Of a stretch of 64,000 nt of DNA, positions 1-64,000 are shown piece after piece. Below the pieces are notes generated by a model. The model was not told the origin of the DNA, did no database searches, and saw only the letters and a list, made by a program, of their open reading frames with translations. Within the stretch, counting starts at the first letter, position 1. Each line of letters begins with the position of its first letter. The position numbers and the translations under genes are program-made. Source of the stretch: a virus (lineage: Duplodnaviria; Heunggongvirae; Uroviricota; Caudoviricetes). The stretch lies in the IMG/VR virus record IMGVR_UViG_3300042875_000419; one strand, 5' to 3'.

Positions 1-326
1 AGACTTTGGCGGATAAAGTGTATAAAGAAGTGGAAAAGCAAGTTCAATTTGAAATGAGTGAAAAGAAGAAGAAAGAAGAAATTGTTAAGAAAATAATTAA
101 AAATACTTTAATAAGTGAAAAGGATGCTCAACGACTTTTAGAATTTGAAATGATGAACAACATACCTGGTTATAATTTGTATACTGTGTCAATGCCAGGT
201 GGTGTATATAAAGATGTATTAAAATATCCTGAAAAATATTTACCTGATAACAGGCGTGGAAGAAGTTTGGGATTGGCTCAAGAGAGAATGCATAATACGA
301 TGGTAGATAGTCAGTATAATAAGTAA
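1..326 (+). CDS. C-terminal part of a hypothetical protein (frame open at window start)
   Basis: No stop upstream of the ORF-track start at 6; first gene of a tightly packed + strand cluster. Confidence 0.7.
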   Translation, partial: TLADKVYKEVEKQVQFEMSEKKKKEEIVKKIIKNTLISEKDAQRLLEFEMMNNIPGYNLYTVSMPGGVYKDVLKYPEKYLPDNRRGRSLGLAQERMHNTMVDSQYNK

Positions 327-343
327 AACAAAAAGGGAAAAAT

Positions 344-841
344 ATGATAAAAAAAATCATAGCAATTGGGTTAGCAATGGCTCCATTAATAGGAATGACT
401 GAGAGTGCTATAATTACGGGCACTATCACACCTAGATGCGTAATCTATACAGAAACCGCTGGTGTTTACGGTAACCCATCACCAGATGTTTTAAGCACAG
501 CAACTGCTGATGGTGGTGTTCAACCAATCATCAGATATGATGTACTCCAATCTGGTTTCTACAAGGCGGTTATCACAGTACCTAATTCGTTCTCATCATC
601 ACCTGCATTAACAGATAGTGTTAGATGGACTGGTTCTGTGGACGTAAGTAGAGTAACCGATGCCGCAATGTCCGCATATTCCACAAACAGGACTGTTTAC
701 AACAATACAACCGAAATTACTTTAAGTGTACCTGGAACAGTTTGGTTTAAAGCAGAATCTAAAGCGGAATATGGCTACAATAAAGCATTTCCAGCTGGAA
801 CATATAAGGCTATTGTAAACGCAGAGTGTATTGCAATATAA
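344..841 (+). CDS. Exported beta-rich protein, fimbrial/pilin-subunit-like
   Basis: Signal peptide MIKKIIAIGLAMAPLIG; mature part starts AIITGTITPRC and ends AIVNAECIAI (terminal Cys pair, alternating beta pattern). Confidence 0.6.
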   Translation: MIKKIIAIGLAMAPLIGMTESAIITGTITPRCVIYTETAGVYGNPSPDVLSTATADGGVQPIIRYDVLQSGFYKAVITVPNSFSSSPALTDSVRWTGSVDVSRVTDAAMSAYSTNRTVYNNTTEITLSVPGTVWFKAESKAEYGYNKAFPAGTYKAIVNAECIAI

Positions 842-847
842 AATTAT

Positions 848-1222
848 ATGTTTCGTTATGCTTTTATATTATTAATTGGAATTGCGGGGCATGTAAATGC
901 TCATCAATTCCTTCCAACGTATCCAACGTTTGAACTTTCTTTTGTTGAAGGTGTTGTACAAACAAAAATGCAACTCTTTAATAAGAGAAAAGAGATAGAA
1001 TATTATGAATTGAGTGTGTATGATGCAGATTGGAAGCCACTTCCATATGCAACAGAAAGCAAGATTGTAAAAATACAATTTCTTCAAACTAAAGATGTTA
1101 TCATTTACATTAAAAAAGAAGATTTGAAAAGAATCAAGTACATTTGTTCTGAGTCTAAAATACAAAAAGACAACACTCAGAGCACTGTAATTTCTTCTAG
1201 GATCTGCTCAAAGATACAATGA
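848..1222 (+). CDS. Exported protein, pilus-chaperone (Ig-fold)-like
   Basis: Signal peptide ending VNA-H; beta-strand pattern; two C-terminal Cys (YICSESK, SSRICSK). Confidence 0.5.
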   Translation: MFRYAFILLIGIAGHVNAHQFLPTYPTFELSFVEGVVQTKMQLFNKRKEIEYYELSVYDADWKPLPYATESKIVKIQFLQTKDVIIYIKKEDLKRIKYICSESKIQKDNTQSTVISSRICSKIQ

Positions 1223-1629
1223 AATATTTGATTGGTCTACTTATATTACTGGTAACACAAAACAGTTTTGCTCAAGGAGCATTAAGTTTAGCATTACCTA
1301 GTGCTCCTGGTAGCTATCAATCGGATAGATTTAGGTCAGGCGAATTGGATTGTTCTATGGCTATAGGTTCGGGTACAAACGTAGAGTTTGGAGTTATTGG
1401 TGTTATAGGAAATAACACCAATCCGTATCAAACAACTATATCAAATTCAATGAATCAGAATGCAAAAGATGTTGGTGTATATGGAAGAATAACCATACCA
1501 ATTGGTGCACCAAAAGGACGGGTTGATTGTAATATTCTTTATCAACTTGAATTGACTAAAAAGAGGATTGAAATTCAAAAATTGGAAAATGAATTAAATA
1601 ACTTAAAAGCACTAAAGTTTGAAAAATGA
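1219..1629 (+). CDS. Exported protein with beta-hairpin core and C-terminal coiled coil
   Basis: Signal peptide ending SFA-Q; Cys pair; heptad C-terminus; ATGA overlap with previous gene. Confidence 0.75.
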   Translation: MKYLIGLLILLVTQNSFAQGALSLALPSAPGSYQSDRFRSGELDCSMAIGSGTNVEFGVIGVIGNNTNPYQTTISNSMNQNAKDVGVYGRITIPIGAPKGRVDCNILYQLELTKKRIEIQKLENELNNLKALKFEK

Positions 1630-1859
1630 TTATCACACTCGATTTAAATTGGTTTTTTGATTTGTTACCATATTTTATTTTAGGTATTGGAATTGGTATT
1701 GCATCTTTTTATATTTTCTATGACGACAATTCAATGTCTGAATTAGAACGTAAGAAGCATGATTTGGAAGTGAAAAAAGAGTGGCTTCGTATGTTAGCCG
1801 AACAGAAAAAAGAAACTTCTAAACAGCAAAGATGGAATAACTATGTCAGAAGAAATTAA
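1626..1859 (+). CDS. Small membrane protein
   Basis: One hydrophobic helix then a charged helix; ATGA overlap. Confidence 0.7.
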   Translation: MIITLDLNWFFDLLPYFILGIGIGIASFYIFYDDNSMSELERKKHDLEVKKEWLRMLAEQKKETSKQQRWNNYVRRN

Positions 1860-2463
1860 AAACGTCAACGCTAAGATTGACGAAGCAGAAGCGGCAATGA
1901 AAAAGTATGCCAGCAAAGATACTGTTATCAGTATTGGTGGCTATGAATTTACACCAGCTAAACTAATGGTGGCCGCAACTATTGTAAGTTCCACATTAGG
2001 TGGATTGTATGGTGCATTTGAGGTCTATAAGGACTATCAAAGCATGAAGAAAAAGATTGCTGAATACTCCGCACCAGATTTGTCGGAGTTTGATAAGCGT
2101 CTAGCCGTCATTGAAGAAAATTCTGGTAAGACCAGTGACTATACACGTGATATCAAAAATGATTTAAAGAATGATATCCGCCGTAATGAATCTGTGACTG
2201 AACAAGTTGAACGTTCAGTTAAAAATGTTCAACGTGAAACTGAATCTGAAATGCGTGATATGCGTAAAACGGTGAGAGAAGATTTGGAACGTGCTAGAAC
2301 CGAGGCGGCCGCTATACGAAAAGATATGGAACAAACTCGAAAAGAAATAAACTCAGAGTTTACTTCCGCACGTAGAGAGATTAATCGAGAAGTTGAAACA
2401 CTCAAGAGAGAAGTAGACAACAAGATACAGAAAGCAATTGACAATCCTTTAGCCGGCAAATGA
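1843..2463 (+). CDS. Membrane-anchored coiled-coil protein
   Basis: Hydrophobic segment LMVAATIVSSTLGGLYGAF followed by a long charged heptad region. Confidence 0.8.
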   Translation: MSEEIKNVNAKIDEAEAAMKKYASKDTVISIGGYEFTPAKLMVAATIVSSTLGGLYGAFEVYKDYQSMKKKIAEYSAPDLSEFDKRLAVIEENSGKTSDYTRDIKNDLKNDIRRNESVTEQVERSVKNVQRETESEMRDMRKTVREDLERARTEAAAIRKDMEQTRKEINSEFTSARREINREVETLKREVDNKIQKAIDNPLAGK

Positions 2464-2639
2464 AATACTTAGTGCTACTGTTGTTGATGGTAATTATACC
2501 ATCATCAGCGGCACGTTATGAATGTATCCGTTGGACATGGACCGGTGATGTGTACAATCGAAAGGTTGTTTGTTTGGAATGGCGTCAAGAAGATTGTTCC
2601 AAACGACTACACAAACATATATGTAAAGGAAACAAATAA
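2460..2639 (+). CDS. 59-aa exported Cys-rich peptide (absent from ORF track)
   Basis: MKYLVLLLLMVIIPSSAARYECIRWTWTGDVYNRKVVCLEWRQEDCSKRLHKHICKGNK; overlaps both neighbours (ATGA and TAATG). Confidence 0.7.
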   Translation: MKYLVLLLLMVIIPSSAARYECIRWTWTGDVYNRKVVCLEWRQEDCSKRLHKHICKGNK

Positions 2640-3133
2640 TGATAGACCCGATAACCGCATTGGCCGGTATACAATCGGCTGTTGCATTAATTAAAAAAGT
2701 ATCAAAAACTGTTGATGATGTTTCATCATTGGGTCCAGTTTTAGGTAAATATTTCGATGCTAAAAACAATGCATCAAAAGCTATGGTGACGGCTAAAAAT
2801 AGTGGTAATAAATCTGCTATGGCTACAGCAATTGAAATAGAAATGGCGCTACATCAAACAGAACAGTTTGAAAGACAATTGCAATTGTTATTCATGCAAA
2901 CAGGTAAGATAGATGTTTGGAATAAAATAAAAGCACGTGCATCAGCAATGAATATAGAGTCTGCACACGATGCACGCCGTGAAAAAGAAGCCCAAGAAAG
3001 ACGAAAAAAGAAAAATGAAGAATTGGTGGAAATAATTTTTGCCAGCGTTTTTCTTATTATTATTCTTATTGGCACATTTTGGGGACTTTACGAACTTATA
3101 ACTTACTGTAGTCAAGTTCGTTGTGGTAAGTAA
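2639..3133 (+). CDS. Helical protein with C-terminal transmembrane segment
   Basis: Amphipathic N-terminus; TM IIFASVFLIIILIGTFWGLY. Confidence 0.8.
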   Translation: MIDPITALAGIQSAVALIKKVSKTVDDVSSLGPVLGKYFDAKNNASKAMVTAKNSGNKSAMATAIEIEMALHQTEQFERQLQLLFMQTGKIDVWNKIKARASAMNIESAHDARREKEAQERRKKKNEELVEIIFASVFLIIILIGTFWGLYELITYCSQVRCGK

Positions 3134-3135
3134 AA

Positions 3136-3210
3136 TGGTGCTCCGACTAGGAATTGAACCTAGACTCAATGAATTATGAGTTCACTGCTTTACCATTAAG
3201 CTATCGGAGC
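3136..3210 (-). tRNA. tRNA-Ile2/Met (CAT), probably Ile2
   Basis: Cloverleaf, loop CTCATAA, encoded CCA; C4-G69 and C5-G68 pairs as in TilS substrates. Confidence 0.85.
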
Positions 3211-3213
3211 ATT

Positions 3214-3301
3214 TGGTGCGGGAAGAGGGATTCGAACCCTCACGCTTTTTAAATTGCGGCGGGTTTTAAGCCCGCTGTGTCTACCATTCCACCATACCCG
3301 C
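3214..3301 (-). tRNA. tRNA-Leu (TAA)
   Basis: GCGGG-CTTAAAA-CCCGC arm, long variable arm, TTCGAAT, CCA. Confidence 0.95.
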
Positions 3302-3302
3302 A

Positions 3303-3395
3303 TGTCCATTTTTAACCACATTTGAACCGTTCTTCAGCGTTTAGTCGCTATCTCCCTTACTAATCGGGCGTAGGGTATGTGGTTAAAAATGGACA
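3303..3395 (-). ncRNA. Long-stem spacer RNA L1
   Basis: Perfect 19-bp inverted repeat 3303-3321/3377-3395 enclosing small hairpins. Confidence 0.5.
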
Positions 3396-3410
3396 CCTTT
3401 CGGTGTCCAT
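3385..3410 (-). terminator. Intrinsic terminator after the TROVE-like gene
   Basis: ATGGACACC-GAAA-GGTGTCCAT followed by TTTT on the minus strand. Confidence 0.75.
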
Positions 3411-3415
3411 AGCCG

Positions 3416-4846
3416 TTACAGCACTTTGTAACGGTCATCCATGATGGTCTTAAGCATCACAGTTTCTGGTGTGAAGGTTTCTAGGTCACCAGCAAGGAGT
3501 GGCTTAACCACGGCTGGAGAGAAACCAGACACCAGTGCAGTACCAGACTTGTCAAACTTCACAGGCGCATTGCCATATGAAGCGTTCAAGTTCCAGAATA
3601 CAACCTTTGGAAGGATGTAGCCTGCGGCTTCGTACTTACGTGCAATCATTTCGATTGCAGAGTCATCATGCTTGACACATTGGTCAAATTGCATGTCAGA
3701 CAGAATCAACACCATTGAAGGCATATCTTCTTTCGCTACGTTACCTTTTACAGCAACGTCTAGGATTTTCGCAAAGGCCTTGTTCAGGTCAGTGTTCATA
3801 TCCCAGTTGGACTTAACCATTTGGTCAATCTTAGAGTTGATACCACCCTTTAGGTGCATCAATTCTGGCTTGCCAGAGAAGGTCAAGAATGTGTCCTTGA
3901 ACGCACCCTTGTTCTTGTCAGCAAGGTACAATCCCAGAGAGACTGCAACTTCCAAACAGGTCAACTTACCAGTCTTGCCTGCGGTGCAGGTCATAGAACC
4001 GGATACGTCAACCAGAGGCAGAATGTTTGCATCACCAACATAGTTAGGCAATGCGTTCCATTGTGCTTCAATCAAGTCCATTTCGGTCTTGTCGAACTTC
4101 ACACCATAGCTGTTGATACGACCCTTCAGCACATCATATGGGAATACCGCAGATGCGTTAACCTTAACTTCAACGGAACGATCCTTTGGATCCTTCATCA
4201 GTTCTGCAACGTAAGCCGCATAAGCTGGAGAGTTACGGTTGAAAGCCTTCTTGTAACGGGAAGCCGCCACAGAAGGAACATGTGAGAAGTTAATGGAATC
4301 CCAGTCCTTTGCACACATGTTTGTTTCAACAACTTTGGTCATTTCAACCAAAGACTTACGGTAGAACTTTGGTGACATTCCGAAGAATGTACGGATTTCT
4401 GCCGCAAGTGGACCTTGGCGAGGTGTCCACTTAGCCGCCAAACCATTCTTTTCACGGAGTGCGTTACCAAGAATAGTGTATGCGGCTTCTTTCAGTGCTT
4501 TGGTCTTGAAGACAAACAAATCATCCCAACGACCCAATTCTGGCACTTTAGCCAACAGAGCCTTAGCGGCTTCTGTATCAGTGTTTTCCAGATACACTAG
4601 GATATCACGGAACAATTGACGTTCACCAGCACCACCACGTGCATCACGTAGCCATGCGGCAACACGGAGAGCCAATTCACGGTTCTCCGCCAAGGCAGCC
4701 GCAAATGCAGGCTTAATATCTTTTCCACGGGAAGCACCCGCATTGTAAAACAAATCAACCACCGCATTGGCAGTTGACTTGCGAGCCTTCATACCGTTTT
4801 CGGTACGGGCTTCTTGGTTCTTAACAGCTTCGACAAATGTTGACAT
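3416..4846 (-). CDS. Ro60/TROVE-like helical-repeat plus vWA protein (DUF2828-like), 476 aa
   Basis: Motifs RDARGGAGER, GRWDDL, AAKWTPR; vWA MIDAS DVSGSM and LSDMQFD; AAGGAG before ATG at 4846 (the ORF-track start at 4891 lies in an ncRNA). Confidence 0.85.
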   Translation of the reverse strand: MSTFVEAVKNQEARTENGMKARKSTANAVVDLFYNAGASRGKDIKPAFAAALAENRELALRVAAWLRDARGGAGERQLFRDILVYLENTDTEAAKALLAKVPELGRWDDLFVFKTKALKEAAYTILGNALREKNGLAAKWTPRQGPLAAEIRTFFGMSPKFYRKSLVEMTKVVETNMCAKDWDSINFSHVPSVAASRYKKAFNRNSPAYAAYVAELMKDPKDRSVEVKVNASAVFPYDVLKGRINSYGVKFDKTEMDLIEAQWNALPNYVGDANILPLVDVSGSMTCTAGKTGKLTCLEVAVSLGLYLADKNKGAFKDTFLTFSGKPELMHLKGGINSKIDQMVKSNWDMNTDLNKAFAKILDVAVKGNVAKEDMPSMVLILSDMQFDQCVKHDDSAIEMIARKYEAAGYILPKVVFWNLNASYGNAPVKFDKSGTALVSGFSPAVVKPLLAGDLETFTPETVMLKTIMDDRYKVL

Positions 4847-4865
4847 AATGAACTCCTTTTCAATC

Positions 4866-4986
4866 AACAGGTTAAACTTTTTGCGGACCAACGTGCTACC
4901 ATTACACTAGACCCCTAAGGGAGTCCGGAATCGAACCGGTCTTTCAGTTTTCATTTGCATATTTTGTTTTGCGGAACTTAACCTAA
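4866..4986 (-). ncRNA. Y-RNA-like RNA E with permuted tRNA-mimic domain (YrlA-like)
   Basis: Terminal stem AGGUUAA/UUAACCU, GUUCCGCAA motif; inside, T-arm CCGG-UUCGAUU-CCGG, loop-closed acceptor stem, then D-arm GUGU-AAUGGUA-GCAC. Confidence 0.75.
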
Positions 4987-4993
4987 AAAAAAT

Positions 4994-5205
4994 AACAGGA
5001 TGGTCGTTCTGTAATTTTCTGTTTACTCTAACAGGAGTGCAATTGAACCACTCAAACCCCGATGGATTACCATCATCTTTCTGTCTTTCCAGAGTCAAAT
5101 TTAATTGAGGTTTATTCCCTAGTCTACGAAAATACACCTTGCGGTGGTCCCTCCATTGTAGACGGTTCTGTAGTAAGTTAATTTAAACTTGCTGAATCCA
5201 TCCTA
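4994..5205 (-). ncRNA. Y-RNA-like RNA A (large insert)
   Basis: Terminal stem AGGAUGG/CCAUCCU, AUUCAGCAA motif, several internal hairpins including CACC-GCAA-GGUG. Confidence 0.65.
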
Positions 5206-5232
5206 AAAAACTTATATAATCTCCATATAAAG

Positions 5233-5261
5233 ATTATATCACGTTAAGTGTAACTTGGCAA
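5233..5261 (-). promoter_or_regulatory. sigma70-type promoter for RNA A, RNA E and the TROVE-like gene
   Basis: TTGCCA-17 nt-TATAAT. Confidence 0.8.
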
Positions 5262-5292
5262 GGCTTTTTTGCATTGTTGCCTAAAAACAACA

Positions 5293-5367
5293 TGGTGTCC
5301 TCGACAGGAATCGAACCTGTATCCCATTCTTAGGAGGAACGTATTCTATCCATTGAACTACAAGGAC
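5293..5367 (-). tRNA. tRNA-Arg (CCT)
   Basis: Cloverleaf, loop CTCCTAA, CCA. Confidence 0.9.
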
Positions 5368-5369
5368 GA

Positions 5370-5459
5370 TGGAGGAAGAAGGAGGAATTGAACCCCGACC
5401 GGCGGTGGCAAGTCTTCCGTTTTCCAAACGGACGTAGGAACCATCCTACTGCATCTTCC
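5370..5459 (-). tRNA. tRNA-Ser (GGA), atypical
   Basis: TCCGT-TTGGAAA-ACGGA arm; 5-bp D stem, weak variable arm, mismatched T stem; CCA. Confidence 0.75.
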
Positions 5460-5460
5460 A

Positions 5461-5537
5461 TGGTGCCCCAGGGGGGAGTCGAGCCCCCAAAATCCAGTGT
5501 TTGAGACTGGCACGTATACCGATTCCGTCACCGAGGC
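5461..5537 (-). tRNA. tRNA-Leu (CAA), short variable region
   Basis: CCAGT-CTCAAAC-ACTGG arm, 5-nt variable loop, T loop CTCGACT, CCA. Confidence 0.85.
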
Positions 5538-5544
5538 ATAAAAT

Positions 5545-5618
5545 TGGTGCTCCCAACAAGAATTGAACTTGTGTTTCACCCTTACCAAGGGTGTGTAATG
5601 CCACTATACTATGAGAGC
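5545..5618 (-). tRNA. tRNA-Thr (GGT)
   Basis: CACCC-TTGGTAA-GGGTG arm, CCA. Confidence 0.95.
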
Positions 5619-5623
5619 ATAAT

Positions 5624-5699
5624 TGGTACCAACTGACGGAATCGAACCGCCTTCCATGGTTCTTCAGACCACCGCTATGACCACATCAGCTAAGTTGGC
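5624..5699 (-). tRNA. tRNA-Phe (GAA)
   Basis: GTGGT-CTGAAGA-ACCAT arm, CCA. Confidence 0.95.
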
Positions 5700-5703
5700 A
5701 AAC

Positions 5704-5778
5704 TGGTACCTTGTGACGGGATCGAACCGCCGACCTTCTCCGTGTAAAAGAGTTACTCTACCGCTGAGTTAACAAGGC
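5704..5778 (-). tRNA. tRNA-Val (TAC)
   Basis: Loop TTTACAC, TTCGATC, CCA. Confidence 0.95.
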
Positions 5779-6018
5779 TCATTCAAATACCGCAATCACA
5801 TCATCAATGTGAATACGATATGTTTCCTTTTCAATTTTATATGCTTTGTTCCAATTAATCAATAGTTCTTCACCAATTGAAAGTGATTCATCACCAGTTG
5901 CAATTACAATTGCACGATCTGGTTCAATAGAACTTTGTAGAATGATACCACCGGAAGAAACTTTCTCTGGTTCTTTTCGTTCAACAATTACATTACGATT
6001 CAATGGAACATACGTCAT
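5779..6018 (-). CDS. groES: Co-chaperonin GroES/Cpn10
   Basis: PLNRNVIVER...SSGGIILQ mobile loop, A-V-A-G strand, DDVIAV C-terminus. Confidence 0.9.
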   Translation of the reverse strand: MTYVPLNRNVIVERKEPEKVSSGGIILQSSIEPDRAIVIATGDESLSIGEELLINWNKAYKIEKETYRIHIDDVIAVFE

Positions 6019-6038
6019 AAAATTTCCTTAATAAAAAT

Positions 6039-6113
6039 TGGGGAGAAGTACGGGAATCGAACCCGTGATAGCGGAATCACAACCCGCGGTTTTACCACTA
6101 AACTAATTTCTCC
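6039..6113 (-). tRNA. tRNA-His (GTG)
   Basis: GCGGG-TTGTGAT-TCCGC arm, G-1:C73, CCA. Confidence 0.92.
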
Positions 6114-6121
6114 ATAAAAAC

Positions 6122-6195
6122 TGGAGCGGGTAGAGAGAATCGAACTCTCACGCTAACCTTGGCAAGGTCACAAGCTACCATTACATCATACCCGC
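6122..6195 (-). tRNA. tRNA-Gly (GCC)
   Basis: Loop TTGCCAA, U73, CCA. Confidence 0.95.
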
Positions 6196-6201
6196 ATCAC
6201 A

Positions 6202-6687
6202 TTAAGCAACCATTTCTTGTTCCGCAAGAATCCGCTTTAAACGGTCTGCACAGAAAGAAGCGGCTGGTGCATCTGGTTTAACCATTGGTGTCATGTTACA
6301 TGTACCTTTGATATAACCAATTGCTTGTTGAACAACACAAGAAGAACCGTGTTCAACAGACTTGTTAAGGTCTAGGTGAACTTCAACGTGACGGTCTTCC
6401 AACACATCTTGCAATTCTTGAAACAGTTCGGATACTTTGTACACTTCTGTCATCAAACGCATTGCTGGCTTGGATTTCTTGTGGTCATAATCTAATTCAC
6501 GATCAACGTATCCGAAGATTTTACATCCGTGACAACCATCGATATGAACAACGACAGCCAAAGCGTAATCTGCATACCAAACGCCGTTAACACGCATACG
6601 TTCGGAGTCTGCACCAAGGTAAACACGGGTGTCTGGTCCTTGAGCCACAATAAAATCTTTTACTTTTTGGATATCGAAATTTTTCAT
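6202..6687 (-). CDS. RNase H-like YkuK/DUF458-family protein
   Basis: VYLGADS, A-V-V-H, RLMTEVYK, VEVHLDLN, KPDAPAASFCAD motifs; likely start MKNF at 6687. Confidence 0.75.
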   Translation of the reverse strand: MKNFDIQKVKDFIVAQGPDTRVYLGADSERMRVNGVWYADYALAVVVHIDGCHGCKIFGYVDRELDYDHKKSKPAMRLMTEVYKVSELFQELQDVLEDRHVEVHLDLNKSVEHGSSCVVQQAIGYIKGTCNMTPMVKPDAPAASFCADRLKRILAEQEMVA

Positions 6688-6702
6688 ATCATTACCTTTG
6701 TT

Positions 6703-6778
6703 TGGCACCCCGAGAAGGACTCGAACCTTCAGCCTTTGGTTTTGGAGACCACTGCTCTGCCAATTGAGCTACCGAGAT
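6703..6778 (-). tRNA. tRNA-Trp (CCA)
   Basis: Loop CTCCAAA, G73, CCA. Confidence 0.92.
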
Positions 6779-6963
6779 ATTATTTTTTTATCTACTTTTG
6801 TTTCAGATTTGGAATTAGCAAGTCTTGTAAACTCCTCATCTTCATTTTGTTGGTCCTCAATCTTCCGCAGATCACGACTGAAGATTGCGTCCCATCTATT
6901 CGCCCATTCTTCACACGAAACACTTTTCGGTCTAGGAGAAGAACCTTTTCCGCCATCACTCAT
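6769..6963 (-). CDS. Small hypothetical protein
   Basis: TAGGAG RBS; MSDGGKGSSPRP...WDAIF; stop lies within tRNA-Trp. Confidence 0.65.
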   Translation of the reverse strand: MSDGGKGSSPRPKSVSCEEWANRWDAIFSRDLRKIEDQQNEDEEFTRLANSKSETKVDKKIISR

Positions 6964-6983
6964 AATTGACTCCTATAAAAAAT

Positions 6984-7058
6984 TGGCCGGTCCTGAGAGA
7001 ATCAAACTCCCACTTCAACGTTCGTAGCGTTGTGTAATATTCATTTTACTAAGGACCG
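6984..7058 (-). tRNA. tRNA-Arg (ACG), atypical D and T loops
   Basis: CAACG-CTACGAA-CGTTG arm; D loop lacks GG; T loop TTTGATT. Confidence 0.85.
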
Positions 7059-7065
7059 AAAAATC

Positions 7066-7140
7066 TGGTGGTGCTAGAAGGTACCGAGCCTTCCTCATCG
7101 GCTTATGAAACCGTTACGCATCCGTCTACGTCATAGCACC
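7066..7140 (-). tRNA. tRNA-Met/Ile (CAT), atypical
   Basis: Loop TTCATAA, T loop CTCGGTA, CCA. Confidence 0.8.
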
Positions 7141-7215
7141 ATATAAAAACACACTAGACGAGGCGACCCGTTTCGAACCAGTTCCTGCTTATCTCTAATG
7201 TATTTTTATATGGTG
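7137..7215 (-). ncRNA. Long-stem spacer RNA L2
   Basis: 22-bp stem with G-U pairs on the minus strand joining the tRNA-Ala 3' CACCA to the next tRNA 5' GGUG; inner GGUUCGAAAC T-loop-like motif. Confidence 0.45.
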
Positions 7216-7285
7216 GAGGATAGGAGAATCGAACTCCTGCTTCATGCTTGCAAAGCACATGTGCTACCATTACCACTAATCCCCC
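7211..7285 (-). tRNA. tRNA-Ala (TGC)
   Basis: G3-U70, loop TTTGCAA, CCA. Confidence 0.95.
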
Positions 7286-7290
7286 ATAAA

Positions 7291-7357
7291 CAACAGAATA
7301 GTTTTTGCGTTTTCAATTACAAGTTGAATGCTTTTTATTTGCTGAACCTATTCTAAA
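7291..7357 (-). ncRNA. Y-RNA-like RNA B with anticodon-like hairpin (UGU)
   Basis: Stem AGAAUAG/CUAUUCU, GUUCAGCAA motif, inner UUCAA-CUUGUAA-UUGAA. Confidence 0.7.
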
Positions 7358-7359
7358 AC

Positions 7360-7435
7360 TGGCTCCGGTCTCAGGATTCGAACCTGACTTCAAGGATTAA
7401 CAGTCCTCCGCCCACACCTAGTTTGCTTCACCGGA
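7360..7435 (-). tRNA. tRNA-Asn (GTT)
   Basis: GAGGA-CTGTTAA-TCCTT arm, G73, CCA. Confidence 0.92.
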
Positions 7436-7442
7436 ATAAAAT

Positions 7443-7511
7443 AACAGGATGATTTTTGTCGCTAGACAACCATAAAGTTTAGCTAATTTTATTTGCTGTA
7501 CTCATCCTAAA
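7443..7511 (-). ncRNA. Y-RNA-like RNA C
   Basis: Stem AGGAUGA/UCAUCCU, GUACAGCAA motif, inner UUGUC-UAGC-GACAA. Confidence 0.65.
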
Positions 7512-7514
7512 AAC

Positions 7515-13045: not shown

Positions 13046-13948
13046 TTAAACCTCAATAAATTGGAGTTGGAAATTATCAGCTTGTTCTTCATAGTTGATG
13101 TAACCACGTGGGTTAGCAACAATACGTGTCGAGCCAATCATGTAATCAAAATTATGGTGAGTGTGACCATGGGTCCACAGTTTGATTTGTGGATGATCCA
13201 AAATAAATTCAGACAAATCTGAACTATATGCACCGTTCACCATAACATCTTTTTCATATTGTGGCTTTGTTGATTGCTTAGAAGGAGCATGATGGCCGAC
13301 AACAATCCAGTTTTTAAGTGGTTGTGCGATAATCGATTCGTCTAATGCTTTCAACGTAGCCTTATGTTCACGCACAGATTTTTCTGGGGAAAACTTTCCT
13401 GTACGTGTATGAAACTCTTGTTTTACAATGTTAGTGTAGTCTGTGCTTCCGTCTTCTTTGGTGCCATAAACAGGCACTTTGTAATTAACCACTTCGCTAC
13501 TATCTTCAATGATACGATAATCGTTCATGTAACCTTTGATACCATACAAGGTGTTTGGATCTTCCTTGTTCATATCGGTCCATAGTGACGCACCAAAAAA
13601 CATTGTGCCATTGATATCAACACATTCTTTTTCTAGAATATGAAGATTGACCAGATAACCAAGGTTAGTACGGAGATTTGTAAGAGACTTAGCAAAGTCA
13701 CCGTGATAATGTTCATGGTTTCCGAGAATGTAAATGACATGAGGAAATCGTGCAGAGCATTCTTGGAAGAAAGTATGAATTTTATTAGACTTATCATGCT
13801 CACCTCGGAGGTTATAAGTATCACGGGCAAAGACTTCCTTGGCAACACAAATATCACCAGAGAGAATCAACACATCCGCATTTTCGGTGTTCTCCAAAGA
13901 AATCGTACCGAATTCCAGATGAACATCAGAACAGAGAGCAACTTTCAT
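13046..13948 (-). CDS. Calcineurin-like metallophosphoesterase
   Basis: SDVHLE, GDI, GNHEHY, GHH, HGHTH motifs. Confidence 0.92.
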   Translation of the reverse strand: MKVALCSDVHLEFGTISLENTENADVLILSGDICVAKEVFARDTYNLRGEHDKSNKIHTFFQECSARFPHVIYILGNHEHYHGDFAKSLTNLRTNLGYLVNLHILEKECVDINGTMFFGASLWTDMNKEDPNTLYGIKGYMNDYRIIEDSSEVVNYKVPVYGTKEDGSTDYTNIVKQEFHTRTGKFSPEKSVREHKATLKALDESIIAQPLKNWIVVGHHAPSKQSTKPQYEKDVMVNGAYSSDLSEFILDHPQIKLWTHGHTHHNFDYMIGSTRIVANPRGYINYEEQADNFQLQFIEV

Positions 13949-14136
13949 TTTATTTTCTCCAAAGAATCTTTCCGCATATAGTGAATAGATTGTGTATTTG
14001 ATTGTGAGGGTGGTTGTTTTACAACCGGCAAGAATTCAACACCATCTATTTCTTTAGATGGCCAATGAGAATATGTGTAATACACTTCTGCTTGGGAAAT
14101 TCTATTACGCATTTTAATTGGGTTATACATTTTCAT
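13945..14136 (-). CDS. Hypothetical protein
   Basis: 63 aa, ATGA-coupled on both sides. Confidence 0.7.
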   Translation of the reverse strand: MKMYNPIKMRNRISQAEVYYTYSHWPSKEIDGVEFLPVVKQPPSQSNTQSIHYMRKDSLEKIK

Positions 14137-14258
14137 AATCTAATCAACATAATCAAAAAACAAACGGCAAGGATTCCAAAAGTAAATGTCCGACCCAATA
14201 GTGCGCCTAGGAATGTACCTAAAACAAAAAGACTATATGAGGATAAGAAAATTTCCAT
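14133..14258 (-). CDS. 41-aa membrane peptide (absent from ORF track)
   Basis: MEIFLSSYSLFVLGTFLGALLGRTFTFGILAVCFLIMLIRL; ATGA overlap with the next gene. Confidence 0.55.
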   Translation of the reverse strand: MEIFLSSYSLFVLGTFLGALLGRTFTFGILAVCFLIMLIRL

Positions 14259-14300
14259 GTTAGAATCCGAGTTACTTACAAGGATTCTAACAGAGCTACG

Positions 14301-14771
14301 TCACTTTGTCAAGGCTTCTGTTGTATTTTTGCTACAACCGATCTCAATTTTTCGTGGTTTCTTTTCTTCTGGAATGATGTTTACCAGATTGATGACCAAT
14401 AAACCGTCAGCGATATCAGCATCTTTAACAACGATGGTATCAGAAAGTACAAATTTGTGGGAAAAATCCCTTGTACCGATACCACGGTGTAGATACTTAT
14501 CGGAGGTTCTTGCGGTCTTGATTGATCCATTCACGTAAAGTTTTCCACCTTCCGAAGTGATTTCAATTTCATCACGCTTGAAGCCTGAAACGGCAATTTC
14601 AATCGTGTAATTTTCATCATCTTCTTTAAGAATGTTGTATGGTGGATAGCTTTGAACCTTAACACCTTGACCAAGAAGATTGTCGTATTCCTTGATAGTG
14701 CTTAGTAGTCGGTCGAAACCGACAGTGGACGGAAGCAAAGATTTGCCGTATGGCAGTGATAGATGTGTCAT
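14301..14771 (-). CDS. Small heat-shock protein (Hsp20/IbpA-like)
   Basis: YPPYNI, IEIAVSGF, YLHRGI, FSHKF, DGLLVI, PEEKKPRKIEI. Confidence 0.95.
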   Translation of the reverse strand: MTHLSLPYGKSLLPSTVGFDRLLSTIKEYDNLLGQGVKVQSYPPYNILKEDDENYTIEIAVSGFKRDEIEITSEGGKLYVNGSIKTARTSDKYLHRGIGTRDFSHKFVLSDTIVVKDADIADGLLVINLVNIIPEEKKPRKIEIGCSKNTTEALTK

Positions 14772-14910
14772 AGTTTTCTCCTAAAAGCGAGTTAATTAAA
14801 ATTACTACCCCGAAGGCATAGTATTCCTGCTTACTTAATACAGGGTCAACTAACGAGTGACAGTGCAATTGCCCGGACGCCTTTTACCATAGCATCAAAC
14901 AGCCCTAAGG
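14772..14910 (-). promoter_or_regulatory. Structured 5' leader of Hsp20
   Basis: Hairpins GUCA/UGAC, CCUG/CAGG, ACUAUGCC-UUCG-GGGUAGU, and CUC/GAG over the SD. Confidence 0.5.
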
Positions 14911-14920
14911 TGGGCTCTTT

Positions 14921-15334
14921 TTATTTATCCGCCGATTGTGGTTTTTTGCTACCAATGTTATATTTGGGTACAAGTTGCCAATCGTTCTTCTCTTTGTGAG
15001 ACAGAATTTTAACTTGAGATAAAGAGACTGTCGGCTCCACAGTCTGTTCTTTTCTAACAATTTTAATAAGTTCCCAGTCTTCCAGCAAGTTGGTGACAGT
15101 GTTTCTCCGAGCAATATCATTCTCGGTGAGATCGGTTGGTTTACCATCCAAAGAAAACAGTTCTTTAAAATGTACAATATAATACTTACCTTGCTTATGT
15201 AGAATGTGGCAAGATTGGTAAAGTATTTTTTCTTTTTTGGATGCAACACCGATGCGTGTGAGAGTTTCACGTACTTTTAAAAAGTCGTCCTTTTCACCTA
15301 GTGTCACCTCTACCATATCTTCTATTTTAATCAT
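14921..15334 (-). CDS. regA: Translational repressor RegA
   Basis: FLKVRETLTRIGVAS, LYQSCHILHKQGKYYIVHFKELF. Confidence 0.97.
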   Translation of the reverse strand: MIKIEDMVEVTLGEKDDFLKVRETLTRIGVASKKEKILYQSCHILHKQGKYYIVHFKELFSLDGKPTDLTENDIARRNTVTNLLEDWELIKIVRKEQTVEPTVSLSQVKILSHKEKNDWQLVPKYNIGSKKPQSADK

Positions 15335-15717
15335 TATTTTTTCACTCCGCCTTTATCTAGTTTTTCTTTTATCAAAGCGATTTGTTCATCTGAAAGAACA
15401 CGTAATGCCTCTTTAGCTTTTTCGTTGGAATAGCCAAAGTATTCTTTAACACACTCTAAATCCTTGACCGCCGCCTGTTTTTGCCAAGCGTGAAACTTGC
15501 GTTTCATAGGTCTAATTGTATTTAGAAGATATTGGAATTGTAAAGTTTCTGGTAGATGATGATTCATATTCAACTCATTTACATATAAAATGCAATCGAG
15601 TTGATATGAGAGTGAACGATTAATGAGAAAGGGTTTATATGATTTGAAATCTAATTCTTCATCAGAAAACTTATTTCTTTTGTTTAGAACTACTTCAACA
15701 AAATCAAATGGGCTCAT
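15334..15717 (-). CDS. gp62: Clamp loader small subunit
   Basis: YKPFLINRSLS, Y.Y.LN.IR, KEYFGYS..KA; synteny. Confidence 0.93.
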   Translation of the reverse strand: MSPFDFVEVVLNKRNKFSDEELDFKSYKPFLINRSLSYQLDCILYVNELNMNHHLPETLQFQYLLNTIRPMKRKFHAWQKQAAVKDLECVKEYFGYSNEKAKEALRVLSDEQIALIKEKLDKGGVKK

Positions 15718-15724
15718 ATTATTC

Positions 15725-16666
15725 TCACTTAAAAGAACAATCGGCCATCAATTCTGTCAGGAATGCCATCAGGTTAATCTCTTGGTCTGCAACGAATGCA
15801 GATTGATACTGATATTTTGCAAGATGCAAAACTGCTTGAGGAATACTATCTGGTGTCATAACCTCATAAAGAGATTCATAAATCTTTCTGAAGATAGAAG
15901 CTGAATCGGAGTCAATATTATTGATAACCCACTTTCGAGCCAGACCAAAGTCTTTCTCTTTTACGGCTTTAATTAAATCAGAAATTTGTAGGTCGGATAC
16001 AGATGCAAGGATGCCCTTGTCAATTGTACCACCAACAGAATAACGCTGTAGTTCATTGAGAACACGGCGATTATCTGGAAAGTGTTTTGTAATAACTGAT
16101 GCTACAACTTGCTTGTCGTATACAACGTTCTCTTGTTCAAGAATCCATTCCACACGCTTGAAGAACTGTGCGGCCATCTTAGCTTTTTGACCATTTTGAA
16201 TCTTGAATTCAACAACAGAACAACGAGAATGTAACGGATCAATGATACGATTCTTGAAGTTACAAGTAAAGATGAAAGAACAGTTAACTGCGAATTCTTC
16301 CATTGCACCACGGAGTGCAGGTTGTGTGGAATTTGGATTTAGATAATCAGCTTCATCAATAATGATGACCTTGCGGCCACCAGAAAGGCTCATTGATGAT
16401 GCATAGTTTTTGATTTTGTTGCGGAATGTGTCAATGCCGCTTTCGTCCGACCCGTTGATGACGATGTAGTCACAGCCAACTTCTTCACATAGGGCTTTTG
16501 CGATTGTAGTTTTGCCGACCCCTGCGGATCCAGCAAGTAGCAAATTTGGGATTTCTTTTCTGTTAACATATTCCTGAAAGGTTGTTTTAATAGACTCCGG
16601 AAGAATACAGTCCTCAATTTTGTGAGGACGATACTTTTCCACCCATAGCATTTGGTTGCTTTCCAT
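15725..16666 (-). CDS. gp44: Clamp loader AAA+ subunit
   Basis: LWVEKYRP, GSAGVGKT, IIDEAD, SRC motif. Confidence 0.97.
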   Translation of the reverse strand: MESNQMLWVEKYRPHKIEDCILPESIKTTFQEYVNRKEIPNLLLAGSAGVGKTTIAKALCEEVGCDYIVINGSDESGIDTFRNKIKNYASSMSLSGGRKVIIIDEADYLNPNSTQPALRGAMEEFAVNCSFIFTCNFKNRIIDPLHSRCSVVEFKIQNGQKAKMAAQFFKRVEWILEQENVVYDKQVVASVITKHFPDNRRVLNELQRYSVGGTIDKGILASVSDLQISDLIKAVKEKDFGLARKWVINNIDSDSASIFRKIYESLYEVMTPDSIPQAVLHLAKYQYQSAFVADQEINLMAFLTELMADCSFK

Positions 16667-16692
16667 TCAAATTCTCCATAATAATATAATAA

Positions 16693-16899
16693 TTAAAGGA
16701 GTGAGCCGTCTTGCCACTCCCAACCCAAACATAGTGCCATCATTTTACGATGAAACCAGTTTGGTTTTTTCACGATAGAAATACTCAACCCATAATTTCC
16801 ACCAATTCGATAAAAACCAGAATATTTTGGCGGTACATAAAAACTATATGGCTGAGTAGCCGCATTCGTTATGTAAGGGGATGAGTTAGGCTCACTCAT
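16693..16899 (-). CDS. Hypothetical protein
   Basis: 68 aa, coupled to the upstream gene. Confidence 0.6.
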   Translation of the reverse strand: MSEPNSSPYITNAATQPYSFYVPPKYSGFYRIGGNYGLSISIVKKPNWFHRKMMALCLGWEWQDGSLL

Positions 16900-17171
16900 T
16901 TCGTTTCAGTCATTCCGATGTAGAGTGCTTCAAACTCATTATCTTCCGTGACTTCTTCTTGGAAAGATTGTTTGTGGTGTGTCTTTGCCATACGGCGAAG
17001 AACCTTTTTTGGAATTTTAAAGTTATCATAAAGTGCATCGATAACATCTTTGATAGCTTCTTTGTGTGAATCGATAACTGTCATTTCATTTGAAATTTCA
17101 GAGAGAGCATCACGAATGGATTTGAGTTGGTTCTCATCAAAAGAACCATAGAGTGTAGTCACAGCAGTCAT
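16896..17171 (-). CDS. Small helical protein, possible nucleoid/DNA-binding
   Basis: Coiled helix, IPKKVLRRMAK, FEALY; between gp45 and gp44. Confidence 0.7.
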   Translation of the reverse strand: MTAVTTLYGSFDENQLKSIRDALSEISNEMTVIDSHKEAIKDVIDALYDNFKIPKKVLRRMAKTHHKQSFQEEVTEDNEFEALYIGMTETK

Positions 17172-17173
17172 AA

Positions 17174-17857
17174 TTATTCTCCGTACTTAGAACCAGTTTC
17201 AGTTGTCACCCAATATTCGACAGGAACAGTTGTGTTCTTGAAGTGACCAATACCTTTAGAAGCAATAGTAACTTCATATGCACCAGGAACAAAACGTAGG
17301 TTTTCGGTTGCAAAGAACATACGATATTTTGTACCAGTTCCCTGTACGTTTAAGGTTGTCGAGTTAACATGTGATGCATCATCTTTGGCATCAAAAGTTT
17401 CAATAGAAACAGATTCACCATTTGAGACAAAAGCAATGTTAGGAGAACCAAGTGCTGATGCAACTTTAGAAATCCACTCAAGGTCTTGTGCATCAAGTGG
17501 GAATTTAATCTCTGCATTCTCCATCGAAATGGTTTTATCGGGTGGAACGAGAATAGTTTCTTTAGCCGCTTTGCGATACTTGGTGCTAGAACGGCCACCA
17601 AGACCCTTGATGACAATGTTCTTTTCTTCAACTTCAATTTCAGGTTGTGCATCACGTGCTAGTGTGAGTGTGCCCAAGAAATTGTTGAGGTCGTGAATAC
17701 CAAATTCAGACTCAAAGGTATCGGTTAATTCTGCTCTCGCAAGAATGTTTTTTTGTTTAGAGATAGTTTCAATAACATTACCGGGCTTAACATAGATACC
17801 CTCATTAATCGTGGCAAAGTTTTTAAAAATACTCATTGTATTTGTGGAAAGTTTCAT
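17174..17857 (-). CDS. gp45: Sliding clamp
   Basis: MKLS..T..I.KNFA.IN, FGIHDL..FL, F..ENL...PG.Y.V.I; synteny. Confidence 0.95.
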   Translation of the reverse strand: MKLSTNTMSIFKNFATINEGIYVKPGNVIETISKQKNILARAELTDTFESEFGIHDLNNFLGTLTLARDAQPEIEVEEKNIVIKGLGGRSSTKYRKAAKETILVPPDKTISMENAEIKFPLDAQDLEWISKVASALGSPNIAFVSNGESVSIETFDAKDDASHVNSTTLNVQGTGTKYRMFFATENLRFVPGAYEVTIASKGIGHFKNTTVPVEYWVTTETGSKYGE

Positions 17858-17868
17858 AACAATACTCC

Positions 17869-18519
17869 TTAAGTAGGTTCTTGAATTGTATCAGGTCCGA
17901 AGGAACTAATCAAGCAATTCTTCAATTTTTTCTTCAAGTCTTCCAGACTTCCATCATTGTCGATAGTGTGGTCAATATCACCACCAACCCATCTCCATTC
18001 AGATTCATGCACACCAGATTGGTTAATCATAAATGCTTCAGCTTTATGGTCATCACGGTTTGCTTTTGCGGCAATTTCATACCAATGTGGTTTGATGCCA
18101 CGTTTAATTTCAATTAATGTGCCACGGTGCTTATTGATAAAAGAAATTTCATTCTGAAATCTAACATCAGTGATAACATAATTTTGTTCAGGTGCATTAT
18201 CGATATAGTTTTTCAACTTAATCACCCAAAAATCTTTATGAAATACATCACGACCAACTTCTGTACCCATGAGTTGTAGTGCCAGCCTAGGTGTAAATTC
18301 TTTTCCAAGTTCGTATGACCAAAAATCATCCGGCTTTTCTCGCCATTCACGTGAATGTTGTGTATCACCTTCTAGTAAATGACGAGGCCATCCAAACATT
18401 TCTGCTGTGACATCCTTAACACCTTTAGCAAAGGACACGGGTGTAAAACCCATGTCTTTTAGCAGGTCACCTGCTGTACCTTTACCTGAACCAATAAATC
18501 CAAGTAAACCCACAATCAT
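17869..18519 (-). CDS. gp1: Deoxynucleoside monophosphate kinase
   Basis: GFIGSGKGT, SFA, PR..LQ..GTE, VITDVRF.NE, H.SE. Confidence 0.92.
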   Translation of the reverse strand: MIVGLLGFIGSGKGTAGDLLKDMGFTPVSFAKGVKDVTAEMFGWPRHLLEGDTQHSREWREKPDDFWSYELGKEFTPRLALQLMGTEVGRDVFHKDFWVIKLKNYIDNAPEQNYVITDVRFQNEISFINKHRGTLIEIKRGIKPHWYEIAAKANRDDHKAEAFMINQSGVHESEWRWVGGDIDHTIDNDGSLEDLKKKLKNCLISSFGPDTIQEPT

Positions 18520-19316
18520 TACATTTCTCCAACATAATTCGCTACGGCAGGCATGTCACCTTGGAAATGGTATGTGCCAATGTGTTGTGTACGCATCCAA
18601 GGGCAGAGCCAAATTTGACCACCCATGTTACGCCACCATTGGCAGAACATGTAATCTTCTGAGAGATAACGTTCGGATACTGGATCAATCACAGTATCAA
18701 AGTATGCATGAATGTAACGAGAGCCGTCAAAGTGTGCTTGACCAACATGGTCTGGCTTGTACTTGAGTTGTGGATATTGTTCTGCAAACTTAGGGAACAC
18801 TTCACGCTTAATCATCATAAAACCGGTACCAATTTCCATGACTTCAAGTGGTTCAGACACAGAGAATTGTGCGGTACCTTTAACTGGATTGAAAACATAA
18901 TCACCAGTAACCTTTTCAAGCAGATGTGGTTCAATGTCAGGATGCATTTGAACTGCCTTCTTGACGTTACCCCATTTGATAGCCTTCTTAGGATAAGGAC
19001 CACCAATAACATCTTTATCTAGTGCCAACAATGCAATCACATCTTGTGGATTGAAGTTGATATCCGAATCGATAAACAACATATGTGAGCAATCAGAACG
19101 ATTTAGGAATTCATCTACCAAATAGTTCCTTGCACGTGTAATTAAAGACTCATTAAACAAGAATGAGAATTTAACTTCGATTCCATATTGAATACACATA
19201 CCTTGTAGATCAAGGCATGCCTTCATATAGAGTCCATGGTTTTGCCCACCATACATCGGTGTGGCTACAAACAACTTATGTTTTCTAAGTTCATCTGTTT
19301 TAATTTGAATTTCCAT
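18519..19316 (-). CDS. Glycosyltransferase-like (GT-A) protein
   Basis: FVATPMYGG, ESLITRARN, FIDSDI, GTGFM, YLSEDY.FC. Confidence 0.75.
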   Translation of the reverse strand: MEIQIKTDELRKHKLFVATPMYGGQNHGLYMKACLDLQGMCIQYGIEVKFSFLFNESLITRARNYLVDEFLNRSDCSHMLFIDSDINFNPQDVIALLALDKDVIGGPYPKKAIKWGNVKKAVQMHPDIEPHLLEKVTGDYVFNPVKGTAQFSVSEPLEVMEIGTGFMMIKREVFPKFAEQYPQLKYKPDHVGQAHFDGSRYIHAYFDTVIDPVSERYLSEDYMFCQWWRNMGGQIWLCPWMRTQHIGTYHFQGDMPAVANYVGEM

Positions 19317-19331
19317 TTGTGCTCCAAAAAT

Positions 19332-19369
19332 AAAAAAAAGGAGAGACCATTAAGAAATGGTACTCTCCC
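19332..19369 (-). terminator. Intrinsic terminator
   Basis: GGGAGAG(T)ACCATT...AATGGTCTCTCC followed by T8. Confidence 0.8.
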
Positions 19370-19383
19370 GTATCAAACCAAAA

Positions 19384-19656
19384 TTAAGCGGTTTGTGGAC
19401 GAACGCCCATAGCACGGCATTGTGCTTTGAAAGACTTGGAAGGAGTTCCAAGACGATAAACAGCAACCTTAGAGCCATCAGCACGTGACTTAATGTTGGT
19501 GTAGATAGCATAGCCTTCGGTACGCAACTCAGCAATACGTGCGGCAACATTACTGATACCGAAACGTGAGCGAGCCTGTGCTACGCTGAATGTGTTGTAA
19601 CCTTCCTTCTTGGTCAAGGTTTGCAACATTTTTTCCTTAGCGGATAATTTTTTCAT
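19384..19656 (-). CDS. Winged-HTH DNA-binding protein
   Basis: FSVAQARSRFGISNVAARIAELRTEGYAI...YRLG; likely start MKKLSA. Confidence 0.8.
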   Translation of the reverse strand: MKKLSAKEKMLQTLTKKEGYNTFSVAQARSRFGISNVAARIAELRTEGYAIYTNIKSRADGSKVAVYRLGTPSKSFKAQCRAMGVRPQTA

Positions 19657-19705
19657 AATAAACTCCATTTTAAATTTAAGAACACTGCTCATACAAGCAA
19701 TTCAC

Positions 19706-19734
19706 AGTATACAATTATGTAGGATAAAAGTCAA
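19706..19734 (-). promoter_or_regulatory. sigma70 promoter
   Basis: TTGACT-17 nt-TATACT. Confidence 0.75.
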
Positions 19735-19772
19735 GTGTTTTAGCGGTACACTTGAGAATTTGCCAAAATAAA

Positions 19773-21128
19773 TCACCTACCCACCTGGCCAAGGTACTTA
19801 GATTTAGTTTCTTCCCAAGTCATGTAGACCAGGTCATCATAGAAAAGAGTTTCATATGAAACATTATTTTTCTTCTGCAATTGGCGGATACGACCTTTGG
19901 CATACTTGATCTTCCATAGTTCCGAAAGGGCTTCCTCAGAGGTGTCGAAAGACTTTACGAGTTGTTCTTCGGCAATTTCTCCACGGAGAAACTCATTCGT
20001 ATTATTGTAGAGAGGTGAGAAATAGATACCACGTTGGTGTGCGGTGCGTGTTAACTCTTTTGGTATGCCAAGTTTTGGATACAAGAAGTGTAGTGAACGA
20101 TTCTTGTGGTCACGTTTGAACGGAAGACCTTTATCGTTCTTAGCTTCCCACCACTCAAAGTATTTTTCTGTGTGGTTCTCTTTCAGCCAGTTCCAAAGCA
20201 TGTTTAGTGTGGACTTCCGTGGTTCAAAAGCAACAGAACCAGATGAGAAACCCATCTTGTTCCAGTGTTCAAGCCCATCATATTGAGAAAGCCCACCAGA
20301 CTTAGTATTTCCATACAGAGAAGTGGTTGTAACTCCGGCAAGAACATCACCATATTTTTCTTTCCACAATTTCTGAACTGTATCAGACAGGCAAAGCAAC
20401 GCAAGTAGTTTACCACCCATGTAATTGAAACCGAGCGGCTGGAGTGGAACAATAGACGAACCGATTGCAGTGTGGTTAATCATACCACCTTGAGTTTTCT
20501 TTTCACGTTCCCATCCAATAGCAGTATCACGTGGGGTCAAATCAAGAAAGTCGGAAGAAATACAAACAACACCAAGATACTTACCGGTCACATCATCCTT
20601 CACGATAAAGTTAAGATTTCGACCAATGTTCGAGTTGTTCTTCATCGTTGAGATAAAGGTACGTGTCGTGTTCCACAATATAGGAAGGTCTTTAGTACGC
20701 TTCTTGTCGCTTTTTATGGTCGTACCGTCAATTCCTGTCGTGAATTTTGATCCGGAGTCATCAGTGAATTCCATAACAGGGCGCAGATTCATAAAGTCAT
20801 CAGGCGATTCTGGTATCCAGATGTTGCTCTTGGCAATGTCGATGTACTTACCTTGTTCTTCATCAACCAGAACCTTCTCATCACCCCAAAAAGTGTTATT
20901 GGTTTTTGTTGGAAACTTTTCTTGAACTTCACACCACTTCTGGAACAAAGTATATTCTTTAACGTCCATGTTGGACGCATAGGTCAAATCTTCTGTGAGG
21001 ACTTTTTTCAGTTCTTCGGTATCGATGTGTTCAAATGAACTTTTTGGATTCTTTTCCGACCATTCTTCCCACTGTTTCTGCACATGTGTGGGCCACTTTT
21101 CGTTTTCAACATCAGAATCGTTTGACAT
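19773..21128 (-). CDS. DUF4338 (DruA-like) domain protein
   Basis: IGRNLNFIV.D, LG.....SD, RD..IGW, IVP.QP.G.N..GGKLLALL, TTTSLYG. Confidence 0.65.
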   Translation of the reverse strand: MSNDSDVENEKWPTHVQKQWEEWSEKNPKSSFEHIDTEELKKVLTEDLTYASNMDVKEYTLFQKWCEVQEKFPTKTNNTFWGDEKVLVDEEQGKYIDIAKSNIWIPESPDDFMNLRPVMEFTDDSGSKFTTGIDGTTIKSDKKRTKDLPILWNTTRTFISTMKNNSNIGRNLNFIVKDDVTGKYLGVVCISSDFLDLTPRDTAIGWEREKKTQGGMINHTAIGSSIVPLQPLGFNYMGGKLLALLCLSDTVQKLWKEKYGDVLAGVTTTSLYGNTKSGGLSQYDGLEHWNKMGFSSGSVAFEPRKSTLNMLWNWLKENHTEKYFEWWEAKNDKGLPFKRDHKNRSLHFLYPKLGIPKELTRTAHQRGIYFSPLYNNTNEFLRGEIAEEQLVKSFDTSEEALSELWKIKYAKGRIRQLQKKNNVSYETLFYDDLVYMTWEETKSKYLGQVGR

Positions 21129-21750
21129 TAAATTTTTCTTTCACCTTGTTAATCATCATTTTTTGTGCCTTGCGTCTTTTCTCGGCAAGTTTGGAACGCT
21201 TCCTCATTGCCATTTGCATAGCCAATGGCTTCACATGCATAGTATACACTACTCCATTCATGTGGTCAAGTTCATGTTGAAAGCAACGTGCAGTTATTCC
21301 GGCAAACTTTGCTGTTTTGGTAGCACCGGTGAAATCTTGGTACTCCACTTCAATTGTGGATGGACGTTCAATGTTCAGGAATAAATCCATATATGAAAGG
21401 CATCCTTCTTCCATTCTGGTTGTTTCTTCTGAAACAGAAATAATTTTTGGATTAAAGAACGCTACGTACTCATCACCTGAACCCATGACGAATACACGAT
21501 AGTTGTACCCACATTGGTTAGCTGAGAGACCTAAACCATTGTACTTCTTACAAGTCTCGACTAAAGAACTGGCAAATTCTGACGGATTAACTGGTGGATT
21601 AGAAAAGTCAAACTCTGGTAGTTTAGATTTTAATTCGGGGTGTGTTTCGGGTACGAGAGGAAAAATTTCAATCTTTTTGGAGATTGTAGGTAAATCTTTT
21701 TTCCAAGAATCGGTATCAATTACTAAAACATCATTTTTTATTTCATTCAT
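21112..21750 (-). CDS. def: Peptide deformylase
   Basis: GLGLSANQ, EEGCLS, QHELDH motifs. Confidence 0.95.
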   Translation of the reverse strand: MNEIKNDVLVIDTDSWKKDLPTISKKIEIFPLVPETHPELKSKLPEFDFSNPPVNPSEFASSLVETCKKYNGLGLSANQCGYNYRVFVMGSGDEYVAFFNPKIISVSEETTRMEEGCLSYMDLFLNIERPSTIEVEYQDFTGATKTAKFAGITARCFQHELDHMNGVVYTMHVKPLAMQMAMRKRSKLAEKRRKAQKMMINKVKEKFNVKRF

Positions 21751-23462
21751 TTTACGACCTGTGAGAAGTTATTTGTCTTTTGAAATTTAATTACGGACCT
21801 GAACTTATCAAAAAGTTGGTCACCTTTATGTGAGATTACAAATACATTTGTATTATTATCTAGGCTGTTCAGAAGTTTAAGGAATTCTTCTGTACCAACA
21901 CCGTCAAGAGAAGAATCGAACACTTCGTCAAGAACCAATAGATTTGTATTCACCGAGTTCTTCATCTTGGCAATCTGTCTCCATGTGAACAGGAGAGCAA
22001 GATCAATACGCATCTTTTCTCCTTCAGAGAATGATGCATAGGAGAATTCATCACGATGACGAGACTTGATTGTTTCTTCGAACGATTCATTCAAATTAAA
22101 GTTAACAAAGAAGTCCATTGATGTTAGGTACTTGTTAATTAACTTGTTCATAACAGGGAGATACTGTTTAATAATTTTAGTTTTAATGCCAGTATCTCTA
22201 AGAAGTGTTGCGGCAAACTCATGATATTGTTTATCTAAGGATAGTTTTTCTGCAAGAGTTTCGGCTTCTTGGAGTTCAGCATTCAAAACTTTTAACTTTT
22301 CATCATCATTTTCCGTTGAAACGGTACGTGTTCTAAGTTCTGCAATTTCTTTTAGTAGTTTTGCATTGTACGTATTGATGCTTGATACTTGCGTATTTAA
22401 CTTAACGATTTCGGAATTATGTGCATTGATATGCTTTTGTACGCCTTCAATTTCTTCCAAACGGTCATAAACGTTCTGTAGTTCTTGCTCCAGCTTTGTT
22501 GTGGCGGTTGTTATTTCTGTAATCTTAAGTTGTTTACCTGTTACTTGGCTATCTTTTGTTTCTATTGCAATAGCTTGTTGACATGTCGGACAGTTATCGT
22601 TGTTCTCATAGAAAGAAATTTCTTTGTTTAACTTTCTTACATTGTCTTCAAACTTAGATTGTAGAGTTATCAACTTTGTACTTCTGGATGCAACAGTAGT
22701 TTTATCTGAAATTTTATCCGTCAACTGTTTGATGTGTTTCTGTATCAGTACAATATCTTTTGCAACTTTGTTCAGATACGTGTCGTTGTCTGTTACTTCT
22801 TTAACCTTTTTGTTGATTTCAACAAGATGGTTCTTCTTGTTTTCTTCCAGATTCTGTTTCTGTAAATTTATTTTTTCAGTGGTCAACTTGACCGTATATT
22901 CAACCGTTTTCTGTTCATCTTTAATTGTTGAAATCTTATTCTTTACGATGGCATTCATAGAGGAGAAAATTTGAATGTCAAGCAAGTCCTCAATAATTGC
23001 TCTGCGGTCAGCAGGCGATAACTGCATGAACGGAACAAAAGACGCGGAACCAAGTATCACTACTTGCGTAAACGATTTATAATTAAGTTTAAGAATGAAC
23101 TTTTCGAGGTGTTCTTGATAGTCTTTTGCTTTTGCATCCTGATTAACAAGTACAGCGTCACAATAGATTTCAAACGTATTGGGTTTAATACTCCTAACAA
23201 CCTTGTATTGTTTTTTACCAATCAATAACTCGATCTCAACTACACAGTCCGAGTTATTGATTGTGTTCATCAACTGAGGTTTGTTAATCTTACGGAAAGG
23301 TTTACCAAAGAGCCCGAACGTGAGTGCATCCAGTATGGTTGACTTACCTGCACCGTTGTGACCAACTATTAGGGTATTTGTTGACCTTGTCAGGTCAATT
23401 TCTGTAAATGCGTTACCTGTGGAAAGAAAATTTTTCCACCGAACTTTTTGAAAAATAATCAT
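21747..23462 (-). CDS. gp46: Recombination endonuclease ATPase subunit (Rad50-like)
   Basis: KNFLSTGN, GHNGAGKST, CPTC hook, FSEGEK, LDEVFD. Confidence 0.97.
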   Translation of the reverse strand: MIIFQKVRWKNFLSTGNAFTEIDLTRSTNTLIVGHNGAGKSTILDALTFGLFGKPFRKINKPQLMNTINNSDCVVEIELLIGKKQYKVVRSIKPNTFEIYCDAVLVNQDAKAKDYQEHLEKFILKLNYKSFTQVVILGSASFVPFMQLSPADRRAIIEDLLDIQIFSSMNAIVKNKISTIKDEQKTVEYTVKLTTEKINLQKQNLEENKKNHLVEINKKVKEVTDNDTYLNKVAKDIVLIQKHIKQLTDKISDKTTVASRSTKLITLQSKFEDNVRKLNKEISFYENNDNCPTCQQAIAIETKDSQVTGKQLKITEITTATTKLEQELQNVYDRLEEIEGVQKHINAHNSEIVKLNTQVSSINTYNAKLLKEIAELRTRTVSTENDDEKLKVLNAELQEAETLAEKLSLDKQYHEFAATLLRDTGIKTKIIKQYLPVMNKLINKYLTSMDFFVNFNLNESFEETIKSRHRDEFSYASFSEGEKMRIDLALLFTWRQIAKMKNSVNTNLLVLDEVFDSSLDGVGTEEFLKLLNSLDNNTNVFVISHKGDQLFDKFRSVIKFQKTNNFSQVVK

Positions 23463-24097
23463 TATTTAAATTTTGGACCTACAGCCCACACTGTTATAGA
23501 TTGTCTATTACCTGAAATGATTGGTGCTACTTTATGTAGCAAAAATGAGGGGAACATCAATACTGATCCTTTTTTAAGGTTTGTTTCCCACGGAAATTGT
23601 TCAGAGAAGTGATTGATCTGAAAATTACCTCCCTCAAAATCAACTCCCGGCTCATTTAAAAGTAAAACAACCGTCAACTTACGGAGGTTTTCCATAAGAT
23701 TGTAGTCAACGTTTTTACTACCTAGTGGTAAATCCATATGAAATTCATGCTTATCGCCAACATTATACTTTGCAAATTGCAGATAGTTAAATCCATACAA
23801 ATCAAAGTTGAAACTTTTGTCGTTGTAATGTGCAATGATGTTATTAAACTTCTCCCACATCCAAATGGTTTGTTCATCAGGTTGACTCATCAGTACAACA
23901 TTTGTTTTACGTTGTTCTGGTATATGTGATGTGTCTGCATATTCACCACCTGGATGTGTGGTATGATTCAACTCGAAGTATTGTGAAATGAAATCACATT
24001 CACTGTGTGTAAAAAATTCATTATTAACAATGAATCGTGGAATAAAAAACATTTTTTCCGCCAACTCATTATTAACCATTATTGTTGGTGCGCTCAT
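23462..24097 (-). CDS. 2OG-Fe(II) oxygenase
   Basis: FHMD (HxD), RKLTVVLLLN, FEGG, FPSFLLHKV, R-S motif. Confidence 0.9.
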   Translation of the reverse strand: MSAPTIMVNNELAEKMFFIPRFIVNNEFFTHSECDFISQYFELNHTTHPGGEYADTSHIPEQRKTNVVLMSQPDEQTIWMWEKFNNIIAHYNDKSFNFDLYGFNYLQFAKYNVGDKHEFHMDLPLGSKNVDYNLMENLRKLTVVLLLNEPGVDFEGGNFQINHFSEQFPWETNLKKGSVLMFPSFLLHKVAPIISGNRQSITVWAVGPKFK

Positions 24098-25161
24098 TCT
24101 GATTCCTCATTTAATGCTTCAACATACAACACTCTTAAAAGGTTTTTTATTTTATCTTTTTCCAAATCAGTTGTCAAGTTATCAACGTACTTATTTAAAA
24201 TTGTTGTGGTATCTTCTGCTTGATCCACATCATCATCTTGGAGGTCTTCTTGTTCGGTGAAATCTTCGGCAATCGTAATGTCGATAGGTCCAATCTGGTA
24301 AAGTCTATTGATTAGTGTGTCGAATAGGTATGGATTGGTTTTATTAACCACCACAACTTTGACATAGCTAGTCTTTAACTGTGTTAAATCCATGGATGTA
24401 ATGGTTTTAATGTCATCAACTTTATCATCATAGATAAGTTTTTTGAACATCTTGTTTGGATTTTGGATAAATTCTAATTCATGTGTCTTCAAATCAAACA
24501 GGTGAAAACCTCTTGGATCATCATAGTCCTGCCATGTCAATTCATATGGATTACCAAGATAATGTATGTTTGCACGGCTAGACTTGTGGTGGTAGTGACC
24601 GGAGAATACCATATCAAACTTGTTGAACATCTTTGGTTCCAGACCTTCATGTGAAGGTGCACCACGATACATTTGGAAACCTTCAATCTCAAAGTGACCC
24701 ATACAGATTGTGGAATCTGTAAGTTTCAATGTATCCATAGAATCATTATAGTTCTCTGAACAAATCCATGGCATCATGCAAATTGAAGTATCACCAATAA
24801 CAAGCTGAGGTGTCGGACTCTTTATGATATTAATGTTATCATATTCTTCCAACACTAACTTCGGTGAATTAACATCGTTAGTGTTCTTGTAATATGTGTC
24901 GTGATTACCGACCAACATATGAACATGAATGCCACGTTCTTGAAGTTTATCAAAGAACATCTTCTTCGCACGTTGAAGTGAATAGAAGTTTACATACTTG
25001 CGCCTGTCAAACGTGTCACCAAGAATAAGAACAGTATTAATTCCGGCAGAATCAATAGTAGGAAAAAATGTTTCATCATAAAATTTTTCATAAAAATCCA
25101 GAAAGTGTAGTGAATCATTTCTTGCGCCAAAGTGTTGGTCAGTTATTATTGCGACTCTCAA
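24094..25161 (-). CDS. gp47: Recombination endonuclease nuclease subunit (Mre11-like)
   Basis: TDQHFGAR, GDTFDRRK, GNHD, GHFE, SGHYH. Confidence 0.97.
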   Translation of the reverse strand: MRVAIITDQHFGARNDSLHFLDFYEKFYDETFFPTIDSAGINTVLILGDTFDRRKYVNFYSLQRAKKMFFDKLQERGIHVHMLVGNHDTYYKNTNDVNSPKLVLEEYDNINIIKSPTPQLVIGDTSICMMPWICSENYNDSMDTLKLTDSTICMGHFEIEGFQMYRGAPSHEGLEPKMFNKFDMVFSGHYHHKSSRANIHYLGNPYELTWQDYDDPRGFHLFDLKTHELEFIQNPNKMFKKLIYDDKVDDIKTITSMDLTQLKTSYVKVVVVNKTNPYLFDTLINRLYQIGPIDITIAEDFTEQEDLQDDDVDQAEDTTTILNKYVDNLTTDLEKDKIKNLLRVLYVEALNEESE

Positions 25162-25543
25162 TTCGTTTCCTCAATTCGGTACTGCTATACGTATGTGGTC
25201 GGGAGTTGTAATAAAACTCTTTGTCCAGATGTTTGCCAGTAAAGGTTTTAGTCCTATACTCCTCGCCAAGTATTCTAACATGATAGTTCACTGTTGTCAA
25301 TAGATTCAACAAGTCTTCCTCAGTGGAATACGGTATAATTTCATCAACGTACTTGCAACCTTTGAGTTGCACATACCGTTCGTAAACTTTTTGTACCGGT
25401 TTATTTTTCTCCGGTCTATCTATTGTTGGATCGGTCTGAAGACCAACAATCAGGTAATCACAGTGTTGTTTTGCTTCTTCAAGCATCAATACGTGACCAG
25501 CATGGAATAAATCAAAGCATGAACATGTAAAACCGATTTTCAT
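25139..25543 (-). CDS. Cytidylyltransferase (TagD/G3P-CT-like)
   Basis: FDLFHAGH (HIGH-like), LIVGLQTD, STELR; likely start MKIGF. Confidence 0.9.
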   Translation of the reverse strand: MKIGFTCSCFDLFHAGHVLMLEEAKQHCDYLIVGLQTDPTIDRPEKNKPVQKVYERYVQLKGCKYVDEIIPYSTEEDLLNLLTTVNYHVRILGEEYRTKTFTGKHLDKEFYYNSRPHTYSSTELRKRIESRNNN

Positions 25544-25544
25544 A

Positions 25545-26108
25545 TTATTCTTCCAAAAACTTCTCAATACCTTTGTTCTTCTTTATTTCCTTTTTCTTTT
25601 TCTTGGTTTCTTCAAATGTTTCAATGAAGTCGGAAATGTTTTCGTATAGTTCAAAAGGCTTAGCTGGAGTATCATCGTAACCCATCAGTTCAGATTCATT
25701 GAAGATACCAAACTGTTCTGTTGCTTTGTACTTTACATAGAGTTGTTTCTTTTCTTTTTGTATTCTACGTAAGAATGCAAAGTAAATAATTTGTGTGAAG
25801 TATGCAAAGGGATTGCTCGACTTAGAAACGTCAAAGTTTTCAAAGTACATAAGACAGTTTTCAATTCCGTCACCGACCATCTCATCTCGGTATGAATAGT
25901 TAATAAAGTTTGGTTTGTGTGACAGACCTTCAGCAATCTTCATAAAGCATTCGCCAATGTAGTTGGGAATTTTTGGTTTCGGTGCACCAGTCTTTTTTGC
26001 CTCAGCTACAGCCGCTTGGTATTGCAAGAGTGCTTGGCAAAAATCTGCGTTGTTGATGTAATGCCTTTTTGGTTTTGCAACCGGCATTGGTATTGTTTCT
26101 TGTTCCAT
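25545..26108 (-). CDS. gp55: Late-transcription sigma factor
   Basis: HYINN..F, NFINYSYRDEM..DG.ENC, NPFAYFTQI...AF.RRI; likely start MEQETI. Confidence 0.96.
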   Translation of the reverse strand: MEQETIPMPVAKPKRHYINNADFCQALLQYQAAVAEAKKTGAPKPKIPNYIGECFMKIAEGLSHKPNFINYSYRDEMVGDGIENCLMYFENFDVSKSSNPFAYFTQIIYFAFLRRIQKEKKQLYVKYKATEQFGIFNESELMGYDDTPAKPFELYENISDFIETFEETKKKKKEIKKNKGIEKFLEE

Positions 26109-26184
26109 GATATATGTACCTTTAAATTGCTTGACTTCCACTTGACAAAGGTCTACACTCCAGAATGTAGCCTCTGCATGTTAA

Positions 26185-26577
26185 TTAATGAACTACGGAT
26201 ATATCTGGACCAACAGAGTCCAGCATCATAGTCATCAAATCTTTACTCATTTCTTCTTCATTCATTTCGGATGAATCTTCCTCCACCGACTTAGCTTTGT
26301 GGATAGAATCCACAGCACCCTCAAAGTATTCAGAAAATTCAGATGTGGGTTCCAAAATAGTAACAATCTCACTCTCCGTAATAAATGCCTCATTGTTTTG
26401 TATGAGTGGTGCAGGTAGCCAATGATCCATCATAATAATTTGTTTACCCGATCTTACATCACTCTTAAGTAGAACTACCATAGGTTCTCTAACAATGAAA
26501 TTTAATTTATCTACTTGTTCGAGATATGCTATAATATCTTCACCTGATTTAAGACGTAGTATTTTTATTGCTTCCAT
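26185..26577 (-). CDS. Conserved hypothetical protein between uvsW and gp55
   Basis: ILRLKSGEDII Sm-like start, acidic C-terminus. Confidence 0.8.
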   Translation of the reverse strand: MEAIKILRLKSGEDIIAYLEQVDKLNFIVREPMVVLLKSDVRSGKQIIMMDHWLPAPLIQNNEAFITESEIVTILEPTSEFSEYFEGAVDSIHKAKSVEEDSSEMNEEEMSKDLMTMMLDSVGPDISVVH

Positions 26578-28075
26578 TTTTTAATCCTATCTTATAGAGT
26601 TTGTAGGTGAATTTCTCCTCATTATATATCTTAGTTCGTTCTACGAAATGTTTGAGTGTAAAATTCATATAACTCTTATAACGGAGGTCATCTGCTATAT
26701 CGTAAAGAACGGCTTCAGTCTTACTGTCACTGATTCGTAAACCGCGTCCAATAGATTGGAGATTTCGAACTCTTGATTTGGATGGAGATGCGAATATAAT
26801 ATTATGGAGATTCCTAATATTAATTCCAGTGCTAAAGGTACCATAACTAGCCACAATAATAGCGTCATTTTCATCTTCCGTTATACGTCTTACTTCTTCA
26901 CGTGCTTCAGTGTCGGTTTTACCATAAACAAAGAAGACCTTCCTAGTACCGATGTTTTCGGTCTTAGTTATCATATCATACAATATTTTACCATGTTTGT
27001 CAACATATTGGTAAAGAATTAGAGAGTTTCCATTCAAAGATACCGCAAGATTTTTAATAAATTTATTTCTATTTTCATTTAGAATTAAATATTCAATTTC
27101 TTCTTGATAGGTTTTATCTTTCATCAATTTACAGATTTCATCATCATGCTTTAGTACCAAACACTTTATCATAAAGTCTGCTAGTTGTTTGTTGTCCATC
27201 AGTTCTTTGGTCGTTGTTACCTTTTCAACTTTACCAAAAAGACCTTCTAACACCAACTTGTGTGTTTTTGTTCCATCAAGTGTACCTGTGAGCCCAATCC
27301 TGTATTTCGCATTTTTGCACTGAGACAAGATACCTGTGAGTGATTGTGCTTTAAACAAATGTGCTTCATCACCAATAACAAAATCGAACTGCTCAAAGTA
27401 TTCTTTAGATTGTGTGTAGATCGACTGCCAAGTTGATATTGTCAACGGAGCATCGGTACTCTTATCTTTTCCTTGGTAAATACGATGGACGCTGGTTGCC
27501 ACGTCCCAGCCATTCGCAGTAGAATAGTCTGTGAAGTCTGCATGTAACTGCTCCACCAATGATGTTGTTGGAACAATGATAAGACCTTTACTACACTTAT
27601 AGTCCAGCAATTGACGTATGATGAGATATATGATGAGAGACTTACCTGATGCCGTTGGTGATAACAACAAACATCTTTGTTTTCTCATGGCATGTACATA
27701 TGCATTCTTCTGATAGTCTCTCACTTCAATGTCTTTATTTCTCGACTGCAAGGAGAGACCAGCAATGAACTTATCGGCATGATATACGGGGTAGTCATCA
27801 GTCAAGTCTGGTCTTGGATCACCATACTCCAGAATGTACTCACGCTCGGAACAAAACGCCTCTATGTACGGAAGCAATCCATGATACAGTTCAAAGGTGC
27901 GTAAATCAAATAACCTTATTTTACCGTCCCAGATTTTGTTTCTGAATGCTGGAGTGAATTGGTGACCAGGTACATAAAATGTGAAGTGGTCTGAAAGTTC
28001 TTGAGCAGTAGACCGTTCACATTTTATTTTTACATATGATTCGTTTCTTTTTGATACAATTATTTTAGTTTCCAC
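26549..28075 (-). CDS. uvsW: SF2 helicase UvsW
   Basis: RDYQ, SPTASGKS, DEAH, TGT, GINIRNL, QSIGRGLR; probable GTG start overlapping the uvsY stop. Confidence 0.97.
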   Translation of the reverse strand: METKIIVSKRNESYVKIKCERSTAQELSDHFTFYVPGHQFTPAFRNKIWDGKIRLFDLRTFELYHGLLPYIEAFCSEREYILEYGDPRPDLTDDYPVYHADKFIAGLSLQSRNKDIEVRDYQKNAYVHAMRKQRCLLLSPTASGKSLIIYLIIRQLLDYKCSKGLIIVPTTSLVEQLHADFTDYSTANGWDVATSVHRIYQGKDKSTDAPLTISTWQSIYTQSKEYFEQFDFVIGDEAHLFKAQSLTGILSQCKNAKYRIGLTGTLDGTKTHKLVLEGLFGKVEKVTTTKELMDNKQLADFMIKCLVLKHDDEICKLMKDKTYQEEIEYLILNENRNKFIKNLAVSLNGNSLILYQYVDKHGKILYDMITKTENIGTRKVFFVYGKTDTEAREEVRRITEDENDAIIVASYGTFSTGINIRNLHNIIFASPSKSRVRNLQSIGRGLRISDSKTEAVLYDIADDLRYKSYMNFTLKHFVERTKIYNEEKFTYKLYKIGLKNGSNKNTTS

Positions 28076-28517
28076 CGATGAATCTTTCCCATGCAATATA
28101 ATCTTTCAATTGGAAAGTTCTGCTTCTAAGTTCTTGTAGAATAGATTCACACACGGCAATTGCTTCATCGTGATACATTTTCTTTTCTAACAAACGAATA
28201 AGTTCTGCGTCAGATTCAATGTACTTCTCAATTCCCTGTTTCGTCTTTACATTTAACAGAAAAGGTTCCCAACCATATTCTTCTAGTTCTTCCTGTGAAA
28301 GAGAACCATTATAGTATTCTTCTTTGACTTTACGCATACGTGAATAATCAAAGTTCACACGTTTCATAGCAAGTCTGTGGTTCACAAGAATCTTTAGATA
28401 CTTATTATGTAGTGTGGGTATTTTTAGCAGTTCTTTTCCTGGTTCCGTGGAATCAATCACAGAATCTTTTTCCCACTCTTTCAAAATTTCTTCAAGTTTG
28501 CTCATCATAATCTCCAT
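28065..28517 (-). CDS. uvsY: Recombination mediator UvsY
   Basis: W..DS.ID, IP.LH.KY, YY.G, YI.SD.EL; synteny. Confidence 0.9.
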   Translation of the reverse strand: MEIMMSKLEEILKEWEKDSVIDSTEPGKELLKIPTLHNKYLKILVNHRLAMKRVNFDYSRMRKVKEEYYNGSLSQEELEEYGWEPFLLNVKTKQGIEKYIESDAELIRLLEKKMYHDEAIAVCESILQELRSRTFQLKDYIAWERFIGGN

Positions 28518-28534
28518 TGCAAAATTACATTATA

Positions 28535-29032
28535 TCACGATATTTTTTCCAAGTCAAACCAATCATATTTAAAAGTTGCTGTTGCAACCATGTGGTCTTC
28601 TGCCGACAAAGTGGTATCGAATTCTAAGTCACTAAGAGAGGTTGGAAAAATGTTATTCAGTTTGATTCTAAATTTTGGATTGTTTTGATTCGACATTACG
28701 GTAAATATAGCTTGCTTCGTATTTTGTTTTCTTTTTGTATAACTACTATTGACTTTTGATAGATCATCCATCCATTTGTAAATATTTGTCCATGCAGAGA
28801 GGTCTTCATTTACCATAAACGTGATATCAAACGTATTGTATTCTAGCTTTGTACCGGAGTGAAACAAATCTATGTTCGGTGTTTGTTGTACAGCCATACC
28901 TAAAGTGACACCAGGTATGTTGGCTTTTTGGCAAAAATACATGGTCTGAGATATTTCCGGGAACGTGACCACATATTTTGTGGGTTGCAATAAATTTGTT
29001 GTACTTGGTGTAGTTATGATAGCTCCACTCAT
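28535..29032 (-). CDS. gp3: Tail tube terminator
   Basis: N.LQPT...F, YFCQ.ANIPG.TL, FPT.LS...F, ATATFKY. Confidence 0.9.
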   Translation of the reverse strand: MSGAIITTPSTTNLLQPTKYVVTFPEISQTMYFCQKANIPGVTLGMAVQQTPNIDLFHSGTKLEYNTFDITFMVNEDLSAWTNIYKWMDDLSKVNSSYTKRKQNTKQAIFTVMSNQNNPKFRIKLNNIFPTSLSDLEFDTTLSAEDHMVATATFKYDWFDLEKIS

Positions 29033-29057
29033 ATTATCTCCTTAATGATCTTAGTAT

Positions 29058-29453
29058 TTAGGAACCAACTTTTGTGCATTTCCAACCTTTGTTTTGTTTG
29101 ATTCTTCCCTGAGAAACCTTGACCATATTGCCTTGATCCAATCCATTTTCTAAACAAAATTGTCTAAGGTTAACAATATTAATTTGTTTACCTTCTGGTG
29201 TTGTCAACAACCAAGCGCACTCCAAACTTTCTTTTGCTCTTTGTTTTTGATGATCTGTTTGTGGTTTACCTATTCTAGATTGGCGCACCTTTTCAATGTG
29301 TTCAGGAGTTTGTTTATGTCCTTTTTTCATTTCACTTATTAATCTTTTAGTTTCTTCTGAATGTTCTTTGACAAAAAATCTATGTACAACGCTCGATTCG
29401 TTTTTATCAAATTCATATTTGAAATTTTTTAATGATTCTAATATATCGTCCAT
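29058..29453 (-). pseudogene. NUMOD3-containing homing endonuclease remnant
   Basis: HSEETKRLISEMKKG and QTPEHIEKVRQSRIGK NUMOD3 repeats, NLRQFCLENGL..GNM C-terminal domain; no nuclease motif seen. Confidence 0.6.
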
Positions 29454-29480
29454 TTGTTAACTTAATGTAATGGTTATACA

Positions 29481-29505
29481 AAAAGAGGAACCCGAAGGTT
29501 CCTCT
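29481..29505 (-). terminator. Intrinsic terminator after gp23
   Basis: AGAGGAACC-TTCG-GGTTCCTCT followed by TTT. Confidence 0.9.
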
Positions 29506-29543
29506 AAAAGTGCCACTCTTAATGGTGGCTCTGTATCACAGAA

Positions 29544-30896
29544 TCACATTAGGTTGGCGACTCTGAAAATACGGTAGTACGTATTACGCTTAGAGTACAA
29601 CTGACCTAGATCAGCGTCTGTACCAGCAGCAAACGGATTTGCAACCATGCCGTAACGTGTCTTGAAACCAATCTTTGGTTGGAATGTGTACTGGTCAACT
29701 GCACGAACCATTTGTAGCGGAACGTATGGGCAGTAGAATAGACCAGCGTCATAAGGAGAAGAACCCTTATAACCGATTGTTACCAATTCTTGGTTAGATG
29801 TGTAACCACCGAAGTACGGGTCGATATAGACCTTGATACGACCGTGGAGCAAACCAGCGAATGTGTTGCCAGTGTCATCAACTTGCAAGTCAGTAGACAA
29901 TGCAGGAGTGTACTGTAGAACACCAGCCATAGCCATAGCGGATGCAACGTCAGATGATACGATCATCACGTTGCCCTTACCTCTACGAGTTTCTTTGGCA
30001 ATAACGTTAGCGTCACGTTCAACTTGGAAAATCAAGCCTTTGAAACGCTCAACAGACCAACGACCGTTAGAGTCTGTGTCAAGGTCGAATGTACCAGCAG
30101 TTGTTGTACCATACTGAGCACCGTTCTTAGCTACAGTGTAGATTGTACGGATAACTTCACGGTTAATTTCAGCTAGAATTTCTGTAGACAGAATGTTAGA
30201 CAATTCTGTTTCAGCGTCAAGACCGTGGATTGCTTTCAAGTCTTGTGCAAGTTCTAGTGAGTATTCAGCTTTCAACGCACGGCTTTGAGCAGTCACAGTA
30301 ACCTTCTCGATAGAGAAAGCCATTTGACCGAAAGCTGTGTTAGAATCAGAACCCAAGTATTCAGCAGTAGCCGTAGGCATGCCGATACCAGTTGTGAATG
30401 TGTTAGCTGTAGTGAAACCGTTACCAACTGGGTTGGTGATTGTGTCACCAGTGGTGTTGTTAGCGAAACCGAAACGGTTTGTGTCAGAACCAATACCAGA
30501 GAACTTGGTGTTAGCTTCATTGAAGAATGCTTCTACACCAGATGCTTTGTTGTTTTCACCGTACTTGGCACGCATTGCAAAAATCAAGCCTGTTGGACCT
30601 GTCATTGGCTGAACGCCAGCAACATCATACGCAATTAGGTTAGGCAATGCACGGCGAACCAAAGAGATCAAGATTGGATCAAAATTCTGAATACCAGAAC
30701 CAGTAGCCATAGATGGGCCGCTGGAAGTAGTTTCGTTAATTAGACCCATTTGAGCACGGTCGGATGCCATAGCTTGAGATTGATTTTCAAGGACCATGGC
30801 TGTAACAGCCTTCTTGTATGGATCCTTAATAGCTTCTAATTCTGGGTGCTCCAGAATTGGTTGCCATTTTTGTTTTAGTTCTTCAGATAGTAACAT
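29544..30896 (-). CDS. gp23: Major capsid protein
   Basis: GVQPMTGPTGLIFAMR, RALKAEYSLELAQDLKAIHGLDAE, YCPYVPL, GFKTRYG. Confidence 0.99.
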   Translation of the reverse strand: MLLSEELKQKWQPILEHPELEAIKDPYKKAVTAMVLENQSQAMASDRAQMGLINETTSSGPSMATGSGIQNFDPILISLVRRALPNLIAYDVAGVQPMTGPTGLIFAMRAKYGENNKASGVEAFFNEANTKFSGIGSDTNRFGFANNTTGDTITNPVGNGFTTANTFTTGIGMPTATAEYLGSDSNTAFGQMAFSIEKVTVTAQSRALKAEYSLELAQDLKAIHGLDAETELSNILSTEILAEINREVIRTIYTVAKNGAQYGTTTAGTFDLDTDSNGRWSVERFKGLIFQVERDANVIAKETRRGKGNVMIVSSDVASAMAMAGVLQYTPALSTDLQVDDTGNTFAGLLHGRIKVYIDPYFGGYTSNQELVTIGYKGSSPYDAGLFYCPYVPLQMVRAVDQYTFQPKIGFKTRYGMVANPFAAGTDADLGQLYSKRNTYYRIFRVANLM

Positions 30897-30935
30897 TTAA
30901 GTAACTCCTATTTTTAAAAATTAAATGTGGTATAT

Positions 30936-32138
30936 TTATTTAACCACAGATTTTGAGATTGAATTAACAGCGGCGTTGATTAGAGGATCATAAGAAACCT
31001 TCGATGGCTTATCTTCTGGCACTTCTACGCCTTCTTCTAGGGCAGATTTTTCACCAGTCTTAATATTGGAAGGAGTATATGCTTCTTTCAATGTACTAAC
31101 TTTTTCGGTGAAATCTTCCTCAGTTGTGAACTCAACACTCTCTGCGAGTGACTTAAGTTTTTCTACCTGAGTCTGCGTTAGGCCTTCGCAAACTGCTTGC
31201 ACGGCCTGTACTTTTTTATGTTCATTGATTTCTTTTTTAAATTCAATAGAACGTGAAATTTCTTCGTTCAATTTAGCTTCTAGTTCTTCAACTTTGTCAG
31301 CCATTTCTTGAACAACATCCACTTTTTCTTCTGGAATGTCAATGTAGTGTTCGGCGAATAGATTCTTTAGACCACCAATAAAGTCTTCTACGATTTCAGC
31401 ACGTAGACCGGACTCGATTGCTAGTTCATTTTCTTTCATCCATTCTTCTACCATGTAATTTAGGTAGTCATCGATTTTAGATGCAAAGTCTTCTTTCAGT
31501 TCTTCAACTGCTTGTTCGAATTGTTCATGAAGTTGTGACTCTACTTCTTCTGCAAGTTCTTCTACACGTGACATAACGGCAGCTTCGAAAATTGTAGTAG
31601 CTTTAGAAACAAATTCTTCTGATAGGTCTTCACCTTGAAGCAATGCATCAATGTCTTCTTTCAGACCTTTTTTAGACATCATTTTTTTCATCATGGCTTT
31701 GTCTTTCTTTTCGTCTTCATGGTCTTCTTTTTCTTCTGCTTCAGAAAAAACTTCGCCGTCTTCGTCAATTTCTTCGTTTTGGCCACCGTAAGATTGGAAT
31801 GTAGCACCTTTGTTTTTGGCCATCATTTGTTTACCGGCTTTGCCTTCAGGTGCTTCAACTGAACCTTGTTCAGCAGGTTGACCTGATAACTTTTTCATTG
31901 GATCTGAACCAACTGGTGGTGTAGCGCCTGGAGGTGTAGCTGTTGCAACACCTTTAGTAGCATCTGGACCAGAGTCTGTTGTTTTGGTAACTTCTGTACC
32001 AATTTCACCGACTTCTTTTTGACCTGCAACTACGGATGTAGGCAGTCTAGAAGAACCTTCGGTACCTTTTTTTGCTGAAGAAATGCTTTTGTTTAGAATA
32101 TCAGCGGCAGCTTCAGACAGATTGAACTTTTTAACCAT
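30936..32138 (-). CDS. gp22: Prohead core scaffold
   Basis: LSEEF..KA.TIFEAAV, YLNYMVEEW, GLK.LF.EHYID.P. Confidence 0.95.
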   Translation of the reverse strand: MVKKFNLSEAAADILNKSISSAKKGTEGSSRLPTSVVAGQKEVGEIGTEVTKTTDSGPDATKGVATATPPGATPPVGSDPMKKLSGQPAEQGSVEAPEGKAGKQMMAKNKGATFQSYGGQNEEIDEDGEVFSEAEEKEDHEDEKKDKAMMKKMMSKKGLKEDIDALLQGEDLSEEFVSKATTIFEAAVMSRVEELAEEVESQLHEQFEQAVEELKEDFASKIDDYLNYMVEEWMKENELAIESGLRAEIVEDFIGGLKNLFAEHYIDIPEEKVDVVQEMADKVEELEAKLNEEISRSIEFKKEINEHKKVQAVQAVCEGLTQTQVEKLKSLAESVEFTTEEDFTEKVSTLKEAYTPSNIKTGEKSALEEGVEVPEDKPSKVSYDPLINAAVNSISKSVVK

Positions 32139-32167
32139 TTAAAACTCTCCTTGGTTTTGTATGTGGA

Positions 32168-32175
32168 TATTTATA
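32168..32175 (-). promoter_or_regulatory. T4 late promoter
   Basis: TATAAATA upstream of gp22. Confidence 0.8.
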
Positions 32176-32178
32176 ATA

Positions 32179-32823
32179 TTACAATTTTTTAAGAAAGGAT
32201 TCGAAAATATGTAAACTTACTTGTTCGATTTCTTTACGTGAAGCCTTACGAACTTGTTGTATTGCTTCTTGAAGATGAACTTCGGTCCACTTACCTTCTA
32301 CTAACATCCATTCTTTGCCTTCCATAATTCCCTGTACAAATGCACCAGGTGCAGAAGGGTCGGCTACAATATCTGCCGCTGTGGCAAGATAGAAATCGGG
32401 TTGCACAACGTTCACACCGTTGACCATCTTTAAAGAACCCATACCACGGGAAGACACACCTAATTGTGCGCCACCTTCGATAAGGCTTCTTGCGATGTTA
32501 CCCATAGGCGTATCAAGTATCTTTGCTTTACCAACCCACTGGTTACCGTCTTCACGGAGACCAGTAATCATGTGAGACACACGATCTAAATTGATTGTTG
32601 GAGAATCAGGATGTCCTAATTCACCAAAAGCACGATGCTTATTGATATAGTCTTCGGTGTATCTGTGAACTTCTTTACGTAGAGTGTTGAATTCGTAGAT
32701 ACGACCGTTTTTATTTTTCTTTTCGGCAACAAGGAACGGTCCTTCAATATGAAGAACTTTTTTACCATCAGCTTCTTCCGTGAGATAGCTGACTGTTTCG
32801 GTAATTTCTTTAATAAGTTTCAT
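32179..32823 (-). CDS. gp21: Prohead protease
   Basis: N.NGRIY, GELGHP, GVSSRGMGS, DIVADPSAP.AF. Confidence 0.97.
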   Translation of the reverse strand: MKLIKEITETVSYLTEEADGKKVLHIEGPFLVAEKKNKNGRIYEFNTLRKEVHRYTEDYINKHRAFGELGHPDSPTINLDRVSHMITGLREDGNQWVGKAKILDTPMGNIARSLIEGGAQLGVSSRGMGSLKMVNGVNVVQPDFYLATAADIVADPSAPGAFVQGIMEGKEWMLVEGKWTEVHLQEAIQQVRKASRKEIEQVSLHIFESFLKKL

Positions 32824-33230
32824 CTTACACCCATTGCCTTTCGTTTTCTTAACGATATTTTTCTTTTTCGTAAGATTTGGTTTTTCTTACTTCTAAGTTT
32901 AATTTTTGCCCTACGTGCCCCCATCTTACGATGACGCCGCTCTTGTGAAGACATTCTTACGACTTTGCCTCCACGTATTGTATATCCCGGTACAGATGAG
33001 AATTTTTTTCTTCTCTGTACTTTGCCAGCACGTATACGCACACGCACCAACTTTGTTCTGCCCATTTTTAGGATGTTTGCCTCATCCAAGCCTAATTTCT
33101 CGGCTTCTTCTACAACTATTCGTTGTTTAATTATTTCTAATTTTTCTTCGAATATTTCTTTAATTCTTTCGTCTATTAACTTTCTGGCTTCCGTTAGGTT
33201 ACCAGAAAGAAAACTATCAACAAGTGACAT
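32820..33230 (-). CDS. Basic prohead core protein (gp68-like)
   Basis: Lys/Arg-rich C-terminus; position before gp21. Confidence 0.65.
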   Translation of the reverse strand: MSLVDSFLSGNLTEARKLIDERIKEIFEEKLEIIKQRIVVEEAEKLGLDEANILKMGRTKLVRVRIRAGKVQRRKKFSSVPGYTIRGGKVVRMSSQERRHRKMGARRAKIKLRSKKNQILRKRKISLRKRKAMGVR

Positions 33231-33763
33231 TATGGTCTCAAACCGTAATTGCCGTAGTTGAATGCCGCAGGATCATTGAACTGACCACGCTGATAATATG
33301 CATTGTCTTTACGTAGTTCTAAAATAATTGTATAACTATCTCCGTTACCCATGTTTCTTGTTGTGATACCAATGTTACCGTTTGAACCGGCTGCACCCGC
33401 TGTTGGGTTTGGAATTGTAATCCAGTTGCCAGCACCATCATACTCACCATTGGCATTCAAATAGAATATAGTATTTGATGCAGTTGCAGACCAAAATAAT
33501 TCCACATCGGTATTAGAAGTACCTGGTGTGTCGTACCACATTCTGTTTACAGATAAACCGTAATATGGAAGTGTTGTGTTTGCAGAACCACCATGTACGT
33601 TTGCTACAAGAAAACCATTCGTTGCTAAAGCACCAGACAGTGAGTTAGCTGTAATTCTTGATGTGTTTGATTCTTGGCCTGTACCATCAAATCTAGCTGT
33701 CAATTTAATAACAACGTGTTGTGTATCATCTTTTAATACGTTAATTCCAAATACGTTTGCCAT
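33230..33763 (-). CDS. Hypothetical structural protein
   Basis: Beta-rich 177-aa ORF in the head module. Confidence 0.8.
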   Translation of the reverse strand: MANVFGINVLKDDTQHVVIKLTARFDGTGQESNTSRITANSLSGALATNGFLVANVHGGSANTTLPYYGLSVNRMWYDTPGTSNTDVELFWSATASNTIFYLNANGEYDGAGNWITIPNPTAGAAGSNGNIGITTRNMGNGDSYTIILELRKDNAYYQRGQFNDPAAFNYGNYGLRP

Positions 33764-33765
33764 TT

Positions 33766-34473
33766 TTATTCCTTAGAAAACTTTGCGATAGTTTGAAAAT
33801 GTTTTGCGGAGGCTTCCAACATATCCAGCATCTTCGCTTTATTAGCCTCATTAATTTTTTTGTGTAACTCCATCATCTGTTTTGCCATTTGAGGAGTTAT
33901 CTCTGATGTTGAACCATCCATGTGTTCTACTACAATGGATTTCTTGTCTTCATTTACCTGTTTAATCTTATCGAAAACAGTTTCTTCAGAAGTAGACCAT
34001 TGCATATCTTCATATGGAACAGTAACATACTTGTTAATTTTATCTACGTAATAGAGCGCAACCCGTTGACCATTTGGAAATTGGCGCACAGATTTTCTAC
34101 GCATTATTAAAACGGCAGGCGGATCCAATTCACGTGATAGAGAAGTTTTACCTTCCATAACTGGAGTAGAAGTTGCCATTAAAGCGGAATTGTTTTTTAA
34201 CTTAGAGAGAACCGGATCGTGTGCATTTATTTCATGGCCAGCCGCATGTAATCGTTGAACATCATTAAGTTTCTCCATAATTGGAGCAAGATATTCTGGA
34301 TGATGTGCGTGAAACATAATATGTGCCGCATAATCACCAAGGTCAACAGTACCACGTTTCTGGATATCTAAATGATGGTGCAATTCTGTCGGCGACAGTA
34401 CACCATCTCCATTTTCATCTGGAGAACCGTCTTCTTTAATTTCTCTCTGAAGAAAATCTTTTAGACTTTTCAT
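33766..34473 (-). CDS. Hypothetical head-region protein with EF-hand-like loop
   Basis: DENGDGVLSPTE near the N-terminus; PP..L...RK.IR..P.G..VALY core. Confidence 0.8.
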   Translation of the reverse strand: MKSLKDFLQREIKEDGSPDENGDGVLSPTELHHHLDIQKRGTVDLGDYAAHIMFHAHHPEYLAPIMEKLNDVQRLHAAGHEINAHDPVLSKLKNNSALMATSTPVMEGKTSLSRELDPPAVLIMRRKSVRQFPNGQRVALYYVDKINKYVTVPYEDMQWSTSEETVFDKIKQVNEDKKSIVVEHMDGSTSEITPQMAKQMMELHKKINEANKAKMLDMLEASAKHFQTIAKFSKE

Positions 34474-34661
34474 TATTCCGTTTCTGTTTCAGGTTGATGT
34501 TGTGCAATTAAATTTTGTGCAATAACTTGTTTTCTTTGCTCGATAGCGGCAAAGATTTTATCATTGATTTCATTGTACAATGCGTCCCGCATTTGCGTTG
34601 CGTTATCTGTAAATGCATTGTCAACTACCGTTCTAAGATTATCATTCATATTATTCTCCAT
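34473..34661 (-). CDS. Small prohead core protein (gp67-like)
   Basis: Short acidic helix directly after the portal gene. Confidence 0.65.
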   Translation of the reverse strand: MENNMNDNLRTVVDNAFTDNATQMRDALYNEINDKIFAAIEQRKQVIAQNLIAQHQPETETE

Positions 34662-34672
34662 TAAACATCAAA

Positions 34673-34680
34673 TATTTATA
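34673..34680 (-). promoter_or_regulatory. T4 late promoter
   Basis: TATAAATA at the portal 3' end. Confidence 0.75.
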
Positions 34681-36370
34681 ACACTCTTTGAAGCATACGC
34701 ATCGTTGGAGTGTAATCATTGTTTAGGCTCAAATCACCTTTGGGTGATTGTGCATTATCTTGTGGCGCTGGATTTGAAGCAGGTGCTGGTGCACCGCCTC
34801 CAGTGACACCACCTGCGCCTCCAGCGCCATCAGGATTCATCAACTCTTGTTGACCTTGCTGTGCGATTTGCATTGGATCCATAATCAATCCAGCTTTCTT
34901 TTCTGCATCGATTTGGTCTTGCATCAATTTAATGTCTTCGTCTGTTAGTCTCAGTACATTACGTTGAATCCATTCCATAGAATAGTATCTACCAACATAT
35001 GGATCAACTGAGCCAAGAAGTGATAGACGTTCACGCACCAATTCTGCTTCTTTAAGTTCGGCAAAATTATTATCTTTTATGAAGTCATAATAAATGTTTT
35101 CTTTGAACTCATCAAATTCTTCTGCTGTACAAATACCTTTAAGTACACACTGAACTCTGAGTGCTTGGTCAAAAATTTCAGAAAACTTTTGACGTTGACG
35201 ATCTACAAACTTGCCAAACTTAACTTCATCACGTGATATTTCACCAACACGACCTAGTGAAAATCCAGATTGGTTTGGATCCAAACGTGAAACTGGAACG
35301 TTCAGTGACTTGTATAGTTTCTTTTCGAAATACTTTACATCTTCCAATTCACCAAGATTTTGACCGCCTGGTAGTGTTGTGATTTCAGTACCTTTGCCTC
35401 CTTCACGGCGAGGTAGCCAGAAGTCTTCCATCATTGATAGGTGTTTACGGTCATCACGTATTTCACCAGTCTGTGCATCATACACCAACTTGTTTTTATA
35501 CTTGACCATGATATCACGTAGATATTGTTCTGCTTTTAATTTAGGTAAATTACCTACGTCAATATAAAAAATTCTACGTTCAGGCGCACGTGAAATACGG
35601 TAGATAACCGTTGCATCTTCAATCATTCGCAACTGGTTTAATGGTTTAATGGCTTTATGTAAGTACGATAACACAACAGCACGGCGAGAATCCATTAAAC
35701 CAGAATTAACGTTGATAATTGCGTCTTTAGCAATACGAACACCAACTGGACCGTAACTAGAAGAAGAACCTGATGTTACTTTATCGTTATAGATGTAGTA
35801 TTCGTTAACTGTTTGTACTACGTCAACTGATGTTCCTGTGTCTTTATCTTTTTTAATCTCACGTACTTTACGAATTTTGCGTGGATCAATATAACGGAGT
35901 GCTTTGATACCTTGCGTTGGATTTTTTTCATCTAGAATAATATGATAAAATAATCGGCCGTCAACATAGAATCTACGGAAAGTATCTGTAGCCATGTTTT
36001 GATAATTTAACAATCGTAGAACAATACTAAATTCTTCTTCAATCGCCCTTTTAATTTTTTCAGGTTGTTTCAAATCGTCCATAACAATACGAATTGATTT
36101 TCCATTATCGTTTTGAACGATTGCTTCGTTGATAATATCATCGATAGCTGATTCAATTTCTGGTTGCATTGCCATCTCACGATAACGAGAAATCAACTCA
36201 ACTTCATTTTTGGCAGTACCATCCAAATCAACATATGTGCCATAATAGGCGGCAGAAGAAATCGTCAAAGCACCGTCTTCATTAGAAGGCGGCGCAAAGG
36301 TTTTCTCCGACTGTTGATCAACATCAGTCTTTTGCCTGGAGATTTGGAAACCGAAAAGATTTAGTGCCAT
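34676..36370 (-). CDS. gp20: Portal protein
   Basis: YREMA..PE...A...I.NEA, SYLHKAIKP.NQLRMIEDA.VIYRISRAPERRIFYID, EDFWLPRREGGKGTEI. Confidence 0.99.
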   Translation of the reverse strand: MALNLFGFQISRQKTDVDQQSEKTFAPPSNEDGALTISSAAYYGTYVDLDGTAKNEVELISRYREMAMQPEIESAIDDIINEAIVQNDNGKSIRIVMDDLKQPEKIKRAIEEEFSIVLRLLNYQNMATDTFRRFYVDGRLFYHIILDEKNPTQGIKALRYIDPRKIRKVREIKKDKDTGTSVDVVQTVNEYYIYNDKVTSGSSSSYGPVGVRIAKDAIINVNSGLMDSRRAVVLSYLHKAIKPLNQLRMIEDATVIYRISRAPERRIFYIDVGNLPKLKAEQYLRDIMVKYKNKLVYDAQTGEIRDDRKHLSMMEDFWLPRREGGKGTEITTLPGGQNLGELEDVKYFEKKLYKSLNVPVSRLDPNQSGFSLGRVGEISRDEVKFGKFVDRQRQKFSEIFDQALRVQCVLKGICTAEEFDEFKENIYYDFIKDNNFAELKEAELVRERLSLLGSVDPYVGRYYSMEWIQRNVLRLTDEDIKLMQDQIDAEKKAGLIMDPMQIAQQGQQELMNPDGAGGAGGVTGGGAPAPASNPAPQDNAQSPKGDLSLNNDYTPTMRMLQRVL

Positions 36371-36427
36371 ATTAGTTTAGTTCCAATTCAAATAAACATG
36401 AGGGGGAAATTAATCCCCCGTATATAA

Positions 36428-36970
36428 TTAAGATGTAGTGTCCGATTCCCACCACTGATATGCTAGGGTTGCTGAAAATTCTTCGATAGTATCGTTAGAA
36501 CCCCAATCCAAATCAATAGGTGATAAATCAACAGGGAAAGCACCAACAAACTTATAAGATTTTATTACATTGCCTGCTTTGTCAAATTGATCTACTTTAG
36601 CATCAACTGAATAACCAATAGGTGAAGTTGCTGCTGCATTACGCAAGTTTCCACCGTGTGAATTGATGCCATTCATCCATGATTCGAATCCTTTACGAAC
36701 CTTGAAGTTTTCATCATTGATAATAGTAACTGTCCAGTCAGCAAAGTTTCTGTTTCCAACAAACTTCAACTCACGACCAAAGTAATAAAGTGGAACAGTA
36801 CCAACAGTTGAACCTGGCAATTGTGCAGTCTTGCAAAGGAATGTTAGTGCTTGTCCAGAATTTACTGGGTCGTTAGCGAATGTTGGGAAAGTCATTGTGA
36901 CTTGGAACAGGTTAGGGCGGGCACCATCTCCGATGAGATTTGCACGAAACTCTGTTACGTTGAAAGCCAT
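36428..36970 (-). CDS. gp19: Tail tube protein
   Basis: GARPNLF.V, A.LPGS, GR.LK..G.R.F..W.VTI.NDE.F, F.....YQWW. Confidence 0.97.
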   Translation of the reverse strand: MAFNVTEFRANLIGDGARPNLFQVTMTFPTFANDPVNSGQALTFLCKTAQLPGSTVGTVPLYYFGRELKFVGNRNFADWTVTIINDENFKVRKGFESWMNGINSHGGNLRNAAATSPIGYSVDAKVDQFDKAGNVIKSYKFVGAFPVDLSPIDLDWGSNDTIEEFSATLAYQWWESDTTS

Positions 36971-36996
36971 TTGTTTCTCCTATTTCTTATTATTTA

Positions 36997-38757
36997 TTAA
37001 ACGCCACCAACAATTTCGCTGAATTGTACACCAGAGCGAACTGCAATGAAATTCAACTGAATGTAGTTGATAGAACGCGCAGGCTTGATGTAAATGTCAC
37101 CAATGAATTTGTTGCCATCAATAACTTCTGGAGTATTATTTGTGGTATCACAAACAACACGATAGTCATAAATGCCACGGCGACCTTTAACGTCACGTAA
37201 GAATGGCTCAACTAAAGCAATAAATTGGGCACGAGTAAACTCATCATTCAATTCAAATAGAGAAAACTTAGATGCTGATGCAATTGCTTTTTCCAGAACA
37301 ATAAACAATCTACGAACATTAATACGGCTGAATGCAGATGGTTGTGTTATCAAAGTCTTGTCACCGTACAAAATGGTTCCTTGACCTGGGAAGGAAACAA
37401 CAGGGTTTACACCAATAGAATAAATGGCATCACGTTGTGCTTGTGTTGGATTCCATGCAAGTTTTACTACGTTTTTAATTGCACCACGACTTACGCCTGC
37501 TGGAGAGAACCAAGGATCACGTGTTTGGTCTGTACGAACACATAGTCCAGCAATATCACCGTTTAGTGGAATCCAACGGTACACGTTGTTATACTTGTCG
37601 AATTGGTATTTCCAACCACAGTCTGCGACTGCATATGTTGATGCACGGCTCAATGTTGTAATCCAAGTGGTAACAGAAGTTTCAGGAGTTGCGCCGCCAA
37701 CAATACCAGATTGTGGTGGAGACAAGAACGTTATACAATCTTTACGTGCGGCAGCAATAGAATCGATTGTATATTGTTGCACAGTTTCAATGGCTGTATT
37801 AGGACTGATGGTGTTTGAAGACACACCTGCGTCACCAGTAATTATTAATGAAATATCAACTACATCTGGATTGGTAAACTCACTGTAACCTCTTGTATAA
37901 TCTGCTGTTGTCAAAGGTAAGTTTGTACCGTTTGCAAGTGAAACTGTTGAACCGGTGTTAGCCGCTGCCATGAAGCAACCAGAGAATTGCGTGTTTGCTG
38001 TTTGCCCCCACGTAGCAGAAGTGTTTGCAGGATCTACTGGACCTAATGCGTAAATATATTTTGATTGTTCACGCAACACTGTTCTGTAGTATGAAGTTGA
38101 ACCATCATCGCCTGTCGCATTAGATGCTTTTGATAGGTATGGAAACACTTCAAGAACGGCGCCTTTAGCGCCTTGACTAAACAAACCATCTTCGTCTATA
38201 ACAACTAAGTGAAATTGGTCGTTTGCACCACCAGAAGAAGCAACAAATGACGAAGTATTTGGAGCCGCAGGGAAATATGATTTGTAAGTCCAAGAGGTGA
38301 ATGTATTACCGCTGAGGGTGTTAGCATTTGCTGTGTTAGAATCCCAAACAGAAACTTTTAATGAGTTTCCTAATGCGCCTGGGTAACGAGCAACAAATGT
38401 TTGTCCTAATGTGTCAACAACATATGTAGTATCATATACATCAACATTGTTAATTGTCAAAAGATTGTTCGTATTTGAAGAAGCATTTCTAGAATTGCTG
38501 TTGGCTGCACGAACAACTTGTAGATTGTTTCCATAAGCTAAGAAGTTAGCCGCTGAAAAGAATGAAGTTGCAGTGTTGCCGTCTGGATTCCCAAACTTGT
38601 TAACTAAATCTGTTTCGTGTGATACGAGTGTTCTTCGTCCTACTGGTCCCCATTGAAATGGTCCAGCGAATGCACCGGCTGTAGTAGATACCGCAGGAAC
38701 AACTGTTGTTAAGTCGATCTCGGATACATTTACGCCTGGAGAAATTTGAAACGCCAT
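36997..38757 (-). CDS. gp18: Tail sheath protein
   Basis: SPGV...E.D, F.WGP, WFSPAG..RG, RINVRRLF, LFE.ND.FTR, IYIKPARSIN.I. Confidence 0.98.
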   Translation of the reverse strand: MAFQISPGVNVSEIDLTTVVPAVSTTAGAFAGPFQWGPVGRRTLVSHETDLVNKFGNPDGNTATSFFSAANFLAYGNNLQVVRAANSNSRNASSNTNNLLTINNVDVYDTTYVVDTLGQTFVARYPGALGNSLKVSVWDSNTANANTLSGNTFTSWTYKSYFPAAPNTSSFVASSGGANDQFHLVVIDEDGLFSQGAKGAVLEVFPYLSKASNATGDDGSTSYYRTVLREQSKYIYALGPVDPANTSATWGQTANTQFSGCFMAAANTGSTVSLANGTNLPLTTADYTRGYSEFTNPDVVDISLIITGDAGVSSNTISPNTAIETVQQYTIDSIAAARKDCITFLSPPQSGIVGGATPETSVTTWITTLSRASTYAVADCGWKYQFDKYNNVYRWIPLNGDIAGLCVRTDQTRDPWFSPAGVSRGAIKNVVKLAWNPTQAQRDAIYSIGVNPVVSFPGQGTILYGDKTLITQPSAFSRINVRRLFIVLEKAIASASKFSLFELNDEFTRAQFIALVEPFLRDVKGRRGIYDYRVVCDTTNNTPEVIDGNKFIGDIYIKPARSINYIQLNFIAVRSGVQFSEIVGGV

Positions 38758-38831
38758 TTTACTCTCCTTGTTTTATAATGTTATTTGGCAGTAATAACCT
38801 ATAATATATTTATGAATTGATGGTTTTATAG

Positions 38832-40502
38832 TTAGTACATAAAAAAGTTAGAAGGAGAATTCGAATCTTCTTCTTTTTTAAGCCAAACGTCACCACTCTC
38901 TACGATGTAATTTTTATCAGTACCATCATCAAAGATACCAAAAGATGGCATTTCTTCGTCTGATTGATTCAACATTTCTAACTGCATCTGCTTTCTCAAA
39001 TCATGGTTGACAATTTCTTTAAAATACTGGTTGGTTGTCATCCATGCAAACATAACCAAAGTCATCACAATGTCATCATTTGCACCTTCTTCAGCTTTGA
39101 AACTGTTGTGATTTGACACAAAAGTTGTTAATTCTGAGATGGTATCAAAGTCATTAATAATTAACTTGTCATTTTCTATTAAAGTTTTCAGGTTGGAACA
39201 TCCAATCCTTTTAACTTGTGGTGACATTTTTAGACCAAGCTGAATGCCACGACCAAAACCTGTACCCATTGCCTGCGCTTTTTTGTTTCCAGTCTCAATC
39301 TTAACCACGTTTTCATACTCAAGGTCTTGGTGGAGAGTGTCGGCAATTTGAGGTGTATTATTTATTTCTATTAGAACGTATGCATCATTGAACAGTTTCG
39401 CTGTATTGTAGATGACAGTTGGGAATAGAACTGGTGAAATGGATGATGAGTTGTATTTGGCGACCTGACGATATGGTATCGATGAAACGTCAAATACCGA
39501 GAATGCAGAACCGTCAAGGTTTCTACCTTCCGCTGGATCAACTGTGATAGCATAGATATGGTCAGCAGAACGTTCTTCATCACCTTTAATTGGATATTCA
39601 TAAATGTGCAACATCTCATGTTTGGCAATTGGCTCTTGATACACCAACTGAGCCAGTTTTGATCCTGAGATAAGCGTATTTGTGGAACCCAAGAATTCAC
39701 ATTCAAACTCCTGACGAAACTGTTCTTCGGACGTGTTCTCAATTGTTTCTTCTTTCCACTTTTCATCTCGACCTGGAACCATAGACCAGTGAATTTGAAA
39801 CGTTTTGTAACCGTTCTTCTTACCAATAGCGTCCATCCACAATTTGTAGAATAAATTCATACCATTAGGTGTTGACACAATGATAATTTTTGTGGTCTTA
39901 CCAGATGATATAACAGGGTAAACAGAGTTAAAAAACTCATTGGCAATGTTAGCCGGAACGAATGCAAATTCGTCCAAGAATACAATGTTGAATGCTCCAC
40001 CACGAACTGCTGAACTTGATGTGGATGCCGCAATAATTTTTGACCCGTTTTCAAGTTCTACATTACCCTTGTTCCATGTCACCACACCCTGTTGGAGCCA
40101 CATAGGAAGGTTTTCGTATGCTAGTTGATACTTTGCTAGAATGTCACGGGCTAGTGAGCCTTTGTTAGCAAGAACGGCAATGTTTTGTGAGTCTTGGAAA
40201 AGTGTTACCCAAAGAAGATATGCAACTGATGTGGTTGTTTTACCGACCTGACGAGGACATTTTGTAATTGAAAAACGATTTTCATGGTATGTGCGAATCA
40301 TTTCTTTTTGAAATTCCCACATACGAAACGGAATGAGACCTAGATCAACGTTGACAATCTTGATATATTTCATTGCAAAATACACAGGATCTTTGGCACA
40401 CATTATGTACTCATCAACTTCTTCCTGTGTATATGCGTGTTCAACTCCGGCTCTTTTTAGTAACGGATTGTCACGGTAAGAATCTTTATTATTAATCGGC
40501 AT
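38832..40502 (-). CDS. gp17: Terminase large subunit
   Basis: PRQVGKTT, LDEFAF, STPNG.N.FY, F.QEF.C.F, DD.VM. Confidence 0.99.
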   Translation of the reverse strand: MPINNKDSYRDNPLLKRAGVEHAYTQEEVDEYIMCAKDPVYFAMKYIKIVNVDLGLIPFRMWEFQKEMIRTYHENRFSITKCPRQVGKTTTSVAYLLWVTLFQDSQNIAVLANKGSLARDILAKYQLAYENLPMWLQQGVVTWNKGNVELENGSKIIAASTSSSAVRGGAFNIVFLDEFAFVPANIANEFFNSVYPVISSGKTTKIIIVSTPNGMNLFYKLWMDAIGKKNGYKTFQIHWSMVPGRDEKWKEETIENTSEEQFRQEFECEFLGSTNTLISGSKLAQLVYQEPIAKHEMLHIYEYPIKGDEERSADHIYAITVDPAEGRNLDGSAFSVFDVSSIPYRQVAKYNSSSISPVLFPTVIYNTAKLFNDAYVLIEINNTPQIADTLHQDLEYENVVKIETGNKKAQAMGTGFGRGIQLGLKMSPQVKRIGCSNLKTLIENDKLIINDFDTISELTTFVSNHNSFKAEEGANDDIVMTLVMFAWMTTNQYFKEIVNHDLRKQMQLEMLNQSDEEMPSFGIFDDGTDKNYIVESGDVWLKKEEDSNSPSNFFMY

Positions 40503-40914
40503 TCTTTGCTTTTAACAATTTTGAAAGTTCTGAAGTTGAGCCTACAAAAATGGCCTTGTCTACATTAAAACCAGAATCATTCTTCTTAATGTTCTTTAGT
40601 TCTCTAATGGTCTTCTGCATCGCCATTAATTTTTCATTTGCTTCTGCTGTATTCTTAATGAGAGTAGCAACAACTTCAAATGCACGTGGGTGTTCTGTCT
40701 CTGATGCAATAGCAAGGAGATGGTCGATTGCTTGATTACCTTTTACAACCAACTCTTTAAGTGTTTGTCTCGATTCTTGATAATCATCATCGAGGTCACC
40801 ATCAAGGTTTTTGGTAACTTGTGATTCTATTTTTGCGGGTAAGTGTTCGGTTTTTTCGATGGTCTTTGGTACCACATCAAATATTTCACTCATACTGTTT
40901 TCAAATTTGGACAT
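40492..40914 (-). CDS. gp16: Terminase small subunit
   Basis: DY...R, HPRAFEV, AIFVGSTSEL. Confidence 0.93.
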   Translation of the reverse strand: MSKFENSMSEIFDVVPKTIEKTEHLPAKIESQVTKNLDGDLDDDYQESRQTLKELVVKGNQAIDHLLAIASETEHPRAFEVVATLIKNTAEANEKLMAMQKTIRELKNIKKNDSGFNVDKAIFVGSTSELSKLLKAKNAD

Positions 40915-40931
40915 TTTTTGGTGTATTGTAC

Positions 40932-41930
40932 TTAAACAATATTGGGGAATTCTGTTATTTGTGTGGTATATGTATAGTTGTTAGGCATTACAACATTAAG
41001 TGGATTAGGTTTTATCTCCACTCTAACCGTATTAATTGGTGTGGCCACAAAAGATGATGGTACCCAAGTTGTGTTTGTTGTATAACCTTTGACACCGGTG
41101 CCAGTTACAAAGTGACCGTTCAAATCTGTTAATTCTAGTTTACGTGTGGTGCTATACCAAGAACGTACTTTTGCTGTTGCAGTTGCAGTTTCATAAGAGT
41201 AACCTTGGTATACAATTTCATCAAGTTGATAATTACCAAGCCCACCAGAAGACATTGTGGCCGTTACTGTATTGTATTTTAATTTGTTATCATCAAGTAT
41301 GTTTGTGATTGCTGTTCTGACTATTTTAGGTTCTCTAATTGCACCGTACAGGTAACCTTTTACAGTGAACGTTAGTGTCCAGATAACATTTCGAACTTTT
41401 GAATTATAATCACCCTCATAATCAACTTCATTTGTAACACCTTTTAGTATAATAGGTAATTGTTTAACAATACCCATCTCTGGAACTAAATTAACACTTA
41501 CAGTATAATCTGGTGTAAAGTATGGAAGAATCTTTTCCATAAGTTGCGCGCCATCTTCGATGTTTCGTACATATGCAAAGAGTGAGAATTCAAAATCAAA
41601 TGGAACTGGATTATAAACCGCCAGTGTAGATCCAGATTGACCAGAGTGTGCTGTTGTCTTCATGTTGGTGTTTAACTTACGAGAAGGATCATAAGTCATA
41701 TTTGTCATTTCAAACGACATAATAGGTAACGTGATCTGTACTTTTTTGTCCAACTCTGGATCGCCGTCTAAACGTGAAACATATTTCTCTTTTCCACCAT
41801 ACACAATTGGAACAAGAAAATTCTCCTGCTCTACTCCGTTATCATCATACCTTGATAATTTAATTTCATTGAAAAGATTACCAAAAGCGATAACAACTTT
41901 TCTAATTGTTCTATGATATGCGTAACTCAT
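40932..41930 (-). CDS. gp15: Tail sheath stabiliser/neck protein
   Basis: YH..IRK....FG..FN, VP..YG.KEK, LP.MSFE, EQ/KILPYF.P. Confidence 0.95.
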   Translation of the reverse strand: MSYAYHRTIRKVVIAFGNLFNEIKLSRYDDNGVEQENFLVPIVYGGKEKYVSRLDGDPELDKKVQITLPIMSFEMTNMTYDPSRKLNTNMKTTAHSGQSGSTLAVYNPVPFDFEFSLFAYVRNIEDGAQLMEKILPYFTPDYTVSVNLVPEMGIVKQLPIILKGVTNEVDYEGDYNSKVRNVIWTLTFTVKGYLYGAIREPKIVRTAITNILDDNKLKYNTVTATMSSGGLGNYQLDEIVYQGYSYETATATAKVRSWYSTTRKLELTDLNGHFVTGTGVKGYTTNTTWVPSSFVATPINTVRVEIKPNPLNVVMPNNYTYTTQITEFPNIV

Positions 41931-42802
41931 GTTGGTGTACCGAATGGATTAATTTCAGATAAGTCAACAAAGTCTGTTGCCTCTGTTTGTATGAGTTTAT
42001 TATCATACATTTCACGTGATTGTGGGTCTAAGAGAGTGTCTGGTGTTGATGAGATAGTAAATGTTGCATTACTATTTGCACCTTGCATTATTGAGTTATT
42101 TGCAAAAGTTCCAAGTGTGTCGGTGATTTTCAACACACCGTCTGGTCTATTCCAGTATACAACTGTTCCAACATTGTTTGCTGAATTATTTGCACGCACT
42201 CTTTCACCAACAATGAAGTTATTTGAGTTTACATTTGCTGACACGTTCAATGTTATATTATAAGCATCTAGATTAACAACATCATCAATATCTGAAATAC
42301 CAACATCGATTGTTTCTTGTGAATATTTGAACTTCTCTAGCTCTAGCTTGTAGAAATATGGGTATTTGTTACCCATAATGTAGAATGCTTCTGTATAATT
42401 TACATACTTGATTTCATACATCTCACCTGTTTGTGAGAAAAACGGTATATAAATCAAATCACCTTCTCTTGGTCTGCTATATGTCTGCGGTACCCAACGT
42501 GCAAAAGTACGTTTAGATACAATCACAGACATGTTATTACGAATTTCTAGACCAAATTTAGAGAAAAACTCCCGTTCACCTTCATAGCCATCTACGTTTG
42601 TAATGTATAGATCAAGTGGATAGGCCGATGTGAATCGTTTCAGTGGGTCTTCACCATACAATAAATCTCTGGCAACATCGTTATCATTCGTCATGTAATA
42701 ACAATCCACACCATTAATTTTAATGGTTTCAATCATCAAATCTTCGATGAGCCTTTGCTCCGGATTTGAATTATAGTTATTGAAATACGAATTAGTAGGC
42801 AT
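41927..42802 (-). CDS. gp14: Neck protein
   Basis: EQ.LIEDL..E.I...G, FSKFGLEI, P.EGDLIY.P, NPFG. Confidence 0.95.
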   Translation of the reverse strand: MPTNSYFNNYNSNPEQRLIEDLMIETIKINGVDCYYMTNDNDVARDLLYGEDPLKRFTSAYPLDLYITNVDGYEGEREFFSKFGLEIRNNMSVIVSKRTFARWVPQTYSRPREGDLIYIPFFSQTGEMYEIKYVNYTEAFYIMGNKYPYFYKLELEKFKYSQETIDVGISDIDDVVNLDAYNITLNVSANVNSNNFIVGERVRANNSANNVGTVVYWNRPDGVLKITDTLGTFANNSIMQGANSNATFTISSTPDTLLDPQSREMYDNKLIQTEATDFVDLSEINPFGTPT

Positions 42803-43578
42803 TAGTTTAAATAGAATTCAACTGGTAACGAATAGCTATTTGTCATTTCTTCTTCTAATTCTTTGATTTCTTCCATAGCTTCTTCATAAATCTTATCACC
42901 GTTCAGCACAACACCACCAGGAAGTTGTACGCCGGCAAACTTTTTAAGATTGTTTCCCCAAGTTCTTTTGATGAGGGCTGTTGCATATTTTTTAAGCCAA
43001 CGGTCATTCCAAACCGATGCGTATTGTGCGGAATCAATCATTGCATATGATTCAGCAATCACTACATCTCCGGCTTTTACGGCTGTGCCCCAACCCCAAT
43101 CACAAAATAGCTTATGCATGTGTCTTTGGAATCGAATAGGTACTTCACCCGTAAACATGATCTCAAGTGAACGTAGGTGTTGCATTGTCAATGTGTAATT
43201 AACATATGATGCAGAAGTAAAGTCGTACAGTTCGTTCAAACGGAGTTGATAACGCAGATCGAACATATTATTTGTGTTGATCGAATCTGATATTGGAAAT
43301 ACTCTTGTTACACCGACAATATTTACTGCATTATTACCTGTATCTCTTGTGACGCTTGGTGACATATTGATATATTTATTTGTGATATCTGTAGCGTCAA
43401 GCTGTTTGATGTAATACACCTTTTGCAGTGCGTCAAAATGGTAGTCTTGCCAGTATGAAAACGCATCATCTATTCTGTCTTCCAGTTGGTCGTCGTCAAT
43501 ATTGATTTCGATCACTGGAAAACCTAATCTACGTAAGCAGTATTCTTTGAATGTTTGTCTATTTGTTACTGATGGCAT
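42802..43578 (-). CDS. gp13: Neck protein
   Basis: LKEY/FKEYCLRRLG.PVI.IN.DD.Q, WL..YATALIK..WG.NL.KF.G..LPGG. Confidence 0.96.
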   Translation of the reverse strand: MPSVTNRQTFKEYCLRRLGFPVIEINIDDDQLEDRIDDAFSYWQDYHFDALQKVYYIKQLDATDITNKYINMSPSVTRDTGNNAVNIVGVTRVFPISDSINTNNMFDLRYQLRLNELYDFTSASYVNYTLTMQHLRSLEIMFTGEVPIRFQRHMHKLFCDWGWGTAVKAGDVVIAESYAMIDSAQYASVWNDRWLKKYATALIKRTWGNNLKKFAGVQLPGGVVLNGDKIYEEAMEEIKELEEEMTNSYSLPVEFYLN

Positions 43579-43639
43579 TATTATACCTTATTTTTAAAAC
43601 TACCAAGTATTTATGCCATCAGTAAATTTGCTTTTGAGT

Positions 43640-44497
43640 CTATTTTAAACCCATTTGTTCTCGAATTTTTGTGGCTGAGATTGAATGTACCTCTTCGGTA
43701 AAAACTTCTTGTTCTATCTTATAACCAACGTCACGCCCGTAGGTAATATTTACAATATTAGGAACAACTTGAATTTCGTATTGGCCTTGATAGAGTGGAT
43801 CTAAGTCTCTGCGAATATAGTTCTTAACTTGCTCGATTGCGAATGGATTACTACCTTGCCATCCTTGACAGTCACGAATTTGAATGACTACCTGACCTGT
43901 CTTAGCGATAGCACGGTTAAACAATGCTCTGTGGCCTGGATGCCATGGCTGCCAACGACCTAACATTTGAACAGTTTCTTTTTGCCAATCGAATCTTGGT
44001 CTACGGCGCTCCTCAAGTATGTGGTTGCCTACGAATTCTACCCATTTTTCTGCGTTTTGTTCGGTGATTCTAAAGTCGTAAACATCTGGTGGTACAAATG
44101 CTTTATTCGTATCATCATATCTGCCAGCATCAATTGTGTCCATCCAAATCGTCCAATCAGCTTTAAAATTGTGACGCATTTCTGGTAGAGGTGCAACAAA
44201 GTCGCAAATGACAAATTCACCACTACACTTCATTGCAAACTCAAACATTCGTATACTTTGACGAATGCGACCTTCTTTACTAAAATCCCAATCGTTAAAT
44301 CTTTTGCGAACTTCGTCTGCATTAAACCAATCGACACTAACTTTCCAGATTGAGTGGTCTGGAATTCCTTCACAATTTAAAACTTTACCAGGTGATATCT
44401 TCATGATATCACCATTATCTTCTAGATACTTTTTAAGTCTTTCTGCGAGATATGTTTTTCCTGAACCAGGAAGACCCATTACTAGAATTTTTTTCAT
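43640..44497 (-). CDS. Adenylylsulfate-kinase-like P-loop domain fused to a nucleotidyltransferase-like domain
   Basis: MGLPGSGKT, NADEVR, R.RQ, DFVAP; then MLGRWQPWHPGH and ISAT.IR. Confidence 0.8.
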   Translation of the reverse strand: MKKILVMGLPGSGKTYLAERLKKYLEDNGDIMKISPGKVLNCEGIPDHSIWKVSVDWFNADEVRKRFNDWDFSKEGRIRQSIRMFEFAMKCSGEFVICDFVAPLPEMRHNFKADWTIWMDTIDAGRYDDTNKAFVPPDVYDFRITEQNAEKWVEFVGNHILEERRRPRFDWQKETVQMLGRWQPWHPGHRALFNRAIAKTGQVVIQIRDCQGWQGSNPFAIEQVKNYIRRDLDPLYQGQYEIQVVPNIVNITYGRDVGYKIEQEVFTEEVHSISATKIREQMGLK

Positions 44498-45255
44498 AAT
44501 CTTACGATGTCCTTTTCTTCACATAATTTACCATATTGAATTTCAATGATGCACAGCTTTTCATCTGTATCTGCTTTGATCATGTGCCATTGACCAACAG
44601 AAACATGATGGGTTTCATGCTTATATATAGTCTTCAGTTTTATGATGTTTTCACCGTCTAGTGTGTATATTGTTCCTGCACCAGATTCGATGAACCAGAA
44701 TTCGTTTCTTCTCAGGTGATATTGCATCGAAATTGATTTACCTGGCTCGATCACCAATCTTTTGACCTTCGACTCTTTAGTGTCGTAATAGGTCTTTGAA
44801 TCGCCCCAAATTCTTTTTTCAGTTGATTGATTCCAATCATACAATAAAGAACTGGAACTATTTTTTTTATTTTGGCCGCCTATACCGAATTGAAATGATA
44901 CTTTGGGTTGGTCACGAAAAACTTCCAGTTCGGGAATATTGCCTTCTGTTCTATCGCCGCCGTTGACAAAAATAATTTTGTTTTTTGGAAACAAATTCAT
45001 AACCTGTCGAATAGCGTCCGATGCTGTGTCATCTGAGTCATCAAAAGCAATTACACATAAAATGTCTTTAAACTCATCAAGAACGGCTTTACGCTCTTCG
45101 AAAGTTAAAAATGGCTTACCTTTTTTACGTGTAAGCCATTCGTCTGAGTTTAAACCGATTACGACTCTACCCAGTTTTCTTGCTTCTTTAATGCAAGAAA
45201 TATGTCCACTGTGAATTGGATCAAAACCACCTGTAAAAATAACAATATTGTCCAT
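44494..45255 (-). CDS. Cytidylyl/adenylyltransferase fused to cupin (mannose-6-phosphate isomerase type II-like)
   Basis: GGFDPIHSGH, GLNSD.WL.RKKG, NGGDR; then S.QYH..R.E.W and IIEIQYG. Confidence 0.88.
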   Translation of the reverse strand: MDNIVIFTGGFDPIHSGHISCIKEARKLGRVVIGLNSDEWLTRKKGKPFLTFEERKAVLDEFKDILCVIAFDDSDDTASDAIRQVMNLFPKNKIIFVNGGDRTEGNIPELEVFRDQPKVSFQFGIGGQNKKNSSSSLLYDWNQSTEKRIWGDSKTYYDTKESKVKRLVIEPGKSISMQYHLRRNEFWFIESGAGTIYTLDGENIIKLKTIYKHETHHVSVGQWHMIKADTDEKLCIIEIQYGKLCEEKDIVRL

Positions 45256-45270
45256 AATATAAATCAGTTT

Positions 45271-45555
45271 TTAAACTGTGTCTTCGTCCGCAGGCCAAAT
45301 ATCTTCGGCAAGTTTTGCTTCACCAGTTGTAATTGCTGCGGTGAGGTCAGCAATATCTTCACCAGAATCGATTATTTCCTGATCAGAAACGACCAACTTC
45401 AGATGCGAAACGTTACGATCAATATTACCTTTGGCATTTTCGTTTGGTGTTCCGCCGGCATTCAGTTTTTCGATTTCATCTGTAATGACCCAAACGCTGT
45501 CTCTAGCGGATCGAATAGTGCCTCGAATTTGTTCGATTGTGCGTGGTGTTTCCAT
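45271..45555 (-). CDS. Hypothetical protein
   Basis: 94-aa acidic ORF in the operon. Confidence 0.75.
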   Translation of the reverse strand: METPRTIEQIRGTIRSARDSVWVITDEIEKLNAGGTPNENAKGNIDRNVSHLKLVVSDQEIIDSGEDIADLTAAITTGEAKLAEDIWPADEDTV

Positions 45556-45557
45556 TT

Positions 45558-46526
45558 TTATGCTCCTATTAGTTTTTCATTATTTGTTGATGAGTTATTA
45601 TCAACATCATCCGTTACAGATTCTTGATATGTTGTATCGCCGGTATTTATATCTTCTTCAATTGATCTCCAAAATTCAGAACCTTCACATGCTTTAAGTA
45701 TTGATTCTGGAAGAATTTCTTCTGGATTAATTCCAGATTTTCCTACCGATTTGCGAATGTCGTGCATGTCCGAAAAGCCATAAACTTCAGCGTCATTTTC
45801 TTTATGCACATTTTCTAAATTTTCATAATCGTGTGCTTCGTAATATTCTTCACCAAGAAATTCATATAACTTTCGCATGGTAGCTTCAGCATTTGTAACT
45901 AGGTCCTCATACTCTACAAAATGAAGGTTCTTTTGTTTGCCTTCCATCAATGCTTGTTTGAGACCAGTATAGCTCTGACCAACAATTCCCATTTCGGACA
46001 TAAGTAGTTGGCAACGATTTTCATCAGTGAGTGAAATATTCGACTTTACAAGCATCTCATCAAGAAAGTTTATTTTACCATTCACTTCATATGGATTTCT
46101 CTTGTGCATTGCGATGAATGAAGATAAGATTTCGGAGGTGTTTCTCACTGGGCAAATAATTTTAGCTTCACATCCGAAGTATCCTGGAATATAATGAATA
46201 CGGTTGACCCATGACCGATTTTTGTCAAAGATTACCGGTTCCTCAACATCACTATAATAGTGTTTAATCACATTTGCGATAATTTGTCCAGCTTGTTCAT
46301 TTTTTGGAAATGCTCGGAAAAGTTCATCTTGAGATATTTGTTGTTCTAACATGATCATCAAACCAGTTACTGGAGAACTGGGACCAGAATAAAATCGTGG
46401 ATTTTGATTTAAAATCGCAGAGAGCATTGTGCTACCTGAACGGGGTAGTCCTGCCATAAAGTAATAAGTCTTTTCCTGTGCGCGAGCCATTTCTTCACGG
46501 ATAATTTCTTTAATCATTTCTTTCAT
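45558..46526 (-). CDS. Sulfotransferase-family protein
   Basis: 5'-PSB loop GLPRSGSTML, DKNRSW, VRN...I..S, YEDLV. Confidence 0.88.
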   Translation of the reverse strand: MKEMIKEIIREEMARAQEKTYYFMAGLPRSGSTMLSAILNQNPRFYSGPSSPVTGLMIMLEQQISQDELFRAFPKNEQAGQIIANVIKHYYSDVEEPVIFDKNRSWVNRIHYIPGYFGCEAKIICPVRNTSEILSSFIAMHKRNPYEVNGKINFLDEMLVKSNISLTDENRCQLLMSEMGIVGQSYTGLKQALMEGKQKNLHFVEYEDLVTNAEATMRKLYEFLGEEYYEAHDYENLENVHKENDAEVYGFSDMHDIRKSVGKSGINPEEILPESILKACEGSEFWRSIEEDINTGDTTYQESVTDDVDNNSSTNNEKLIGA

Positions 46527-46541
46527 TTCACATTGTCCTTT

Positions 46542-47447
46542 TCATTGTTTATCAACAGAATCTATGATCTTATTTATGTCGTATAGTTGAGTTGTTTCTG
46601 TGTATGGATACTCAACCTCATTCCCATTAAAGTCAAAATCAAACAGATAGCTTCCTGGAAGTTTAAAATCATAAGGAACATCTGTTGTAATATTGTCGTG
46701 TAAGTCATAGCCGAATACTTTGGGACTTGTTCCATTCCACAATACGGTAGACTTGCGATTCATTGCCGCAGCCGCATGTTGCAAACATGAATCTATTAAA
46801 ATTCTTTTTTTCGCATGAAGTAAAACACTAAAAAATTCCATAAGGCTGAGAACTTTTGTTGGTGTTCCATAGATGTGTTCTGCGCCGATCAACTTTACCG
46901 AATTCATTTTAGTTACTTGATAGATGTGATAATTATTCTTGTAGTGATCAACCAATTTTTGAGCAACATCTTCTGGCATATCACGGGTCCAAGAATGTGA
47001 TTTTGCATCTGGTGACATTGGACCACCATTTGTCTGTATCAACATTATCGGTTTCTTACGATTCCAAAATTGTTTTGATACATCAAACTGGAGTTTATTA
47101 AATTTTAGTTCAGGCTTCTCACCTGAATAGGCGAGTCCATACAACTCACACCAGTTTGGTATAAGTGATTTTCTCTTATGAATATGATTCGTGGTATAGT
47201 AAGGCTCATGATGAAAAATTATCGAATCTTTTTCATGAATGTATTCTTGGTAAAAATATTGTGTTGCACCTATTTGATACACTCTATCAACGAACGGAAG
47301 GTTAATGAATATGTCTGTATATGCACAAACAATAATCAGTTTACGATCTGGGTGGTTGTTTTTAATTGCTCTTGCAACTGCGGTTGCGGCGATATGTTTA
47401 CCAATTCCACCTTGAATGTGAAATATACTGTATTTTTGGTTGCTCAT
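46542..47447 (-). CDS. GT9/heptosyltransferase-like glycosyltransferase
   Basis: GGIGKHI..T, I..DS...HAAAA....TVLW..T.P..FGY. Confidence 0.75.
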   Translation of the reverse strand: MSNQKYSIFHIQGGIGKHIAATAVARAIKNNHPDRKLIIVCAYTDIFINLPFVDRVYQIGATQYFYQEYIHEKDSIIFHHEPYYTTNHIHKRKSLIPNWCELYGLAYSGEKPELKFNKLQFDVSKQFWNRKKPIMLIQTNGGPMSPDAKSHSWTRDMPEDVAQKLVDHYKNNYHIYQVTKMNSVKLIGAEHIYGTPTKVLSLMEFFSVLLHAKKRILIDSCLQHAAAAMNRKSTVLWNGTSPKVFGYDLHDNITTDVPYDFKLPGSYLFDFDFNGNEVEYPYTETTQLYDINKIIDSVDKQ

Positions 47448-48739
47448 TTATTCATCACTCTTTCTAATACTGTAAAACCATTATTATTTGTTTTATATAT
47501 CTTGAATTTCCAGTGCGGATTCTTGATAATAAACTCTATGATTGCCGATAAAAGGCCGTTTCCCTCTTTTGTATTCTCACCTGTGAGTCCAAATGTCATA
47601 GTATCATGGAAAGCCAAATATTTTCTAGCTTTGTTTCCGTGTAATTGAAGTTCCTGTTTAAGCTGACTATAGGTGTGGTAAGTGTCAATGAAGAGTAAGT
47701 CAGTTTCTTCAATCTCAATTTTGAGTACATCTGCCTTTATATATTCAGCATCTCTTCCAATCGATTTTGCATACTTAAAAAGACTTTCGACTTTTGAATC
47801 TAAATTCAAGTCATATGATATTAACTTATTCACACCAGAGTAAAGTAGTGCTCTCGTACTAACACCAGTTCTAACGCCCATTTCTGTTACATGTGTGCAT
47901 TCTTTTGCTAGATCATAAAGAATGTGTACGTTTTCGTTTATGTCGGAAATAACATTTCTAGCTTTATTGTATTCCGATTCTAACACATTATTTGGTGTTT
48001 GTTCATAATTTGCAGATATCATATTTTTTGGGATGTCCCAATTTTTTCCATTTTCAAAGTGATCAAAACGAATTAGATTTTTACAGTCAAGTATCAATCG
48101 TTTATGAATATCCGTTTTGTGATCGTGTCGCTTCAGTGTCTCAGAGATTGTACCCTTGATTCTGTTAGTATTTATGGCGTAGATTTTCTTTGCTTTTTGT
48201 GCCAAGTAATCATCACCAAACCATACCTTATAGAGGCTAGGTATCTGGCAATATGTGTCTTTCTGCATGAACATACATATACCAAATGCCCATGCTTGAG
48301 AGCCAATAGGCTTTGTTCTGTCATAGTTCAGATGAACAATTTTTTCATCCGTTTCTATGTAATCGTCAATCTTATAGTTGTCGTGATAGCCACGAAGGTT
48401 CACACCGACCAGATCACCAGTGTTCATTCCTTGATCAGATATCATTTTAAATATAGATTCTTCTATCGTGATATCGTCATTTGCAATACATAAAAGATTA
48501 GACTTTGCTGCTGAAACACCCTCATTCCATGCCGGATTGACGTACATGTTAAAGCCATAACTGATCAGTTGGACCTTTTTATGTTTGAGTAAATCTGTCT
48601 TTGGCTTTCGTGATTTGTTATTGTCGATTATAATGATCGACCTCACTGAGTCATAAGAGATATATTTTTCTAAAGATTTTAAAAAACTTTTAGCAGCCCA
48701 CATCGTGGGTATAATAATGTCAAATTGTTTGCTCATCAC
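47444..48739 (-). CDS. GT2 glycosyltransferase fused to class I methyltransferase
   Basis: IIIPT, IIDN, WNEG, NDD; then EMGVR.G.ST, DLLFIDT.HTY.QL..EL, HDT. Confidence 0.85.
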   Translation of the reverse strand: MMSKQFDIIIPTMWAAKSFLKSLEKYISYDSVRSIIIIDNNKSRKPKTDLLKHKKVQLISYGFNMYVNPAWNEGVSAAKSNLLCIANDDITIEESIFKMISDQGMNTGDLVGVNLRGYHDNYKIDDYIETDEKIVHLNYDRTKPIGSQAWAFGICMFMQKDTYCQIPSLYKVWFGDDYLAQKAKKIYAINTNRIKGTISETLKRHDHKTDIHKRLILDCKNLIRFDHFENGKNWDIPKNMISANYEQTPNNVLESEYNKARNVISDINENVHILYDLAKECTHVTEMGVRTGVSTRALLYSGVNKLISYDLNLDSKVESLFKYAKSIGRDAEYIKADVLKIEIEETDLLFIDTYHTYSQLKQELQLHGNKARKYLAFHDTMTFGLTGENTKEGNGLLSAIIEFIIKNPHWKFKIYKTNNNGFTVLERVMNK

Positions 48740-49386
48740 AAAAGAGAAGAATTGCTTTTCTTAAAGTCGCCTTTGTACATTTTATTACCGATGTGCGACA
48801 CTGTATGGTGTGGGTTACACCAGATTGTGTAACCTAATTCTTTGATTTTTTTGGACAATGTAATGTCTTCGCCAACAAACCCACCATCTGAATATGTATA
48901 CTCACAGATGTTTCTTAGTTGTTTGCCTCGGAAATTTAATTCGGTATTTGATTCCCAGAGATCGACTATGACTTTACGAGATAGTTTTAGGAAACCTGTT
49001 CCTGATTTTTCAACCTTTACATAACCATCGGTTGGATCAATCTCTGGAGTCTTAGGAAGCCAAATATTATATGATATATCTTTATCACCTTTGTTCACAA
49101 CGGGGACTGTGATAACATCTTTTTCCGATAAGATGATATCTATTAAAACAGATTCTTTCCAATATTCGTCATCATCGATGAATACCATTATATCGTAATT
49201 TTCTTTGTGTGCTAATGTAAAAAGTTCATTCCGAGCCATTGGAAGAATACTTTCATTTGCAAGAAATACACAGCGAATATCTAGGTCGTGTTTGAGACCT
49301 AACTTTATCGACTCACAAAGGCTATGCACAAAATATGCATCAACCTTTTGGTCCAAACATGGCGTAGCAATCAAAACTTTCTTCAT
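48736..49386 (-). CDS. Glycosyltransferase-like (GT-A) protein, paralogue of 18519-19316
   Basis: LIATP, ESILPMARN, FIDDD, GTGF, GED..L. Confidence 0.78.
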   Translation of the reverse strand: MKKVLIATPCLDQKVDAYFVHSLCESIKLGLKHDLDIRCVFLANESILPMARNELFTLAHKENYDIMVFIDDDEYWKESVLIDIILSEKDVITVPVVNKGDKDISYNIWLPKTPEIDPTDGYVKVEKSGTGFLKLSRKVIVDLWESNTELNFRGKQLRNICEYTYSDGGFVGEDITLSKKIKELGYTIWCNPHHTVSHIGNKMYKGDFKKSNSSLL

Positions 49387-49421
49387 AACAATCCTTTCAC
49401 GTTCACATTATATATCCATGT

Positions 49422-52010
49422 TTAATTTGCTCTCTCAATAGCTGTAATTCTAGCTCTGAGTTCATCAACTTCTACTGTCAATTCGTTCACTGCGTTCACA
49501 AGAATGGGTATCAAATAATCATTAGTAACTTGAAGTTTATCTGGTTCTTCATTAGAAACTACAACATTGCTATCACCTTCAGCTTCAAGAATTTCTTGAG
49601 CAGAGAAACCGTAACGGCGCTTGCCATTAGGATCGGTTATTTCATTTGTTTCTCTGTTCTTGAATGCAAACTCGATTGGATTAATTTTCTTTAAGAACCC
49701 ACGGCCGTGTGGCACATTACCAAAAATACATTTATCCCGAATATCGGAAACTGTGGTCCATGCAATTTGTATTTGGGCGCAAGTGTGAGTATTGTTACCC
49801 ATAATGATGCGGCCATTTTGTGTTGTAATGTTGGCAAGACCAACGGGTAGACCTGCGCCAGAATTGCAGCCAAATAATAAGTTGCTGGAGCCAGTGGTGT
49901 TGCAGAGACCAGCATTGGCACCAATGAAGATGTTGTTACAACCAGTGGTGTTATTGAGACCAGAACAGAAACCAGCAAAGAAGTTGTTGCTGCCAATGGT
50001 ACTAGCGAAACCAGCAAATAAACCAATAAACGTGTTGTGGCAACCAGTGGTGTTTCTGAAACCAGCACAGTTACCAGCAAAAGCGTTAAAGCAGCCAGAG
50101 GTGTTGCAGAAACCAGCATTTAAACCAAAGAAGTTGTTGAAGCTGCCAGTGGTATTGTTGCGACCAGCACAGAAACCAGCAAAGAAGTTGTGGCTACCGG
50201 TGGTGTTGAAGAGACCAGCACACAGACCAAAGAAGTTGTTGAAGTTGCCAGTGGTGTTGCAAAGACCAGCACAGCCACCAATGAAGTTGTTGTAGCTACC
50301 GGTGGTGTTGAATCGACCAGCACAAGCACCAAAGAAGTTGTTGAAGTTGCCAGCGGTGTTGCAGCAACCAGCATAAGTACCAATGAAGTTGTTGCCCTGG
50401 CCAGTGGTATTGTTGCGACCAGCACTACAACCAATAAAGTTGTTGTTGCCGCCGGTGGTGTTGTTGAAACCAGCAGTAGAACCAAAGAAGTTGTTGTTGG
50501 TGCCAGTGGTATTGAAACGACCAGCATTTGGGCCAAAGAAGTTGTTGTTGCAACCGGTGGTGTTGTAACGTCCAGCATAGCAACCAATGAAGGTGTTGAA
50601 GGAGCCAGTGGTGTTGACTCGACCAGCACTGTGGCCAAAGAAGTTGTTGTAACCGCCGGTGGTGTTATTGCGACCAGCATTGACACCAAAGAAGTTGTTG
50701 TAGGAGCCAGTGGTGTTGCAGCGACCAGCACCGTTACCAAAGAAGTTGTTATGTGCGCCAGTGGTGTTGTAACGTCCAGCATCAGAACCAATAAAGTTGT
50801 TGTTGCCGCCGGTGGTGTTGTTGCGGCCGGCACAGCAACCAAAGAAGTTGTTGTAGCAGCCAGTGGTATTGAAACGACCAGCTTCTCCAAAGAAGTTGTT
50901 GTGGCTGCCAGTGGTGTTGCAGACACCAGCACAGAAACCAGCAAAGAAGTTGTTTGTTCCTGTTCCACCACCACCAGAAATGCAGCTTACAATGTTTGTT
51001 GTATTACATACGTTGAAACTTGTGGTGCCTGTTGAACCTATGGGTCCGATAGGTCCGATTGGTCCAATAGGTCCTTGATTACCAATAGGTCCAATAGGTC
51101 CTTGATTACCAATAGGTCCGATAGGTCCCTGTGGTCCGATAGGTCCAATAGGTCCGATAGGTCCTAATGGACCGATGGGTCCCTGTGGTCCGATAGGTCC
51201 AATAGGTCCAATAGGTCCTAATGGTCCGATGGGTCCCTGTGGTCCGATAGGTCCCTGTGGTCCGATAGGTCCAATGGGTCCGATAGGTCCTAATGGACCG
51301 ATGGGTCCCTGTGGTCCGATAGGTCCAATGGGTCCGATAGGTCCGATGGGACCCTGTGGTCCGATAGGTCCAATGGGTCCGATAGGTCCTAATGGTCCGA
51401 TAGGTCCCTGTGGTCCGATAGGTCCAATGGGTCCGATAGGTCCTAATGGACCGATGGGTCCCTGTGGTCCGATAGGTCCAATGGGTCCGATAGGTCCGAT
51501 GGGACCCTGTGGTCCGATAGGTCCAATGGGTCCGATAGGTCCTAATGGTCCGATAGGTCCCTGTGGTCCGGTTGGTCCTATTAATCCAGAATTTGGTCCA
51601 GTCCATGTTCCTGTGCTACTAATGACTTGGCCGAATCCTTGTATTCTCAAAGAAGAAACGTTAGCAGAACCTGTAACTTGCAGTTTAGAAACACCATCAG
51701 TTGCTGTTCCACCAACCAAAACACTACCGGAATATTGTGCAAGTTTGACTGTGCCTGTATCCAATACTTCAATTGAAGGTATACCAGATACGTCATTGAC
51801 AGAGAAAATTGTACCAGTCAAATCATTTGTGACAGAAAACAATTGTCCCGCAGAACCTTCAAACGACAATGTGCCGTTAGAAGTGGGTAAAGCCCTTACA
51901 GTAATTGGAAATAAACCGGCAGTGTTTGCGCCCGTGAATACAATGCTAGGATCGTCTGTCGTTGATCCAGTTCTCGGTGTGATTAAAATATTCTTGTCTG
52001 AGTTTGCCAT
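49422..52010 (-). CDS. Fibre protein: collagen-like segment, 17-aa Asn/Cys repeats, C-terminal intramolecular chaperone (peptidase S74-like)
   Basis: GPI repeats, ~21 NTTGxxNNFFGxxAGxx units, SD.RDK...YGF.AQE...L.P.LVNA..EL. Confidence 0.88.
49860..50960 (-). repeat. 51-nt (17-aa) tandem repeats
   Basis: gccagtgg recurs every 51 nt (for example 50706 and 50757), with one 48-nt unit. Confidence 0.9.
51035..51590 (-). repeat. Collagen-like Gly-Pro-X repeats
   Basis: 9-nt period; [18 protein letters not shown] blocks. Confidence 0.95.
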
Positions 52011-52045
52011 GATGTTATTCTTTTTATTGGTACCAATGGTATTTA

Positions 52046-54484
52046 TTAGATTCCGAAACGACCACGGAGTGCGTTGAAGTTTTGGATTATTTCAGATTCT
52101 GTGAGTGCTCGGTTATATGCTTTCGCCAATGATATTTTACCAACAAATCTTTCTCCGTCGGTGGTTGATATTCCACCTATTCTGAGATATTGATAATCTG
52201 TAAAATCGGCCGATGCGCCGGCAGCATAATCAAAATTTCCATTAACACAATATCTTACACCGGATCCATCATAGGAAGCACAAACATATGACCATTGATT
52301 TATATTGACACTCAATGATGATGCACTATGTGGCCAAAATCCTAATGTATTGCCTGGATATATGTACAAAGCATCATCTGAATTGCTGTTAATTTGTATG
52401 ATGGCAACGTATCTTCCATTTACTGTTGGATATATTACTGCCTCAAGTGTGCTTGTTGGAATAGTTGTTGCTGGAAAAGTAGTATCAATTATATCATTGT
52501 CGAATACATAACACCCTCCATTATCGGAACTATATGTTGCTCCATTGACTGTGAGTGCAGAACCAATTTCACTCAAATCTCTGGGACCGATCCATTCTGT
52601 GGGTGTAAATGTTCCTGAGCCAGTGAAAGTGTGTATGGTATATCCACCAGATGATGTTATTGTGCCGCCAGTTGCTTTTTGACTTCCTGAATATCTGACG
52701 ATAACTATTCCAGAACCGCCATTGCCCCCAACAGATGTTGAGTGTGTACCACCGCCACCTCCACCGCCTGTATTGGTGCCACCATTGCCACCATTGGAAC
52801 TAATTACTGCTGTACCGGACCCTCCAGCATTTATTCCATTAGTATCGCCCGAACCTGCTGTGTAACCCGGATAACAGCTTCCGCCGCCACCGCCGCCCAA
52901 GCCGCCACTTCCTGCATTGTTTGTCCAAGATGCTCCGCCACCTCCTCCACCATAATAATAAGAAGTTCCATTTATAGAAGATTGATAACCTGCACCGCCT
53001 GCACCGGCCAGGCCACCAGAATAACGCCCTCCTGTACCCGGGCGCGTAGCACCTCCTCCGCCGCCCGCGCCATATGCATATGGCATAGCCGAACCTCCTG
53101 AGTAACCCTGAGGGACAGCCAAAGGTGCCGGATCTGTTCCCATACCTTTACCTTCACCACTTTTGGCTGAATCTCCACCGGCGCCACCTCCATTGCCACT
53201 TGTTCCATTTGCATTTCCAGAATAACCAATTGAACTACTGTGTCCTGATCCACCTCCACCTCCACCATAACCAACAACTTCACCAACTGATGAATTTCCT
53301 CCAGTTGATCCAGTGGCAGGATTACTTCCATAAGTTCCAGGTGATCCATTACCTCCTGCTCCTACGATTACACTCATCGGAGAATTTATTTGCACCGACA
53401 TGGCAGAATTATAAACTACACCTCCTGCACCTCCGCCGCCGCCCATGTCCATACCGCCACCTCCACCTCCAGCAACAACTAGAACCTCAACAGATAATCC
53501 TTTTCCTAAATTTGCAGGGTCCATAGAAAATATTATTGAGTTTCTGTTATCAGCTAAACCGTTAAAGGTGGATGTTCCTAAAGATTTAAGGTGTCGTATG
53601 ATGACGATACCTGAGCCGCCATTGCCTCCTCGATTATTTCGGTTATAATGCATCCCTCCTCCACCGCCGCCGCCGGTGCTTTTACCACCATCACCTCCTG
53701 GTGAATTAACCCAATCACCTCCACCTCCTGCTCCAGCATTTCTTCCAGGATTTAATCCATTTGTATCTCCGATTCCATTAGATGAACCGCCACCGCCTCC
53801 ACCCAAGCCTCCGTTGCCACCGACACCGCTACTATAACCTGCGCCACCCCCGCCACCTGCCCAATAATAGTTTCTGCCACCACCTAAAATATTATTCAGT
53901 AAACCTGCGCCGCCGTTTGCTGTGCCACCATTGGAACCGGCTGCACCTGCGCCGCCGCCGCCACCCGAATAATATTGACCTACACTTGTGCCGCCAGCAT
54001 TTCCTTGTCCCGCTGTTCCTGCACCATTTCTTCCCGTATTTCCATCAGAGTATCCTGATGCGCCACCGCCAGACCCACCAGTGTTTCCATATCCGTAGTT
54101 TGGTGTATATCCAAAATATGAACTACCGCCGTATCCACCACCAACTGCTGTGAGTGAGCCAAAAACTGAATTGCCTCCATTTGTTGCGCTAGTTGTGAAT
54201 TGGTGTCCCCATGGTTGTGGTGGACCACCTGCCGGAGCACCAACTCCACCAGCACCCACTGTTACTGTGATTGGTGTTCCTGCTGTAACTGATTCTGTTG
54301 TACTTGTGAGTACGCCACCGCCGCCACCTCCACCACCCATGTCCATACCACCACCTCCACCTCCAGCAACAACTAGAACCTCAACCGTTCCTGTAAAGTT
54401 GGGTAAAAAAGTCCCTGAACCAGTACAAACGTGTACTTGAAAGTTACTGTCACGGACAAGATTTGGACCTGAAGATACACCCAT
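52046..54484 (-). CDS. Gly-rich repeat fibre protein with C-terminal LamG/ConA-like domain
   Basis: Two [13 protein letters not shown] modules, YTIHTFT.SGTF, YNRALT..EI.QNFNA.RGRFGI. Confidence 0.88.
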
Positions 54485-54861
54485 CAGACTTCTCCGATAG
54501 GTGATGGCAGAATGTTAGCGCCTTCTTTCCAATTCTGAAGGTCTTCATCCCAAATTAAATTCTCTCCATTTTCTGGTCTAGGTATTGGTGGTTTCCATAG
54601 TCCAGTTTCTGTATCTAGAATCCAACTCTCAAAAAGTTTTGGCGGTACAAATGCATCAATGTCTGCAAAATAATTATAACCAACACCTGCATAATTTTTT
54701 CTAAGAGGTGTGCCACCCGTGCGATGTGTACCACCAAAAGTGTTGTATGACGTTTGAATCCAAGTTGATGGGTCACCAACTGCACCAGAATCAATAAATT
54801 CTTGACCGGCTACAATCACATTTGTGACGATTCCGTTTTCTACTTTTGCGTAATGTGCCAT
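54484..54861 (-). CDS. Small tail-associated hypothetical protein
   Basis: MAHYAK, W.QTSYN, RKNYAG.G, W.LD..T..W.PP.P.P; likely start MAHYAK. Confidence 0.8.
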   Translation of the reverse strand: MAHYAKVENGIVTNVIVAGQEFIDSGAVGDPSTWIQTSYNTFGGTHRTGGTPLRKNYAGVGYNYFADIDAFVPPKLFESWILDTETGLWKPPIPRPENGENLIWDEDLQNWKEGANILPSPIGEV

Positions 54862-55058
54862 TATTCTATACCCCACTTGTTTAAAGGACAAATTTTAAAT
54901 TTATAAGTCGTTACATAATCAATCGGACATGCACACATATGACAGGTTTCTATGTCATTCATAAGCGTTTTCTTTTCACAAGAATTGCATAGACTTCTTC
55001 TATGTTGTTCTTCCTCATGTGTTGTCATAATTCCAAAATTATTAGGATCTTCAATCAT
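54861..55058 (-). CDS. Small Cys-rich zinc-binding protein
   Basis: R...CNSC, CHMCAC, CPLNKW. Confidence 0.75.
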   Translation of the reverse strand: MIEDPNNFGIMTTHEEEQHRRSLCNSCEKKTLMNDIETCHMCACPIDYVTTYKFKICPLNKWGIE

Positions 55059-56620
55059 ATACCATATCTTCCACGTTGTGCATTAAAGTTTTGATTAATT
55101 TCATTAGCTGATAGTTGCCGATTGTATATTGAAACTATAGGCATAATACCATTAAAATAGTCGTCTGCATTTCCATGACCTAATCCAATCCTACCATTTG
55201 ATGCTGGATTAGTGTTAGGGATGTTGCCAATAGACCTTGATGTATATAACGCACCATTTTTGTAAATCGCAGATGTTCCGTTAATTTTCCAAGTGAAACA
55301 CATATTTGTCCAAGTGTTTAACGGTATAACTGACGATACACTACCAAACGATAAGTCATTACTACAACAATCACTTCCATTACCTAATCTAAAATAAAAG
55401 CTGTCACTGTAAGGACCTATCCAAAACCAATCTGTTGCATTTGCAGTTGAGTCTTCTCTATTTACAAAATAACCATTACCTCCATTATATCTTGTTGGAT
55501 AAACCCAAAAGTTCATAGTTCCTTCGGTTTTATTAAGGAAACTATTGGGTATTTGAATATAACTAGGATTTGCATATGAAAACTGAAACGTGCCGTCAGA
55601 ATTATAAACCAAATTGCCGGCAATGGCAGAATTATTTCCAGTTACATCACTAATGGTGGTTTGAGAGTTGGTCAATCGCAAACTGACATCTTGTATAAAT
55701 ATTGTGCCGCCTGTCTGTACTATATTTTGTAGGTCGTTATTAAAAGATGCACCCAAATGTATGTTGAAAGAACCTGTGTTTGTGGTGCCAGTAATATAAA
55801 TTCTTCTCCATTCTGTGCTAGAAAAACCAGCAAACACTTCTCCGGGTCCAGTGTTCCACGCCGAGGTATTATTCATAGTAACTATAAGATTACTCGCAGT
55901 TCCAGATTTCACTAAAGCAGACCAAGTATAATTCACTCCAGCGGTCAACCCGCTGTATGTCTTGTATAAGTCCCATCCACCCTTGTTGTTATATGAACCT
56001 GACGCAAAAGTTAATGTTCCTCCACTAGCACTAGAACCTGATAGAGTATTCCAAGATGGAAAACTCGGCGTAGATTCAAGGTTATTGTTTGCGAATCTTG
56101 TGCCAAGAACAAACGGTGTTGCAAATGTAGATTCTTCAAACTGTGGAGCAGCTATTTGAATAGTTCCTACTTGATTAAGTCTGTATATTCTGATATATTG
56201 AACAGTACCAGTCATAACAGATACTGTGCCAGTATATCGTTGCCATTGTTGTGTCAGTGTGCCGCTACCAAAATTCCACCAGCCACCGTCAGGTCCTGTG
56301 CCGTCAAACACATACATTAAATATGTAGATTGTGCGCCGGGACTTCTCATCCAAAGTGAATAAGTAAATGTTTTTCCTGTTGCGGCTGTACTGGTTGTGC
56401 CTAATGTTAACACTGCATAATCTGTACTGTAAGATGCATATCCTGTGACATTTTTTCCTCCGATTCCTTGAGGAATATCATCTGTAATTACATTAATAGC
56501 AGCGTTAGGATTTGAAACTAAATTGATAGTAGGTCTGCCCTGCCACGACTTCTGTGGATTGCTCATGTCATAGTAAAAAGCGAGACCGTTGGTCACTATT
56601 TGGGGTGAGTGTGCTAGTGA
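55055..56620 (-). CDS. LamG/carbohydrate-binding-domain virion protein
   Basis: P.IVTNGL....D, jelly-roll segments, YNRQLSA.EI.QNFNA.RGRYGI; likely start MSLAHSP. Confidence 0.85.
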   Translation of the reverse strand, partial: SLAHSPQIVTNGLAFYYDMSNPQKSWQGRPTINLVSNPNAAINVITDDIPQGIGGKNVTGYASYSTDYAVLTLGTTSTAATGKTFTYSLWMRSPGAQSTYLMYVFDGTGPDGGWWNFGSGTLTQQWQRYTGTVSVMTGTVQYIRIYRLNQVGTIQIAAPQFEESTFATPFVLGTRFANNNLESTPSFPSWNTLSGSSASGGTLTFASGSYNNKGGWDLYKTYSGLTAGVNYTWSALVKSGTASNLIVTMNNTSAWNTGPGEVFAGFSSTEWRRIYITGTTNTGSFNIHLGASFNNDLQNIVQTGGTIFIQDVSLRLTNSQTTISDVTGNNSAIAGNLVYNSDGTFQFSYANPSYIQIPNSFLNKTEGTMNFWVYPTRYNGGNGYFVNREDSTANATDWFWIGPYSDSFYFRLGNGSDCCSNDLSFGSVSSVIPLNTWTNMCFTWKINGTSAIYKNGALYTSRSIGNIPNTNPASNGRIGLGHGNADDYFNGIMPIVSIYNRQLSANEINQNFNAQRGRYGI

Positions 56621-56624
56621 CATA

Positions 56625-56840
56625 TTATATAAATCTTTCCACTTCAACAATATTCCACCACGGAGCATTTTTTAGCTGTTGCTCCCAATCATCAAAATGC
56701 TGTTTATTATTTTGGTCCTCATGCAATTTTAATCCCAATTGCTGAAATACTACATTGCCATCCAAATCTGTAATAACTTTATTCCAGGTGTCACAATCTC
56801 TAGAAATAATTAACTTCATAGGTTTTAAAGTAATTTTCAT
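56625..56840 (-). CDS. Small hypothetical protein
   Basis: 71 aa, coupled to neighbours. Confidence 0.65.
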   Translation of the reverse strand: MKITLKPMKLIISRDCDTWNKVITDLDGNVVFQQLGLKLHEDQNNKQHFDDWEQQLKNAPWWNIVEVERFI

Positions 56841-57559
56841 TTTATATACACTGCTCCATATTGATACAGATCAGATCCTGCGCCTGTCCAATTTGGAAAA
56901 TTCGCATATCCTCCACCATTAGGGAAATAAAATCCATCCCAACAGGCCCCAAACCACCATGGTGTGTTTCCATAGAATGTAGCACAGTTTGATCCGTGAG
57001 CATCTTGATCTAAATCGAAAGCACTTAAACTAAAACCGTTTAATGCGTGATATGAATAAAATCCAGGTGCACCAGTTGCTGTTTCATCACTAATTGCAGC
57101 AGCACCCACCATACCATATGTGGTGTTAAAGTTGTCAAATCTCCATCGATATCTTTTGTTGTGTGAACCCGTTGAATTTAAAGCTACGCCGTTAGAACCA
57201 GCAACAAATTGAACAACTGTTACTTTATTTGCAGTCACTCTTCCAGATAGAATTGACCAAAATTTAGTACCAAGCCACATATCATAATTGCTTAATCCTG
57301 ACAGTTTACTTCCTATTGATACTGGTGTATTGGAATTGGTTCTAATATTACAAGTATTTACTGCATCATTATAAGTCAAGTTACTCATTGCACCTTGACC
57401 AGCTCTATTTGCCAAAGCAAGTACCCAGCCGCCACCATCATATTCTTGGTTAACATACGTATGCACAGGTCCTAAACTTGTATTGATCCAATACCAACCT
57501 GAAGGTCCAGTTATTTCCGAAACTGAATTGTATCTGCCATTATAATTAATCGCCATCTC
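56837..57559 (-). CDS. Fibrinogen C-terminal-like (FReD) domain protein
   Basis: Y.GGGWVL; SAFDLDQD....NCA......WWFGAC; likely start MAINYNG. Confidence 0.75.
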
Positions 57560-59807
57560 TCTCAGTCTCCACCACAAGTTTCTCAATATCCACACGTTCA
57601 GCCCAGACTGTGAAGAAACAATCTACATCTCTTTCACCACCAACGTAAATAACATTATCGACAATATCATGAACATATATTTGTTGAAAGCTACCTATCG
57701 GTGTTAAATTCACAGTGATCGAATTCGGATCAACTAATTTAGTCCAATATTCCGGCAACTCAATTGTGTTTGAACCAGTGAGTCTGCCTCTAGCATAGAC
57801 ACCATTTTCTGGACCTTCAAGCACACCATACACCAACATCTTACCTTCTTTGGTTGGATGTGGTATTCTGAATGACTTTGCAACAGCGAATAGTGTTCCA
57901 GTACTTGGATTAAAATACACTGCATTAGTTGCAGAGACAAACGGTGTCTGATTCGAACCGGCAGCATTCACACCAACAATGTATGATGTTTGTGATGTTG
58001 TTGTATTTGTTGCATTGATAGCGGTCGACGGTCCTATTGGACCAATAGGACCTTGTGGACCTGATGGTCCAATTGGGCCAATGGGTCCGATAGGACCCTG
58101 TGGTCCTGATGGACCAATAGGTCCGATAGGTCCCTGTGGTCCGATAGGTCCAATAGGTCCGATGGGTCCCTGTGGTCCAGTATTACCGATGGGTCCGATG
58201 GGTCCCAGTGGTCCAGTATTACCAATAGGTCCGATGGGTCCCTGTGGTCCGATAGGTCCAATAGGTCCGATGGGTCCTTGTGGTCCAGTATTACCAATAG
58301 GTCCGATGGGTCCTTGTGGTCCAGTATTACCAATAGGTCCGATGGGTCCCTGTGGTCCGATAGGTCCAATAGGTCCTAATGGTCCGATGGGTCCCTGTGG
58401 TCCGATAGGTCCAATAGGTCCGATGGGTCCTTGTGGTCCAGTATTACCAATAGGTCCGATGGGTCCCTGTGGTCCGATGGGTCCCTGTGGTCCAGTATTA
58501 CCAATAGGTCCGATGGGTCCCTGTGGTCCGATAGGTCCAATAGGTCCGATGGGTCCTTGTGGTCCGATAGGTCCAATAGGTCCTTGATTACCAATAGGTC
58601 CGATAGGTCCCTGTGGTCCGATAGGTCCAATGGGTCCGATGGGTCCCTGTGGTCCAGTATTACCGATGGGTCCAATCGGTCCGATTGGTCCAGTATTACC
58701 AATAGGTCCGATGGGTCCTTGTGGTCCGATAGGTCCAATAGGTCCTTGTGGTCCAGTATTACCAATAGGTCCGATTGGACCGATAGGTCCGATTGGACCG
58801 ATAGGTCCTTGTGGTCCTGTTGGACCGATAGGTCCTTGTGGTCCTGTTGGACCTCCAGCCAAAAGATTCGTGTTTACGCCAGAAGATGCCGCAGTTATGT
58901 CAATGTATGCTCCCCGAGCAGTACCACCTTGTTCGAAAAATCTTAATCTATTTTGGTATACATCAATTGTTACGCCTGTGCCAATTAAAGTAGTATTCGA
59001 AACAGCTTTAGCTAAAAGAATTTCACCACCTTCATCACCGGCAGATTGAGTTACACTGAGTAAATTTGTGCTAAGTATGCCAGTTGATTCATCCCATGTT
59101 AAACGTGAATCTGCACCAGCAACACCGGCGTCATTGTAAATAATTTGCGTGTTTGATCCAGCAATTGGTCCTGTTGGTCCAGTAGGTCCAATTGGTCCGA
59201 TAGGTCCAATAGGTCCTTGATTACCAATAGGTCCAATCGGTCCAATCGGTCCTTGTGGTCCTGTGTTGCCGATTGGTCCAATAGGTCCTGTTGGACCATC
59301 CAAGCCTGTGGGTCCTTGTGGTCCAGTATTACCGATGGGTCCAATCGGTCCGATTGGTCCAGTATTACCAATAGGTCCAATGGGTCCGATGGGTCCTTGT
59401 GGTCCAGTTGGACCTGGAGTCAATGAAATGTTATTGGCGTAATCAAATGATGCTTGTGCAGTAAGATTTGCACTATTGGCTTTACTGAAAGCCGCATTAA
59501 TAATTGGCGATAGTGTTTCACCGATGATAATTTTATCGTTCGATGAATAACCAGTAAGTGTAATGCCATTGGTACTCTCGAACGATAGAATGTCTGTTGC
59601 TGATGTGGGTACTAAGAGTGTACCATTCACATTCACCGACTCGAAAACATCCTGTAGGCGAATCGTTTTGATTTGATTCGACTCATTTTTATAATAGATA
59701 ATACCATCATTGTAGTTGATGGCTAATTCACCATAATTTAAACCATTCGCAACAGGAACGTTACCCGTTTCACCTGATTTCTTAATCTGAATTACTGTAT
59801 TCGACAT
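57546..59807 (-). CDS. Collagen-like fibre protein with Mtd_N-like anchor and chaperone-like C-terminus
   Basis: VIQIKKS...P....[11 protein letters not shown]; long GPI/GNT runs; KSFRIPHP...L.YG.LEGPE.GVY.RG. Confidence 0.88.
58027..59415 (-). repeat. Collagen-like Gly-Pro-X / Gly-Asn-Thr repeats (two blocks)
   Basis: Blocks ~58027-58860 and ~59165-59415. Confidence 0.92.
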
Positions 59808-60346
59808 TAAAAGCTACCGGCGTCCTCAGTTATTATTGTTTCTTTGAATGGAATTTTTTTGCCAATTTTTTTAGACTCAATTTCATTTTTCAAATTTCGG
59901 GCTAGTTCAGTCGTCAAAGATTCAATAATTTTTATCTTCTCATTTAATTCAAATTCAAAAGTTTTAGTCTTCTCCATTATTTGAGATTCAAGTTCATTAA
60001 TTTTTATGACTAAATTCTCATTATGTTTTCTTGATTTAACTAATTCATTTTTAAAAGTATCAATGTGTTCAGCATTTTTTTTGAGTTCACTTGATTCTGA
60101 AGCGACTACATCTTTTTGTTTTCTTATTTCACCCAATTGGTGTTTGAGAGAATCAATTTCATTTTGTTTTATAGAAATTTCTTGTATGTTTTTATTTTCA
60201 AAATGTCTTAAACTTTCGGACGCAACATGCAAATCTTCTTCTGCAATTTTTTTCTGAGTTTGCAGAACAAGATTTTTCTGTATAGATTCTGTGACTGTTG
60301 CCGATAATAATTCAATATATGCTTGAATAAATTTTTCTTGATTCAT
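59807..60346 (-). CDS. Coiled-coil hypothetical protein
   Basis: Charged heptad pattern, 179 aa. Confidence 0.8.
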
Positions 60347-60373
60347 ACTATATCTCCATCAATTATTTGGTAT

Positions 60374-61687
60374 TTAGAATGTGCCTCCATCAAGCCCACC
60401 AAATTTAACACCGTCTGTGCGGTATTGTAAAACTTGCCCTGCTGTTGGTGCGTTTGTTATTCCAAATGCATCTGTTCCATTACCAAATAATACAGCGTTT
60501 GCTGTAACTGTTTGTAGCCCAGTACCACCAAAAGATACGGGTAATGCAAAACCTGCACCTAATATTTGTGTGTTATTAATATAAATGGATGCAAGATTAC
60601 CTGTAGTTGCATTTAATGTCGTAACATTAATTGAAGCAGCAGTTAATAGATTAACAATGTTGGCTGATCCAGTATTCAGTGTGGTATTAGCGGTGATAGT
60701 TCCAGACAATAAACTTGTGTTTGCTACAACTGTATCAATTCTAGCAGAGTTGGCATCCAGAAGACCAATGACATTGGCGGAGCCAGCATTCAATTGAGTA
60801 TTGGCCGTGATAGTACCACCTAGCAAACTGGTATTAGCAATGATTGTACCAATTCTAGCAGAGCCGGCATCCAGAAGACCAATGACATTGGCGGAGCCAG
60901 CATTCAATTGAGTGTTTACGGTAGCAACGTTGAATATTGTTGTTCCGCCAATTGATTGACCGCCACCCGTATCAACAATATCATAGTTTGTGCCAATAGC
61001 TTTATCAATTTGCCAATTATCAGTTGCTTCGTTCCAGATGATTGCTGCATTGTCGGCTGCACCACGGTTAACTGTGATGTATGCATTGATGAGTGGATAG
61101 CCAGCGGCGTTTGCATTCAATACAATATCATTATTAGACACTAACAACGATTGTACGTTAGTATAAGATGTTGTACCTTTAACTAATAAGTTACCAGTAA
61201 CAGTTACGTCTTGTACAAAAGATGCTGTATTTTGCGTAAATGTTGCAACTGTTGCATTATTTGCAACAATAATAACTTGTCCACCACCAACAGTGTTTGA
61301 TGCATGTACATTAGAATAACCGGATGTGCCTATGTCTCCTGCATATATTGTGTTTGATGATACTGCATTTATTCTGGTATCTAAGTAACTCTTATTGACA
61401 GCATCTGTAGATTGTGAAGCGTCATCGGCAATCGACACCATCTTGAACGCAACATTACCTGCTGTGTCACGGCGAACAATTGTATTGCCTGTGTTCGAAG
61501 AGGTGGCATTATCAAGTAGATTGACATAGTATTTACCACCAATTGTAATTACAGTGTTATTTGTATTACCTACAAATAATTTGTCTGATACGTATGAGTA
61601 TGCTTGTTCACCTGGATTTAATGTGTTAGGTAAAGAAGTTACGTCTGAACGTAAAATTTGAATGATTGTGTTTGTTGCGCCTGCCAT
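60374..61687 (-). CDS. Tail-fibre/baseplate structural protein
   Basis: IQILRS....P..L..GE.AY, DGGTF C-terminus, internal 38-aa repeat. Confidence 0.82.
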   Translation of the reverse strand: MAGATNTIIQILRSDVTSLPNTLNPGEQAYSYVSDKLFVGNTNNTVITIGGKYYVNLLDNATSSNTGNTIVRRDTAGNVAFKMVSIADDASQSTDAVNKSYLDTRINAVSSNTIYAGDIGTSGYSNVHASNTVGGGQVIIVANNATVATFTQNTASFVQDVTVTGNLLVKGTTSYTNVQSLLVSNNDIVLNANAAGYPLINAYITVNRGAADNAAIIWNEATDNWQIDKAIGTNYDIVDTGGGQSIGGTTIFNVATVNTQLNAGSANVIGLLDAGSARIGTIIANTSLLGGTITANTQLNAGSANVIGLLDANSARIDTVVANTSLLSGTITANTTLNTGSANIVNLLTAASINVTTLNATTGNLASIYINNTQILGAGFALPVSFGGTGLQTVTANAVLFGNGTDAFGITNAPTAGQVLQYRTDGVKFGGLDGGTF

Positions 61688-61962
61688 TAGAATGTGCCTC
61701 CGTTTAAGCGTGGTATATTTTGAACCACGAATTTTTGTATTGTGCTGTCATATGTCAAAACCGAATTATTATTTGCCGAGTTCAAAATCTCAACATCGAT
61801 TGCATCTGCTATAATAACATCAGTTGGGTTTGGTAAATAATTAAAAGATTTTACTCTTTGTGTATTTCCGGGATTAACTGAAACTTTTACTCCACCCGTA
61901 GAAACATTGGCCGTAGGAAAGGGGCTTGTTAGTACCTTTATTTTACTTATAACCTGAGACAT
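61687..61962 (-). CDS. Small structural hypothetical protein
   Basis: N.SVL.YD...QKF and LNGGTF motifs. Confidence 0.75.
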   Translation of the reverse strand: MSQVISKIKVLTSPFPTANVSTGGVKVSVNPGNTQRVKSFNYLPNPTDVIIADAIDVEILNSANNNSVLTYDSTIQKFVVQNIPRLNGGTF

Positions 61963-62315
61963 TATAACATTCCAGTTGTCTTAGTTACCTGCGGAGATAC
62001 ATTTACGATACCCTCTAACACACGAACCCTTGTTTGATTATTAGTTACATAAACATCATACACGTATCTTCCGGGATAAACGTTTGCTGTGTTTGCAGAA
62101 TCTAGTGATATGGTTATAATACCGAGTGCTGAGTTTGCCCCTGTTGATACTGAGAATGTTGCGGCCGCATTTGATGAGTAATATGATTTACGCATCTGTG
62201 ACGTAGCAGTATATGTAGCAAGGTTGAACGACACTCCGGCAACATCATCCAATTCAATGGATGCGTTGAATGATGAGCCTTGCTCTAAGAATAGTTCTGA
62301 ATAACCCGCAGGCAT
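61962..62315 (-). CDS. Beta-sandwich baseplate/fibre adaptor protein
   Basis: EQGSSF, L..YTA.SQMRKSY.S, GRYVYDV, RVLEG...V.P.VT. Confidence 0.82.
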   Translation of the reverse strand: MPAGYSELFLEQGSSFNASIELDDVAGVSFNLATYTATSQMRKSYYSSNAAATFSVSTGANSALGIITISLDSANTANVYPGRYVYDVYVTNNQTRVRVLEGIVNVSPQVTKTTGML

Positions 62316-62369
62316 GTTGTTGTTCCTTTTAATATGGTATATTTATTGTCTTCTAGAATTCAAAAAACC

Positions 62370-64000: not shown

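What the first reader, a model, noticed from the sequence alone, without database searches (positions are those of the whole stretch)
4866..4986. Circularly permuted tRNA mimic (YrlA architecture) directly upstream of the TROVE-like ORF
Inside the shared stem the order is T-arm (CCGG-UUCGAUU-CCGG), an acceptor-like stem closed by a loop (GACUCC-CUUA-GGGGUC), UA, then a D-arm (GUGU-AAUGGUA-GCAC) with the conserved GG. ACUGA/UUGGU can form the anticodon-stem equivalent leading to the protein-binding helix. There is no anticodon loop and no CCA end. T-before-D order with a closed acceptor stem is the established hallmark of bacterial YrlA RNAs. This is the strongest independent support that the DUF2828-like protein acts like Ro60.
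Basis: partly seen in the sequence, partly recalled or inferred. Interest (0 to 1): 0.85.

Follow-up and report, generated by a model that had tools for sequence, protein, structure and literature searches.

The report
Permuted tRNA-like partner RNA of phage Ro60
A T4-like phage encodes, just upstream of a Ro60-shaped protein gene, a conserved 116-nt RNA that is a rearranged tRNA look-alike held in a stem-plus-CAGCAA-type "handle"; it belongs to a widespread Y-RNA-like family I could not find described in print, which travels with this protein in many phages and bacteria.

Summary
On the minus strand, 4984→4869 folds as a 10-bp closing stem, a CCGCAA motif, a 5-bp anticodon-stem equivalent, a T arm, a closed acceptor-like hairpin, CUA and a D arm. 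There is no anticodon loop and no CCA.

In 21 distinct relatives the closing, T and D stems pair in 100% of cells, with compensatory changes. A covariance model finds the same T–acceptor–D unit beside homologous genes in Felix O1, mycobacteriophage Rumpelstiltskin, Bacillus, Enterococcus and Ralstonia phages, and in bacterial assemblies.

The adjacent DUF2828/DUF7788 protein models confidently, and its best structural matches are all Ro60.

It is not a member of Rfam YrlA. The score is far below threshold, and the handle motif is C[A/C]GCAA rather than GNCGAA. The handle instead resembles Dictyostelium Class I RNA; a sister unit scores 39.6 bits against a cut-off of 41.5.

A handle model hit all five DUF2828-positive phage genomes tested and none of five negative ones. 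In bacterial and archaeal loci, 69 of 69 hits lay on the gene's strand.

Most likely it is a Y-RNA-type adaptor or decoy docked on the phage Ro60-like protein; binding is inferred. This scan has already reported the same family in at least 99 other genomes.

The parts
4869..4984 (-). The RNA unit itself: handle plus circularly permuted tRNA-like core (116 nt)
   Evidence: Sequence; CM R1 105.3 bits; covariation
4975..4984 (-). Closing stem, 5' strand (AGGUUAAGUU)
   Evidence: First 7 pairs are 100% paired in 21 relatives, 4 of them with compensatory changes
4869..4878 (-). Closing stem, 3' strand (AGUUUAACCU), followed by GUU
   Evidence: the 3' ...CUGU end is shared with the Class I RNA consensus
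4969..4974 (-). Handle motif CCGCAA (family consensus C[A/C]GCAA, 3 nt after the 7-bp stem)
   Evidence: C11, G13, C14, A15 and A16 are invariant in A1; C11, G13, C14 and A15 are invariant and A16 nearly invariant (>=90%) in A4
4877..4884 (-). 3' half of the handle's internal loop: GCAAAAAG A-run
   Evidence: A104-A107 invariant in A1; A-run present in the units of distant phages
4944..4948 (-). Anticodon-stem equivalent, 5' strand ACUGA (tRNA positions 39-43)
   Evidence: Helix 2: 3 pairs with double changes, 79.5% paired (window-type relatives)
4887..4891 (-). Anticodon-stem equivalent, 3' strand UUGGU (tRNA positions 27-31)
4925..4939 (-). T arm CCGG-UUCGAUU-CCGG
   Evidence: GGUUCGA.UCC invariant; stem 100% paired with CG/UA/AU/GU variants
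4911..4924 (-). Closed acceptor-like hairpin ACUCC-CUUA-GGGGU
   Evidence: RNAfold of the inter-arm segment in 24 units gives a hairpin of unrelated sequence at the same place, 7 bp in most lineages
4893..4907 (-). D arm GUGU-AAUGGUA-GCAC, preceded by linker CUA (4908-4910)
   Evidence: Stem 100% paired, 3 of 4 pairs compensatory; A14 and G19 invariant, G18 conserved
3416..4846 (-). Ro60-like protein gene (DUF2828 + DUF7788; TROVE-like ring plus vWA); SD AAGGAG at 4853-4858
   Evidence: Pfam; PHROG 850 'RNA-binding protein'; AF2 pLDDT 91.5; top PDB and Swiss-Prot fold hits are all Ro60
5233..5261 (-). Sigma-70-like promoter TTGCCA-17-TATAAT with TG extension, likely start of the RNA-RNA-gene transcript
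   Evidence: 11 of 12 match; consensus match only
4997..5204 (-). Sister unit with the same handle (AGGAUGG...UUCAGCAA...CCAUCCU-GU) and a 180-nt insert holding a T-arm-like hairpin
   Evidence: Frame scans
7295..7354 (-). Short sister unit (handle plus anticodon-arm-like hairpin)
   Evidence: R2 62.4 bits; RF01414 17.6 bits
7446..7508 (-). Short sister unit
   Evidence: R2 46.4 bits
8343..8396 (-). Short sister unit, near-threshold match to Dictyostelium Class I RNA
   Evidence: RF01414 39.6 bits against a cut-off of 41.5, E 8.9e-6; R2 59.4 bits

Best explanation
The element is a small non-coding RNA of the Y-RNA type with two modules.

Module 1 is a 'handle': a closing stem, then C[A/C]GCAA on the 5' strand facing an A-run on the 3' strand, ending ...CCU-GU. 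All five units in the window share it. I infer that it is the docking site for the Ro60-like ring protein encoded 22 nt downstream.

Module 2 is a circularly permuted tRNA body: an anticodon-stem equivalent, variable loop, T arm, acceptor stem closed by a loop, U8/A9-like linker and D arm. It should form the tRNA elbow but cannot be charged or decode.

The RNA is probably transcribed from the promoter at 5261-5233 together with unit 4997-5204 and the protein gene, and then cut out of the leader. The tRNA-like module then either recruits a factor that recognises tRNA shape to the Ro60-like protein, or sequesters it. Candidates are a tRNA-targeting host nuclease, a processing or modification enzyme, or an exoribonuclease.

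Shown: the fold's conservation, the protein's Ro60 fold, and the handle-gene co-occurrence. Inferred: binding, processing and the identity of the recruited factor.
For: 1. Structure is conserved by covariation. The T-acceptor-D order inside the handle recurs at E 1e-7 to 1e-11 next to homologous genes in Felix O1, Rumpelstiltskin, Tsamsa, Enterococcus EA1 and RSP15. It also recurs in bacterial assemblies, including Treponema saccharophilum DSM 2985 and a Carnobacterium MAG.

2. tRNA-defining nucleotides are invariant or nearly so: A14, G18/G19, G53, U54, U55, C56, A58 and C61 invariant or conserved, U8 nearly invariant. In most lineages the T stem is 5 bp and the acceptor 7 bp, followed by UA or UG. 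That is exact tRNA geometry.

3. The protein has a Ro60 fold. The model has pLDDT 91.5. The 13 best PDB hits are all Ro60, including phage phiLo Ro60 (E 1.7e-8, TM up to 0.64). The Swiss-Prot top 5 are Ro60, followed by other TROVE proteins.

4. Handle and gene travel together.
- Frame scan: units lie on the gene strand in 10 of 14 distant phage loci, against 0.2 expected per locus.
- Handle model R2 hits 5 of 5 DUF7788-positive genomes; 4 of these were not in the seed. It hits 0 of 5 negative genomes: T4, T5, phiKZ, SPO1 and Bxz1.
- In 80 bacterial or archaeal loci, 69 of 69 R2 hits are on the gene's strand, mostly within 800 nt upstream.
- In the complete relative G001, all R1 hits lie within 3 kb of the gene.

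5. Literature.
- Canonical Ro60 binds adjacent Y RNAs with a tRNA-like YrlA module (PMC4201824), including in a phage (PMC12135203).
- Bas63 gp130 is Ro60-like and sits directly upstream of the tRNA genes. It is inferred, not checked here, to be the Felix O1-type orthologue. It counters the Ppl defence, and its authors guessed at unidentified Y RNAs (10.1101/2024.10.10.617714).
- Listeria phage CKA15 has very abundant unannotated transcripts within 2 kb upstream of its homologue (PMC12282133).
Against: - No binding, expression or processing data exist for this phage.
- The single sequence does not favour the cloverleaf thermodynamically. Here the T stem is only 4 bp and the acceptor 5 bp.
- One close relative (L003) lacks the acceptor hairpin, and many close relatives carry only a short hairpin unit at this position. 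The tRNA-like cargo is therefore dispensable or interchangeable.
- Bas63 gp130 alone, expressed from a plasmid or from T7, relieved Ppl (preprint). At least that activity does not need the phage's RNAs.
- In Serratia phage BF the handle units lie about 200 kb from the gene.
- No RtcB or Rnl2-type ligase is present in the nearest complete genome. An RNA-repair role is therefore not supported for this lineage.
Confidence: 0.6

Rival explanations
1. The RNA is a free-standing tRNA mimic that acts without the Ro60-like protein. It would be, for example, a decoy or inhibitor for a tRNA-targeting defence nuclease or a tRNA-binding enzyme. The handle would then be a processing or stability module, and the gene linkage would reflect co-regulation only.
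For: The units are scattered through tRNA arrays (window 7295-8396). In Serratia BF they lie 200 kb from the gene. Short units carry hairpins with 7-nt anticodon-like loops. The Bas63 protein works alone against Ppl.
Against: The handle, not the cargo, is the invariant part. Its presence tracks the presence of the protein gene in 10 of 10 genomes tested. It is immediately adjacent and co-oriented in 69 of 69 hits in cellular assemblies.
Confidence: 0.15
2. It is a cis-acting leader of the Ro60-like mRNA. It would be an operator through which the protein autoregulates translation or stability, rather than a trans-acting RNA.
For: The unit ends 10 nt before the SD and 22 nt before the ATG. In this clade a handle unit always occupies that position, whatever its cargo.
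Against: In Rumpelstiltskin, Felix O1, S13, RSP15 and Staphylococcus phage CoN_Ph4 the units lie downstream of the gene or among tRNAs. The window itself has three units 2.4-3.5 kb away. A conserved tRNA elbow is not needed for an operator.
Confidence: 0.12
3. It is an evolutionary relic: a decayed junction of two tandem tRNA or tRNA-like genes, or a mere RNase P/Z punctuation signal, with no function of its own.
For: - Tandem tRNAs do mimic the T-then-D order; R1 scores a true tRNA-Leu/tRNA-Met junction at 30.6 bits.
- S13 and BUCT-ZZ01 carry tandem non-permuted versions whose junctions read as permuted units.
- The acceptor loops of S13 and RSP15 units begin ACCA or GCCA.
Against: The two acceptor strands pair with each other and covary across lineages, for example UUUACGC/GCGUGAA, AUUUCCC/GGGAAAU, UAGCGGC/GUCGCUA and ACUCGGC/GUCGAGU. 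The unit is framed by its own covarying handle. It is conserved across phages of Actinobacteria, Firmicutes and Proteobacteria.
Confidence: 0.08
4. It is a circularly permuted pre-tRNA gene, as in Cyanidioschyzon, that is circularised and re-cut to give a decoding tRNA.
For: It has permuted topology. Some relatives (for example L017) carry an anticodon-arm-like hairpin 5' of the T arm. Some acceptor loops keep NCCA.
Against: The window element has no anticodon loop at all. The anticodon-stem equivalent runs into the handle. There is no bulge-helix-bulge motif, and the non-permuted versions also lack an anticodon.
Confidence: 0.03

Closest known systems
YrlA-type bacterial and phage Y RNAs bound by Ro60/Rsr (Rfam RF02553; Chen et al. 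2014, PMC4201824; structure preprint 10.1101/312249)
   Same: - A terminal stem formed by the 5' and 3' ends.
- A tRNA-like module in the order T arm, closed acceptor-like stem-loop, D arm, with conserved T-loop and D-loop nucleotides.
- Encoded in tandem with other Y-like RNAs next to a Ro60-fold gene.
- Some members have a 7-bp acceptor, as M. smegmatis YrlA does.
   Different: - It fails the Rfam model: 13.3 bits against a cut-off of 69.
- The 5'-strand motif is C[A/C]GCAA facing an A-run, not GNCGAA(N)G.
- The partner protein belongs to DUF2828/DUF7788 and is not matched by Pfam TROVE.
- Bxz1, which lacks DUF7788 and which I recall, without testing it here, to encode a canonical TROVE Ro60, has a partial YrlA hit but no CAGCAA handle.
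Dictyostelium Class I RNAs (Rfam RF01414; Kjellin et al. 2021, PMC7919456)
   Same: The handle matches: a short stem joining the 5' and 3' ends, a conserved motif containing ACAGCAA directly 3' of the 5' stem strand, a variable interior, and a 3' ...CUGU end. A sister unit at 8342-8395 scores 39.6 bits against a cut-off of 41.5.
   Different: - Class I RNAs are 42-65 nt and were reported only in dictyostelids. Their published protein partner is the RRM protein Rnp1A, not a Ro60-like protein.
- They carry no tRNA-like module.
- The element under study gives no RF01414 hit at E<=10.
Thermus phage phiLo Ro60 with Yrl1/Yrl2 (PMC12135203)
   Same: A phage-encoded Ro60-fold protein (PDB 9l5y and 9kop are among the top fold hits) with two Y-like RNAs encoded directly upstream. 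The RNAs have a terminal stem plus an internal-loop motif.
   Different: phiLo uses a canonical TROVE protein and a CGAA motif. Its Yrls are not described as permuted tRNA mimics.
Circularly permuted tRNA genes of Cyanidioschyzon merolae (recalled from the literature, not checked here)
   Same: The 3' half (T arm, acceptor 3' strand) precedes the 5' half (acceptor 5' strand, D arm), and a loop joins the acceptor ends.
   Different: Those mature into decoding tRNAs with an anticodon arm. This RNA has none, and carries a protein-handle stem where the anticodon arm would be.

Membership tests
YrlA (Rfam RF02553) | Reaches the family's gathering score (69 bits) | tested here: not met
   No YrlA hit at E<=10 over 4700-5320. 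The 90%-identical G001 homologue scores 13.3 bits over model positions 31-81. No hits in six distant phage loci at E<=0.1.
YrlA (Rfam RF02553) | tRNA-like module in the order T arm, closed acceptor-like stem-loop, D arm, inside a stem made by the RNA's ends | tested here: met
   Sequence; covariation; acceptor hairpins.
YrlA (Rfam RF02553) | Conserved tRNA tertiary-interaction nucleotides (U8, A14, G18, G19, T54, Psi55, C56, A58) | tested here: met
   Invariant or nearly invariant columns of A1. The Levitt 15-48 pair is unclear in the window sequence.
YrlA (Rfam RF02553) | Ro60-binding 5'-strand motif GNCGAA(N0-1)G (PMC4201824) | tested here: not met
   The motif here is CCGCAA, and CAGCAA in most relatives.
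YrlA (Rfam RF02553) | Encoded within 4 kb of a Ro60 orthologue | tested here: inconclusive
   The adjacent protein has the Ro60 fold. However, it belongs to DUF2828/DUF7788 and has no Pfam TROVE match. Profile-to-PDB sequence hits to Ro60 reach only E about 0.05.
YrlA (Rfam RF02553) | Bound by Ro60 in vivo; modified by TruB and DusA | not testable with these tools
   Needs RIP or CLIP and modification mapping.
tRNA (Rfam RF00005) | Cloverleaf with anticodon arm and free acceptor ends | tested here: not met
   Not called by cmscan or ARAGORN. There is no anticodon loop and the acceptor is closed by CUUA.
Dictyostelium Class I RNA (Rfam RF01414) | Reaches the gathering score (41.5 bits) | tested here: not met
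   This element gives no hit at E<=10. Sister units score 39.6 and 17.6 bits.
Dictyostelium Class I RNA (Rfam RF01414) | Short terminal stem, conserved motif (..ACAGCAA) next to the 5' stem strand, 3' CUGU | tested here: met
   The handle of this element has stem-GUU-CCGCAA ... CCU-GU. The consensus is shown, and the features are described in PMC7919456.
CAGCAA-handle RNAs next to DUF2828 proteins (provisional family of this scan) | 7-bp covarying stem, 3 nt, C[A/C]GCAA, variable cargo, A-run, complementary strand, GU; co-occurs with a DUF2828/DUF7788 gene | tested here: met
   (pairing in A4 is by selection).
Ro60 / TROVE-vWA proteins (for the neighbouring gene) | Full-length HEAT-repeat ring plus vWA fold with a MIDAS DxSxS motif | tested here: met
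   Fold hits cover residues about 10-470. D280, S282 and S284 are invariant in 89 homologues.
Ro60 / TROVE-vWA proteins (for the neighbouring gene) | Matches Pfam TROVE (PF05731) | tested here: not met
   Only DUF7788 and DUF2828 are reported.

The most novel reading that the evidence does not exclude
The C[A/C]GCAA handle would define a previously undescribed, very widespread branch of the Ro60/Y-RNA world. In it, DUF2828-type Ro60-like proteins of phages, bacteria and archaea load interchangeable cargo RNAs, namely permuted or unpermuted tRNA bodies, anticodon-arm mimics and T-arm mimics. The particle would act in phage counter-defence or tRNA damage control. The same handle would be the ancestor or counterpart of the functionally unexplained Class I RNAs of dictyostelid amoebae.
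Probability: 0.35. Interest if true: 0.85.

Novelty: new variant of a known kind. Interest (0 to 1): 0.7.

Why it matters
Ro60/Y-RNA particles are a classic but still poorly understood RNA-surveillance system, and the role of the tRNA-like YrlA module is unknown.

DUF2828 proteins are present in hundreds of phages; 701 records matched here. One of them (Bas63 gp130) was shown to counter an anti-phage system. Authors working on Bas63 and on Listeria phage CKA15 explicitly guessed at Y RNAs that had not been identified.

This element and its siblings give those RNAs a concrete definition: a searchable handle and defined cargo types. Three questions become directly testable:
- Does the protein bind the handle?
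- What does the tRNA mimic recruit?
- Are Dictyostelium Class I RNAs partners of a Ro60-like protein?

The work also explains the odd 113-121-nt 'tRNA-Ser/tRNA-OTHER' or intron-containing tRNA annotations seen in several phage genomes.

Tried and rejected
- Rfam at gathering and at E<=10 gave no YrlA, Y_RNA or Class I hit on the element itself.
- ARAGORN found no tRNA or tmRNA there.
- Megablast of the locus against GenBank phages gave no match.
- phmmer of the protein against PDB sequences found nothing.
- NCBIfam found nothing.
- A plain RNAfold z-score was uninformative.
- MAFFT could not keep the acceptor hairpins of different lineages in register, so they were analysed per sequence instead. 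My first two parsers mis-assigned some D arms.
- The supplementary phage table of Chen et al. 2014 is not held. I therefore could not check whether any DUF2828-type phage RNA was among their 22 phages.
- The reviews PMC10870794 and PMC6047535 are not held.
- A literature search for the motif letters was useless.
- The protein-atlas search added nothing on eukaryotic relatives.
- RtcB and Rnl2-type ligase are absent from the nearest complete genome, so I dropped the RNA-repair-operon reading for this lineage.
- I rejected the tRNA-dimer artefact, permuted pre-tRNA and pure cis-leader readings; see the rival explanations.
- I could not map the CKA15 'highly transcribed regions' onto the three A511 units (L090 2202-2467). 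That paper is therefore cited only as suggestive.

Full report
**Context.** The window is part of a T4-like phage. It encodes a gp44-type clamp loader, a gp45 clamp, a gp46-like ATPase, dCMP deaminase and dNMP kinase. Twenty-nine tRNA genes lie on the minus strand between 3136 and 12754. The ORF at 4846-3416 (minus strand) carries Pfam DUF7788 (E 7.5e-49) and DUF2828 (E 5.9e-21) and matches PHROG 850, 'RNA-binding protein'. The finding lies in its leader.

**Observation.** Read on the minus strand, the unit spans 4984 to 4869.
- A 10-bp closing stem, AGGUUAAGUU with AGUUUAACCU.
- CCGCAA, three nucleotides after the first seven stem pairs.
- An A/U-rich stretch.
- ACUGA, which pairs with UUGGU.
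- AAAGA.
- The T arm CCGG-UUCGAUU-CCGG.
- The hairpin ACUCC-CUUA-GGGGU.
- CUA.
- The D arm GUGU-AAUGGUA-GCAC.
- G, then UUGGU, then CCGCAAAAAG, and the 3' strand of the closing stem followed by GUU.

There is no anticodon loop and no CCA. ARAGORN and the Rfam tRNA model do not call the element.

Thermodynamics alone does not single it out. The z-score is 0.08. The cloverleaf is -14.9 kcal/mol against an MFE of -22.6.

**Comparative test, close relatives.** Eighty IMG/VR loci encode the protein at 68-95% identity. The stretch upstream of the start codon always shows one frame: AGG plus 4 nt, 3 nt, C[A/C]GCAA, a variable interior, an A-run, the complementary 7 nt, then GU. The interior is a T-acceptor-D module in about a third of the loci. 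Elsewhere it is a short hairpin. In several loci the tRNA-like unit sits one unit further upstream.

I aligned the 21 distinct tRNA-like units (A1).
- 94.2% of cells form standard pairs, against 27-42% when partners are slid by 1-3 columns.
- 13 of 21 pairs change on both sides.
- The closing, T and D stems are paired in every sequence.
- The anticodon-stem equivalent covaries in the window-type sequences.
- RNAalifold, given no structure, returns the closing, T and D stems.
- The invariant columns are the handle motif and the tRNA signature nucleotides.

**Comparative test, distant relatives.** tblastn finds the protein in 701 GenBank phage records. These include Felixounavirus, KVP40-like, Listeria A511/P100-like, Staphylococcus, Enterococcus, Bacillus and Campylobacter phages, and cluster L mycobacteriophages. 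In the last group it is annotated 'Ro-like RNA binding protein'.

The model R1, built from A1, finds a complete permuted unit in the following:

| Phage | Locus and position | Bits |
|---|---|---|
| Felix O1 | L089 4963-5087 | 64.9 |
| Rumpelstiltskin | L085 4034-4153 | 61.1 |
| Enterococcus EA1, copy 1 | L094 3443-3562 | 58.8 |
| Enterococcus EA1, copy 2 | L094 3628-3743 | 58.6 |
| Ralstonia RSP15 | L095 6269-6396 | 48.7 |
| Bacillus Tsamsa | L093 2200-2322 | 46.1 |
| Cronobacter S13 | L087 4654-4788 | 37.6 |

It also finds units in cellular assemblies, including Treponema saccharophilum DSM 2985 and a Carnobacterium MAG.

Per-sequence folding of the segment between the T and D arms gives a hairpin of unrelated sequence in every lineage. 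It is usually 7 bp, directly abutting a 5-bp T stem and followed by UA or UG. That is exact tRNA geometry. The window's lineage has a shortened version with a 4-bp T stem, a 5-bp acceptor and a 3-nt linker. One relative (L003) has lost the hairpin altogether.

The pairing of the two acceptor strands with covariation excludes the tRNA-dimer artefact. That artefact does occur: a true tRNA-Leu/tRNA-Met junction at 3163-3272 scores 30.6 bits.

**Topological variants.** S13 and Synechococcus phage BUCT-ZZ01 carry unpermuted versions. These have ordinary tRNA ends with ACCA, but the anticodon arm is replaced by the handle closed with a small loop. They are annotated as 113-121-nt tRNA-Ser or tRNA-OTHER and are hit by the tRNA model with a long insertion. 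Aeromonas PX29, whose 117-nt tRNA-Leu is annotated as joined from two pieces, gives junction-type R1 hits and probably carries the same form. The acceptor loops of the permuted S13 and RSP15 units begin ACCA and GCCA. This suggests origin by tandem duplication, and possibly RNase P/CCA processing as described for M. smegmatis YrlA (PMC4201824).

**The protein.** An AlphaFold2 model built on 89 homologues has pLDDT 91.5 and pTM 0.89. The 13 best PDB matches are all Ro60: Xenopus, human, D. radiodurans Rsr and Thermus phage phiLo. E-values run from 1.7e-8 to 7e-6, TM reaches 0.64, and the matches are full length. In Swiss-Prot models the first five hits are Ro60. The other TROVE proteins, telomerase p80 and TEP1, rank 6 and 24. 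The MIDAS residues D280, S282 and S284 are invariant. Sequence methods barely see the relationship (E about 0.05). The neighbour is therefore a divergent Ro60-fold protein outside Pfam TROVE.

**Handle-gene linkage.**
- A strict frame scan finds units on the gene strand in 10 of 14 distant phage loci, against about 0.2 expected per locus from shuffles.
- A handle-only model R2 (A4) was then run on whole genomes. The 100% pairing in A4 is by selection and is not evidence.
- R2 finds 1 unit in KVP40, 5 in Serratia BF, 2 in PX29 and 2 in Staphylococcus CoN_Ph4. None of these four genomes was in the seed. It finds 3 in Felix O1.
- R2 finds none in T4, T5, phiKZ, SPO1 or Bxz1. These lack DUF7788, whereas the five positives have it.
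- In 80 bacterial or archaeal loci fetched through the protein, R2 gives 69 hits at E<=0.01 in 42 loci. All 69 are on the gene's strand, mostly within 800 nt upstream.
- In the 166-kb relative G001, all four R1 hits lie within 3 kb of the gene.
- In the 64-kb window, R2 hits only the three short units.

**Comparison with known families.** Rfam holds YrlA as RF02553 with a cut-off of 69 bits. The element gives no hit at E<=10, and its G001 homologue scores 13.3 bits over the T-acceptor-D part only. The published Ro-binding motif GNCGAA(N)G is replaced by C[A/C]GCAA. Bxz1 has a partial YrlA hit of 32.5 bits but no CAGCAA handle; that it encodes a canonical TROVE Ro60 is from memory and was not tested here.

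Following a lead in earlier notes of this scan, I tested Rfam's Dictyostelium Class I RNA model, RF01414. Its consensus has a stem, CCUUACAGCAA, a variable interior, an A-run, the stem's other strand and a 3' CUG. It matches the sister unit 8342-8395 at 39.6 bits (cut-off 41.5, E 8.9e-6) and the unit 7294-7353 at 17.6 bits. The published description of Class I RNAs (PMC7919456) lists a terminal stem, a conserved motif adjacent to the 5' strand, a variable remainder and a 3' CUGU. This fits the handle.

In short, the element works like a YrlA in its cargo and looks like a Class I RNA in its handle. It passes neither family's membership threshold.

**Function.** No experiment exists for this phage. 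Three papers bear on relatives.
- Bas63, a Felixounavirus, has a Ro60-like gp130 directly upstream of its tRNA genes. I infer, but did not check, that it is the Felix O1-type orthologue. It counters the Ppl defence system, and it also does so alone from a plasmid or when moved into T7. The authors speculate that some 'tRNAs' are Y RNAs.
- Listeria phage CKA15 shows three extremely abundant unannotated transcripts within 2 kb upstream of its homologue, and the protein is found in virions. The authors suggest Y RNAs. I could not map those regions onto the three units I find in A511.
- LeBron gp53 is toxic when overexpressed in M. smegmatis.

The most economical reading is a Y-RNA-type particle. 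The handle docks on the Ro60-like ring, and the tRNA body is an effector-binding or decoy module. Sibling units display anticodon-arm-like or T-arm-like cargo. Binding, processing and the target are inferences.

Several facts argue that the tRNA-like cargo is one interchangeable option rather than an obligatory part:
- the cargo varies at this position among close relatives;
- L003 has lost the acceptor hairpin;
- the Bas63 protein acts alone against Ppl;
- the nearest complete genome lacks RtcB and Rnl2-type ligases.

**Prior record.** The held literature contains no description of these RNAs. The five papers that mention DUF2828 are four on plants and one on a tardigrade genome, and the phage papers only speculate. 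The supplement of Chen et al. 2014 could not be read, so prior listing of some phage members cannot be excluded. This scan has already reported the same handle family in at least 99 other genomes. My tests here were run independently of those notes, except for the Class I lead.

Noticed in passing
L087 4395-4637 (Cronobacter phage S13); L086 4100-4330 (Synechococcus phage BUCT-ZZ01); L097 7720-8097 (Aeromonas phage PX29): S13 and BUCT-ZZ01 carry unpermuted versions of the same RNA. They have normal tRNA acceptor ends with ACCA, D and T arms, but the anticodon arm is replaced by the CAGCAA handle closed by a small loop. They are annotated as 113-121-nt tRNA-Ser or tRNA-OTHER. PX29, with a 117-nt tRNA-Leu annotated as joined from two pieces, gives junction-type model hits and probably has the same form; I did not read its sequence.
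   Followed up: partly
L087 4654-4788 and L095 6269-6396: The loop closing the acceptor stem begins ACCA (S13) or GCCA (RSP15). This looks like a relic discriminator plus CCA. It suggests origin from tandem tRNA-like genes and possible RNase P/CCA-type processing.
   Followed up: no
window 7295-7354, 8343-8396; L014 4287-4346; L066 7-66; L070 1430-1479 and others: Short handle units carry 4-6-bp hairpins with 7-nt loops of anticodon-loop form (Y-U-NNN-R-A). Examples are CUUGUAA, CUGUCAA, CUUUUAA, CUUCUAA and CUGCAAA. The 'V' hairpins of some permuted units (L017 CUUAUAA, L019 CUUUGAA) look the same.
   Followed up: partly
window 4997-5204 (-): A 208-nt unit with the same handle and a large insert holding a T-arm-like hairpin GAGUG-GUUCAAUUG-CACUC. 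Its homologues in L001, L002, L004, L010, L018 and L063 are 208-219 nt long and share a GGAGGACCACCG.AAGGUG core.
   Followed up: no
L001 1137-1230, L002 1248-1352, L009 1249-1354, L037 and others: A second tRNA-like flavour (AGAGUAGG handle). It has a T arm and an acceptor-like hairpin (sometimes with a long insert), then GUGCCACGGUGGCA in place of a normal D arm.
   Followed up: no
window 3163-3272 (-): The junction of tRNA-Leu and tRNA-Met scores 30.6 bits with the permuted-unit model. This is a concrete example of the tRNA-dimer false positive to filter in any wider search.
   Followed up: yes
L104-L183 (bacterial and archaeal assemblies): Handle units precede DUF2828 homologues in 42 of 80 loci. 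These include a Woesearchaeota MAG (L157), Akkermansia, Lachnospiraceae, Chloroflexi and Treponema saccharophilum DSM 2985. I did not examine whether these loci are prophages.
   Followed up: partly
window 19773-21128 (-): A 451-aa phage ORF matches the Pfam DruA (Druantia defence protein) domain at E 7.7e-21.
   Followed up: no
window 8402-8734 (-) and 5779-6018 (-): An HNH endonuclease ORF and a GroES-like ORF sit inside the tRNA/Y-like RNA array.
   Followed up: no
W02 (Serratia phage BF) 302083-307297: Five handle units cluster about 200 kb away from the DUF2828 gene (101.5 kb). Linkage is therefore not obligatory in jumbo phages. An RNA ligase and a CCA-adding enzyme flank the gene there.
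   Followed up: no

What the first reader, a model, noticed from the sequence alone, without database searches (positions are those of the whole stretch)
7291..7357. Y-like RNA B displays a tRNA-Thr(UGU) anticodon stem-loop
The insert is UUCAA-CUUGUAA-UUGAA, a 5-bp stem with a canonical 7-nt loop (C32 U33 UGU A37 A38), flanked by A-rich linkers. A complete tRNA-Thr(UGU) is encoded at 8055-8128. Inference: the RNA is a decoy or bait for anticodon nucleases or modification enzymes, tethered to the Ro-like protein.
Basis: partly seen in the sequence, partly recalled or inferred. Interest (0 to 1): 0.78.

Follow-up and report, generated by a model that had tools for sequence, protein, structure and literature searches.

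The report
Anticodon-loop mimic on phage handle RNA
A 65-base RNA gene inside this phage's tRNA cluster combines a conserved "handle", which travels with a Ro60-shaped protein gene, with a look-alike of the threonine-tRNA anticodon hairpin; it may be bait for host proteins that recognise tRNA anticodons, but that function is untested.

Summary
On the minus strand at 7356-7292 lies UU-AGAAUAG-GUUCAGCAA-(A-rich)-UUCAA-CUUGUAA-UUGAA-(A-rich)-CUAUUCU-GUU.

It is one of five units in the window with the same handle: a 7-bp closing helix, (U/A)C(A/C)GCAA, and a CUGUU end. A 476-aa DUF2828 protein is encoded 2.4 kb away on the same strand. Its model matches only Ro60 structures over its whole length.

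Of 117 distinct homologues from 77 protein-anchored phage loci, 66 have an exactly 7-nt loop: C32 in 57, U33 in 64, A37 in 58 and A38 in 59 of the 66. All five stem pairs covary and 14 different triplets occur. No phage repeats a triplet.

The handle also lies beside DUF2828 genes in bacterial and archaeal contigs, always on the gene's strand.

It lacks the GNCGAA Ro-binding motif that Chen et al. (2014) found in YrlA-type Y RNAs, and it scores nothing against Rfam YrlA. It resembles Dictyostelium Class I RNAs instead.

The decoy role is inference. It fits the triplet repertoire (UGU, UUU and GUU are the PARIS AriB targets) and a host-like C32 loop where the phage's own tRNA-Thr has U32.

I found no published description. 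This scan has reported the family, including its anticodon-arm cargo, on other genomes.

The parts
7292..7356 (-). Unit A, the finding: a 65-nt handle RNA with anticodon-arm cargo, lying between tRNA-Asn (7360-7435) and tRNA-Ala (7211-7285)
   Evidence: Sequence. Covariance model R1 scores it 69.4 bits, but it is a seed sequence. It matches related phages at 59-65 of 65 bases.
7348..7354 (-). Handle helix, 5' strand AGAAUAG
   Evidence: Pairs with 7295-7301. This helix is 100% paired and 6 of its 7 pairs covary across 117 distinct homologues.
7339..7347 (-). Single-stranded handle motif GUUCAGCAA
   Evidence: CAGCAA is invariant in the 33-sequence alignment A2. The same motif is shared with Rfam RF01414.
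7312..7328 (-). Anticodon-arm mimic UUCAA-CUUGUAA-UUGAA (loop 7323-7317, UGU 7321-7319)
   Evidence: The loop is identical to that of E. coli tRNA-Thr(UGU) thrU. The phage's own tRNA-Thr(UGU) has UUUGUAA.
7295..7301 (-). Handle helix, 3' strand CUAUUCU, followed by the conserved GUU (7292-7294)
7443..7510 (-). Unit B: same handle (AGGAUGA/UCAUCCU, GUACAGCAA). Its cargo is a different conserved hairpin (GCUAAAC..GUCUAGC), not an anticodon-type loop.
   Evidence: R1 scores it 50.1 bits and it was not in the seed. The cargo is conserved in other phages.
8340..8398 (-). Unit C: same handle. Its cargo is UUUCA-CUGUCAA-UGAAA (8372-8356), a GUC (Asp-type) anticodon-arm mimic.
   Evidence: R1 scores it 69.0 bits, but it is a seed sequence. 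Rfam RF01414 scores it 39.6 bits against a gathering score of 41.5.
4994..5204 (-). Unit D: about 210 nt with the same handle (AGGAUGG...CCAUCCU-GUU, AUUCAGCAA) and a large structured cargo
   Evidence: Sequence. The cargo was not analysed further here.
4866..4984 (-). Unit E: handle variant (AGGUUAA...UUAACCU, UUCCGCAA) carrying a T arm, a closed acceptor stem and a D arm. It lies directly upstream of the DUF2828 gene.
   Evidence: Sequence. Similar permuted tRNA-like units occur in related loci.
3416..4846 (-). DUF2828 + DUF7788 protein, 476 aa: a Ro60-shaped helical-repeat ring plus a vWA domain with the MIDAS motif DVSGSM
   Evidence: Pfam. PHROG 850 'RNA-binding protein'. AlphaFold model pLDDT 91.5. 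The top 12 PDB matches are all Ro60. The start codon was chosen from homologues.
8055..8128 (-). The phage's own tRNA-Thr(UGU). Its anticodon arm is CCUGU-UUUGUAA-UCAGG, with U32 and a U31-U39 mismatch.
   Evidence: ARAGORN.

Best explanation
Positions 7292-7356 (minus strand) encode a small non-coding RNA of a widespread, uncatalogued family.

Anatomy. Each member has a constant handle: it starts UAG or AAG, has a 6-8 bp closing helix, then a single-stranded (U/A)CAGCAA followed by an A/U-rich tract, and ends CUGU. Each member also carries a variable cargo. In this unit the cargo is a bare anticodon-arm look-alike: a 5-bp stem and the loop C32-U33-UGU-A37-A38. That loop is identical to the anticodon loop of E. 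coli tRNA-Thr(UGU).

Inferred biogenesis. The RNA is co-transcribed with the tRNA array. tRNA processing of the flanking tRNA-Asn (3' end) and tRNA-Ala (RNase P) would release it.

Inferred partner. The handle binds the Ro60-shaped DUF2828 protein encoded 2.4 kb away on the same strand.

Inferred function, least certain. The particle presents the anticodon arm to a protein that reads anticodon loops. The most likely client is a host tRNA-targeting immune nuclease, with the RNA acting as competitor, bait or sensor. A tRNA-modifying enzyme is a less likely client. Each phage carries a non-redundant panel of such arms.

Shown here: the anatomy, conservation and covariation, the variation in triplets, the Ro60-like fold, and the genetic linkage.
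Inferred: expression and processing, binding to the protein, and the client.
For: Anatomy and selection:
- The handle helix is 100% paired, with 6 of 7 pairs covarying. The anticodon-arm helix is 89.5% paired, with 5 of 5 pairs covarying. Slid controls give 35-47%.
- 66 of 117 distinct hits have exactly a 7-nt loop. Of those 66, C32 occurs in 57, U33 in 64, A37 in 58 and A38 in 59, with 14 different triplets.
- The enrichment over shuffled cargo is 10 of 49 against 0.17 of 49.
- Longer relatives carry the same hairpin between a D arm and a T arm, or in a permuted tRNA body.
- Unit A is as conserved as the tRNAs around it.

Partner:
- All 12 top PDB matches of the DUF2828 model are Ro60 (E 1e-7 to 7e-6, TM 0.37-0.65). 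Below them come vWA domains only.
- All 195 model hits in 77 loci chosen by protein homology lie on the gene's strand.
- All 27 hits in 80 bacterial and archaeal loci lie on the gene's strand. Most lie within 1 kb upstream of the gene, and two lie just downstream.
- 21 of 98 loci found by the RNA motif alone hold the gene within the fetched stretch.

Client:
- The commonest triplets are UGU, UUU and GUU. These are the tRNAs cut by PARIS AriB (PMC12409363). tRNA-Thr(UGU) is also the preferred target of P2 OLD (PMC12445682).
- 64 of the 66 loops have U36 or A36, against 61% of the phages' own tRNAs.
- No locus with two or more such units repeats a triplet (0 of 19).
- UGU-type mimics with the canonical frame read CUUGUAA, the E. 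coli thrU loop. The phages' own tRNA-Thr(UGU) reads UUUGUAA in 11 of 14 comparisons and in this window.
- A Ro60-like protein that lies directly upstream of the tRNA genes of the felixounavirus Bas63 (gp130) counters the Ppl defence (PMC11482910). In a related felixounavirus, ekra, I found the DUF2828 homologue in that same position.
Against:
- The AU-rich stem is thermodynamically marginal, and RNAfold does not predict it.
- The pair counts come from an alignment fitted to the model, and many sequences are close relatives.
- Binding to the DUF2828 protein is inferred from gene linkage only.
- Bas63 gp130 protects T7 when expressed alone, so at least that anti-defence activity needs no partner RNA (PMC11482910).
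- AriB needs contacts outside the anticodon loop: a T5 tRNA-Lys given the E. coli cleavage site was not cut (PMC12409363). P2 OLD needs a paired CNG motif in the stem, which this AU stem lacks (PMC12445682). A bare arm may therefore be a poor substrate for both.
- The host and its tRNAs are unknown.
- The bias towards U and A at position 36 may partly reflect the low G+C of the units.
Confidence: 0.55

Rival explanations
1. The RNA is a partner of the Ro60-like protein, but the anticodon-like hairpin is only a structural relic of descent from a tRNA. It would serve as a spacer or a protein-contact element, and the triplet would have no client of its own.
For: - The short units look like tRNA-like units that lost their D and T arms. 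GC/GC or UAC/GUA stubs flank the hairpin, as in the 97-nt forms.
- Y RNAs of the YrlA type are thought to derive from tRNAs (PMC4201824).
- The stems are weak and AU-rich.
Against: - A relic should drift. Instead C32, U33, A37 and A38 are each kept in 86-97% of the 7-nt loops, while the triplet and the stem sequence change.
- In the smallest units the anticodon arm is the only tRNA part retained.
- No phage repeats a triplet (0 of 19), and the repertoire is skewed to a few anticodons.
Confidence: 0.2
2. The arm is a substrate or sponge for tRNA-modifying enzymes or aminoacyl-tRNA synthetases that read the anticodon loop, rather than for immune nucleases. Candidates are the t6A37 or i6A37 machineries and Tgt. 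The RNA would either retune host translation or acquire modifications it needs for its own function.
For: - 64 of the 66 loops have U36-A37 or A36-A37, the classes that carry t6A37 or i6A37 (established tRNA biology).
- YrlA RNAs are modified by tRNA enzymes in vivo (PMC4201824).
Against: - I tested nothing directly.
- The same U36 and A36 classes are also the usual targets of anticodon nucleases, so the pattern does not discriminate between the two ideas.
Confidence: 0.12
3. The element is not a stable RNA at all. It would be a processing or punctuation signal, or a spacer, in the tRNA precursor, or a remnant of a mobile insertion.
For: - It lies between two tRNAs, 3 nt after a CCA end and 6 nt before the next tRNA.
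- There are no expression data.
Against: - The same handle lies beside DUF2828 genes in bacteria that have no tRNA array at that place.
- The motif is invariant and the helix covaries.
- Units move among arrays as independent modules.
- Dictyostelium Class I RNAs, which have the same architecture, are abundant stable RNAs (PMC7919456).
Confidence: 0.08

Closest known systems
Bacterial and phage Y RNAs of the YrlA type with Ro60/Rsr (Rfam RF02553; Chen et al. 2014, PMC4201824); Thermus phage phiLo Ro60 with Yrl1/Yrl2 (PMC12135203)
   Same: Both are modular small RNAs, with a terminal helix and protein-binding motif plus a tRNA-like module. Both are encoded next to a ring-shaped Ro60-fold protein with a vWA domain. 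Several RNAs can accompany one protein. Phage-encoded examples exist.
   Different: - The handle motif is (U/A)CAGCAA, not GNCGAA or CGAA.
- Unit A has no Rfam YrlA match, even at E up to 10.
- The protein is in Pfam DUF2828/DUF7788 and gave no Pfam TROVE hit. It is 12-17% identical to solved Ro60 structures.
- The cargo here is a bare anticodon arm, which the S. Typhimurium YrlA fold drawn by Chen et al. (D, T, V and acceptor-stem arms) does not include.
Dictyostelium Class I RNAs (Rfam RF01414; Kjellin et al. 2021, PMC7919456)
   Same: - About 60 nt long, with a short terminal helix whose sequence varies but whose pairing is kept.
- An adjacent motif (CCUUACAGCAA, against GGUUCAGCAA here).
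- An A/U-rich variable middle.
- A start of (A/U)AG and an end of CUGU.
- Unit C of the window scores 39.6 bits against a gathering score of 41.5.
   Different: - Class I RNAs are eukaryotic, transcribed from DUSE promoters, reported as unique to Dictyostelia, and bind the RRM protein Rnp1A.
- No anticodon-type cargo has been described for them.
- Unit A itself gave no RF01414 match.
- I could not test whether dictyostelids encode a DUF2828 protein.
Phage-encoded tRNA variants that escape tRNA-targeting defences (T5 tRNA-Lys, tRNA-Thr and tRNA-Asn against PARIS, PMC12409363; phage tRNA-Thr against P2 OLD, PMC12445682)
   Same: They are encoded in the same tRNA arrays. They concern the same anticodons (UGU, UUU, GUU). 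Both would act in the conflict over host tRNA cleavage.
   Different: Those are complete, chargeable tRNAs that replace the cut host tRNAs, and they differ from the host around the cleavage site. This RNA has no acceptor, D or T arm and cannot decode. It keeps the host-like loop.
Bas63 gp130, a Ro60-like anti-Ppl counter-defence protein of a felixounavirus (PhageMaP preprint, PMC11482910)
   Same: The protein has a Ro60-like fold and is encoded directly upstream of a tRNA array. I found a DUF2828 homologue in that position in the felixounavirus ekra, with handle units among its tRNAs.
   Different: - The preprint only guesses that some annotated tRNAs might be Y RNAs, and describes no handle RNA.
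- gp130 works without phage RNAs in T7.
- I did not compare Bas63 gp130 itself with the window protein.

Membership tests
CAGCAA-handle RNAs linked to DUF2828 (no published or Rfam family; defined here from 33 seed sequences, model R1) | Terminal helix of 6-8 bp joining the 5' and 3' ends, with covariation | tested here: met
   AGAAUAG pairs with CUAUUCU. The helix is 100% paired, and 6 of 7 pairs change on both sides across 117 distinct sequences.
CAGCAA-handle RNAs linked to DUF2828 (no published or Rfam family; defined here from 33 seed sequences, model R1) | Single-stranded (U/A)C(A/C)GCAA directly 3' of the 5' strand, a UAG start and a CUGU(U) end | tested here: met
   The sequence reads UUAG...GUUCAGCAA...CUGUU. 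These columns are invariant in alignment A2.
CAGCAA-handle RNAs linked to DUF2828 (no published or Rfam family; defined here from 33 seed sequences, model R1) | Encoded near, and on the same strand as, a DUF2828 (Ro60-fold) gene | tested here: met
   The gene lies at 3416-4846 on the minus strand, 2.4 kb away. All 195 hits in viral loci and all 27 hits in bacterial and archaeal loci share the gene's strand.
CAGCAA-handle RNAs linked to DUF2828 (no published or Rfam family; defined here from 33 seed sequences, model R1) | Expressed as a discrete stable RNA that binds the DUF2828 protein | not testable with these tools
The complex predictor does not accept RNA.
Y RNA / YrlA (Rfam RF02553) | Ro-binding motif GNCGAAN0-1G (bacteria) or GGUCCGA (vertebrates) in the terminal helix region (PMC4201824) | tested here: not met
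   The motif is absent from the 65-nt sequence.
Y RNA / YrlA (Rfam RF02553) | Covariance-model score at or above the gathering score (69 bits) | tested here: not met
   No RF02553 match at 7291-7357, even at E up to 10. No match above the gathering score in six related loci.
Y RNA / YrlA (Rfam RF02553) | tRNA-like module with a T arm, a D arm and a closed acceptor stem | tested here: not met
   Unit A has only an anticodon-type hairpin. Unit E (4866-4984) and relatives elsewhere do have these arms.
Y RNA / YrlA (Rfam RF02553) | Partner is a TROVE-domain Ro60 | tested here: inconclusive
   There was no Pfam TROVE hit, but the fold matches Ro60 over its whole length.
Dictyostelium Class I RNA (Rfam RF01414) | About 60 nt, a 6-bp terminal helix, the 11-nt motif with invariant U3, C6, C9, A10 and A11, a start of (A)AG and an end of CUGU (PMC7919456) | tested here: met
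   Unit A is 65 nt with a 7-bp helix, the motif GGUU-CAGCAA (one base shorter), a UAG start and a CUGU end.
Dictyostelium Class I RNA (Rfam RF01414) | Covariance-model score at or above the gathering score (41.5 bits) | tested here: not met
   Unit C scores 39.6 bits. Units A and B are not reported at E up to 10. No hits above the gathering score in six related loci.
Dictyostelium Class I RNA (Rfam RF01414) | Dictyostelid nuclear gene with an upstream DUSE promoter | tested here: not met
   This is a phage tRNA array with encoded CCA ends and T4-type replication genes.
tRNA (Rfam RF00005) | Cloverleaf with acceptor, D, anticodon and T arms | tested here: not met
   Neither ARAGORN nor Rfam finds a tRNA at 7291-7357. 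Only an anticodon-arm equivalent is present.
tRNA anticodon stem-loop (structural mimicry, not a family) | 5-bp stem and 7-nt loop with pyrimidine 32, U33, purine 37 and A38, kept in homologues while the triplet varies | tested here: met
   The loop CUUGUAA equals the loop of E. coli thrU.

The most novel reading that the evidence does not exclude
Phages, many bacteria and possibly dictyostelid amoebae share an undescribed Ro60-like particle: a DUF2828 ring plus RNAs with the Class I-type CAGCAA handle. In phages the variable cargo would be a programmable panel of anticodon arms that intercepts or senses host tRNA-targeting immune nucleases, such as PARIS AriB and OLD-family Toprim enzymes. 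This would be an RNA-based, swappable anti-defence decoy system. It would also give the orphan Dictyostelium Class I RNAs a protein partner and an evolutionary origin.
Probability: 0.2. Interest if true: 0.9.

Novelty: new variant of a known kind. Interest (0 to 1): 0.7.

Why it matters
tRNA cleavage is now recognised as a common bacterial anti-phage strategy. The known phage answers are replacement tRNAs and RNA repair.

A small RNA that shows only the anticodon arm, mounted on a handle tied to a Ro60-like protein, would be a third kind of answer. It would also be the first clear hint of what this very common phage protein does with RNA. The protein occurs in 701 phage records, including Felix O1-like, Listeria, Staphylococcus, Campylobacter, Vibrio and mycobacteriophages.

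The design makes simple predictions. Loop swaps should change which defence or which protein is affected.

The handle's likeness to Dictyostelium Class I RNAs offers a testable lead for a class of eukaryotic RNAs whose function has been open since 2004.

Tried and rejected
- A near-identity DNA search of the phage collection with 6 kb of the array found nothing, and the window's own assembly is not held. I used the nearest viral record (89% identity) and metagenomic viral contigs instead.
- Single-sequence folding gave no support for the hairpin. I relied on comparative evidence.
- Rfam at gathering thresholds finds only tRNAs in the window and in six related loci. I considered filing the RNA as YrlA or as Class I RNA and rejected both on score.
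- A sequence search of the protein against the PDB found nothing. The fold search was needed.
- The hypothesis that the hairpin is a duplicated copy of the phage's own tRNA-Thr arm is rejected. The stems are unrelated and position 32 differs.
- I looked for RNA-repair genes (ligase, kinase) near the array. Pfam and PHROGs found only an RNase H-like protein, a metallophosphoesterase and proteins of unknown function.
- The Avesson 2011 paper on Class I RNA-binding proteins is not held. I could not find a way to ask whether dictyostelids encode DUF2828.
- In the E. coli phage ekra, handle units exist, but the best one has a non-canonical loop, UGCGGAU. I therefore could not compare mimics with E. 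coli tRNAs there.

Full report
**What is there**

The window carries 29 tRNA genes, all on the minus strand, between 3136 and 12754. Nearby are T4-type replication genes, for example a gp44-like clamp loader. The finding lies between tRNA-Asn (7360-7435) and tRNA-Ala (7211-7285). Read on the minus strand, 7356-7292 is:

UU-AGAAUAG-GUUCAGCAA-AUAAAAAGCA-UUCAA-CUUGUAA-UUGAA-AACGCAAAAA-CUAUUCU-GUU

Neither ARAGORN nor Rfam calls a tRNA here.

**A family, not a single hairpin**

Two more short units have the same frame: 7443-7510 and 8340-8398. Two larger ones lie just upstream of the 3416-4846 gene: 4994-5204 and 4866-4984.

A pattern scan and a protein-anchored scan of viral contigs gave about 180 related loci. 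A simple script found about 340 distinct units with the same handle. Their cargo falls into four classes:
- A single hairpin, 52-66 nt in all.
- A D arm, an anticodon arm and a T arm, with the handle in place of the acceptor stem (about 97 nt).
- A circularly permuted tRNA-like body in the order anticodon arm, T arm, closed acceptor, D arm (about 115 nt).
- Larger structured RNAs next to the protein gene.

The hairpin of the short units therefore sits where a true anticodon arm sits in the longer ones.

I built a covariance model from 33 short units. In the window it finds units A and C, which are seeds, and unit B, which is not, at 50 bits.

In 77 loci chosen only because they encode a relative of the neighbouring protein, it finds 195 matches, every one on that gene's strand. 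On the 117 distinct sequences of the best 150:
- The handle helix is 100% paired, with 6 of 7 pairs covarying.
- The hairpin helix is 89.5% paired, with 5 of 5 pairs covarying.
- Controls with slid partners give 35-47% pairing.

The alignment is fitted to the model and the sequences are related, so these figures lean towards the structure.

Sixty-six of the 117 have a loop of exactly 7 nt. Most of the 6-nt cases are one-base alignment slips. Of the 66, position 32 is C in 57, position 33 is U in 64, position 37 is A in 58 and position 38 is A in 59. Fourteen different triplets occur.

With a strict definition and no model, 10 of 49 non-redundant cargo regions carry such a hairpin, against 0.17 after shuffling. 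So loop length, U33 and purine 37 are conserved while the triplet varies. The stated refutation condition is not met.

A single such hairpin would not be significant on its own, because about 24 are expected by chance in this window. RNAfold does not predict this weak AU stem.

Unit A is 59-65 of 65 bases identical in six related phages, like the tRNAs, although its neighbours differ between phages.

**The protein**

The 476-aa product of 3416-4846 matches Pfam DUF2828 and DUF7788 but not TROVE. It also matches PHROG 850, 'RNA-binding protein', and has a vWA MIDAS motif. The start codon was fixed from homologues.

A 57-sequence alignment gave a confident model, with pLDDT 91.5 and pTM 0.89. 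Its 12 best PDB matches are all Ro60, from Xenopus, human, Deinococcus and Thermus phage phiLo (E 1e-7 to 7e-6, TM up to 0.65, 12-17% identity). Below them only vWA domains match. 'Ro-like' is therefore justified at the level of fold.

The family is large. It has over 6000 representatives at 50% clustering and occurs in 701 phage records.

**Linkage**

In 80 bacterial and archaeal genome contigs that encode the protein, the model finds 27 units. All are on the gene's strand. Most lie within 1 kb upstream of the gene, and two lie just downstream. A looser script shows many more, including tRNA-like ones beside the gene in Treponema saccharophilum DSM 2985 and in a Carnobacterium.

Conversely, 21 of 98 loci found by the RNA motif alone hold the gene within the fetched stretch. 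This is good genetic evidence for a partnership, but it is not evidence of binding.

**What it is not**

The YrlA-type Y RNAs surveyed by Chen et al. (2014) share GNCGAAN0-1G (PMC4201824), and the phiLo Yrl RNAs carry CGAA (PMC12135203). Unit A has neither motif and gives no Rfam YrlA match.

The only Rfam family that the handle approaches is the Dictyostelium Class I RNA. Unit C scores 39.6 bits against a gathering score of 41.5, and it aligns through the helix, CUUACAGCAAUUAAA, the A-rich tract and the CUG end. Kjellin et al. describe Class I RNAs as about 60 nt long, starting AAG and ending CUGU, with a 6-bp helix of variable sequence and the 11-nt motif, and as unique to Dictyostelia (PMC7919456). 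The bacterial units start AAG and end CUUGU.

The resemblance is close, but units A and B do not reach the model's threshold. I could not test whether dictyostelids encode DUF2828.

**Is it a decoy?**

This part is inference, but several observations bear on it.

- The mimic is not a copy of the phage's own tRNA. The stems are unrelated. The UGU-type mimics with the canonical frame read CUUGUAA. The phage tRNA-Thr(UGU) reads UUUGUAA in this window and in 11 of 14 distinct comparisons. CUUGUAA is exactly the loop of E. coli thrU.
- UGU, UUU and GUU are the three commonest triplets among distinct sequences, and UGU and UUU are present in the most loci. [quoted passage not shown] P2 OLD prefers tRNA-Thr(UGU) (PMC12445682).
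- 64 of the 66 loops end in U36 or A36, against 61% of the phages' tRNAs.
- Of 19 loci with two or more such units, none repeats a triplet. This window carries UGU and GUC.
- A Ro60-like protein lies directly upstream of the tRNA genes of the felixounavirus Bas63 and counters the Ppl defence (PMC11482910). In the felixounavirus ekra I found a DUF2828 homologue in that position, with handle units among the tRNAs.

Against the decoy idea:
- That protein works alone in T7.
- AriB and OLD both need features that a bare AU-rich arm lacks.
- The host is unknown.
- Modification enzymes would select the same anticodon classes.

**Verdict**

The reading 'anticodon stem-loop displayed on a Ro-associated RNA' is supported by comparison. 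The label 'Y RNA' fits the architecture but not the family. 'Decoy' remains a reasonable and testable hypothesis.

My literature searches found no description of this handle RNA or of anticodon-arm cargo. Earlier reports of this scan describe the same family, its Class I likeness and its anticodon-arm cargo on other genomes. I reached the main points with my own tests before reading them, except for the pointer to read the PhageMaP preprint closely.

Noticed in passing
window 7443-7510 (-): Unit B has the same handle, but its cargo is a different hairpin, GCUAAAC-UUUAUGGUU-GUCUAGC-GAC. This cargo is conserved in many related phages, with variants such as CUAAACUUUUUGGUUGUCUAG, and it does not look like an anticodon arm. 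What it mimics is unknown.
   Followed up: partly
window 8055-8128 (-): The phage's own tRNA-Thr(UGU) has U32 and a U31-U39 mismatch that shortens the anticodon stem. Phage tRNA-Thr genes resistant to P2 OLD are reported to have shortened anticodon stems (PMC12445682). Its stem still carries CUG/CAG on both strands.
   Followed up: partly
window 8247-8332 (-): Rfam gives a weak tRNA-Sec-type match here (33.6 bits, below gathering), where ARAGORN calls no tRNA. It may be an unconventional long-arm tRNA, and it lies directly 3' of unit C.
   Followed up: no
window 8134-8207 (-): ARAGORN calls a tRNA-Met(CAU) with the anticodon at position 30. It scores only 18.7 bits on the Rfam tRNA model, so it is an atypical tRNA or tRNA-like RNA.
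   Followed up: no
L256 3739-3927 (Treponema saccharophilum DSM 2985) and L254 3769-3956 (Carnobacterium): In cultured-isolate or near-complete bacterial genomes, a permuted tRNA-like handle RNA and a short handle RNA lie directly upstream of the DUF2828 gene. They start AAAG/AAGA and end CUUGU, closer to the Dictyostelium Class I termini than the phage units are.
   Followed up: partly
L258 7755-7822, 7922-7977, 8401-8472 (Escherichia phage ekra, MN850644.1): This Felix O1-like coliphage has unannotated handle units (AGACC...UGCAGCAA...GGUCUG) in the gaps of its tRNA array, just downstream of its DUF2828 gene (ekra_107).
   Followed up: partly
window 6202-6708 (-): A 168-aa protein of Pfam family RNaseH_like (PF04308) is encoded inside the tRNA array between tRNA-Gly and tRNA-Trp. 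Its function is unknown, and it might take part in RNA processing.
   Followed up: no
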